Source: Squalus acanthias
Lineage: Eukaryota
Assembly (NCBI GenBank): GCA_030390025.1
Contig: CM059435.1
Location: 87,978,001 to 88,042,000, forward strand
Length of the DNA: 64,000 nt
Direction: 5' to 3'
Positions 1-64,000 of the stretch are shown here, piece by piece (positions within the stretch are counted from its first letter, which is position 1; every line of letters begins with the position of its first letter). The notes beneath the pieces were generated by a model, which saw only the letters and a program-made list of their open reading frames with translations, made no database searches and was not told the origin of the DNA. The translations under genes were made by a program, and so were the position numbers.

Positions 1-810
1 GTGCATACCAATTTCCACTTCACTTGTAGAAAGAATTCAAGGGCATCACTGGCCTATTATCTCAAGAAATACTACAGTTCTTATTTTGAAGCAGATAGCA
101 TGCAACGTCACAAAGCATACTACATGTTAAGATGGTCATCTTCTCTAAAGTTTACCAAGTCACTTGAGAATAACACAGCGCTCCCATGTTAATTCAGCAT
201 TCCTGGGAAATGGTGTGAGCTTGGCTCAGTTGGTAGTAATCTCACCAATGGGTCAGAAGGTTCTGGGTCCAAGCTGCTGTCCAGGAATTTGAGTTCATAA
301 AATAAGTTGATGCAATAATAAAGCACTCCTTCACTAGAGTAAGTGCCATCCTTAGGATGAGATGTATAACCAAGCCTCCTGTCTGCCTGTTCAGTAAACA
401 CTGGAGCAAAAGAATAACAGGGAGGTGTTCTGACCAATAATGTTCCCTCAATCGATACCACCAAAAGCAAATGAATTGGTCATTCATCTCATTGTTGTTT
501 GTAGGATCTTGGCATGTGCAAAATGATTGTCATGTTTATTTACCTAACAGACTGGCCTGTGCGGAGATAACTGATCCTAGTCAGGATGGCAGGGGGATAC
601 CACAGTTGTTCCCTTTGACCCCGGCTGGAAATATTTCCAGATTTTCAACTCCTGATTGCTTCCAGTGTCTCCTTCTTGAAGTGGGCTCAGACTGATTTGG
701 GGTAAGGCTCAGTTGTGATCCAGTGGTGTGTAGCAGAATTGCTAGTCAAGTTAAAGTAGGATTATTCCGTAACATCAGCCAGACAAAAATACTAAATGAT
801 CATATCCTAC

Positions 811-938
811 CTATGTGCGGAAAAGATGATTTTGGCTCCCATGAAGTCAGGATTATCACGGCTGAATTGTCTGGCAACCTCCTGGTAAGCCATAATGGAC
901 CATTCCTTGTCATGTAAGGTTCCATTGAGTTCATACGC
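811..938 (-). CDS. ADA2: ADA2 fourth coding exon (absent from the ORF track)
   Basis: Hand translation: acceptor ctgttttag, then AYELNGTLHDKEWSIMAYQEVARQFSRDNPDFMGAKIIFSAH-R. GTAGGA donor; 128 nt. Resembles human [25 protein letters not shown] as I recall it. Confidence 0.93.
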
Positions 939-1389
939 CTAAAACAGATGCACAGTGCTGGATATTAATTCATTAAATTTACCATCAGATGACCTTGCAA
1001 AGGAATCATAGAATCTGCAGTAGAGAGGCCGTTAGCCATTGTGCCTTTGTGAGTGCTAATTCTCAACTGGAATTGTCTCTCGACCTGCCCTTCCCTGGTA
1101 TCCTTTTATTTTCTTCCTTTTTAAATACTTATCCAATTCCCTTTTAAATTATGCCATAAAGGCTGATTGCCCAATCAGGGTCCAAAATGACATACTCCAC
1201 TGGTAGCGCAGTGGCCCAGCCCCACCAGATTCCATGGGGAAGCTCATTTAAATATACACTGCACATTTTTTTCACATGCAGGAAGCATTGCTGCACTGGG
1301 GAAGGAGGGACTTGAGACTACAGCAGCTCTTGAAGGGCTGCTGCACGTCTTATATGGAGACACCTGATTTTAGTGGAGGCTAACTAGAC

Positions 1390-1605
1390 ATAGCTGGAGG
1401 AGTTCCCAGAACTATCTCCTTCATGGAAGAGATTCTGAAGTTTTATTGAGGAGTTGGCCCTGAAGAAAGTGTCAAATAGAGCCAAGGTGCTGTGCTGTAA
1501 ACGTGGCAGGAAGTGACCAATCATATGAATGTTCTCTCTATGCATCGCTCATGAGGGCAAATGACAAAAAAGTTCTCCAGAGTGAGGAAGAGTGCCAAGG
1601 TAAGG
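1390..1605 (+). pseudogene. Possible decayed Myb/SANT-like exon of a Harbinger element
   Basis: TWQEVTNHMNVLSMHRS*GQM...KKF...KSAK followed by a GTAAGG donor resembles Harbinger ORF2 trihelix exons; by-eye match only. Confidence 0.4.
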
Positions 1606-3134
1606 AATACTAATAGTCAAAGCAAAGGACAGCCTGTATGCATGCGCCAAGCATTCAGCTCACAGTATCCTACCACATCCACAATACAGTCTGTAAAGCA
1701 TTGACCCCACCTATCACTTCTTAAATCTCCTAAATATAATCCCTAAAGCTAGAACTCCAATTTGTTGGCTACCAAAGGAATAGGTTTCCTTTCACTCACA
1801 TAACTTTGCCATGTTTTCTCTATAGCTCATAAAACTACTTGCATGGCCTCTGCTATCCTCACACCTGGTGAAATAGACTGTTCATTGGGATGCCCCTCAA
1901 GTTACCCCCAAATGCTCAAAATTTCTCTTTGTTCTCTGTCAAAATCTTTCCCAGTTTTGATACCTCTATTAGATCTCTTTTAACCTGTGTTACAGGGCAA
2001 AAAGTTCCAATTGTGTGAGCCTATCTTCGTAACTATAATTACAAATATAACCACTTTCAACATCATTGCCACATAAGTTGTCTCATTGCTGGTGACTTGC
2101 CTTGCAGAATCAGTGGTGCCTTCCTTAGGGAAACTATAGAAACTGCAGGGCTAATTTTATGAAATCACACTCCTGGAAGGAAGCCTTTTCTGCCAGGAGT
2201 GCATATCGGGAATTCAGGCGCATGTTGCCCATGATTTTCCATTCATTTAATGGACAGAAAATCAAGGGAGTTTTATAACCAAATTCCCCACGTGTGCTCC
2301 AGGCAGCCAAGGCTCCCTGTCTGGAGGACAATTTCATAAAATTGGACCTTACATGCCAACAATTCCTTAACAAGAGACATCCATTTAAGATAACCACTGA
2401 AGGTTAAAGCGAGCCCATAATTAATATAATTACCCTAATCTTTTCTATACATACTCAATAATCACTGGAATTTTTCATAATGTCATCATTAGGAAAAAAT
2501 AGTTTTATTAGTGCCAATTATTTTCAGAATAATGACACAGCCAACATGATAATTGATGATAATTGTGAAGAAGATTCACATTATAGCAGGTCATTCCAGT
2601 CAATTATGTTATCTTTGTCATCATTCTAGACCCTGATGGCTTCACATTGTGTGAAATATTAAAAATATTTTAGTAAAATAGTCTAATCTTACCTCTTATT
2701 TGCTCCCCTAATGGTTGAGTTGGTAAATCCAGTGTGTAACTAAGCCATATAACCCAGAAGGTCACAGGTTCCATTATCTGTCTATGCTCAGTTAGCCAGG
2801 CAGCAATTAAGATGTTACAAGTAGCCTCAGTGCAGCTAGTTTAGGGAGAGGAAAACTAGTTCATCTATGATATCCCCCAACCCCTATAAACAAACAGCCT
2901 AACAACATTCACCTCCTGGGCTCACACAAGGTGTAGGAGGATTGACTTGTGCCACAGTAATGCCCCAGCATTATCCTCACTAAATGAGGGAGAGAAGGAG
3001 AAAACCACTACCCCATAAAAGGATGCAAAAGTATTATTTTTTTTAAATTATTTTGGCATATATAAATCCATATTTGCAAGAAACTCAAAAATGGGGTTTG
3101 AATTCACCTACACATGACAAATTTTTGGACAGGA

Positions 3135-3875
3135 TGGAAACGATAATCTGGGACAAAATGAACAGTCACTTGGACAAGTATGGATTAATTAAGGAAAGCC
3201 AGCACGGGTTTGTTGAAGGCAAATCATGTTTAACTAACTTGATTGAGTTTTTTTGATGAGGTAACAGAGAGGGTTGATGAGGGCAATGCGGCTGATGTGG
3301 TGTACATGGACTTCCAAAAAACGTTTGATAAAATGCCACATAATAGGCTTGCCAGCAAAGTTGAAGCCCATGGAATAAAAGGGACAGTGGTAGCATGGAT
3401 ACAAAATTGGCTAAGTGACAGGAAACAGAGAGTAGTGGTGAACGGTTGTTTTTCAGACTGGAGGAAGGTATACAGTGGTGTTCCCCAGGGGTGGGTACTA
3501 GGACCACTGCTTTTCTTGATATACTGTATATTAATGACTTAGACTTGGGTGTACAGGGCACTATTTCAAAATTTGCAGATGACACAAAACTTGGAAGTAT
3601 AGTGAACAGTGAGGAGGATAGTGATAGACTTCAAGAAGACATAGACAGGCTGGTAGAATGGGCGGACACGTGGCAGATGAAATTTATCGCAGAAAAGTGC
3701 GAAGTGATACATTTTGGTAGGAAGAACGAGGAGAGGCAATATAAACTAAAGGCTACAATTCTAAAGGGGGTGCATGTACAGAGAGACCTGGGGGTATATG
3801 TGCACAAATCATTGAAGGTGGCAGGGCAACTTGAGAAAGTGGTTAAAAAGCATACGGGATCCTGGGCTTCATAAA
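3135..3875 (+). mobile_element. CR1 LINE, left part (RT), 5'-truncated and frameshifted
   Basis: SQHGFVEGKSCLTNLIEFF, DVVYMDFQKTFDK, SGVPQG, ISKFADDTKLG. Confidence 0.9.
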
Positions 3876-4829
3876 CGCCTCCACTACTTGCCTTCAAACA
3901 GCCACCTAACCTCAGAAGTACCATCGTTCGCAGCAAATTACCCAGCTTTCAGGATAACAGCGACCACGACACCACACAACCCTGCCATGGCAAACTCTGC
4001 AAGACATGCCAGATCATCAACACAGATACCACCATCACACGTGAGGACACTACCCACCAGGTACATGGTACATACTCATGTGACTCGGCCAACGTTGTCT
4101 ACCTCATACGTTGCAGGAAAGAATGCACCGCGGCATGGTACATCGGCGAGACCATGCAGACACTGAGACAACGTATGAACGAGCACCGCGCAACAATCGC
4201 CAGGCAGGATTGTTACCTCCCAGTCGGGGAACACTTCAGCAGTCAAGGACATTCAGCCTCGGATCTGCGGGTAAGCGTTCTCCAAGGCAACCTTAGAAAC
4301 ACACGACAACGCAAAATCATCGAGCAGAAACTGATAGCCAAGTTCCGCACTCATGAAGACGGTCTCAATCGGGATCTTGGGTTTATGTCACGATACATGA
4401 CGTGATCCGGACTCGAGTCGTCGTTAGCTTGTTCACAGATGTGATTCCCAGTAAAAAAGTAAAAATTTTCCCAGTAAAAAAGTAAAAATTTTAAAGCTTT
4501 TCGTTTTACATACAGACGGCAGCTTTTGACACGTTAGAACCCCTGCGACTACACCTCATTGTCTCAGTTGTATCTTGCTATGTCTTTGATGTGGTACCTT
4601 CCTGGCTGACTTAATTAACTTTATCACACCTCGGCAGATAGTCAGGATGATTTAATTTAGTGGTCTGCAATTGAAAGGTACACATGCTTTGTTTTCTATC
4701 TATATATGCTTTGGCGATTCTGTATCTAATTTACTTCACCTGAGGAAGGAGCAATCGATAGCTCCGAAAGCTTGTGATTTCAAATAAAACTGTTGGACTA
4801 TAACCTGGTGTTGTGCGACCTCTCAATTT
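3875..4829 (+). repeat. 5' pseudo-LTR of the Penelope element
   Basis: Matches 7011-7965 at offset 3136; only two substitutions seen by eye (near 3904 and 4674). Confidence 0.95.
4736..4777 (+). ncRNA. Minimal type I hammerhead ribozyme in the 5' pseudo-LTR
   Basis: UCAC-CUGAGGA-A-GGAGC(aaucgaua)GCUCC-GAAA-GC-UU-GUGA: 4-bp stem I, intact core, 5-bp stem II, palindromic AGCU in place of stem III. Confidence 0.85.
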
Positions 4830-4864
4830 TGTCCACCCCAGTCCAACACCGGCATCTCCGCATC

Positions 4865-7541
4865 ATGACCACTATCGACACCACAAACTGCCGGCTCAAA
4901 GTGGAGAGAATCGCCAAGAAGATCGCGCATATCGACACCGACATCAAGTATCTACAGAGATGCAAGAAAGCAGACAAGATCCCGAAAGGACTACAGATCA
5001 CGAACCCACTCAAGTCGACATACAACACAGACTACGCTGAGAGACTCTGCCGTCGTACCTCTCGCACACTCCTCAACCATCTCGTACACCAGCTCTACAG
5101 CAAACGCCACAACCTCGAAACCAAGATAGAGTCCATGCTCTCAGCCTGTGCTCAGGACACAGCAGACCAGTTACGAGACACCACCAAACAGACGAGGCAA
5201 CGGAACTACGCTGCCTACATGCGCATCAAGAACAGGAAGCTTGAGAAACTCGGCATCACCACCAGCAGCAACCAAGCCTCCCCCGGTACCACGGCTGCAA
5301 CCACAGGGAAGTCCATCGTCAACTTGTCCGACCATACCCTTCAACCAGACGAAATCGAAGTTCTCGCCCTAGGGCTCAAGTTCTGCCCAACCACCAAAAT
5401 GGACCCCATCGGTCTCGCGGCAGACACGGAGGAATTCATCAGGAGAATGAGGCTCCGGGAATACTTCCACAAATCGCAAGATGTCAGCAACAAACCCAAT
5501 GAGACAATCAATGATCCAGAACAGCAGACGGAGGGACTCGCAGTGCAGCAACCGAAGAAAAAAGTCAAACTGGACCCCTCCGGAGGGTCGCTGCCCCAAG
5601 CTTGACATGTATGCTCAAGCTGTCAGGAGATGCATCAACGCCAGATTCATCAGCCGCACTCACAAGACAGTCCAGAATGTCACCCGAGCACAACGCAACG
5701 CCATCCACGCTCTCAAGACCAACCGCAACATTGTCATCAAACCAGCGGACAAAGGAGGAGCCATCGTCATACAGAACAGAACGGACTATTGTAAAGAAGC
5801 ATACCGACAACTGGACAACCAGGAACACTACAGACAGCTACCCGCAGATCCGACCAAAGAACACACCCGCCAACTCAATAGACTGATCAAGACCTTCGAT
5901 CCAGACCTTCAAAACATCCTACGCGCTCTCATCCCACGTACTCCCCGCGTGGGAGACTTCTACTGCCTCCCAAAGATACACAAAGCCAACACACCCGGAC
6001 GTCCTATCGTATCAGGCAATGGAACCCTGTGTGAGAACCTCTCTGGATACGTCGAGGGCATTCTGAAACCCATCGTACAGGGAACCCCCAGCTTCTGTCG
6101 CGACACTACAGACTTCTTACAGAAACTCAGCACCCACGGACCAGTTGAACCAGGAACACTCCTTGCCACGATGGACGTATCGGCACTCTACACCAGTATC
6201 CCCCACGATGACGGCATCGCTACAACAGCCTCAGTACTCAACATCAACAACAGCCAATCTCCAGACGCCATCCTACAACTCATCCGCTTCATCCTTGACC
6301 ACAATGTCTTCACCTTCGACAACCATTTTTTTACCCAAACACACGGAACAGCCATGGGGACCAAATTCGCACCCCAATACGCCAACATCTTCATGCACAA
6401 GTTCGAGCAAGACTTCTTCGCTGCACAGGACCTCCAGCCAACGCTGTACACCAGATACATCGACGACATTTTCTTCCTTTGGACCCATGGCGAAGGATCA
6501 CTGAAAAGACTACACGATAACATAAACAAGTTCCATCCCACCATCAAACTCACCATGGACTACTCCTCAGAATCGGTCTCATTCCTGGACACACGAATCT
6601 CCATCAAAGACGGACACCTCAGCACTTCACTCTACCGCAAGCCCACGGACAACCTCACGATGCTCCACTTCTCCAGCTTCCACCCTAACCATGTTAAAGA
6701 AGCCATCCCCTATGGACAAGCCCTGCGAATACACAGGATCTGCTCAGACGAGGAGGAACGCGATGGACACCTACGGACGCTGAAAAACGCCCTCGTAAGA
6801 ACGGGATATGACGCTCGACTCATCGATCGACAGTTCCGACGGGCCACAGCGAAAAATCGCATAGACCTCCTCAGAAGGCAAACACGGGACACAACCAACA
6901 GGGTACCCTACGTCGTCCAGTACTTCCCCGGAGCGGAGAAACTACGCCATGTTCTTCGCAGCCTTCAACATGTCATCGATGACGACAAACACCTCGCTAA
7001 GGCCATCCCCACGCCTCCACTACTTGCCTTCAAACAGCCGCCTAACCTCAGAAGTACCATCGTTCGCAGCAAATTACCCAGCTTTCAGGATAACAGCGAC
7101 CACGACACCACACAACCCTGCCATGGCAAACTCTGCAAGACATGCCAGATCATCAACACAGATACCACCATCACACGTGAGGACACTACCCACCAGGTAC
7201 ATGGTACATACTCATGTGACTCGGCCAACGTTGTCTACCTCATACGTTGCAGGAAAGAATGCACCGCGGCATGGTACATCGGCGAGACCATGCAGACACT
7301 GAGACAACGTATGAACGAGCACCGCGCAACAATCGCCAGGCAGGATTGTTACCTCCCAGTCGGGGAACACTTCAGCAGTCAAGGACATTCAGCCTCGGAT
7401 CTGCGGGTAAGCGTTCTCCAAGGCAACCTTAGAAACACACGACAACGCAAAATCATCGAGCAGAAACTGATAGCCAAGTTCCGCACTCATGAAGACGGTC
7501 TCAATCGGGATCTTGGGTTTATGTCACGATACATGACGTGA
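4865..7541 (+). CDS. Penelope polyprotein (N-terminal domain, reverse transcriptase, Cys-rich linker, GIY-YIG endonuclease) with one frameshift near 5555-5566
   Basis: ATG at 4865 (MTTIDTTNCRLK...). Second frame has IKPADKGG, LPKIHK, GRPIVS, MDVSALYTSI, GTAMG, RYIDD, CxxxxCxxC linker and VVYLIRC...WYIGET...RMNEH. Confidence 0.9.
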
Positions 7542-7965
7542 TCCGGACTCGAGTCGTCGTTAGCTTGTTCACAGATGTGATTCCCAGTAAAAAAGTAAAA
7601 ATTTTCCCAGTAAAAAAGTAAAAATTTTAAAGCTTTTCGTTTTACATACAGACGGCAGCTTTTGACACGTTAGAACCCCTGCGACTACACCTCATTGTCT
7701 CAGTTGTATCTTGCTATGTCTTTGATGTGGTACCTTCCTGGCTGACTTAATTAACTTTATCACACCTCGGCAGATAGTCAGGATGATTTAATTTAGTGGT
7801 CTGCAATTGTAAGGTACACATGCTTTGTTTTCTATCTATATATGCTTTGGCGATTCTGTATCTAATTTACTTCACCTGAGGAAGGAGCAATCGATAGCTC
7901 CGAAAGCTTGTGATTTCAAATAAAACTGTTGGACTATAACCTGGTGTTGTGCGACCTCTCAATTT
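7011..7965 (+). repeat. 3' pseudo-LTR of the Penelope element (endonuclease coding end plus 3' UTR)
   Basis: Direct repeat of 3875-4829; the ORF track gives the same C-terminal peptide ending at 4405 and 7541. Confidence 0.95.
7872..7913 (+). ncRNA. Minimal type I hammerhead ribozyme in the 3' pseudo-LTR
   Basis: Identical to 4736-4777. Confidence 0.85.
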
Positions 7966-8580
7966 CATAAATAGAGGCATAGAGTACAAAAGCAAGGAAG
8001 TTATGATGAACCTTTATAAAACACTGGTTCGGCCACAACTGGAGTATTGTGTCCAATTCTAGGCACCGCACTTTAGGAAGGATGTGAAGGCCTTAGAGAG
8101 GGTGCAGAAAAGATTTACAAGAATGGTTCCAGGGATGAGGGACTTCAGTTACATGGATAGACTGGAGAAGCTGGGGTTGTTCCCCTTAGAGCAGAGAAGA
8201 TTGAGAGGAGATTTGATCGAGGTGTTCAAAATCATGAGGGGTCTAGACAGAGTAGATAGAGAGAAACTGTTCCCATTGGCGGAAGGGTCGAGAACCAGAG
8301 GACACAGATTTAAGGTGATTGGCAGAAGATCCAAAGGCGACATGAGGAAAAACTTTTTTACACGAGTGGTTAGGATCTGGAATTCACTGCCTGAAAGGGT
8401 GGGGGAGGTAAATTCAATTGTGGCTTTCAAAAGGGAATTGGATAAGTACCTGAAAAAAAAATTGCAGGGCTATGGGGAAAGGGCGGGGGAGTGGGACTTG
8501 CTGAAGTGCTGTTGCAGAGAGCCGGCACGGGCTCGACGAGCCGAATGGCCTCCTTCTGTGCTGTAACCATTCTATGGTTT
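7966..8580 (+). mobile_element. CR1 LINE, right part (ORF2 C-terminus and 3' end)
   Basis: Continues GFINRGIEYKS from the left part; ALERVQKRFTRM, RRLRGDLIEVFK; ends GAATGGCCTCCTTCTGTGCTGTAACCATTCTATG. Confidence 0.9.
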
Positions 8581-10169
8581 TAAGAGTCCCTCCCTCTCAT
8601 TTGAATAGAGAACTGGTATATGAGAAGCTTTCCTAGAGAGCTTTGCCTGTTGCATCCTTGACTGGAGAACAAGAAATCTGACGAGACAGCAATCCTCAAA
8701 GAGTTGCAGATTGCCAGTAATAGCGAAGTTGTGGCAGTCGCAGAAAAATGTTCACAATGGCACGAGAGAGATATGTGGGCATCACTGATCTCTTTGATGC
8801 TGAAAAGTTGATGTCCTGCTGTAAGTGGTCACCCTCCTTCATTGCACTTCTTAAAGTACAACAGTGGCCCCATTTGGGACTGAAAGCTACCCTCCAGTAA
8901 AACCAGAAGTACAAGTTGGATGGAGAAGAGGTTGCCAACAACCGGATCACTTGTACCTGACACGAATTATCAGGAGGAAGGTGAAGGGCAAGTATGCTCC
9001 TCACTTTTGCACACAATTCTCGAGGTCCATCAAGCATGACACAAATCTAAATTAGGGAATCCTCCATCCTCTGAGATGCACCATTTAAAGTATTATACAC
9101 AACCTTTTGCACACCGTCACATTTCAGGATTTTCTGATCATTTTTCCACAGAAAGATGAATGTGTCAAATGGAAGTTGTTTTCTCCAGAGACTAAACAAT
9201 AAGCTATTCATTTGCTTGTCTAAGTAATTGAGGAACACCTCACACCCATTGTGCTGGAAAGTCCTTTGATCTCTGTCTGTAGAGAGAGATAAACAGAGAG
9301 GCTTTTTCAAACAAAAGTGCGGTGAGGGCATTCAGGGTTTTAAAACAGGAGAGCTGCAACAGCTCGCCAAGCTCTGAAAGTCAGAAATGTTGAAGGAACA
9401 GTTGAAAAACATCTTGTTTAAATGAAGTAAAGTTATCCACTTATGTGGAGAAGTGTGGTGTGTTCTTTATTTTGTATCATTATGCAAAGGTAAGTTGTAT
9501 TGATTGAATGAACTGAATCCAATCATAACTGCTGTTCTATATGTTCACTCATTGGGAAATAAAGCAGCGCAATGATTTGTATCAAGCCTCACCTCACCAA
9601 ATGCTTACTCAGTCCATCTTCAGAAGGATTGAAGAAGTATTATTGTTACACCCCGTGGGTCACGTGATCATAGAAGAAGATATGGTATGCCGTGTGAGAT
9701 GATTCTCACAAAAGACTCAGACTATTTACAGAAACAAATGACGCCACTGAATGAAAGAAGTTAACTATGGTAAACCCAAATTTATAATACATACCCTCTT
9801 TCTATCTGGTCATTATCACATTGCTGTTTGTGGGAGCTTGCTGTGCGCAAATTGGCTGCCGTGTTTCCTATATTACATCAGTGACTACACTTCAAAAGTA
9901 CTTCATTGGCTGTAAAGTGCTTTGGGACGTCCCGAGGTCGTGAAAGGCGCTATAGAAATGCAAGTCCTTTCTTTCTTTCATTGTACCAAAGCTGGTCAAC
10001 ATACTATTCTTGCCAGCAAAGATGGAATGGTAAACAGATGCTCAGGCTTCCAACCCAAGGCTTTCCTTTGGTTCAATGGTTTCTCATTGGGTTAAGCAGC
10101 CAAGGATGTAGAGGTCAGCCCTGATCTGCTAACAGCCATCCCCTCTCATATTTTTTTTTTTAACAATGT

Positions 10170-10830
10170 GGGCACTGTAGTTTGCTGCATCATGGGTGCT
10201 TCCTGGAAAATAGTCATGGATGTGCATAATGATGTTTCTTAGTCGTGTACCACAGGAACCCTTTTGTTCATGCAGGTAATGAGGTTGCTATGAGGAACCT
10301 GATGCTCACAGGTGTCACCTATAATGCCTTGCACTCAAAGGAACCCTGCTACCCAGTGAAAGCTCTGCTTCCTGTCCAACTGATGCCTCCTTTCCACAGG
10401 GGAAATGATGAAGACGTTGCCTCTTGCAAACATATCTTTTGTCACTTGCTTGATGCGTGTGTGCACTACAGACAGCCCGATGTAGCAGATCTCCCCTGGG
10501 TGGTTTGGAAGGATCAGGTAGCATGAAAGCTTCATGCTGTAATAACCTTCACTTCTACAGGATGAGCTCTCTGATCCAAACGTTGTCCCCAGGCCATCCT
10601 GTAGCAAATGGTACAACTCTGTGGCAGCTTGTCTTCTGAAGTGCAGACAGTGAAGACAAGTCGCCATGAACATGTCCAGGTTCATGTAGTGGGGTCTATA
10701 AACATGGTCCCAAGGTAATGATGGGGGTGGACAAAAAAACCTCAGAAGTTGTTGGCCCCTCATGAACTCCTCATCCTCATCGCAGCACATTTGGAATCCC
10801 CAAAAGAATTCCCATCATCAGCACTTTATA
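10170..10830 (-). pseudogene. Decayed PIF/Harbinger (HARBI1-like) transposase
   Basis: Remnants across frames: VYRPHYMNLDM...CLHFRRQAATELYHLLQ, PVEVKVITA, ICYIGLSVVHTRIKQVT, GFL*VQGII, IMHIHDYFPGSTHDA. Confidence 0.75.
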
Positions 10831-11114
10831 TGGTGCAATTCAAAGGGCAACAGCAACCAAGGAAGGAAAGTATTGACAATAATACTTCTTCAATCCTTCC
10901 GAAGGCGGGCTAAGTAAATACTTTGGTGACAGAACAAAAACCCCAAAAATTGGCAGACCACCCAGCAAAACCAACTAATGTGTGGAGAAAATGCAACAAA
11001 ATATAATTTACAAATGAAAGAAAAACTAAAGATTTTTTACAAGCACTGAAACTATAATTTCTCTCTAAGAAACCTGTTTGAGTAGCCCAAGTCCATGGGC
11101 AAGGTACCTGCTGC

Positions 11115-11345
11115 ACATCAACAACAACGTGTATTTATATAGCACCTTTAACATAATAAATCATCCCAAGACACTTCACAGGAGCGTTATCAAACAAAAT
11201 TTGACACCGAGCCATAAGGGGATATTAGGGCAGATGACCAAAAGCTTGGTCAAAGAGGTAGGTTTTAAGGAGCATCTTAAAGGAGGAAAGAGAAGTAGTG
11301 AGCATTAGGGAGAGAATTACAGAGCTTAGGGCCTTGGCAGCTGTT
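11115..11345 (-). mobile_element. L2-type LINE 3' end
   Basis: Tail resembles the SINE 3' end (GGTGCTATATAAATACACGTTGTTGTTG). Similar fragments near 26460-26760, 51568-51960, 62050-62420 and 63170-63535. Confidence 0.6.
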
Positions 11346-11959
11346 GTTGAAGATTTGCCTGAAGTTGTAAAATTCTGCACAGAACCTAAATATTTTAGCT
11401 ATTTAAAATGAAGCCTGTGCATGTCAGAAGCATGGCCTCAATTTTTTTTATTTCCTGGACTTCACTTCACCACTGCTGGGGTGTGTAGGAATATACATAT
11501 ATCAAGTATATGTAATAATCAGAACCTATAAACATCAGGCAATGAATCTGACACTTGTATCATTCATGAAATCTAGATAACTCACTGGGTACTTTTAAAG
11601 TTTTTGAATTACAACATCTTAATTAGCCTCCATACCCGAACACGTAATGCCCAATAGGAGCTATTAGAACTGAAACCAATTTGTAAGGTTTCTTTTGAGT
11701 TCCTGTCAGTCTGTGACAGATCAGTGATCCTGCACAAAAGCTAGATCAGGAGCAGGATTGAATGGCCCATAGTTATGCTGTGCGCACTGGCAAAGTGGCC
11801 CTTAACTTGGCCTGCAGCATCTATGCAAAATCAGTACATAATAATTGTCCTAGGTTTTTTTTTTGCCTTTCAGTTAATGATGCTATTAAACTACCGTGGC
11901 TACGATCAGATCCGAGTCGGACTGGTATGAAATCACACAAGAATTTTTTTTTACAGAAT

Positions 11960-24564: not shown

Positions 24565-26059
24565 ATAGTTCTGTACATTATAGCCTGACTGACAACAACA
24601 CTCTCTTGGTATCAAAGGAATCAAAAAGGAGGGCTGATGACATGCTAGGAATGACTGGTCAGGGAGAGAACATAAATACTCCTGACTGGTTTATGATATT
24701 CTCTCAGCTTTGAAAGTGTACTGCCTTGATACTCTAATGCTCTGTCGAACACCACAATGTTGTGCAAGGTAAGAAAGTCTCAAACTTCATTCAAACCCAA
24801 GGGCACTTTCATCAAATGTGGTTATCTTTTTTATTCTCCTCCAGCTTCCACTTTATTCCTGCTCTCTTGAAGGCAATAACTCAGTTTGGGAGAACGTTCC
24901 ACAGGTTGCTGGGATGATTTGACTGTGGGCACCATCAGAGTCAACCCCAATACTGTCCTCAGCCGACATCCACACACTACTGGCAAGGGACACAGGATAA
25001 TGATCAGCAGGGGGAACCTTGGTTCATTTTTTTTCTCCACGCTACCTTGGGGATACCGAGGCCAATTGCAACATCCAACCCTCCCCACTGCTGTTCCAGC
25101 TGAGATCAGCTATTTCAGCAGAAGCCAGGGACTGATCCTGATCTGTAAAGTCCTGTGATGTACCACATCATGCGTTTACCCACTGAGCTGCTAAGAGCAT
25201 CAGGTTATGAATTTATAATAGTTAGAAACTTTTTAAAATTCCATGTCAATCAGAGTGCTTTTTATTCTGCCTTCAGCAAACAAAATGAACTGCTCTTTCC
25301 CAACAGCAGTACAGAAATAAACTCTGTACATGAATGTAACATTTTAATCTAACGGAGTGCATTTTGTGCTATCTGATGGATGAATAATGCAATTATTGGC
25401 CATGAATTATTAAAAACAGCATATAACTAAAGGCGACTTCACTTTTATTATGACTGTATACAATGTTTCAGGTCCCTAAAATAGACGAGATAATCTTTTG
25501 CCTACATTTAGCTGCTGACTTAGATTACAGTACCAGTAACCTATTGAACCAGAAAGCATGAAGCTAATTGCTAAGATGATGCTTGTCATCTTGTTTTAAA
25601 TATGACTTGATGGAAATATTAATTACAGGGGAGCTTCAACCAATTCAAAAATGGCAACTTTCAACAATAGCTTGTATCCGTCACACATAATCAAGACTGA
25701 TATTTTAGCGCAATACTAAAGTGCTATCTTTCAATTGGGGCATTAAAACCAAGGTGGATGTAAAAGATCCCATGATACGATTCAAAGAGCAGGGAGTTCT
25801 CCTGGTGTCCTAGCCAACATCCCAAGCCTCCGTCAACCAACACCACCAAAAATACAGATTAACCAGTCCTTCATTTCAATTGCTATTAGCAAGACAGTGC
25901 TGTGTGGAATTGCCTGCCATGTCTGCCGACATAACAACATGACTGTACTTCAAAAGTAATTAATTGAGACATTCTGTGAACATTATAAGGTCCTATGTAA
26001 ATCTTTCGTTCATTTATCTATCACCTTTAATTTAGTAAAATAGCACTTTACAGGGATGG

Positions 26060-26452
26060 AAGAAAGAATGAACTTGCAGTTATATAGTGCCATTCATGTC
26101 CTCAGGACGTCTCAAAGCATTTCACAGACAATGAATTATTTTTGAAATGCAGTAGCTGCTGTTCTGTAGGCAAAAACTGGCTGCCAACTTGCACATAGCA
26201 AACAGTTCATCTGTTGTGGTGCTGTTGGTTGGGGGGTAAACATTGACCAGGACACTGGGAGAATTCCCCTGCTCTTTCTTGAACAGCACCTTGATATCTT
26301 TTATATCCGCCTGAACAGGCAGACAAGGCCTCGGTTTAACGTCTCATCTGGAAGACGGCACCACCAACAGTACAGCACTCCCCCAGCTTGGGGCTTGAAT
26401 CTACAACCTACTGACTCAGAGGCGAGAGTGCTACCACTGTGACAAGCTGACA
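26060..26452 (-). mobile_element. SacSINE1-like DeuSINE, tail-to-tail with a decayed plus-strand copy at about 25715-26005
   Basis: Same family motifs in both orientations. Confidence 0.75.
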
Positions 26453-27694
26453 ACTTAAAAAGAGACATCAAGCGTTAGAAAAATAATTAGGAAAGATAAC
26501 CAGAGATCTTGGTAAAAAAAAAGAGGCTTTTGAAGATGGTGAGAGAGGTTTTATAGAGAGAGTTCCAGAAGATGTCTGAAGGCTCTACCACTGAAAGAGG
26601 AGTGAAGAAAGAGGGGATACAAAGGAGGCCAGATGAATGGAAGGGAACATGCTGCCACACATGGCTAGAAGAGGTTGCAGGGGTAAAGAAGGGCAATGGC
26701 ATCAAACAATTTGTAAAATGAGAATGAGGATTTTTAAATACATTGAGAATAGGAAGCCATCGCAAATGACACACAAAATCCGAGTGTACCGACTGTTATA
26801 CGGGAACATATTGCAAAATACTGCGTTTTTTCACCTTTGCGGATGGCACTACCTCTTGCAACGTATTCTAGATAGGAGAACACCACCAGTATAGACAGAT
26901 TGTGTTCCTTGACTGCTCTATTTGACTTTCCACAAGTTGGGACACTGTAATTGACCTCAATAGCTCCTGATTAGGGAAGGGGTGGGTGAAATCAGCTCCA
27001 GTTTCATTTTTTGTTCATTATCCAGTGACTCCTGCTAGCAGGTGCACATTTGGAAATTTGGTGGGGGGGGGGGGGGGGGGGGGAAGAGATGAGACAGGAT
27101 CAGCCTCAGAGGAGATGTTCTCCTTTGTAGAGTAACTTACTGACACTGTTTAGGCTCATATGTGAATTCAGTCAGTTGGGCGAGATGACTTTTACAATAA
27201 ATGTATTTTGTATACTTATTGAATTCCAGAATCCTCACCATCACCACTGGACTGGAATTGGTGCAATTAAGTTTTGTTTTGCTGAGGTTATGTGGTTTGG
27301 TCTTTCTGGGGCCTGAATTACAGCACTCAGTCCTTAAGAAACCATTTGTATGTTGATGTTGCCTTCAGATAAGTGAGTCAGAGTACATGTCTCCAGAGGC
27401 TGAAAACACCAACTCATGAGGTGGTTTTGTTCCAGGGGTAATGCAACATCATTTGTTCTGGCCAGGATAGTCTAAACTCTCAGCCCACCTATGGAGCCCA
27501 GCAATATCAGATTAATATTGCTAGGCTACATGAACTTTCTCTACCATAAGGGAAGGTTCACAGCCGGAATTTATAAAGTTACGAAAGAGGCTTTAGAGCA
27601 ACTGCAAAGTTGTCACTGATTTCCAAATCTGCCCAGGGTGGATAAACAGGGAAAATTCAGAACACAAACAACTGCAATCACATTCTGAAACCGC

Positions 27695-28110
27695 CTCTCA
27701 GAGGTAGATTCACTGCTCAGTGTGGTCCTGAGCCATACAGATCAGATAAGTCCCAGGTATCATCATCAGTCTATAATGAGTTAGCAGAGTTCATCCAGGG
27801 CAGCCGCAGCAGCAGTGCAATTGACCACAGCTTTCCTACACAAAAGAGGGGGAAATTAGCTATTGTTTCCACTCCTTATCACTATCCATGCTGTGATGCT
27901 GCAAAGTGCGCATAAACACTGAACAAAGACAGATTTGGCCTAGACTACAGTGTGCTGCACAATTGAACAGCCTACAAACACTCACTGTCAAGGTACACAC
28001 ATGAAAAATGGTCACTTGGGCGAGGCACCGAAAGAATACCCACATCTATGGAAACATATTCCAGCACGAATCAGCTCCTTCTGGAGAGGTAGGGAGAATT
28101 GGGGAAAAAA
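27695..28110 (+). mobile_element. Second, older tRNA-derived SINE family (name not assigned)
   Basis: Recurrent motifs GAGCCATACAGAYCAG, CCCAGGTT, GAGTTAGC, CAATTGGCCTCAG, ATGAAGAATGGYCACTTGGG. Other copies at about 2700-3005(+), 15410-15805(-), 23170-23395(-), 24830-25200(-), 29410-29830(+), 31760-32060(-) and 46940-47250(+). Confidence 0.65.
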
Positions 28111-28163
28111 ATATATAACTCAGTCAGTCAAATGTTTCAAATTTACAACTGATCAATGTGTAC

Positions 28164-28386
28164 CTGTTATCAAATTCGGTGACATTTTGAAGTTGATGTC
28201 TATACTTCTCAAGCAAAACCCATTCTGAGCATTTTGCCAATCGTTTCTGTGGGTTTCTGAGGAAATAATGAAACCTGATGCCTCCCACAGGCGTGAAGCA
28301 AATGTAACAATTAGGCAGATAAGTGGCATTCTTCACTAGCCAATCCACGCTCAGTAAGGCATAATCATGGAGATGTAAACCAGCAC
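28164..28386 (-). CDS. ADA2: ADA2 second coding exon (zinc-binding HxH motif and putative receptor-binding region)
   Basis: Acceptor tttcttcag, then (G)[31 protein letters not shown]...[24 protein letters not shown] donor; 223 nt, phase 1 to phase 2, consistent with neighbouring exons. Confidence 0.95.
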
Positions 28387-29929
28387 CTGAAGAAAAATAA
28401 ACCAATAACATTTTAATAAACAGTTTGAAGTCTAAACCGACCATTAAATAGAAATAAACTACAGGTTTTGATATTAAACATAATCCTTGCTTCACAATTC
28501 AGATTGCAGGGCAGACTCTCAAGGCTGCCTGACACTCAAGTCCCTCAGATCTAGTTGGATTGAGGTTTGTTTCAACTGGACCCTGAGGAAATGGGGAGGA
28601 AAAGACTGGCACTGCCTGCCTCACTATGATCACTTTTTCTGCTGGGCAACCCTAAAACAGTACGAGATACACTTAGGGAGAAATCCTCAAATTGAACCAC
28701 CTAATTTTCTTGCCCGAAGAAAAAGTGATGTGTTCTACGATAAAATTATTATTATTTTTTTTTTAAAAGGGAGAATCCGAGAAGACATAACTAGCCATGT
28801 CAGGTATTCCTCACCACTATTGGACACCCAATCAAGTATCCTGGTTGGAAAATAATAAAACATACCCAAGGCAAGCTTCCAGCTTCAGGAAAATGTGTCG
28901 ATTGAAGACTCGGTGAAGTATTGATGGTGCAAAGTGTCGCCAAATTTGTTGGGCATTCAGGAGCTGCTTTATTGTACCAGAAACATTGAGTTGTCCCAAA
29001 CTTTTCATTATTCTATTTCATTCAAAATATACTAATAAACTAAGCAATGAGATAAGTGTATTTATACTTTTTTCAAATGCAAGTAATTATTCAGAAATGA
29101 AGAAGTCCTTAAAATATCAAGAAGTTAGAAGTTTGCAAGCAGGTTGGAACTGCATTCAGTTGTGTTCTGCAACTAGTAAGTCCTATTGCTTGAGAAACAG
29201 GTCACTCCGCAAGCTTGAACTCAAGGAACTATTTTAAATATTCCTGCATGTTTAACTTAATCCACGAGTTTCATGCACAGTAAGAGATGACAGCTACACG
29301 AGTTGCTGCTTGGTCTCAGTAAGTTAATTTTTTGCAGAACACTGGAATTGATACTGAAATGGATAGACTTTAGTCCTTACTCTCTTGGCTGGTTCTACAT
29401 TTAAATGCCCCTCCCAGTGTGATACTGAGCCATACAAACCAGAAAGATTCCCTGGTTTGATCCCTGACCTGTGCTGGGGCAACTAATCTTGGCTGGGGCA
29501 GTGGTGGGCCACTACAATAACCTTCAGCGTCACTTGGCTAGCGAAGGGAAAATTCGGTCAGGATTCTCATTCCAATCCTGATCCTTATCCAGTGACCGTT
29601 GCTTTAAACTGCATATGCTTGGGCATTAACTGAGGACAGGACTAGTCTTTGATATTATGCCACCAGTGTCAAATAGCCTACCAACAATCACCCTATAAGC
29701 TCACACATCATAAATGGTCACTTGGGCAAGTTACTACAACAGAGAGAGCTGCAGTCAGACTCTTCAGGAAGCATGCCCTGGCAATACATTAGCACTTTTG
29801 GAAGAGGAGGAAAGGAACATTGGGAGGAAAAAACATTAGCTTCTAAAAAGGAAAGGAAAGGACTGTATTTTCCAAAATAAGTTCAAACACCATCTGAAAT
29901 ATTTTAGTTATATAAAGTTTTGATATTTT

Positions 29930-30545
29930 ATAGAAACAGTGAATGTAACAGCACAGAAATAGGTTGTTTCGCTCCACATGAACCAGCTCGTCTAATTACA
30001 CTCTCCTAATTACTCCCCATATCCTTTAATTAGGCTCTTTTTTCAAGCAACTATCTAATTTGCTTTTAAAATAACTTATGGATTCTGTTTCAACAACACT
30101 TTGTGTGAGGAATTCCCCATTATAGCCATCTATGTGTAAAGATTTTTTTTCTAAACCCCCTTTTAATTCTTTTTGTGATTGTCTTAAATTTGTGCCCTCT
30201 CATAACCAGTCAGTGGAAATAATCTATCACTATGTATCTCATCATAACCCTTCATACAATAGCAAAATACTGCGGATGCTGGAAATCTGAAACAACAACA
30301 GAAAATGCTGGAAACACTCAGCAGGCCAGGCAGCATCCGTGGAGAGAGAAACAGAGTTAACGTTTCAGGTCTGGGACCCTTCGTGATCTTGAAGAATTTA
30401 TACTATAATTTTTTCATTGCTTTTACATTCTTCCTATAATGAGGCGTCTAAAATGGTACACAGAACCCCAACTGTAGCCCAAGGTCTTGTACAAGTTCTA
30501 CATTACTGTCTTATTTTTGTATCCTATGCCTATAGATACAAAACT
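29930..30545 (-). mobile_element. Old CR1 3' fragment hosting the Penelope fragment and abutting the MITE
   Basis: Decayed similarity to the other CR1 3' ends in this window (cagcacagaa, aatttgtgccctct, ggtcttgtacaagtt). Confidence 0.55.
30258..30385 (-). mobile_element. Solo terminal fragment of the second Penelope family
   Basis: Reverse complement matches about 38640-38767 and is truncated inside the hammerhead core. Confidence 0.8.
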
Positions 30546-30547
30546 AA

Positions 30548-31440
30548 GGGGTAAAAATTCACTTGGTTGCGCCACCCGTTAGCGCCTTAAGAGGGCGCTA
30601 ATGGGGCGCAAAGCCGCTAACACCCGGGCGCAGCGATGGTTGCGCCGCTCGAGAACTTAACTTGAGATTGTGCGGCGGCGCTAAAACTTACCGCTGCGAC
30701 CACCTGCGCGCACAGATTGTGACGTCATTCCATGGTGCAACGCCCTTGGGGCGCCCCGTAGCGGAAATTGAGTGGCGCCCCCTGCCTTACCGCCTGGCGC
30801 TTCCAACGACCAGAAGACTGGAACGCTATCAATCGCTGTGGGGCTGGGGGGGGCGCTATTTAAAGGGGGCCTCTTCCTGTCTTTTATTGTTGGTGGCATT
30901 TTTGAACTACGCATTCTGAGAGAGAGAGGGAGAGACTTCTGGAGAGATTCAACGTTGTGTGAAGGAGTTTTGGGTACTGAGCAGCACTTTGCAGGTTCAT
31001 TTTGATTTGCCATTCCTTGTATCGATTTAGCAGAGACCGTGGGAGCTGCACTCTGAGCTCTTTGCCTGGTGCTCTCCATTGTTCTTTCCAGCACATTTGA
31101 TGTGCAAGTCTCTCCAGGCCGAGATTCAAGGCAGCAATGAACAGGATGTGGATGGAAAGCAAGATTAACCATCCCCTTTAAGAACTGGCCCGTGCCATTG
31201 TGTGTGTGTTCCATTGCTGACTGACATTACATGAGCTTCGCCAGCGCTCCGAGTTAGCGCCTCACTGCTTGGCCTTTGCGCCTTAAGAGAGGTGTGCAGC
31301 GCCTGCTTTAGCGCTCCACTCACCTCCCGGGGCGGTAAAAGTGAAGTTTCCCATCAGTGCCGATAATTAGCGCCAGGCGCTAATATTTGCGTCCGGACGA
31401 TATTTGCGCCCCAAATGGGGCGCGACCTAATTTCTACCCC
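30548..31440 (-). mobile_element. CpG-rich PIF/Harbinger-type MITE, copy 2 (inverted relative to copy 1)
   Basis: TIRs GGGGTAAAAATT and AATTTCTACCCC with a perfect 3-bp TAA target duplication (30545-30547, 31441-31443). Confidence 0.88.
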
Positions 31441-32324
31441 TAAGAATTTTGTTTGCCTTTTTCATATTTAGAGATTTTTCCTTAAGATTTGTGCTGAGAG
31501 CCATTGCTGTAACCTATGCTCAGCAAATCAAATTCACATGAGCAGAGTGCTGGAGCTACTCTCGATACTGGTGGGCAGTTACACAGTATTTATCTTACTT
31601 ATTTAAAACACAAGAGTATGCATATATGCATCAAACTTTGTATGGGCATGAGACCTGTCCACGGATTCCACCCCCCCCCCCCGCCCCCCCACACTCATCC
31701 CTGCTAAAGCTGATGATTCATACTAGGGTACGGTTTAATCTGTAACAGTAGCCCTACAATATCCTGCAGCAAATGACAGGTGAAGCTGAGCAGCGAGTCC
31801 CTGAGGCGATTTGACATCACAGCTGAACCCAGTCACTGTCCTCACCCAACAATCATACTTGCCAGGAGTCAATAGATAGTAATCAGGAGCACAAATATTA
31901 GCCATTTTTTTTTGCATTCCCTAACCAGTTTTGATATTGAGGTCAACCTCTGCCCTGGCTTAGATCAGCTAACTCGGTGCAGACCAGGAATCTAACCCGG
32001 GGCATTCCTCATCAAATGGCTCAGTAGCACATTGGCCAGTGCATTTATACACTCAGCCATTTCAGAACTTGCAGGCTTTTTTTTTTGTGGATTTTTACCT
32101 GCCCAAGGTGGTCATCAGAAGCAGCAGGCAGTACAGATGGGAATAAGTGGCAGTTAGGACAAAAGTGAATGGACACTGGAGTAATCTGGCCAGTCTAAGA
32201 TTTGGGTTACAAGGGCACTGTCAGTTTTTACTGGCAATATGTAAAATTATCATTGAGAGACTTATCCCTAAGAGACGCCTGGTTTTTGTCAGCACTGACA
32301 AGGAACTCATGGTTTTGGCTTTTA

Positions 32325-33350
32325 ATTCATTCCTGGGATGTGGGCGTCACTGGCAAGGCCAGCATTTATTGCCCATCCCTAATTACCCTTGAGAAGGTGG
32401 TGGTGAGCCGCCTTCTTCAACCACTGCAGTCCGTGTGGTGGAGGTACTCCCACGGTGCTGTTAGGGAGGGAGTTCCAGGATTTGGACCCAACGACGATGA
32501 AGGATCGGCGATATATTTCCAAGTCAGAATGGTGTGTGACTTGGAGGTGAACTTGCAGGTGGTGGTGTTCCCATGCGCCTGCTGCCCTTGTCCTTCTAGG
32601 TGGTAGAGGCCCCAGGTTTGGGAGGTGCTGCCGAAGAAGCCTTGGCGAATTGCTGCAGTGCATCTTGTAGATGGTACACACTGCAGCCACGGTACGCCGG
32701 TGGTGGAGGGAGTGAATGTTTAAGGTGGTGGATGGGGTGCCAATCAAGCAGGCTACTTTGTCCTGGATGGTGTCAAGCTTCCTGAGTGTTGTTGGAGCTG
32801 CACTCATCCAGGCACGTGGAGAGTATTCCATCACACTCCTTACTTGTGCCTTGTAGATGGTGGAAAGGCTTTGCGGAATCAGGAGGTGAGTCACTTGCCA
32901 CAGAATACCTAGCCTTTGACCTGCTCTTGTGGCCACAGTATTTGGTCCAGTTAAGTTTCTGGTCAATGGTGACCCCAGGATGTTGATGGTGGGGTATTTG
33001 GTGATGGTAATCCCATTGAAAGTCAAGGGGAGGTGGCTAGACTCTCTCTTGGTGGAGATGGTCATTGCCTGGCACTTGTGTGGCGCGAATGTTACTTGCC
33101 ACTTATCAGCCCAAGCCTGAATGTTGTCCAGGTCTTGCTGCATGCGGGCACGGACTGTTTCATTATCTGAGGAGCTGTGAATGGCGTGGAACATTGTGCA
33201 ATCATCTGCGAACATCCCCATTTCTGACCTTATGATGGAGGGAAGGTCATTGATGAAGCAGCTGAAGATGGTTGGGCCTAGGACACTGCCCTGAGGAACT
33301 CCTGCAGCGATGTCCTGGGGCAGAGATGATTGGCCTCTAACCACCACAAC
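32325..33350 (-). mobile_element. CR1-clade LINE 3' fragment of a different family
   Basis: AGVPQGSVLGPTIFSCFINDLP, MFADD, YKAQVRSVMEYS. Confidence 0.88.
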
Positions 33351-34419
33351 CAACATTATAACAACGAGCAGTGGTTTGGTTTCAGGATGAATATCACCTT
33401 TATTTACCAGCAGAAATTGGATGCATCCCAGACACACCTATACTAACACTGGATGCAACAGTATCATACCTGCATTGGCATCACTGTGGTCACAGGCAAA
33501 CTTACACAAAAAACCATTGCATTCTACAGTACAGTAGCCTCGCATCTGATTAGACAGAGTCAAAGAAAGTGCTGCTGTCATTAAATTCACTGGTTTATAG
33601 AGGATAACATACACATAAGAGAGTGTTCAAAGACAGTAAAACATTGAGGGATTGGAATCTCAGTCCAGAGGCTGTGTGCTACAAATTCAGGTCTGCCGTA
33701 GATATCTTCGTGTTCAGTGACATAATTCACTCCTGTAAACCATTTTAGCATCTTACTTTTATGGCAGTTGACTCATATTTCTCTAAATCTACTTGCACAG
33801 GATCGTAACTCAGTGTAACAATATTACCCACTTGTAACCTGAACTGGATAATTTGTGTCTTTTGCAGGTGCACTTCAATTGCTCTGAAGGCAGAATGAGC
33901 AAACAACTTGCAGGATGAGGCATGATATAAATCAATAAGTTGCTTTATTTCACAGTAAAGTGAACATACAAAACGACAGTTATGATTAAGAGTTATTTAA
34001 TTCAAGCAGTACAACTTATCTTCACATAATGTCGCAAAACAAAGAAATGGCCACACTTTCCCATAATAGTGGGACATCTAATTCAACTTAAAGAAGATAA
34101 TTTCCGACTATTCTCTCCTGTACTCCAACCTTCTTGCAGCCTTTAGCTACGGACTACCTCACTTCAAAACCTTCTACATGACTGCCCGTCTGTTTTATCG
34201 CTTATCAAAGTAGGCTTACTATCTAGACAGCTTACTATCTACCAATTCAAACCCCTTTTGTTTTAAAGTTTTATGAATGCATTTCAAAAGACATTTAAAT
34301 GAGCTCTTTTGCCCAATCCTTCCTGTGGAAATATTACCAAAAGATTGCAAAGCGCAACACTGCATTATTCTTACTCTTATTTTATCTATACAGGGCATAA
34401 TATATTATGTATCTCCATC

Positions 34420-34813
34420 AATTTGGCTTGGTATTTAGCATTCTTGTCTCCGAATCAGAACGCTGAGAATTCAAGCCCCACTCCAGGATTCCAGCCCATC
34501 TAGGCTGACACTTCAATACAGTACTGAGGGAGTGCTGCACGGTTGAAAATACTGTCTTGCAGATGAGACGTTAAACTGAGGCCTTGTCTGCCGGTTTAGA
34601 TGGACGTAAAAGATCCCATAACATTTTTCAAAGAGAAAAGCATATTAACTGATCATTCATCTCTGCTGCTTGTGGAAACCTTGCTCTGTGCAAATTGACT
34701 GCCATGTTGGCCCACAAAACAGTGACTACACTTCAAAGTAATTCATTGACTGTGAACGCTTCGAGATATCTTGCAGACATGAATGATGAAATATAAAGGG
34801 AAGTTATTTCTTT
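34420..34813 (+). mobile_element. SacSINE1-like DeuSINE (older copy)
   Basis: CAGTACTGAGGGAGTGCTGCAC core. Further partial copies at about 213-550, 9800-9978, 35738-35895, 55960-56110, 56465-56823 and 62420-62500. Confidence 0.75.
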
Positions 34814-37059
34814 CGAGCAGATCGCCCATAGTGTTGCTCACGCAGAGTCGGAGGATACACTGTTTTGCTATCTCCTTGGCCATATAAATAGTACCCCCAA
34901 AGGCAGATCTCATCGCGCTGTGCTGCCTGCACTGATGTGAAAGGCAAGTTGAAAAAACTAAAAGCCTCTTTAATATTTGAGCTAAAAAGAGGCTCTTAGT
35001 TTGCTAAGGCACTTAAATATTTAATACTATATATTGGCATAGTATTTCATGTTCTTAAAACAGATTCCAGTTGATTAATAAGTTCAATAAACGCTTAATC
35101 CCTATGGTAGGAAAGCAAGGAATGAGGTCGCTTGGAGTTCGGGGCTGCAGTATCGGATCATGATTCCCAATGTGGGTGTTGGGGAGGGAGTGGGGGGCGG
35201 GGGGGAGAGGAGGAAAGAGTGGGTAAGCTTGAAGCCCAGCCACTAACAACAAGTATATGAAACCGAGAGGGGAGGAAGGAGTGGTAAACGGCCGCGACGC
35301 CAATCTGGTGGCCGAAGATGGGTCAAGCAGATAGCCCAGGCACTAGGTTCAAGGCCAGACTATGCAGGGCAAGCGAGGATCAAGTAGGACCAAAATCAGG
35401 TGGCCACAAATAGAATACGCAAGTGGAGGGAACCACTGCAGTGGGTGGCATTTGGTGTCCCAAAAATTGGCATTTAAACATTTGAAAAATAGGGGAATCA
35501 CCCAAAAATCAGGTGAAAGAAACAAAATGGCAGGAGGACCTGGGTGACTCAGTGCCATTTTGCAGCAGGAGGCTTACAACCATTGCATGACAGGGAAATA
35601 GAATTCTCCCATTTTAATATGTTGATAAAGTATTCTGATATAACACAACGCTGGCATAAAAAGCATAATTCAAAGGTCGCGACACGGGAAGTAAGCTAAA
35701 CAGGGAGGGGCAGGGAGTGCAAATCATCTGCAAGTTAAGAAAACGAACTTGCATTTATATAGCGCCTTTCATGAACTCAGGAAGTCCCAAAGCACTTCAC
35801 AACCGTTGAAGTACTTTTGAAGTGTAGTCACTGTTGTAATGTATGGAAATATGTCAACCAATTTATGCACAGAAAGATCCCACAACCAGCAGTTGATCAG
35901 TCTGGAGTTCCATTAACATTTTGCAATCTGCATTAACCAATTGCAGCTAAGCACTTATATCCTTGTGAAACGCTACCATTACTGTGCTTCACTATCACAA
36001 CGTTGTAAAATCGCTCCGAACCTTCTTCCCCTCACTTTCCTTGGACCCCATCCCTTCTTCCAATCTTACCCCTTGCCGTGTTTTCACTATCGCCCCTGAC
36101 CTTCCCCTCTCTTACCCCAAATGATCAGTCCTCAGCAAAAGTCTTAGCTTCATCCCGTTACACCCCCACCTCAATGAATTTCAAACTCAGGGCACGACGC
36201 CGAGCTCCTTCGTCACCGAGCTCTTCTTCCGTTGCCTTCGCCTCTGGGCCCACTTCTATGGCCAGGAGTCTTCCTCCCCCCTCCCCCCTCCCCACCCCAC
36301 GTACAGCGGACTCTTTCTCCCCTCTTCAGAATTATAGTTCCACCTGGACCCCTCCCTCTGGCCTCTTACCCCCCTCTAGATCTTTGCATTGGGAACTGCC
36401 ATGTGACATTGGCCGTCTCAATTTCTCTGCTCCCCTTACTCACTCTAACCTACCTTCTTCTGAACTTACAGCACTCCATTCTCTCAGATCCAACCCTGAC
36501 ATTGTCAGTAAACCTGCTGACAAGGGTGGCACTGTTGTTGTTTGGCGAACCAACCTCTACCTTGCGGAGGCTGAATGCCAACTCTCTGACACCTCCTCTT
36601 ACCTCCCCCTGGACCATGGCCCCACTACCAAACATCAAGCCATGGTTTCCAAGAGTGTCACTGACCTCATCTCTTCTGGAGATCTTCCCTCCACGGCTTC
36701 CAACTTCATAGTCCCCCAACCCCGCTTATACCTCCTTCCCAAGATCCACAAACAGGACTGTCCTAGTAGACCCATCGTTTACGCCTGTTCTTGTCACACG
36801 AAACTGATTTCTTCCTATCTCAACTATTATTTCTCCCCTTGTCCAGTCTCTTCCTACCAACAACTGCGACTCTTCCGACGCCCTCCACCACTTTAACAGT
36901 TTCCAGTTTCCTGGCCCGAACCGTCTCATTTTCATCATGGACGTCCAATACCTCTACACCTCCATCCCCCACCAGGATGGCTTGAGGGCTCACCGCTTCT
37001 TCCTTGAATGGAGACCCAACCAGTCCCCAACCACCACCACTCGGGGGGGAGGGGGGGGG

Positions 37060-37829
37060 NNNNNNNNNNNNNNNNNNNNNNNNNNNNNNNNNNNNNNNNN
37101 NNNNNNNNNNNNNNNNNNNNNNNNNNNNNNNNNNNNNNNNNNNNNNNNNNNNNNNNNNNNNNNNNNNNNNNNNNNNNNNNNNNNNNNNNNNNNNNNNNNN
37201 NNNNNNNNNNNNNNNNNNNNNNNNNNNNNNNNNNNNNNNNNNNNNNNNNNNNNNNNNNNNNNNNNNNNNNNNNNNNNNNNNNNNNNNNNNNNNNNNNNNN
37301 NNNNNNNNNNNNNNNNNNNNNNNNNNNNNNNNNNNNNNNNNNNNNNNNNNNNNNNNNNNNNNNNNNNNNNNNNNNNNNNNNNNNNNNNNNNNNNNNNNNN
37401 NNNNNNNNNNNNNNNNNNNNNNNNNNNNNNNNNNNNNNNNNNNNNNNNNNNNNNNNNNNNNNNNNNNNNNNNNNNNNNNNNNNNNNNNNNNNNNNNNNNN
37501 NNNNNNNNNNNNNNNNNNNNNNNNNNNNNNNNNNNNNNNNNNNNNNNNNNNNNNNNNNNNNNNNNNNNNNNNNNNNNNNNNNNNNNNNNNNNNNNNNNNN
37601 NNNNNNNNNNNNNNNNNNNNNNNNNNNNNNNNNNNNNNNNNNNNNNNNNNNNNNNNNNNNNNNNNNNNNNNNNNNNNNNNNNNNNNNNNNNNNNNNNNNN
37701 NNNNNNNNNNNNNNNNNNNNNNNNNNNNNNNNNNNNNNNNNNNNNNNNNNNNNNNNNNNNNNNNNNNNNNNNNNNNNNNNNNNNNNNNNNNNNNNNNNNN
37801 NNNNNNNNNNNNNNNNNNNNNNNNNNNNN
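37060..37829. other. Assembly gap (770 N) flanked by poly-G runs
   Basis: Seen directly. Confidence 1.
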
Positions 37830-37854
37830 GGGGGGGGAGAGCGATGGACCAAAA

Positions 37855-38322
37855 GAAAAAGGAAGGAAGAAAAGACTTGCATCGCACCTTTCACGACCAC
37901 CGAACCTCCCAAATCGCTTTACAGCCAATGAAGTACTTTCTGAAGTGTAGTCACTGTTGTAACGTAGGAACCGCGGCAGCCAATTTGCGCACAGCAAGGA
38001 CCTACAAATAGCAATGTGATAATGGCCCAGATGACCTGTTTTAATGATATTGATTGAGAGATAAGTATTGGCCAGGACGCTGGTGATAACTCCCTTGCTC
38101 TTCTTCGAAATAGTGCCATGGGATCTTTTACGTCCACTTGAGAGCAGACGAGGCCTCGGCTTAACGTCTCATCCGAAAGGCAGCACCTCTGACAGTGCTG
38201 CACTCCCTCAGTACTGCACTAGAGTGTCAGCCCAGATTTGTGTTCAAGTCTCTGGAGTCGGCCTTGAACCTACAACCTTCTGACTCAGAGGCAAGAGTGC
38301 TACTAACTGAGCCACAGTGGAC
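37855..38322 (-). mobile_element. SacSINE1-like DeuSINE within the old Penelope element
   Basis: Reverse complement of the same family from head to tail. Confidence 0.85.
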
Positions 38323-38632
38323 ATGGCTCCAGGAACAGCATGTCATCTTTTGATTAGATACTTTCCAGCCTTCCGGACTCAACACTGATTTCAACAATTT
38401 CAGATCATAACCTCGGCCCCCATGTTTTCGGACAGCAGCTGTTGGTGATGTTTCTGCTATTCCCATTTACACCTCCTCTCGACCCATCTTTTGTTTCTTT
38501 ACTTGTCCCATTCCATCCCCTTTCACCTCACACCATCATCCCTTTTGTCATTTAACCTCTCCTGCCTTCCACCCTATCACAGACCTTCCCTCTTGTTCTT
38601 GCTCAAATAACATTACATCTCTACTTTTTCTC

Positions 38633-38667
38633 GTTCTGACAAAAGGTCATCGACCTGAAACGTTAGC
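38633..38667 (+). ncRNA. Decayed minimal hammerhead ribozyme of the second Penelope family
   Basis: GUU-CUGACAA-A-AGGUC(auc)GACCU-GAAA-CG-UU-AGC with palindromic ACGU. Core G8 is mutated to A, so probably inactive. Confidence 0.65.
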
Positions 38668-39067
38668 TCTGTTTCTCTCTCCACAGATGCTCCCTGACCG
38701 GCTGAATATTTCCAGCATTTTCTGTTTTTATTTCAGATTTCCAGCATCCGCAGTATTTTGCTTTTGTAAAATCCCTCATACATTCACTTTCAAATGTTAA
38801 TTTTGAATTTCAATTGGCTATCTGGCCTACAAAATCCAGCGACTCACCCTGCTGCATTTACCCCATTTCTAATTGCAGTTACATTTCTTATACTGCTGCG
38901 TAAAAGTTCAGCAGACTTGGTGGTTTGGAAGGTTCTGTTCTCAAGGCTGCGCTCTCGAAGGTTGATAAATCCTAAATGGTGGAAGGATCAGCACTGGGAA
39001 CATACCTTTCCAAACCAGCAGGCCTGCCAAATTCAAATGGCTGAATGCAGTGGCATAAGAAATATAA

Positions 39068-39268
39068 GTGAGAAGTCGCACAACACCAGGTTATAGTCCA
39101 ACAGCTTTATTTAAATCACAAGCTTTCGGAGCGCTGCTCCTTCGTCACCTGACGAAGGAGCAGCCGCTCCGAAAGCTTGTGATTTCAAATAAAGCTGTTG
39201 GACTATAACCTGGTGTTGTGCGACTTCTCACTTTTGTCCACCCCAGTCCAACACCGGCATCTCCGCAT
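39068..39268 (+). mobile_element. Non-autonomous Penelope-derived fold-back element
   Basis: Inverted arms 39066-39147 and 39150-39233 homologous to about 4740-4830, then a tail matching 4830-4866. Flanked by a duplication of up to 14 bp, CATAAGAAATATAA (39054-39067 and 39269-39282). Confidence 0.9.
39145..39182 (+). ncRNA. Minimal hammerhead ribozyme within the fold-back element
   Basis: UCAC-CUGACGA-A-GGAGC(agcc)GCUCC-GAAA-GC-UU-GUGA. Core and stems match 4736-4777; only N7 and loop II differ. Confidence 0.8.
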
Positions 39269-42200
39269 CATAAGAAATATAAACAGAGCAACAAAGGTAC
39301 AGCTCCATGGATAAACTAGCCTCTCATCTGAAATCTGCAAAGACAAAATATCAGAGATATTTTATTAACCAAAGCAGAGCAGGAAGGGGAAATCTGGGGA
39401 ACTAAGCCAAGGCTGCCCAAGCAGAGAAGCAATTAAACTCTTAAGTTTTAGCAGATAGAGAACCTAAGCAGGAAGGTGCAGGTGTAAAAGACATTAAGTG
39501 GAGTCCAAATGGCAGAGATATACATAGCTAAGGCAGGGCAATGATGGGCCAAAAGCCTGAAATCTCAGTTCAGTCACTCATCATTCAAGAATTTCAAGTC
39601 TGTGCTCCAAGTGTTAAGAGGGACACCGAGAATTCCAAATACTCAAGATGCCCGGCAAAGGTCTGGGTGCTGCCAAATGCAGAGGTGATTTGTCAGAACT
39701 AGCTTAGCTGGATCCAGAGAAATCTTTTAGGTGAATCATCACAATCCTTCTTCCTAGTGCAACCTCCTTGAATCTCAGCTACAAGAGGGAGATTAGCCAG
39801 CACAAGGCAGGACACAGAATTAGTAACAACCAGAGTCTGTGCTAATATAACACATATATTCAACAGTAAGTACCTCAGAGCGTCCAATACAAGAAACTGA
39901 AAAATAATTCTACAGACAATCTGGTTTTTTTCTCTTTCCACTTCTAAAGACATTTTACTTACTGTCCCAGTTACTTTTTTTTAGATAAAGCATTAAGCAG
40001 CGAGAGTGCATTAAAACCAAGAAGAAACTTGGATTTCAATAGGCTTTGATTGACAGTGATATATTCACAACTGTTAAGATTTACTTTCATTCATCGCTAT
40101 GCTGTTCCAAGAGTTTCATTTTTATTTTAGTGCTGCTACTGATCTATACGTAGGTCAAAGATCTGGGTTTGAAGATCAAATGGTAATGATATGTAAGTGC
40201 AGCCTGGTAACAGGAGTAGATCAGTGATCCAGCTCTGCAAATAGTACTATATAAACTGAGCCAATCCAATTTCATTGGTGCTGGTTTATTTAGCATTTAG
40301 TCACAAGGTTTAATGTTAAATTAAAATCAAATAATTTACAAATAACACCATCATTGTTTACATGTGGCCCACTGTGCTCCATGGGGTGTAACTAAATGGC
40401 CAAAGAGAGAGTTTGGACACCTCTAATGTCATTCATTTGAGTTTATCAAATCACCTTGTGTTGAATTCCAAGCCAAATACACCTTTGTTACTATGCTAGC
40501 TCGGTCCCATGCCAAAACAATTCTTGGCATAGCAAAGCCCTGCAACACGGCCGAGCATTCAAGCATTCCTTATTGCCTAAATAACCCTAAATAATCCATT
40601 ACAGTTTGCAGGCTTGTTCTATCTTCCCATTAACAGGTTGTGTGTGTGTCCAACTGCGGCAATTCTGGAGTTACCAATCTCACGCTATTTCCACTTTTAG
40701 ATGAGTCTTTCCTAATATTAGTACTGCATGGATGATTGAGCTAGATCACAGTGAAATCTACCATCAAGTTAAATTATTATTTTTTAAGAAACGTAATTGT
40801 CACACCTCATGCCCCATCTGAGAGCATGGACAGGCAACCGTCTCCCAGGCCTCTGTCAATGATGGCCTTTAACTAATGGATGCACACTATTTGGCTAGTT
40901 CAACTCATCCACCAATTTTCCTTCTTTACAAAGAATCAAGACATACCAATCAAGCTTAGAAACTCAGAGTTCGGTCATTGTAGACACAAACCTGCACCCC
41001 TTAGCACAGCAAACTGATACAATAATAATGCTGTGTTAACAAACCATATACAATCACAGATTACCTTTAGAGAGACAGTACTAATATGCAAGGCCTCAGT
41101 ACAAAACATAATTTTTACCTCTGCTGAACAAGTTGGCAATTTACAAAATTACCAGGTATTTCAGATAAATCGCGCTCCTCTTTTCTTTTTCATGATCAAA
41201 TTGATTCCAACGAAGAAAAAAAGTGTTTTTAAAAATTGTACAGCAACGTGAAAACAATTCAGTGAAGTTACCTGACCTGCCAACCAAAAGCTAAATAATT
41301 TGGTAGATATTAATGAATAAAATATTGGGAGGTTTTATTTTCTGGCTTAATGGTTTTCTTCAAAGTCTGTGAAATGTGTATGTATAAAATGAAATCATGG
41401 TTCAAATGCATGAAAATGACATGGAAATAATGAATGCAGTGAAGACAGCTGACTTGCTGGCCAAAAATTGAATAATGTGTGTGTGAGGTACAAACTAATC
41501 AAATCTTGGACGTTTCATTGATGTGCTGGCTCAATGCTTTCTTTCAGAATCTGTGTAATGTGTACATATAACATTCAACAATGCCTCAATCACACAAGGC
41601 AGACATGGAAGTAATAAATTAATTTGGTGAGAGCACCTGACCATGGCCGCAAATTAAGTAATTTGTTTTCTGCAAAGTAGAATGAATGAAATCTTAGAGG
41701 TTTTGTTCGTATGCTGCCCAATACCTTTCCTCAAAGTCTGAATAAATATGAAATTAAATAATAATCCCTGAGTGTGCAAAGCAGGCATGGAAATAGTTAA
41801 TTGAGAGTGCCCTGATACAAGTCTTGAATTCCCATTTGCAATACCACTGGAGATCAACTAATATTAAAAGTCTTATACATAGCACTGTCACACACTTTCC
41901 ATAATACTTTTAGGTAAAACACTGAATTATAGATACAGTTATGCTAGCACACATGGTCAGGTCATTCTTCCCACAATTAACTCCCCTCAGCCCTGGTGTC
42001 CCCAAACACACTCTTCCATTTCCTCAAGTGCTGCAGGACACAAAGAAGTTAAAACAAACTAAAATTAAATGAACAGCTCCAAGTTGGATATAAAATGTAG
42101 GAAAGTTTATTCGTTTTAAAACAGTGATTCTTACAATTAGGGTCTCTTGACGTAATATATTACAGATGCAAAATAATGTTCCAGCTCATTTCCTCCAATA

Positions 42201-42765
42201 ACATATCCGTTTCACAATAACTACAAATTCTTAATTGACGAACAAAATCAGAGTCCTCGGCAACCTGAACTCTAACTGAACCCACCATTCAAGAATCCCG
42301 AGCAATACCTTCTATTCTTAAAGGGACACACACCTACATTCTATTTTACATTGCATAATTATAAAAACAGCACATCCTGACTTAGCTCCATGGGAGATTT
42401 GCCATTAATATATAAACGAGCTATGCTACGTTCTTCCATTGATGGTTGCTATTTTCTCTCACCTCCACAGCACTAATCCAAAAGGCTGTGATGAGCACTT
42501 TCTCCCCAAACACTTAGTTACAGTAAACTTCTGCACTCATGAAATTCCCCACCAAGAACCCTCCATTTAATCCAACCTTCAATCATGCGCATAGTTATCA
42601 AGGCGGGTAGCATTTAAGTATAAAATGGTTATCTAACCTTAATTTGAAATTAAAAAAAACGATTCTATTTTACAGCATGCACTAAATAAAGTTGGAAACT
42701 GGTATTAGAAAGTATCCGCAACCCAGGACATAATTTTCGATTAATAAACCAGATAACATGCTTAC

Positions 42766-43078
42766 CTTTGGGCATCTTCCGTATAATGTTAAAAACTGTG
42801 CTCTGTTCAATTAGTTCTTTTGCTCTGAAAAAGTGCATGGCTGGTGGGAATTTACCAGTTTCCATTCCATCGACTATTTCCTTTATTTTTACTTTCTTAA
42901 GTATATCATTAACTTGGAGTTCTTTTTTGGTCGATAGTAGATTACCGCCTGTAGATTCGAACTGCTCCAGTTTCATCAAATGATCTCGGTCGGTCGGAAT
43001 TGGAAACGTTCGACACACAGCAAATAAACAAAAGACTGAAAGCACAGCGGTCTCTCTTTTGAAATTTGCTGTATTCAT
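42766..43078 (-). CDS. ADA2: Adenosine deaminase 2, first coding exon (signal peptide plus N-terminal region)
   Basis: ATG at 43078 gives MNTANFKRETAVLSVFCLFAVCRTFPIP...FPPAMHFFRAKELIEQSTVFNIIRKMPK-G, the ADA2/ADGF 'PPxMHFF...MPKG' signature. GTAAG donor follows 42766; 313 nt, phase 1. Confidence 0.95.
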
Positions 43079-43129
43079 TTTCAAAAATAAACCACACGGC
43101 TGTGTACTCAAAGTTAGTCAAGATCAAGT

Positions 43130-44460
43130 AAAACACTAAACGCACAACCAGCTAGAACTTCAACCTGAGCGATTAAACTCACAGAAACGCGACTAAAGCT
43201 GAATTACTTTCGCTTCTGCAAACAACTCACGCTTCCACTTTTGCGTGACAGCTGAAGTAACTCGGTCGTTATTTATCTTAACGAAACTCCGCGTCGTGTG
43301 GAAAAAAAACAAATCACTTCCGCATCCTTACAGAAGGGGCGGCGACCTGATCATTGGGGAGTTGCAACTTTTGAAAGGATTAAAAGCCGAGAGCATTTAA
43401 CAACATTTTCAAAGATTTTTTTTTTGGTTGGTGGGGGGGGGGTTAAAAAAAAAGTTTCGGCGGACATACAAAGACTTTAATTTTGAGTTGCCAAGGCAAG
43501 GCGGTTGCAAGCTGGGTCGCTGCCCCGTGGCGCCCGTCACCGGGGAAAAGCCTTGGGAATGTGGACTAACCCCGAGCCCGGCGGCAGCGCTCGCGTCCCA
43601 CGCATTTGGGTTCCATCCGAACAATCGCTTCGAACGCTCCGACAGTGGGAATGGAACCTTGCGTGATCCGAAGGAACGTTCGCCCACTTCTAGTCGCCAA
43701 TAGTTGCAATCTTAATCAAACACGCGGCGCTTCGGCGCCAGCTCACAGGGACAGGAGAGATTCAGTCACAGAATAATTCAGGCCAGCTAACACAAGGGCC
43801 CCCTCAAAACACAGCCCAGTCTCATTAATAGAACTCGCCATTAAAACACCGCGGGGCAACCAAAATATTAAGTCCCCGCCCCTCCTCAAACAATAACTAC
43901 CCGCTCAACCTATTGGCTCGCCCCCCCCCTCCCAACCCACCCAAGAGACCGCGTCGTCACATCCTGTGGAAGGCACGGAGCCCTCGCACTATCCCGTGGG
44001 GGTGTCGCAGCCGAGCAGCCGCTCAGAATTATCCATTGTAGCCAGAACTGCCTTGGCCCCGGTCTCTCAGGTGCACCGGCGCTTATTGTGAAAAGCAGGT
44101 CCTGGTCGCAGTACGCAGCTCGGGCGGTTTTAATGAAGTAATGTCCCAAGCGGCGAGCGCCGGAGTTTGGCCGTGCCTCCCTCCGGTGTGCTGAGGAATT
44201 GGAGTGCTCCCCTGTTGTTGCCTGGCCATCTGTTCCTCGGTGAGAATGGGGCTGCTAGATTGTTACATGATTACACACGCACGCTTGCACTGACTGAGCG
44301 AGAGTAGCAGTCTCGGCCATGGCAGGCAGCGCAGCCAGTTACACCCAGCACATTTGTTACACCAGTCGTAATTAGGAGACTGGAAGGGGAGGGGGAAAAA
44401 CACAAGGAAAAGAAGTTCGAGGAAAACTATCTCTCATGTGAAAAAGGGAATTTGATGCCA
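43130..44460. promoter_or_regulatory. CpG island / putative bidirectional promoter shared by ADA2 and CECR2
   Basis: CpG-rich, repeat-free interval between divergent start codons 1.39 kb apart. GC box CCCCGCCC near 43874 and inverted CCAAT (ATTGG) near 43912. Confidence 0.75.
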
Positions 44461-44466
44461 TTTAAA

Positions 44467-44595
44467 ATGTCCGAGGAATGTCCATCTTCGACCGTTTCGG
44501 TGGAAGAAATTCGTTCTTGGTGGGAAGTACCCGCCATCGCACACTTTTGCTCATTATTCAGGACAGCATTTGGGCTCCCGGACTTCGAAATTGAG
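44467..44595 (+). CDS. CECR2: CECR2 chromatin remodelling regulator, first coding exon (start of DDT domain); in-frame alternative ATG at 44455
   Basis: MSEECPSSTVSVEEIRSWWEVPAIAHFCSLFRTAFGLPDFEIE then GTAAT donor, phase 0. RSWWEVPAIAHFCSLFRTAF is the CECR2 N-terminus, and adjacency to ADA2 matches cat-eye-region synteny. Confidence 0.93.
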
Positions 44596-47500
44596 GTAAT
44601 TTTATTTTTCCCTTGAATGAGTTCCGAGACGCTCTTTTCCTGTAAATTATTACGTTGCGTTTCTAAGCCCCTGTCATTTCAAAGAGTTTAAAGTTTGTAA
44701 TCATGTGGATGCAGGATGTCAATCTCGCCTCCCAGCTGCTGGCTGGATTCTATTGTGGTTCCAAAAGCGCTCGATTGCAGTCAATGATGGGCTAGTGCGG
44801 ACTCTAATCAGCGCTGTTTGCCTTTCTTTAAAAAAAAATAAAACGTGTGTCTCTATTTAAAAGTTTACTAAAGTTTGCATCTGTTCGATGGAGAGGGGGG
44901 AGGAGGTGGTGTGTTTGTTTAGTAAGAAGGAGCGTGTCTCCCGATAAGGTGCTGCTGCTCTTCATGATCTGCTCTGCCACACATCCATCACAGCAGTGGC
45001 ATTGTTAGGAGAAAGAAGAGCCACATGCTGCTTACAAAGTTAGCTGTTTGCCCTTTTAAACTACATTTTTGGTGGAAAAAGCCCCGGAAACGCGTATATT
45101 TCCCTCAACTTTAAAATGAGCATTTTAACACACACACAATCTAGAATCAGATTAATGTGCGTTTCGCAAATAGCTTGATTCATCGGCGAGGCGTTGAATA
45201 TTTCGTTACATTTCGCCACTGTTGGTAGAAAATAAGTGTAACAAATTAAACTTGTGATGGGCAATGTTATATTCGATATCTGGTATCCAGGGTATTAAAG
45301 AAAACAGCACATTCGTTAACACTGTTTTAACGGGATTTTTTAAGTACCTATATCGGAAACGGAATCCAGAAACTCATTCTGTTTGAGGTTAAAATTAAAC
45401 AAATGCATTCACCCCGCTCTTTCCGATTTCTCATCCTTTTCCCCATTGTTGTTTTTTGTTCCGTGAACCTATTGTTTAAAGCTGTTTCCACAGGAGGGAG
45501 GGGAGTTGAAAGGCTTAATTCAGAAGGAATTGTTGTTTGCTTGTGATTCTCGGAGAAGTTTTTTGTTTCGATTTTTTTGAAATCCAAATAAAATGTATGT
45601 TTTTGGGTATGTGTTAAGTTGCAAGCGAAAAATCAAATCCTCGAGTTGAGCTGGTGTCTCCGGTGTGGTTTTTATCGTCGAATGTATGTTTACTGTACGG
45701 CGTGTTCTGCAGCTTTTCAAAACAAAGCTCGTACTTCTCGCAGAATGCAACCCTGAGCAAAATTCAGTCTACCTTGGTGGGTTTAACGATGTGTCAACCA
45801 GCCACCAGCTGGGCTGCGTATGTTTGTTGTTCATATTGAGGAATAAGTTTGTTTTCCGTTTCTCAAATGCAACAAGTTGTTTATTTTCTTGATCTGCTTT
45901 AGCATTATAGAGTTCCAGTTTAAAAATACGTTTCATGCTGTGTTTTTGTAATTTATTATAAAAGAAAATTCCAGGAATTCGTTAACACGTTTAAGACTTG
46001 GGGCCCATTCCTAAGATGGAGTGACCAGTTCCATTTTATCTTTAAGGACATCTTACCTTTTAACCTCCCGCTGCCCTCCTCCCTTTCTGCAGCCCCCCTC
46101 CCCCGAAATCTATTCACTGGTTTGTTTGTTTTGCCATCTCCCGTGCTTTCCCTAAATAGTGCACCCATCCGTACCTCCATGACAGTTTGTATCCTGACAC
46201 TTTTCAAACTGTTTTGCATTGTTTTGGTTGTGGGCCTAGTAAAATTGCTGATTTTGTGCGTGTTCATCGTGATTTCACTGCTCGGTTTACAACCGTGTTG
46301 CTGTCCTTGGTAGCAAATGTTTTTTTTGTTGTTAAATATATTAGTCACTTTGTACAGTACAGTTAGCGTGCAGTTTGGATAATCTTATGTTGGGGGTTGA
46401 TGCACATTTTATTTGTGTTACTGTGTTTACCATATCTACTTAAAAGTATCAATTAAACTGTAATATTTTAAAACGTTGCTGTCATTTGGAGACAAATCTC
46501 AAAGTCTGTTTTTCCTTTTCCGATCACATCAATTTGTCCAGAGTTTTCTTGATGCATTAACAATGTGATGTGTACTAGTGGTTTACAACAGTGAATGAGT
46601 GGCACCAACTGCGCAAGTGATTCATATTCCATAAATCATTGGTGCCCACCATATCTTGTATTTGTCATATGCTGCGTATAGTTAGTATTAAGGTAGTTTA
46701 AATGCTGTTTCTCAATGCACTTTACCATTCTGGCTGTGGAATGATGCCATTGTGAGGCTGGGTGATACAGCCCTACAATATGTGTTGATTGTGATGTAGT
46801 TCTGGTGCTTTTCACAGATCTTTGTGAGAAGCTGAAATGTTCAGGTGGTCACTGACATGAATTTTCCTCTATTGGTTTAGAGACTGCATGTCTGGTATGA
46901 AGTAGATTATTTAAGAAATAGCGATTTTTTGATTCAAAGGTTCCTGTTGCCAATGGCAGAGTTAGTAAACGCACTGCCTTGTATAAAACATAACCATATA
47001 GACCAGAAAGACCCCAGGTTCAATTTCTGGTTTATGCTGAGTTACCTGACCTCGGTTGCGACGACAATTGGCGCACTGCAATTGGCCTCAATAGTTCCAG
47101 TTTAGCGTGTGAATGTGAAGTGAAAATAAGATCTGCCTCTGGTGTGGTGCTCACACATGAAGAATGGCCATTTAGACAAAACATCAGATGGTGGCACTCA
47201 TGGAACTGTACACCAGCATGACTCAGTGCGTTCAGGAAAGAAGGGGGATAATACTGTACTTCATACTTTAGGTATAACTACTGAAGCAATTTCTTAAGTG
47301 TGTCAAAATGTAATGCTTAATTATTTAAAGCAAGTCATGAATGAGGAGGTATGTGTTTGCCTAGTGGCAGGAACTCACTCCAACTAAAGTACTGCAGTAC
47401 CCAGCTGTACTGAGAGATAAATGTAAACCTTTGAGTATATTATTGTCACTACATTGTAGGTTAGCTTGTAGAATTATTTTCTGTGACATGAGTTCTTACT

Positions 47501-47629
47501 GGCAGCTTTGAGTTGGTCCATGTGTTTGGAGAGTTTACAATAATTTTCATCTGATCAAAATCCCAGCTCTTAATCTGATGACACATGCAGTATAAAGAAC
47601 AGCTCTATTCCTAGCACAGTTTTATATTT

Positions 47630-48066
47630 ACATAAGAACATAAGAAATAGGAGCAGGAGTAGGCCATTCGGCACCTTCGAGCCTGCTCTGCCATTCAATA
47701 AGATCATAGCTGATCTTCTACCTCAACTGCACTATCCCCATATCCCTTGATTCCCTTAATATCCAAAAATCTATCGATCTCTGTCTTGCATATACTCAAC
47801 GACTGAGCCTCCACAGCCCTCTGGGGTAGAAAATTCCAAAGATTAACCACCCTCTGAGTGAAGAAAGTTCTCCTCATCTCAGTCCTAAATGGTCGACCCC
47901 TTATTCTGAGACTGTGACCCCTGGTTCTAGATTCCCCTGGCAGGGGAAACATCCTCCCTGTATCTACCCTGTCAAGCCCTGTAAGAATTTTGTATATTTC
48001 AGTGAGATCACCTCTCATTCTTACAAACTCTAGAGAATATAGGCCTAGTCTACTCCATCTCTCCTC
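47630..48066 (-). mobile_element. CR1 LINE 3' end
   Basis: RGDLTEIYKILTGLDRVD...RVVNLWNFLP and a (TTCTTATG)-type tail. Confidence 0.88.
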
Positions 48067-49314
48067 AAACTGAAGAATGAGGACTGTTTTATGCTTTGGG
48101 TCTGGTACAGATACGTTTCCATATTCCTTAATCAGAGTGCTTCCAGGTTCATTTTTTTATTTTCCATTTTATAAATTAGTAAATGTGTTCTCTTTTTTTT
48201 AAGAAAATATAATCAAAAAACACTATACAGTATTACAAAGGTAAATCATTGCAATCTCGTCTGTTACATTTTAGCTCCATCATCCTGTACATCTGCTCAA
48301 AGGATAAATTGTGGGCATTAAATTATGGCCCTATTTTAATCTCAACATTTATTAATTCTTTTGTGGAAACTAAAATTAGCACAATTTCTTCTGTAAAATA
48401 GATAGCTACCATTGTTTATTACATTGTAAACTAAAATGCTGTAATAAATCAGCTGCCAGTTATATATTTTGTACTTTTAAACTATTATGTGCTTGTTACT
48501 GGTTGGAAAGAGATCACCTAGTAAAATTAGTTCTGAAAATAAACCATGTGGTGTAAATATCCTGACATCTGTCTTGTATATTTTAAAATACTTATGTAAG
48601 TAATGTGCATCTAAGAATATATTTTGGCCAAGTATGCAAAGACAACAAAATTATGGAGATTTTAAATTTATGACCATTCATTCACCTGTGATCATAATGG
48701 TTTGTGGGTGTAAATTTCAAATAATTTGAATGTATTTTTTTTACACTTTTTAATATGCCTGATTAGAAATGTATGGTATTTCATAAAATGTCAAGTTGGC
48801 AGAAATATATACAACAACTGCATAAAGAGGCTGAGAGGAAGCAGTTCCAGTTATTGTAGAAAGTTTGCAGTAGTCATAGAAGCTAGATGATATTAAAAGT
48901 TGTCTTTATCCAGAATAAAAGGATATTTGTTTTGTTTTTCAAATTAAATGCATTAATGTGAATCAATTGAAAATGATACTTTACTTCAGTAAATGTTCTT
49001 TTAAACTTATTGTGTAGTACATCACATTGATGTAATAATGAGGTGTGTCACAGAGGAGTTGGATTCAAATGTACATTGCATGGTTCCCAATCTCAGCCAG
49101 TCTTATGGGCAATTACATTGAGAAATGGTGCTTTACCATAAGGAGGGAGGGGAAAAAATGGAAAGTGACTCAACAGACCCCTGAGCACCTCATAGCTGCG
49201 TAGTCACTCCACGGTGTTTCTAAAGAATGGGCTGCGGTAAAAGTAATGGGAAAGCAGTTTACATTTTGTAAAAATGCACAGTAGCACAATTTAAAAAAAA
49301 ACAACTTGCATTTA

Positions 49315-51567
49315 ATAGAACATAGAACAGTACAGCACAGTACAGGCCCTTCGGCCCTCGATGTTGTGCCGAGCATTGTCCGAGACCAAGATCAAGCTAT
49401 CACACTCCCTGTCACTCTGGTGTGCTCCATGTGCTTATCCAATAACCGCTTGAAAGTTCCTAAAGTGTCCGACTCCACTATCACAGCAGGCAGTCCATTC
49501 CACACCCCAACCACTCTCTGAGTAAAGAATCTACCTCGGACATCCCTTCTATATCTCCCCCCATGCACCTTATAGCTATGCCCCCTTGTAACAGCTGCCT
49601 CTACCCGAGGAAATAGTCTCTGAACATCCACTCTATCTATCCCCCTCATCATCTTATAAACCTCTATTAAGTCGCCTCTCATCCTCCTCCGCTCTAAAGA
49701 GAAAAGCCCCAACTCCCTCAATCTTTCCTCATAAGACCTCCCCCCCAAACCAGGCAGCATCCTGGTAAATCTCCTTTGCACTCTTTCCAATGCTTCCACG
49801 TCCTTCCTATAGTGAGGTGACCAGAACTGCACACAATATTCCAAATGTGCTCTCACCAAGGTCCTGTACAGTTGCAGCATAACCTCACGGTTCTTAAACT
49901 CAAACCCTCTGTTAATAAACGCCAACACACCATAGGCCTTCTTTACTGCTCTATCCACTTGAGTGGCAACCTTCAGAGATCTGTGGATATGAACCCCCAG
50001 ATCCCTCTGCTCCTCCACGTTCCTCAGAACCCTGCCGTTGACCCTGTAATCCTTATTCACATTTGCCCTACCAAAATGAATCACCTCGCACTTATCAGGG
50101 TTAAATTCCATCTGCCATTTTTCGGCCCAGCTCTGCATCCTATCAATGTCTCTTTGCAGCCGACAACTGCCCTCCACCTCATCCACTACTCCATCAATCT
50201 TGGTGTCATCAGCAAATTTACTGATCCACCCTTCAGTCCCCTCCTCCAAGTCATTGATAAAAATCACAAACAGCAGAGGACCCAGCACCGACCCCTGTGG
50301 CACACCGCTGGTAACTGGTCTCCAGTCCGAAAATGTTCCATCCACCACCACCCTCTGCCTTCTATGAGATAGCCAGTTACTTATCCAATCGGCCAAATTT
50401 CCCTCTATCCCACAACTCCTTACTTTCTTCATGAGACGACCATGGGGAACCTTATCAAACGCCTTACTAAAATTCATGTATACGACATCAACTGCTCTAC
50501 CTTCATCTACACACTTAGTTACCTCCTCAAAGAATTCAATCAAATTTGTTAGGCAAGACTTACCCTTCACGAATCCGTGTTGACTATCCCTGATTAAGTT
50601 ACCCCTTTCCAAATGGTCATAAATCCTATCCCTCAGGACCTTTTCCATTATCTTACCAACCACCGAAGTAAGACTAACCGGCCTATAATTACCAGGGTCA
50701 TTCCTATTTCCTTTCTTGAAGAGAGGAACAACATTCGCCACTCTCCAGTCCTCTGGCACCATCCCTGTGGACAGTGAGGACCCAAAGATCAAAGCCAGAG
50801 GCTCTGCAATCTCCTCCCTTGCCTCCCAAAGAATCCTAGGATATATCCCATCTGGCCCAGGGGACTTATCGACCCTCAGGTTCTTCAAAATTGCTAAAAC
50901 ATCTTCCCTCAGAACATCTACCACCTCCAGCCTATCCACCTTTATCACACTCTCATCCTCAAGAAGATGGCCCCTCTCCTCGGTGAACACTGACGAAAAG
51001 TATTCATTCATCACCTCTCCTATCTCTTCTGACTCCATGCACAAGTTCCCACTACTGTCCTTGACCGGCCCTACCCTCACCCTGGTCATTCTTTTATTTC
51101 TCACATAAGAGTAAAAAGCCTTGGGGTTTTTCTTGATCCGACCCGCCAAGGACTTCTCATGCCCCCGCCTAGCTCTCCTAAGCTCTTTTTTTAGCTCATT
51201 CCTTGCTACCTTGTACCCCTCAATCGACCCAACTGAACCTTGTTTACTCATCCTTACATACGCTTCCTTTTTCCTCTTGACTAGACATTCAACCTCTTTT
51301 GTGAACCATGGTTCTCTCACTCGGCCATTTCCTCCCTGCCTGACAGGGACATACCTATCAAGGACACGCAGTAATTGCTCCATGAAAAAGCTGCACTTTT
51401 CGTTTGTGCCTTTCCCTGATAGTTTCTGTTCCCATCTTATACTCCCTAATTCTTGCCTAATCGCATCATAATTACCCCTCCCCCAATTATAAACCCTGCC
51501 CTGCCGTATGGCCCTATCCCTCTCCATTGCAATAGTGAAAGTTACCGAATTGTGGTCACTATCTCCA
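49315..51567 (-). mobile_element. Young 5'-truncated CR1 LINE with uninterrupted 711-aa ORF2 segment
   Basis: ORF 49392-51527: KSPGPDGI, NYRPVSLTS, GVPQGSVLGP, FADD. TTCTATG-type tail; inserted into an L2 3' fragment. Confidence 0.95.
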
Positions 51568-54500
51568 CTTAGCTAGCACTTTGAATGTAGAAAAATGCCT
51601 GAAGGCAATTCAGAGGTGTAATGGAAAAAATGGATGCTGAGCTAAAGGAGGATGACCAAACATTAGGTGAAGCAGATGGGGCTTAAAAGGGGTGGGGGAA
51701 ATCCAGAGCAAGAGGCCTAGGCAGCTAACGGCATGGCTACCAGTGGTGGGGCGAGTGGAGGGAAGGATACACAAGAGGCTGGCGTCAGAGGAAGAGCGAG
51801 GTGGAGGGGGGGGAGGTTGTAGTGCTGGAAGAGCAAGGGCATGGAGGGAATTAAACAAAAGGATGAGCATTGTAAAATTTGAAGCATTGGGAGACCAGCA
51901 GACTGGCAAGGATACGGGTGCGGGGCAGGATATAGGCAGCAGAGTTTTGGATGAGCTGTTTGCAGTAATTTTCCTTTCCAAATACTTCTTGCACCACTGT
52001 ATCGAATCAATCCATCCCAAGAAAATATACTTTATCGGGTCATAAAATGCAATTTCTAGTTAAAATAAAATTTGAGCACGGCAAAGAGTGTTTCGGGTAA
52101 GAAATGTGCACACTAATGAGCAGTTATGCAGATTGGCAAGTCAGTACTTCTACACTGCATTTAAGCAAGAAAGAGGAATTTGTATATTAGAACACAGATG
52201 GTAGGAATGCTACCGGAAGCTAAAGGTGCAAATTTATCTTGTGTGGTATTATATTGAAGAGAAAAAAAGAAAAACAATTTCCAGTGTAAACTGATTACAA
52301 TTCAGTTTCTGCAAGTGTCCTTTGAATCTTGTTTCTGCAATATAGTACATCTTTTGGAGTATTATTTCATGCCATCTGATCTATACTCTGGCTTTGAAGG
52401 AGAGTATTATGCAAATTCTGGATGGATCAGATTCAGCTCTGATCAATAATGATCTGAATTGAATTTGATGAAACATATAACTGAGGCGTTGCGTAGAATT
52501 ATTAAACCATTTTTCAAGAGTGCTATTTAACAGGTTTGCTATGCTTAGAATTAGTTTAGTTTATTTTCCATTGTTTTCCTCTGAGATTTAACTACATTTT
52601 AGAAAAGACACTGCTGTAAACAGAGTGGATTATCCAGATGTGTTGTGGATAGAGTATACCCAAGAGTATAGAGCATAATAAGGGTAATGCTTGATAACAA
52701 GTGATGGAGGTGTTAAACACTTTGTCAAAGGCATCTAGATCTTTAACCATTTGATAGTTTATATTTATATATGTAATGTAATAAATATTTTTTTAGAAAA
52801 TATTACATGTGTATTGTAACTGAATGTTGAGCTTTACAGCAGGTAAACACTAATTGACTATGTTCAATTGGCTTAGGTGTTCCCTTGACTTGCCAGATTT
52901 GTAGTCGATTAGTCATGACCGTGAACAGTGGTTAGTCATTGAGGTGTTGTGTAGTGCTAACACTGACTGTGTGACATGCTGGCCCTTATGTTCCTTTTAT
53001 TGAGTTGAACACAAATTAACTGGCGTCTCTTGACAGTTTATAGTAACCAAAGCTCCACTTTGCTGGCGCGTGGCCAGTAACTAAAAGACAACCAACTATC
53101 TTATTCAAGGTTGAGTGGTGTTATTTTAACTTGTTGGCCTTCAATGCATATAAGGATGACCTGAAATATCAACGTTATTTTTTAAAGTGTACTCATGCTT
53201 TTTTATTTTTCAGTAATTTGTTTTTTGTGTGTGTGTTAGTTAGTTACTAGAGGGAAGATTGTTATAAATTCTTCATCCTGTTTAACCTTCATGTATCGCC
53301 AACTTTGGTGTCACGAAACTTCAAATGAATTGATTTCCTTTGGATCAATACCTGCTTGTAGTTGCATATCTAAACAACAACTTGCATACACAAACAAAGG
53401 ATAGCATGATGTTTCAGAGTGTCAGTGATCAATACATCATGTCACCTCAATCCAAAACCAGGATGTGAATGTGCTCAATAGCTTGAAGGGCTACGAAAAA
53501 CAGTTGAGCTTTGCATTGTCAGCTGAAGTAGATCGAGTATGTTACTGCTACCTCTTCTCATCCAGTATCTTCCTTTACACAAAGTCCAAAGTTATTTCCA
53601 GCATTCTCTTGTTGACGGGCATAAAAACAAGCCGCTGTTCAAAAAGCATGACATCTTTCCTAGAGATTTATATATGCATTAGTAACTATTGGAATATTCA
53701 GAATTATCAAGAGTATATAGGCACCGTCTTCCTGGTCACAGGTTCTTCGCCCCCTCCCCAAAAAAAGTCAGTTTAAATTTTGGTTTTGGTAACTCTTGTT
53801 CTTGCCTTGCAGCTTAACTGTACCATTGATGAAACAGAAATACCTGGTTATTTTAATTTAATTTTATTTATGGGTGGGTGTATGTAGGTAGTGAAGAGTA
53901 TTGATTATTTAAAATGGGTCAGTTTTTCCAGAGAGTATAGTCACTAATGCCCATGTACTGAGAATTTTGACAGTTAAATTACTCCGTACCACTGGGCATT
54001 CCTCCTCTAGTTTTAGGCTTGGATGGTTTACTCACACTTGTACCATAATTAATACAAGTCCTATTTGTCCAGAATAATTACTGCAGGGACTTGCAGTGTG
54101 AGAACCAAACTGACCTCGGCTGGCTAGGCCTAGAGTGCAGTGCCTTTCTGCAGTTGGACTTGCTGAGCTTTTGAGGAACCTGTGTGGAAAACCACTTGTA
54201 TGTTCAAAGGTAGAACTTAACCCTGCAAGTGTTGCGGTGCGGCAGCAATAAGCAGTTCAGGAGCTCTTTTATTTAACATCCGCAGCTTTATTTTATTAGC
54301 TGGAGTGCGCAGCTTCTCAATGAAAGGAGGCTGCCATAAAAGTCTTTTTAAATTGAGCCTGGAAGAAATGGTCAGCAATTTGCTAACTTGGTAACTATTG
54401 TAGCACACATGAGGTCATACTATGGGTTTGCTTGGGCTGTGTTTTTATTTATTTTTCCTCTGGTTGAAGTATAATATTACCTTTTTTTTATAAGCTGAAG

Positions 54501-55376
54501 TTTGTGTAATTGAAGGCAAATGCTGCATATGGTTGAATATTAAACAAACTACAGCCGATTTAAGGAGGTTTACTGAAAATCCTGTAACTCGAAGTTTCCA
54601 GTGAATTACAGCATTATCTTCATCAATTAAATAACCCTAGTAATCAATCACTGCTTGTGTAATGCTCACATCTTGGTATCCATGGGGTTTGTGTGAAGGG
54701 CAGTTTCAAATCGCAGACATTGGTGGGAGGACACATTGATTTTGCTGTTAAACTTTACTGAAATTATTATACCGTAACATGAGTAATGTAACTTTTCTTC
54801 AGTTTGGTGAATTCAAAGTGTCATGTGCACTGAAATTACCAACTATAGGCAGATTAAATTTCCTTTCTGAATTTTCAAACTGGAGTAGGATGTTACCTTA
54901 ATATAGGTTACATGTAATGTAGGCACACTGCCAAATGGTCAGTGAACTGTTAAGATTGTTTAGCCTATATTCCATAATATGAACCCCAAATTCAGGCACT
55001 TTAAAGTGAAAATGCCCTGAAGGGAACTTCTATTGAAGTAACTGCTGATGCTGCGCTTTACCATGGCCACAACTCAGTCGCTTTAGCTACATCCTTTTGG
55101 ATGGATTTGTATTTGTTCTGTAGCAGAGCCTGTGTCGACCTTTAACATTGTAAAATGTTTTCTGTATAAAAATGCACTTCAAGGTGCAGCATACATAAAA
55201 GCATACTGCGGTTTTAAAAGACTCTTTGAAGCAGTTAGCAGACATGCCATAGATTAAATCTTTCAAGCAAGGATGCGGACTTCAAATCAGAACTAAGAAT
55301 ATTCTAAATTGTCTTTAATTACATGTTCATAGTCTTAATTTCTGTTGAGAATTCAAAAGAACATTACTATGCTGCA

Positions 55377-55406
55377 GTGTGTGTGTATATATATATATAT
55401 ATATAC
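55377..55406. repeat. (GT)n(AT)n microsatellite, followed by a 17-bp tandem duplication at about 55420-55458
   Basis: gtgtgtgtgtatatatatatatatatatac; ATCTAAATGGGTGTATT twice. Confidence 0.85.
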
Positions 55407-58400
55407 ATGTATAAAGAAAAATCTAAATGGGTGTATTATCTAAATGGGTGTATTATCTTTGGCCCACATAAAAGCCACTTGTGCATCGACTCATTTTATT
55501 ACATAATATTTTTCGACACTGTGTAACTTATGTTTAACTGGTACTTTCGATAGATATTTCAATGGCTTAATCATTTCCCATGCAAACTTTAAAAAAAAAT
55601 TAAACAGAGATGTAATGAAAGACCTCACATATAAACCATGTTTCATTATATATAATTGGGAACATGCACAAGTACAAGATGAACACACTGAACTTTTGCT
55701 TTTGGAAATTACGGTTCAAGGGGAGAAAAAAATAATACTTTTGAGACCAATGTTTTTGGAAAGAAAAATATTCTTGTCACAAAGTATTTGCAGCACAGAA
55801 ACCGGTCATTCGGCCCAACTGGTCCCTGCTGGTGTCACGTATCTAACTTTATTCATTGTTTTAGAACCTTTTTATTATTACACCAAACTATTTCAGAAGG
55901 TGATTTGACTATTAGAACTGCCCTGTTTTTATAGTACGGGCAGATTTTAGAAATAATACTGGAATGTTTTTATGTTGTATCTTATATCAAAATGTCTCAA
56001 AGTGCTTCACTCAATGGATTATCTCCTGGAATGTTGTTACACAGGCAGATGTGGCAGCCATTCTGAGCAAGTGGCTTCCCATAGATAGTTATGATATGAA
56101 TAACCAATTAACCTGTTCTTCGATACAGGTAAGTGAGTTACAGGAGTGGGTAGGGGCAAAGGAAACAAAAAAAAGTCAATGCTGCTGCCAGCAGGAGTGG
56201 CTGGCACCCTACCTGCTGCCCCTCATGGAGTAGATATAGTGGTTAGTACGATTAGTTGGTTCAATATCTGTACAGAGAGGAGCATAGGGGTTTCGGGGCA
56301 CTTTTATTCATGAGGAAATGCTATTGACAGCAGACGTGTAGTTTCCCACTGTAGTTGCAACTCTCAAATATAAAGGAGTTCCTTCCAGATTCTGACTGCA
56401 TTGCAGACTCCAATTTCCATGGGTCTTGCAGCAACTTGTCAACAGATTAAACATACATAGGGTCTGTTTGGCTCTGTGATGGCACACATTTCTGAGTCAG
56501 ATGTTTCTGGGACTTGAGTACATATTGTAGGCCAACAGTTCAGTCCAGTAATGCAGGATTAATGAGACATTTGAATCAAGGCCTCATTTCCTTGCTTAGG
56601 TGGAGGTTAAAGGTGCTATGGCACTTTCTGAAGAAGAGCAAGGAGTTCTCCCAGAGTCCTGACCAACATTTATCCCTCAACCAGCGCTACCAAAACAGAT
56701 TAACTGGGCATTCATCTTATTTATTGTTTGTGGAATCTTGCTGTGTGGAAATGTTTTCCTACATAAAGTGCTTCGGGATATCTTGAACGTGAAAGACACC
56801 ATATAAATGACAGTTTTTTTTCTTGTATGTAATTTGACTTTTTGTAAATAGGACAGCATTTAATTTTATAGATTCATTTTTCCTTTTTGGATTGGGAAGC
56901 AGTCATTATGACGCCAGAATGCCCCGCTCTCCGATTTCCACATGCCCAGTGTGGAATCAGTCTACTTCAACAGCAGTGGCAGATCAGATAATAAATTGGG
57001 AAGAGTTGCGCACAGAGGTTATTTTATTGTCGTTTTATGTGATTGGATCCCAGGGGAGCTATCGTGAGCCATGCACGTTGGTGGTGGCTGCATCTCTTTA
57101 GCTACTGCCATTAATGGCAGTGTGGAGATTGAAGGCCGGACTCCCGACATCTGGAACCACACCCCAGTGGCGAGTCTCCAGTAAGTTGAAAGCAGTAAAT
57201 GCACCACCTGTAAACTAGCTTTTAACTTGGTTTTTGTGCCGCTCGCTCTTGATGCACTGTAGCCAGCACCAAACACAAGGTGTACTTATCAGATTAGTTA
57301 AGGCACTGGTCATAACTCACCTGAGTTTCCCTTATGTTGTCTATCTGGCCCCAGTAAATGCACTAATCCAACAGCAACATGATACCTGGTAAGTGTTTTG
57401 GGACATCCTGAGAATGCAAGCGATGCTGTATAATTTTTCTTCTGATTTGTTCTTTATCCATGAGCACCTGCCACACCGCCAAAACTAGTCTGCACATATG
57501 CTACAGATGTGGATTTGCTTTGCAGCTGGTTCACATGGAGACCCCTGCACAAGTTGGCTGCAAGTATGGGAGAGCCGCACACTTGGGATCCTGTCTCGAG
57601 ACCTGGGCAGCAGTTTAAAGCAGCTGCTGCTGGTTTCAATAGCAAGGACAACGACAGATTCGCAGTGTAAATGGACTGTTAGCAGCAATCCTGACTTGTA
57701 TTTGTTTCAGGATTGTTGGCAGGAAATGAGTTAAGCACTTTTGATTTTAGTTTTTTTTTTCCTGTTTTTTTGTTTTAACATTTCAAACAAAAGATGAAAG
57801 CTCAGGATGTAATTCCTGTAACAATGAGATGAACTGCTTCCCTGAAGTTCCCTCTGGTTCAATTAGATTGCCAAAAGGTGTCTGGTCAAGTTAATAGTCC
57901 TTGAGTTAGCAATGGCAGCCTAGTTCTTGCTCAATGGAAATGTGAATGAACCTGTTCTCGCAGTGAATGCTGTGTTAGCTTTTGACACCTGTGTCTGACA
58001 TTGAAACCGTTGATATGTTCTTGGAGTCTTTGATGGCACAGCAGTTAAAAACCAAATAGAATTGTAATCAGCACAGGAAGCCATAAAGTTCTCCCTTTTT
58101 TCTGAGATGTTTGGCATGGTGCCGTGGATCTGTGTGTCTGCAATCGACACAGAGCATTACGTGGAGTGCTGGCCATTCCTAGTCCTTCAATTCCAGTTGT
58201 TAAACTTTTCCTAAAAGCCACACAAATGAATGATGAGATGAGACAAAATCTTTTATAAAAAAAAAAAAAAAATTCTGAACAGGAAGTTTAGTTATAAGGA
58301 AATCGCATGAGATACCTCGGCAGAAAAAATAATCACCAGAAAATAATATTTAGCTATTCATACATTATTCATTCTGAGCACGTCAAATCAGAATGACCTT

Positions 58401-59462
58401 CATGTAAAATAATCAGTTGTCCAGTGAGGCTTTGCAGCCATCCTTATTGTAATCCAGTGACCTGCCTCCTTAATCAAAGCAGGTTTTTTTAAATGTGGAA
58501 TTGAAGCTTGAAATTACATCAGGTGGTTACTCAGAAATAAAGTAAGTGTTCGGGATAAGTCCACCTAAGCGTTGAACAAGTGCAGTGTCCAAATGTTCAA
58601 GACTTTTGTTTTTCAGTACAAAACCGCTAACAAACCATGTGCGTGGTATACAATTCCACATCTATTTTTGGATAGCCTGTGACTGTATATAGTAATTATT
58701 TTATAATGATGAGGAATAGTTAACATGGACAGTAATTTCCTGTTTCACGGAATGACAGTAGTTTTTTTCACAGTGCACAATTAGAGATCAGATGAATGGG
58801 GGAAAATAGCAGTTTTTCCACAAGACTACTTGCTCTCCCTTCCGAATTTTTGTTACGTTTTATTTTCTCATGTATTTTATTATTTTTGTCTGCCTGGCCT
58901 GACGCCACTACTTCAGCTGAGAGAGTGGGCAGTCAGCCTACTGCCAGGCGACCGCCATGCCCCCATAGCTGGTCTAGGAGGTGCCAGGGACTGTCCATGA
59001 GCAATTCTCCCTTCTGGTTTTTGCTCCCCCGCCCCTATTGGAAGATATCGGAACCATTGCACGTGTAATTGGGGCGTAAAGCAAAAACCTAGCATAAAAG
59101 ATCGCGGAAACTTGGGCGCAAGTGTGTGACGCAGGTAATTATGCTACATCCGATTTACTCGCCCTTTTACGCCCATATATTGGTTTTTCTTTGAGCCTCG
59201 ATTGTTACATGTTTACATTCTGGCATATGGTAATAAAATTGGCAGGAAATTTGGGTGTAAATAGACATCAGCAAAATGGACGCACGAATGGGTGTAATTT
59301 CGGGTGTAACTTCCAGATTACGGCCCCATAGGAAATTCCATCCCGTGTGCTCAAGTAAAAAGCCAAGATTTTGAATAAAGCTTGAAACATGCTCCAGCCA
59401 GTCTCCCGAGTGTTGTTTAAATAGTCTAGAACCCTTTATATGGTGTCAGAACTGGGATCAAA

Positions 59463-62050
59463 ATGGAAGATTTAAAGCTTGCAGATCACTTGACCAGAAG
59501 GGAATATTGCAGAAGCGTGGAGAAAATAGAAAAATGCTCTTACTTGTTTGTAACGGAATGGGCTTTGGCTGATATTTTACTATATGTGGCAGATGAAGAA
59601 GCAATAGCATATATAATTTTATGTATGATTGGGAGGATTAATGGAAACTGATTTGTTAATGGACAAGTTTGAGGAATATTTCACAACTCTGAAAAATATT
59701 TCATATGAAGACGGGTTTAATATCTGGTTCTAAGCTCAGTACATAGACTACCTCATTTAACGACAGCATTGCAACCGAGATAGCAGCTGATCAAGTCAGA
59801 GGCAACTCACCTTAAAGAGAGAGAATCTAGATCGACAGAAAGCAGTTGATGATAGAGGAGCAGAAGCCATTAAAACACTTGTGCAATACTAGCAGCCCAA
59901 TAAGTGATAAGTGGGGCGGGATGCTACTTCATACAATTAAAAAGAAAAATGAGATCTATCTGGTCAACAAAGCTCATAGATTGTAATTGCTATCCTTCAT
60001 CATGAGAGAATTTTTTTCCAGTACTGCTTTTGGTATATGAAAACCATTTTGCTGAAAGTGTGCAAAATCATCCTTGTCAGACAGGTAAAGAAAATGCATA
60101 GAGAAGAACAACAATAGGAGATTAAAAATGATTTGTTTTATGGATGTGATTCACACATGATAATGAATCAACCTCAAGGTAAACGACACACGACAGAGCT
60201 GTTCATTTTAAGCAGGACACAGGCGCTCAATGTAATGTCCTGCCACAATCCGTTTGCAAGAAGCTAAGTAAGAAACTAAGTATGAACTGAGCAAGTCTAA
60301 TGCAAAGTTGGTGATCTACTCTGGCCAAAATATCACCACATAAGAGAATGTAATGAGGCATGTGAATATAAAGGCAATTACCAAGGTCGAGAATTTCAAA
60401 TTCCCGAATAGCGAATACAGGCAATCCTTATCCAGTAAACTCTTGTTTAAACGGCACTTTATCATCTGGAATACTTTAATAACCGGCAAAATAGATATAT
60501 CTCAATACAAAACAACACCTCAATAACCGGTAATCTTGCCGATTCTAGCATACATTTAACTGAACATTCTGTAGGTGAGTACCCAATTATACAGTACATT
60601 TCTTGATTTTTTTATTTTTGTTTGTGTTAAAAATTGCCTTGGTAGGTATACCCCTCTGTTATCCAGAATTTTTCATCAACCAGCACCATCCTGGTCCCAT
60701 AGGTGCCAGATAAGAAAGACTTTACTGTACTTCGAGCAGGCTGACAGTTAGGATTGAACAGCACAATTGATGCAGTCGCTAACAATAAATGCCTAAAAGC
60801 AATTGAAGTATGCTGCTGGATTTAGGGACATAGGGATTCACAGCACAGGAAAAGACCTTGTGCGATCTATCGAGCCAGTCCCAGTGTCTTTATTGAAAGG
60901 TTTGGGATGCAGAGCAGGAAATCTGAGCACATGCTCAACTGACAGTCACACATCTACCAAGGAAAGTGGCAGTAACACTTTGTGATAAAGTTTGCAATGG
61001 GTTAAATAGAATGGAGAAGTTTGGTATAATAAAGTGAAAGAACCAAAGTGAGACAGCAGTATGATAACACTAGTTACGCCAAACTGTGAACGAGTGAGAA
61101 TGTGCCTTGGCCATAAAGATTTAAATGAAGCCACAGAATGAAAACATTATCCAACATAGTTCATGGAGGAAATGGTGTCATGGCTATCAAATGCCCCAAA
61201 TCTTCAGCACACTTAATCCACCTGAATTAAGTTAAGAATGCAAAAAATGTCAATTATATAGGGCGCAGAAGGACTCGAGGAAGGGGGTGGGGGAGATGGA
61301 GGTATTCAAATGTGTGGTGGAAAAACAAGCAACAAAAAAGATCTGAAACAGTATCTTGGTATGGTTGATTAGGCAGTTTCCTATTGAGTTCCAGGTTGCC
61401 AGAATCTGAGAAAGCTACTTGGAAAAATATATAGCATGGCATTGGACTGAGGAGCATGTTGCGAAGAAACGTTTGGTGTAAGAAACCCTAGTGCAGAAAT
61501 AGTCACGGTGACCAAGCCAACGAGGATTAGTGTTGATGCTTCCAGTTCAGGAATGGGAGTAGTATTACTGCAAGAGGAATAAACCATAGAGTTTGCGTCA
61601 TGTTCATTTACATAATTGTATGTCCGGGTCGCAACTTGCAGCTATAGCATTTGGGTACAAAAATTTCCACCAACATGCACATTAAATTTTGTGGTGGGGA
61701 GTGACCGTGAACCTATAAAAGTTTGTGAAACCCTACCCAAACTATAGAATGTGTTACATAAGTTGCAAAAGTCTAGTTTGTCAGCAGAGCCCAAGAATGG
61801 AGCAGAAGTGTCTGTAGCCTATGGATTGAGTTGAAGCTATCTACCAGAAGCTGATGGTGCAGGTGATAAAGATGATCAAGTAACTGTGCATGATATTCTG
61901 TCTTCATCTATTGCAATGTTGACTAGGTGAGATGATAACAGAAACTGGGGAAGACTAGTCATTGTAAATCCTGAAATCCCTGATCTTGCAGGCATTTCCA
62001 GAGTGACAAACAAATCTGAAGTTCATCCTAAAATACGGCAGTATTGGGAC
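59463..62050 (+). mobile_element. Highly decayed Ty3/Gypsy gag-pol relic
   Basis: Gag-like ILLYVADEEAI and DKFEEYFTTLKNISYE; RNase H-like VDASSSGMGVVLLQEE*TIEFAS and AIAFGYKNFHQH. LTRs not identified. Confidence 0.6.
60433..60727. mobile_element. Tigger/pogo-type MITE nested in the Gypsy relic
   Basis: TIRs CAGTAAACTCTT and AAGACTTTACTG, followed by TA on the right; left TA not intact. Confidence 0.55.
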
Positions 62051-64000
62051 TTATATTGCATTTATATAGCACCTTTAGCAAAAAGAATATCCCCAGGCAC
62101 TTCACAGATAAGTGCAAGGTAACAGATGCCGACCAAGAAGAGAGATTTTGGAGGGGATAACCAAATGTTTGTTTGAAGAGATGGGTTTTGAGAAGCTTTG
62201 TTTCCAGAAGGAAGATAAATAATGGAGAAATGCAGTGGTTTAGGGAGGAAACTCCTTGTGTGCCTGAAACCTCTGCTACCGATGGTGGGGTGAAGGGGGC
62301 TGGGGGAAATGCACAAAAGAACAGTGTTTGAAGGGGGGAGATTTAGAACTTGAGATTGCAAAGATAGGGTAGGGTGAGGCAATGGAGGAGGTTAAATAGG
62401 AGGACCAGGACTTTAAATGGCAGTACTGAGGGAGTGCTGCACTGTTGGAGATGCCATCTTTCAGATGGGATGTTAAATTGAAGTCCCATCTGCCATTTCT
62501 GGTGAAATTTGGCAAATTTATCTTTTACACAACTGATTGTTGGTCTGTAGCTCATACGTGTGTGTATAACATACGCAGACATGCACAATAAATGCAGCTT
62601 CTGATCCTCCGAATAGTGTGCAAGAAGGTTGAAGAAAGACATTTCCTATTCTGGGTGTCAAATGCTGCATCTTTTTCTACAGCACTGTCCACAGAGATGG
62701 TCCCATTCTGGCACCAGTTTAAAATTAAAACCTGGCAGTGCTTGGTGGTTTCTTCCTTTTCTGCTGGAGGCAAAGCACAACCAGCAATAAACAGCTAGCA
62801 CTGGATTCCATTGACTAGCATTTTATCCTGCCCAGTCTTAATACTAATGCTGAGGGTGAGCTCTCCGGCTGACAGGGACAGGCCTGCCTTGCAGCTTTTG
62901 TTGCTGCTGGTGTTCTGAATGCCATCTTGCAAAGTAAACAAGGTGAGTACAGAGTACCAACAACCATATAATAGGTTACGGAACCATTCCCAGTGAAAGG
63001 AGCACCACTGTATAAACAGGACATGCAATCATCTTTCATTGGTATATGATGTCAGATTGTCTTTATGTTCCAATTAAAATACGTAGAAATGAAAGGTATT
63101 AAATCATTTTACAAAAATCCTAGCTTTGATAGATATATATCTATCATTTTAGAGAGTATATTTAAGCCAACAACAACTACTTACATTTGTATAGTGATTT
63201 TTCATGTACCAAAACATTCCAAGCCGATTTGCAAGTGGTAGGGGGAGCACATTAAGTGGAGCTTATCGAAAGGCACGGTCAGAGATAAGTTTTGACGGTT
63301 TTTGAAGGTGAGATGAGAGGTACTGAAGTAGAGATTTAGGAATAGAATTCCAGAAGCAGGGATGTGGAAGCTCTGATGGAGACCAGTAAACTAGAATTGA
63401 AAGAGAACAGGTTTGTGTGCTGAGGCATAGAGCTGGAGTAAATTGTGGCGATAGAGTAGAGCTTAGGCCATGGGGGGATTTGAAGACCAGGAGAAAGATT
63501 TTGAAATTGACCTGCTGTGGACTGGGGTACCAGCAGCACCTTATTTCCCCTTCTAGCAAACAATCTCCCCTTCTAGCAAACAATCTCCACCGGGCATTTT
63601 TTAACCTGTCTCTTGGGTAGCTGGATCTTATTGTGAGGAACTAAATAGTGTATAAGTATTGCATGTATTCGGCAGTATCTCTATCTGAGCTTTTGAGACG
63701 ACATGTAATGTTTTCTCTTGGCTGTCAAAAAATGTTACTTTTGGGGAGAATACTGTAGTGTGTGTCAGAATTCATGATTATTTCTGTTTTGTTTTGTCCA
63801 GGAAAATCAATTGTCGTAAGAAGCTAAAAGTATTCCCAGGGATGGAAGCCCATAAGGCATCAAAGAAGAAAATTACTTTAGACAACAAGTTGTGTACTTA
63901 TATTTTAAAATCGGCTGTAGTTGTCAAAGGCAATTTCTGCTGAATTAAGGTTATATTTACATAATGTGTAAAACTCTGATAAATTATTGAGGCGCGTGCA

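Follow-up and report, generated by a model that had tools for sequence, protein, structure and literature searches.

How does a Penelope-like element (PLE) come to carry more than one unit of its own sequence, and do the hammerhead motifs in its repeated ends cut the RNA that is copied? Pseudo-LTR regeneration and the role of the hammerheads are stated questions of the field (PMC8557442, PMC2377424), and both are raised by an insertion in the 64-kb stretch of Squalus acanthias DNA analyzed here (the window). As Penelope pseudo-LTRs across the animals are known to carry minimal hammerheads in pairs, the locus itself is ordinary, and its worth is that of a test case. Paired PLE hammerheads, the dimer design and the circle model were all described earlier by Cervera and de la Peña (2014, PMC4209133). 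The literature searched yielded no study of Neptune elements in sharks, and the motif or similar end maps may already be contained in the supplementary files of the 2014 paper, the 2024 paper and a bioRxiv preprint. The insert is read here, with a confidence only a little above even, as the product of one recent target-primed event in which a Neptune-type PLE was copied from an RNA with uncut hammerheads. The shark locus neither proves nor excludes an RNA-circle route.

Extent, host site and age of the insertion

The 4088-bp Penelope insert (3876-7963) amounts to 1.30 units and is flanked by copies of TTCATAAA, a single 8-bp target duplication enclosing the whole (Table 1). A 955-nt direct repeat (3875-4829 and 7011-7965) shows two mismatches (3904/7040 and 4674/7810), so that the insertion is young. 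Repeat identity reaches +56 past the second predicted cut, with +55-56 also part of the target duplication, in agreement with the initial annotation, which had described a genomic copy of about 1.3 monomers ending 56 nt beyond the cut site. The long cDNA spans both cut sites without a scar, and its 5' truncation falls at an arbitrary point of the ORF. The interrupted host element is a LINE, which we take to be of CR1 type, with a reverse transcriptase (RT) matched by Pfam RVT_1; its frame resumes across the insert, protein matches covering aa 427-551 to the left and aa 550-716 to the right. The insert thus shows the partial tandem with pseudo-LTRs, the optional 30-40-nt tail and the target duplication that characterize EN+ PLEs.

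Table 1. Features of the two Penelope insertions, in window coordinates; signed positions are relative to the predicted cut site.
Feature	Position	Strand	Details
Target-site duplication TTCATAAA, left copy	3868..3875	+	8 bp; in host LINE, presumably CR1-type
5'-truncated upstream copy (5' pseudo-LTR)	3876..4829	+	linker and end of GIY-YIG endonuclease, 3' UTR, hammerhead
Candidate TATA box	4701..4708	+	39 nt before ribozyme C3; only TATAWAWR in 4401-4780
Minimal type I hammerhead 1	4736..4777	+	extra A 4747; palindrome AGCU 4769-4772; predicted cut after 4773
AAUAAA, candidate poly(A) signal	4783..4788; second copy 7919-7924	+	10 nt past cut site
"Tail" between two inferred RT start sites (+53-56, +90-93)	4826..4866	+	ends at ATG 4865
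Penelope ORF	4865..7541	+	N-terminal domain, RT, CX4CxxC linker, GIY-YIG endonuclease with CCHH
Minimal type I hammerhead 2	7872..7913	+	identical to first; predicted cut after 7909
Element 3' end	7910..7965	+	+54 to +56 past cut; TT common to target
Target-site duplication, right copy	7964..7971	+	8 bp
14-bp target duplication, second insertion	39054-39067 and 39269-39282		
Left arm, second insertion	39068..39147	-	hammerhead U4 (-33) to +53-55
Right arm, second insertion	39145..39271	+	complete hammerhead, predicted cut after 39178; to +90-93

Coding region and clade assignment

The coding region had been placed whole within the excisable unit 4774-7909. Its span does lie there, but it is not intact: its 2677 nt are no multiple of 3, two reading frames are used, and a frameshift occurs between ~5524 and ~5565. 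The homologue P0004 (881 aa) aligns to one frame with aa 1-217 and to the other with aa 216-880, and both P0004 and P0005 cover the two frames as one uninterrupted ORF, so that the frameshift is a defect of this copy or of the assembly; an assembly error is possible because the interval 5524-5565 includes an A6 run. With its ORF frameshifted, the shark copy is not autonomous and departs from the single uninterrupted ORF of EN+ PLEs.

The succession of RT (Pfam RVT_1, E 7.5e-9) and C-terminal GIY-YIG endonuclease with CCHH is that of EN+ PLEs, and the motifs DKGG, MDVSALY, GTAMG, YIDD (nt 6456), VVYLIRC, WYIGET, RMNEH and GEHF are all present. The linker reads CHGKLCKTC (CX4CxxC, nt 7119), and a linker was found in 87 of 87 homologues with a YIG motif among the 120 matches listed. 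The Neptune clade is described as having a CX2-5CxxC linker before the endonuclease, without which Penelope and Poseidon are found, and a CCHH motif, which Hydra is without (PMC8557442). Judged by its linker and CCHH motifs, the shark element has the Neptune/Nematis architecture (PMC8557442) and is termed Neptune-type. The best named homologues are shark proteins (80-94% identity), and a PDB sequence search gave 0 matches. Mobilization in trans of a decayed parent was also considered and found little support: of 271 conserved columns the main frame deviates in 3, no more than its nearest homologues from sharks may do.

Minimal hammerhead motifs

A type I descriptor scan of both strands of the window returned three motifs (4740, 7876 and 39149), where 100 dinucleotide shuffles gave 0.05 on average. 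The first two correspond to the identical minimal hammerheads that the initial annotation had reported at 4736-4777 and 7872-7913, and they are indeed identical 42-mers at an offset of 3136 nt. They do not count as independent evidence, being one sequence duplicated within the 955-nt repeat. The anatomy of the motif also upholds the predicted cuts after 4773 and 7909, with the 3136-nt unit between them, and the reduction of stem III to the palindrome AGCU (4769-4772).

In the standard numbering scheme, stem I consists of UCAC/GUGA, the core CUGAGGA (4740-4746) is followed by the extra A, to which the initial annotation had not referred, and stem II (5 bp, GGAGC-AAUCGAUA-GCUCC) leads to GAA, AGCU and U17 (4773 in copy 1). 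The features of minimal type I PLE hammerheads are all found (CUGANGA, extra nucleotide, G10.1-C11.1, GAA, A15.1-U16.1, H17 and a short stem I), and AGCU provides the palindromic stem III of a double hammerhead; position 7 is G and position 17 is U. The Rfam hammerhead models, proposed as a check by the initial annotation, gave 0 matches at gathering score in the 64-kb window and none at E<=10 in 4600-4900. A covariance model made from 13 relatives' motifs, a poor alignment with low information, ranked the window motifs 11th-13th of 14 (E 3.6-4.5), below 10 chance matches.

Relatives and folding energies

The search of bacterial genome records yielded 31 loci with relatives of 24-43% protein identity, which probably represent eukaryotic DNA carried in bacterial assemblies. 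When these were scanned for hammerhead cores with stem III left unconstrained, 15 loci gave 21 cores, or 14 distinct motifs, and the remaining 16, many of them short or ending near the ORF, gave none. A palindrome of 4 or 6 nt follows GAA in 13 of the 14 distinct motifs; those seen are ATAT, ACGT, AATT, AGCT, ACGCGT, ACTAGT and ATATAT, covering all four A-xy-T types. The extra nucleotide is kept in 11 of the 14 motifs and U17 in 5-6. Palindrome and extra nucleotide agree with what PMC4209133 describes for PLE hammerheads. At the level of sequence comparison, this co-varying palindromic stem III supports dimer-type ribozymes, and its retention suggests that cutting is under selection. The conserved palindrome, with the protein motifs, is also in keeping with the original identification of a Penelope element carrying minimal dimer-type hammerheads in its pseudo-LTRs.

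Several relatives are themselves repeated. The locus L004 closely resembles the shark copy: its two hammerheads are identical and separated by 3497 nt, its ORF of 1006 aa is intact, and it ends 3' at +33 within a (TA)n run. Tandem arrays were found at L021-L023 (period 3083, ~3.8 units, 6 and 4 mismatches in 3839 nt) and at L017 (period 5441, 1 mismatch in 2491 nt).

Nearest-neighbor energies came to -21.9 kcal/mol for the active dimer, -24.4 for a pair of monomers and -35.3 for a dimer with swapped stem II. On these calculated values the active dimer would not be the favored fold, lying ~2.5 kcal/mol above two monomers, and the palindromic loop II of the shark copy would favor the different, stem-II-swapped dimer. 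Kissing of loop II as an aid to dimerization was rejected, as neither the sister subfamily nor the relatives have the loop II palindrome. Dimer cleavage in vitro was reported to be low (PMC4209133), and the Anolis ribozyme required protein (PMC11167929).

Second insertion and reverse-transcription start sites

The second insertion (39068-39268, 201 bp) consists of two head-to-head solo pseudo-LTR arms of a sister subfamily. Its outer ends lie at +53-55 and +90-93, the long copy ends at +54-56, and at each of the three 3' junctions 2-3 nt are common to element and target. The tail deduced from these two insertions is 35-40 nt long and ends at the ATG. In Anolis Poseidon, RT initiates internally at either of two fixed sites bounding a 30-40-nt tail, and the protein primes from both DNA strands (Frangieh et al. 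2024, PMC11167929); the GIY-YIG domain of that other clade nicks AT-rich DNA (PMC11167929), and a 34-37-bp repeat is described for D. virilis Penelope (PMC2377424). With the two window insertions, the rule of two start sites known from Poseidon would also apply to a Neptune-type element. Since fixed internal initiation explains the overhang and fits an uncut template as well as a circle, the +54-56 end is no evidence for a circle, one of the two routes by which the initial annotation had explained it.

Both solo arms extend past the cut site, one as far as -33 and the other as far as -38, which leaves 3-8 nt to the predicted transcription start (-41). These stops come from one insertion and could reflect a 5' truncation of the ordinary kind or a fold-back at the palindrome TCA/TGA (PMC3846280). 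A predicted leader hairpin, in which +18-26 and +67-75 form a 9-bp helix with start site 1 in the loop, was considered as a place for RT to load and is not claimed, as its z was only -0.56 to -1.23.

Transcription signals in the pseudo-LTR

TATA, Inr and poly(A) signals have known consensus sequences and spacing. By these, an Inr match at 4731-4737 (one of five in 4401-4780) would predict a start near 4733. Across the 15 motifs, window included, TATAWA lies 33-44 nt before C3 in six (local shuffle mean 0.35; 0/2000 reach 6) and A[AT]TAAA within 30 nt past the cut in five (shuffle mean 0.74; 0/2000), the intervals having been chosen after seeing the sequences and the motifs being related by descent. 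Leaving out the window element gave 5/14 (0/2000 shuffles) and 4/14 (2/2000), respectively. Both signals occur together in only 2/15 motifs, TATA being absent in 9/15 and the hexamer in 10/15. TATA and Inr in a pseudo-LTR have been noted before (PMC3846280), and the D. virilis Penelope promoter is described as lacking TATA (PMC2377424). RNA-seq read ends reported at the RT start sites in Anolis suggest that at least some of its transcripts reach these sites (PMC11167929).

The order of TATA, start at ~4733, hammerhead, AAUAAA at +10 and RT starts recalls a retroviral LTR. If 3' processing took place 10-30 nt past AAUAAA, each RNA end would hold one whole hammerhead and the start sites would be present only at the 5' end, so that the ORF would be copied only after circularization or a strong-stop jump. 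That the pseudo-LTR is laid out in this way, and that ribozyme-driven circularization or such a jump is needed, is a tentative proposal and a rather unlikely one. If true, pseudo-LTRs found solo and head-to-head would represent strong-stop products that had failed, and the shark family would offer the first direct test of how the more-than-unit structure of Penelope is regenerated. The poly(A)-signal argument was not found stated in the literature searched, mainly open main texts (including PMC3601003, PMC3846280 and PMC2377424).

Nature of the RNA template

As RT crossed both cut sites without a scar, the template was either an uncut RNA or a ligated circle. An uncut template, which we consider somewhat the more probable state of affairs, is supported by the behavior of Poseidon in vitro, source of the one active protein tested, where ribozyme mutants insert unchanged and unprocessed RNA serves as the main substrate (PMC11167929), and by Naiads, which are described as forming the same partial tandems and tails without canonical hammerheads (PMC8557442). 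The near-identical tandem arrays among the relatives (L021-L023, L017), the low dimer cleavage in vitro (PMC4209133) and the unfavorable energy of the active dimer point the same way, as do the solo arms, which stop near the predicted start, where an uncut linear RNA would end and a circle would not. On this reading, two routes to the more-than-unit length seem about equally likely: either transcription read through an array of tandem units, or RT on a one-unit RNA jumped, guided by homology, from one repeated end to the other. When a single partial-tandem Penelope was put into D. melanogaster, most progeny were tandem again (PMC2377424), so that read-through of arrays is not the sole source; a template jump would also explain this result. 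The hammerheads would be real but slow, dimer-only ribozymes, cutting only when two pseudo-LTRs meet, probably with protein assistance, and would most likely trim the cap leader and the 3' end, a regulatory role not required for insertion. Against an uncut template, the conserved dimer palindromes imply selection for cutting, and a scarless double crossing with 2/955 mismatches is exactly the outcome to be expected from 1.3 turns of a circle. Moreover, the in vitro system was one of short Poseidon RNAs with no full-length Neptune RNA (PMC11167929), RNA-seq reads over a ligated junction would look the same as uncut reads, and the promoter and poly(A) site of the shark element are predictions.

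In the circle model (Cervera and de la Peña 2014, PMC4209133), RT round a circle regenerates the promoter-bearing pseudo-LTR. Applied to this locus, as the initial annotation had done, AGCU pairing of the two hammerheads would excise the 3136-nt monomer, and the ligated circle would be copied from +54-56 for 1.3 turns. This deserves serious weight while falling clearly short of even chances. It accounts for the scarless crossings and near-identical repeats, for the palindromic stem III with all four A-xy-T palindromes in 13/14 distinct motifs and for the reappearance of tandems in Drosophila when the donor was a single partial tandem (PMC2377424); the placement of TATAWA and A[AT]TAAA would put a whole hammerhead at each transcript end, and small animal hammerhead retrozymes do circularize (PMC7229834). 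It is harder to reconcile with the dispensability of the ribozyme in vitro and the RNA-seq ends described for Anolis, none of them at the cut site (PMC11167929), with the Naiad tandems (PMC8557442), with the ~2.5 kcal/mol deficit of the active dimer and a loop II palindrome favoring another dimer, and with solo arms that end at the ribozyme's 5' edge; the signals themselves, sought in post hoc intervals, are without a TATA match in 9/15 motifs and without the hexamer in 10/15. The literature searched contained no account of a full-length Penelope RNA in circular form. A protein-coding 3.1-kb circle, if demonstrated, would tie telomerase-related retrotransposons to viroid-like replication.

Pseudo-LTRs were originally interpreted as tandem insertions (PMC2377424), and the Poseidon protein cuts its own ORF-pLTR junction in vitro (PMC11167929), as would suit an origin in two steps, where a later insertion homed into the pseudo-LTR left by an earlier one; this origin of the partial tandem, or a later unequal recombination, is nevertheless improbable given one outer target duplication, no internal duplication or scar at 4773-4866 and 2/955 repeat differences. 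Least probable of all is that the linear excised monomer (4774-7909) served as template or that the hammerheads are non-functional relics or chance matches. The insert exceeds that monomer by 54-56 nt 3' and 898 nt 5', and because the long cDNA and both solo arms cross cut sites, it was not the template for either insertion. A relic or chance match would be consistent with the lack of an Rfam match, the weak covariance-model scores, G at 7 and U at 17; these readings are opposed by three motifs compared with 0.05 in shuffles, by the conservation of core, extra nucleotide (11/14) and palindrome (13/14) at 24-43% protein identity and by the occurrence of U17 in 5-6/14 relatives' motifs.

Comparison with known systems

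The shark motifs share with the PLE hammerheads of PMC4209133, which are also covered with the dimer design and circle model in a review (PMC6765202), the type I form, a 4-bp stem I, the extra nucleotide between 9 and 10.1, G10.1-C11.1, a palindromic stem III and pairs ~3 kb apart, and close opposite-strand pairs occur in both. They differ in a stem II of 5 bp, compared with 7-8 bp in the Schistosoma motifs, in G at position 7 and in the loop II palindrome, which the sister subfamily lacks. Type I hammerheads also bound the repeat unit of animal non-LTR retrozymes (PMC7229834; bioRxiv 10.64898/2026.07.22.740005), whose circles are demonstrated; unlike the shark Penelope, these are non-coding, <1 kb and equipped with canonical hammerheads with loop-loop contacts.

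With the Neptune clade the element has in common its domain order, linker and CCHH motifs, ~3.1-kb unit, partial tandem, hammerhead-bearing pseudo-LTR, 30-40-nt tail and AT-rich targets, whereas the frameshift sets this copy apart, as does its insertion in a LINE and not in a (TA)n repeat. As in Anolis carolinensis Poseidon (PMC11167929), two internal start sites 3' of the ribozyme bound a tail, and Poseidon's priming from both strands fits the head-to-head shark insertion; the start sites of Poseidon, a member of another clade, lie inside the ORF, and the shark element has its own within the 5' leader, with the second one at the ATG.

Predicted structure around a putative start site and hammerhead variants

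Downstream of the first hammerhead of the long copy (the 1.30-unit Penelope insertion), the region 4791-4852 was predicted to form two mutually exclusive 9-bp helices, +18-26/+67-75 and +32-40/+71-79 (nt after the predicted cut), which use one common strand located in the tail. Two such helices were recovered in 9 of 1000 shuffles, and the overall folding z-score was not significant. Together, the two predicted helices could possibly form a pseudoknot or serve as a switch surrounding start site 1, where reverse transcription is inferred to begin (+53-56).

Both long-copy hammerheads carry the palindrome AUCGAU within loop II (4753-4760 and 7889-7896), which is missing from the hammerhead of the sister subfamily that gave rise to the head-to-head insertion; under the energy model, an off-pathway dimer would be favoured by this palindrome. 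A total of 31 loci (L001-L031) with Penelope-like ORFs were found in bacterial genome records, their source probably being contamination by host eukaryotes. Among 14 distinct motifs of these relatives, the sole non-palindromic stem III was that of the hammerhead at L007:4735-4775, which is self-contained (ACTC-G-GAGT), without an extra nucleotide, and has a Penelope ORF downstream. Scans did not find the hammerhead core in the repeated relatives L003/L005 (L003 having a repeat period of 6144), L001/L002 (99.6% identical across 5.1 kb) and L018, which may have a variant core or belong to families that lack the ribozyme. L021-L023 form a near-perfect array, roughly 3.8 units long, in which an 887-aa ORF is intact.

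Insertions, other repeats and 3' junctions

Within the 3' UTR of the long copy, a short stretch of about 23 nt is duplicated in tandem (4445-4493 and 7581-7629); since both repeats carry this duplication, it predates the insertion. In the head-to-head insertion, a quasi-palindrome (TCA-CC-TGA) at the hammerhead 5' edge marks the point where the two arms join, and two 1-nt indels distinguish one arm from the other. Many SINE-like repeats are dispersed across the window, alongside the repeats listed below.

Insertions, repeats and 3' junction nucleotides in the window
Feature	Position	Strand	Details
Solo pseudo-LTR insertion	39054-39282		head-to-head, 201 bp; 14-bp target duplication
Degenerate piece of another Penelope family	about 36327-37020	+	33-37% identity to homologues; stops close to N gap 37060-37829
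LINE RT fragment	49395-51572	-	open frame of 726 aa
LINE RT fragment	32382-33437	-
LINE RT fragment	about 19324-20486	-
Inverted pair	23664-24575 / 30537-31449		about 900 nt; 83-86% complementarity
Shared by target and element	7964-7965		TT
Shared by target and element	39066-39067		AA
Shared by target and element	39269-39271		CAT

Target and element overlap by 2-3 nt at all three 3' junctions of both Penelope insertions, which suggests, from these sequences (n = 3), that short primer-template pairing may take place. In contrast to these shared nucleotides, the start site in Anolis is described as non-homologous (PMC11167929).

Follow-up and report, generated by a model that had tools for sequence, protein, structure and literature searches.

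A short head-to-head hairpin in Squalus acanthias as a probable minimal insertion of a Penelope-like element

Palindromic Penelope repeats have reportedly been recorded in Repbase, which a literature search could not confirm. In LINE-1 elements, twin priming, in which both target strands prime on the element RNA and the two cDNAs join by microhomology, leaves an inversion inside the target duplication; it is a minority event, with the second primer at variable internal sites and copied segments that mostly do not overlap. For Penelope-like elements (PLEs) that carry an endonuclease (EN+), the insertion unit described in the covered sections of PMC8557442 and PMC3846280 consists of a pLTR, an adjacent inverted and 5'-truncated copy, a tail of 30-40 bp at one end and a target duplication, and both sources name the origin of the inverted pLTRs and one-sided tails as unresolved. 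Head-to-head palindromic junctions have been ascribed to self-priming on an antisense template, a matter that the source itself calls open (PMC3846280). In vitro work on an Anolis element has shown that both strands are nicked and extended and that two reverse transcription start sites bound the tail; ribozyme cleavage was dispensable and the protein is predicted to form a dimer (PMC11167929). Dual hammerhead motifs lying 100-700 bp apart on opposite strands are described for Schistosoma (PMC4209133). PLE run-off at the RNA start, a cap-derived G and double priming were not found in the literature searched, which included part of PMC5753468 and had subscription papers and Repbase Reports outside its scope.

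The window analysed here is a stretch of 64,000 nucleotides of the Squalus acanthias genome. It contains a hairpin at 39054-39282 and a related long element, and pLTR positions are numbered with A4733 of the long element as +1. The features are as follows.

3875..7945, plus strand: related long element, a partial tandem, with RT (PF00078) and C-terminal GIY-YIG (PF01541) domains
4701..4737, plus strand: TATA-like box (4701) and initiator-like motif (4731-4737), with A4733 as the putative RNA start
39054..39067, plus strand: left target-site duplication, 14 bp at maximum, core about 12 bp
39066..39147, minus strand: inverted arm, 82 bp, pLTR end from +9 to the no-tail end (about +97), by sequence comparison
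39145..39182, plus strand: minimal type I hammerhead motif, read from the sequence against the min-HHR description in the covered part of PMC4209133; stem I 39145-39148/39179-39182; core 39149-39155, then an extra A; stem II 39157-39161/39166-39170; GAAA; 2-nt palindromic stem III loop; predicted cut after 39178 (+41/+42)
39148..39149, no strand: CC spacer, the centre of the native imperfect palindrome TCA-CC-TGA (+4 to +11), from the sequence
39150..39233, plus strand: direct arm, 84 bp, the same pLTR segment in sense, by sequence comparison
39234..39271, plus strand: PLE tail, 35-38 bp, stopping at the position of the ORF start codon, by sequence comparison
39269..39282, plus strand: right target-site duplication, by sequence comparison

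The original prediction described an inverted repeat of 82 and 84 bp with a CC spacer and two single-base indels, a fold-back at TCA-CC-TGA and a tail that stops at the ORF start codon, and all of these were borne out. The arms (39066-39147 and 39150-39233) are exact reverse complements but for the two single-base indels, and the tail ends where the ATG stands in the large element (4865-4867), with an ambiguity (39268-39271) that arises because CAT is common to tail and duplication. One correction should be added: the 8-mer is already present in the parent at 4736-4743, so that the fold-back lies on a native imperfect palindrome. A duplication of up to 14 bp had also been claimed. The 14-mer at 39054-39067 does recur at 39269-39282, with no further copy in the 64-kb window, but the mode for the family is 12 bp and the 14 bp include a chance overlap with the element ends. 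The inverted arm lies directly beside the direct arm, with a single tail and a short duplication, which are the features of an EN+ PLE insertion unit. A search of the species' own genome gave no empty site carrying the duplication only once, and no contig from four further runs spanned the flanks.

A hammerhead core, stems I and II and the palindromic remnant of stem III are together present in the direct arm only. On its own strand the core of the inverted arm begins with G in place of C3, and the motif is therefore broken. An Rfam scan of the window returned no hammerhead match and only two weak MIR396 matches, which are due to the hairpin. It had been stated that the ribozyme differs from that of the large element only at N7 and loop II, and comparison with the 5' pLTR of that element agrees (N7 from G to C, loop II from 8 nt to 4 nt); three more substitutions all lie downstream of the hammerhead motif. 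The closeness of the fold-back to the ribozyme would be best explained by the ribozyme beginning 3 nt after the likely transcription start.

The long element comprises a 5'-truncated ORF end, a pLTR, an ORF (window 4865-7541) split over two overlapping frames (4865-5605 and 5451-7541) and a pLTR without a tail. Its two repeats are near-identical and its ORF is split, and the element thus appears young but likely inactive. It belongs to a sister subfamily (N7=G) and is not the direct source of the hairpin. A Cys-rich motif (C-x4-C-x2-C) lies between the RT and GIY-YIG domains of its ORF; such a linker motif points to Neptune/Nematis and not to Poseidon (PMC8557442, sections covered), and this suggests that the element is of the Neptune/Nematis type. 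An AT-rich site of a CR1/L2-like LINE has been hit repeatedly by this PLE family in both orientations (L103, L112, L133, L135, L140, L149, L153, L167, L285, L287, L292), and the window's long element is also at that site (window 3862-3874 and 7944-7960), which appears to be a target hot spot inside another repeat. Insertions of different subfamilies also adjoin one another or are nested (L074/L075 at G000:C1:889247-889469, L161, L124/L125), suggesting that PLE element ends are themselves targets.

An exon-like frame at 42665-43114 on the minus strand matches PF08451 (adenosine deaminase N-terminal domain), and a second exon-like frame at 16935-17318, without a Pfam match, presumably belongs to the same adenosine-deaminase gene. 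An intron of this minus-strand gene is the likely site of the hairpin, which would form a 168-nt double-stranded stem in the pre-mRNA. Elsewhere in the window, 49392-51572 on the minus strand holds an uninterrupted 726-aa RT frame of an apparently young LINE, which we take to be of CR1/L2 type. In itself the hairpin is an ordinary and probably inert intronic insertion of known shape.

The hairpin is not a one-off event. Genome-wide, the exact 26-base pattern of its junction occurs at 874 loci and the reversed control pattern at none, and uniqueness of the junction, which would have spoken against a recurring product, can be set aside. The same genome holds 38,822 PLE tail copies and 36,949 hammerhead cores, and the same-junction loci correspond to about 2% of the tail copies (874/38,822). 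Frequencies were taken from an unbiased sample, namely the first 90 of 100 tail matches listed (contig C1, 0-7 Mb), with both arms mapped; removal of L147, a segmental duplicate of L146, left 89 insertions. At least 67 of these 89 have a detectable inverted arm, with variable junctions, and of the remaining 22, roughly half are long copies that extend beyond the stretch examined. The junction of this hairpin is found in 2 of the 89, in line with its genome-wide share. Duplications of 12-14 bp flank 50 of the 65 two-arm insertions scored in this sample. Among the same-junction loci (the first 90 of 100 matches listed), the duplication is 12 bp in 32 and 11-14 bp in 63, exactly one tail is present in 89, and all 90 are single head-to-head pairs without tandem units. 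The original view that the hairpin is the product of a Penelope-like RT/endonuclease, with its own target duplication, is supported. Local clustering of subfamilies was considered and rejected, as two variant patterns (2,303 and 472 matches) are both spread genome-wide. Near-identical arm and tail sequence is also present in contigs of four other organisms (X21-X24), from which the PLE family appears to be common to related species.

The 5' ends of the arms (n=156; ends past about -200 are limited by the reference length) include 23 at +1/+2 and 64 in +1..+20, together with 14 in -10..-1, none in -20..-11 and a single end in +40..+44, around the predicted cut site. Counted without a matched upstream control step, 36,949 cores genome-wide reach +4, 29,740 reach +1 and 24,607 reach -2. 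A4733 stands in the initiator-like motif, 32 nt below a TATATAT. Of 17 reference copies, 15 have this box at -27 to -34, and one of the two exceptions is too short to hold it. Loose contig ends at 4733 in two runs are consistent with the DNA pile-up, these being ends of contigs and not of RNAs. On this DNA evidence, A4733 is likely the RNA start. A similar pair of TATA and TCACT motifs is described for rotifer pLTRs (PMC3846280, sections covered) and a TATA-less, internal promoter for D. virilis (PMC2377424, sections covered). A splice acceptor at +1, as described for the D. virilis motif in the covered part of PMC4209133, was rejected because no AG precedes +1 in any reference copy printed.

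Arms that are joined at +1/+1 with one base between them gave 491 matches, with most loci counted twice. Long copies of the N7=G subfamilies all have T at genomic position -1 (33/33), yet the central pair at blunt +1/+1 junctions is G:C in 38/48 loci and A:T in 10/48. Three same-junction loci on contig C19 are a segmental triplication with identical flanks, and with one triplicated locus counted once the share of G:C central pairs becomes 36/46. All of the 16 G:C and 4 A:T blunt-junction loci that were fetched have genuine head-to-head arms. In copies with N7=C or T, most of which have C at genomic position -1, a G:C centre was seen in 46/46 among the loci listed, and random A/T filler must therefore be rare. 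Untemplated 5' G in LINE-1 work has been read as the reverse-transcribed cap (PMC9341517, sections covered), and the non-genomic G:C at these blunt junctions is likely a cap signature. A bias of the RT for C at any RNA or template end would give the same G, and the RNA would end at +1 either way. Several other junctions (L094, L096, L104, L127, L176, L178) hold fillers made of repeated pieces of the first 5-20 bases of the RNA, as would result if the RT had jumped repeatedly to the 5' end of its template RNA.

We consider it probable that the hairpin is a minimal insertion of an endonuclease-bearing PLE, in which both cut target strands prime on capped sense RNA and reverse transcription runs off the 5' end of this RNA, giving two short cDNAs that are then joined head to head. 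The GIY-YIG domain would make a 12-nt staggered cut, and one target 3' end would prime at the tail end and the other about 38 nt upstream, corresponding to the two internal start sites that the Anolis element uses in vitro. In this PLE family the distance of these sites from the RNA start would be as short as about 95 and 135 nt. Where the 5' pLTR copy is used, two run-off cDNAs would result, often with an extra C copied from the cap, whereas long insertions would reflect priming at the downstream pLTR of a read-through RNA. The cDNA 3' ends would then anneal at the first self-complementary patch, TCA-GG-TGA, flaps would be trimmed and gaps filled, and the central GG/GG mismatch could resolve either way, placing the tail on either side of CC. 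In each copy, one arm ends at the tail and the other at the no-tail site, and the arms are of the same subfamily. Arm lengths are correlated across the 67 two-arm insertions (35 short/short, 21 long/long, 11 mixed; p=3e-8), which agrees with a single pLTR copy of the RNA serving both primings. TCA-CC-TGA (+4..+11) is indeed the first self-complementary patch below +1, others lying at +18..+22, +35/36 and +43. The parental T at +3 is kept on the GG side in 14/90 same-junction loci and on the CC side in 0/90; this pattern and the occurrence of the tail on either side are as symmetric annealing predicts. Against this stands a duplex calculation, which for the parent end with N7=G favoured CCT-C-AGG, a neighbouring register (-4.9 kcal/mol), over TCA-GG-TGA. 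The product would most likely be a dead end, since one of the ribozymes has a broken core and each arm is paired to the other.

Other origins have to be weighed against double priming. The original prediction offered snap-back priming at the ribozyme, in which one cDNA, or an antisense RNA as in the covered part of PMC3846280, folds at TCA-CC-TGA and copies itself into the second arm. It is in keeping with such a process that the junction is a native imperfect palindrome, that a second palindrome, AAGCTT (+36), is likewise the junction in 2/89 sampled insertions, and that arms within one copy usually match. However, tail-primed snap-back would always place the tail on the CC side, and the same-junction loci carry it on the GG side in 54 cases and on the CC side in 35, although later recombination between the arms could flip the centre. 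Nor could an untailed arm made by snap-back outreach the tailed arm in the 5' direction, as it does in 32/67 two-arm insertions (the tailed arm reaches further in 15, and 20 are equal or unresolved). The additional G at +1 suggests the end of a sense RNA, arm ends do not pile up at the cleavage site, and a 2-nt loop is too tight for a TCA/TGA stem; we regard snap-back as very unlikely, and that part of the original prediction is not supported. Inverted repeats are unstable, and in longer ones the centre might have been removed after insertion, through cutting of a cruciform and repair by microhomology at TCA/TGA, where such microhomology is present. Such a collapse is highly improbable, as it leaves the sharp +1 edge and the non-genomic G unexplained, and very young copies identical to the long element (L047, L058) already show such junctions. 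Least probable of these readings is that the ribozyme sets the pile-up, with self-cleavage or structural stalling defining the RNA or cDNA end. The junction does lie at the boundary of stem I and the core, and the motif is conserved, but cleavage would end cDNAs at +41/+42, where arm ends are nearly absent (1/156, as given above), and an RT moving 3' to 5' would be halted on reaching the structure from its 3' side, not once past it; in the covered sections of PMC11167929, moreover, cleavage is dispensable and no RNA-seq reads end at the cut site.

The original prediction also proposed a retrozyme-like non-autonomous family. In a self-propagating family of this kind, whether retrozyme- or MITE-like, most of the 874 loci would descend from a small number of master hairpins, transcribed in full and put back into the genome by the PLE protein. 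A DNA search with the hairpin returned near-full-length hairpins in 40/40 scored matches, with 96-100% identity (30 loci from this search, chosen by similarity to the query, were left out of frequency claims), and a hairpin template could also yield both tail orientations. In addition, two other genome-unique junctions each occur in two separate insertions with their own duplications, pairs that were noticed because both members lie inside the 7-Mb sample. L181 and L182 (G000:C1:2938293, 3041881) share a junction with an 8-base filler, of which the genome has exactly these two copies. They lie 103 kb apart, their flanks differ, each has a 12-bp duplication of its own, and their tails are attached to opposite arms. 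L183 and L184 (G000:C1:3433145, 3966997) share a junction at unrelated sites 534 kb apart, each with its own duplication, plus one segmental duplicate. Junctions can thus be handed on from one locus to another. Either a transcribed hairpin is re-transposed or neighbouring insertions undergo gene conversion, which explains these pairs equally well, and such passage may account for some of the 874. A few masters are nevertheless an unlikely source of most of them. The junction is present in nine concordant arm haplotypes and must have had at least nine origins; there are no fixed differences between left and right arms; and junctions form a continuum of which this one makes up 2% of insertions. 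The 76 same-junction loci on contig C1 are unclustered (11 gaps < 600 kb, 11.8 expected), with 0/11 near pairs near-identical and neighbours not more alike. The short-loop subfamilies, to which the window hairpin belongs, have ORF-bearing long copies (L156, L166).

Within single copies, a long-loop arm is paired with a long-loop arm in 17/17 and a short-loop with a short-loop arm in 64/64 scorable cases, and for a second marker 4/65 short-loop copies are discordant, where 31 would be expected from random pairing. The loop II alleles differ between the arms in 8/78 copies, the window hairpin being a further case. Both arms would hence usually come from one source and sometimes from two, and the nine haplotypes, with arms usually matching within a copy, suggest that the junction mostly forms anew. 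A distinct retrozyme-like family is not supported: neither head-to-tail tandem units nor fixed-unit monomers were seen, the junction is one of many, and the nine haplotypes mirror the ORF-bearing subfamilies and are common with their long copies (a comparison of haplotypes and not a tree), which gives no lineage apart. Likewise, the asymmetric tail on either arm, ragged ends and variable junctions differ from a MITE or fold-back DNA transposon.

More generally, we lean towards the view that PLEs integrate by obligatory double-ended priming on capped sense RNA, with one strand priming at the tail and the other at the no-tail site and the cDNAs joined head to head; about 40% of insertions of this family (35/89) would be products of a double run-off, with ends at the cap or slightly below it, and the genome would record the cap as an extra G. 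Whole hairpins may in addition be copied to nearby sites by a minor route. If this view is true, double-ended priming replaces antisense self-priming as the source of inverted pLTRs and one-sided tails. The value of the hairpin lies in the data that it opens up, as its sibling insertions record how PLEs likely integrate: about 39,000 young insertions are available, and their junctions discriminate between sense and antisense templates, one and two primings, and a cap or a ribozyme end. The question of PLE integration is also testable with the existing in vitro system. For annotators, it should be noted that such hairpins will be mis-called MITEs, microRNA precursors (as in the weak MIR396 matches) or retrozymes.

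The shape of the hairpin is already known, being that of the canonical PLE unit as described in the covered sections of PMC8557442 and PMC3846280. Head-to-head copies, a single tail, a duplication and a palindrome at the inverted junction are common to both, as are TATA and initiator-like motifs in the pLTR and a parent with RT and C-terminal GIY-YIG domains. The hairpin differs in that it holds only the last 95-135 nt, without ORF sequence, and in that one junction is found 874 times. With Poseidon of Anolis carolinensis (PAc; PMC11167929, sections covered) it has in common that targets are AT-rich and, on the reading favoured here, that both strands are nicked and extended, that there are two internal RT starts and that cleavage is not required; the PAc start sites lie inside the ORF, whereas here the tail ends at the start codon, and head-to-head joining and run-off products are not reported in the covered sections of that study. 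The hammerhead resembles the min-HHRs of metazoan PLE pLTRs in its short stem I, the extra base before stem II and the palindromic stem III remnant (PMC4209133, part covered), but, unlike the separate Schistosoma motifs, the two motifs here overlap at the junction, one of them without C3. Animal non-LTR retrozymes are also short, non-coding, hammerhead-bearing and derived from PLE pLTRs (bioRxiv 10.64898/2026.07.22.740005, in the part covered). They consist of head-to-tail tandem units or monomers, whereas the hairpin is a tailed head-to-head pair with a junction that varies, and the shark retrozyme families of that source might include such hairpins. Compared with LINE-1 twin priming, both starts are fixed here, the two arms are copies of one and the same sequence, and most insertions take the form of an inverted pair. 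In place of the antisense self-priming put forward in the covered sections of PMC3846280, the evidence presented here favours a capped sense template and two target primings.
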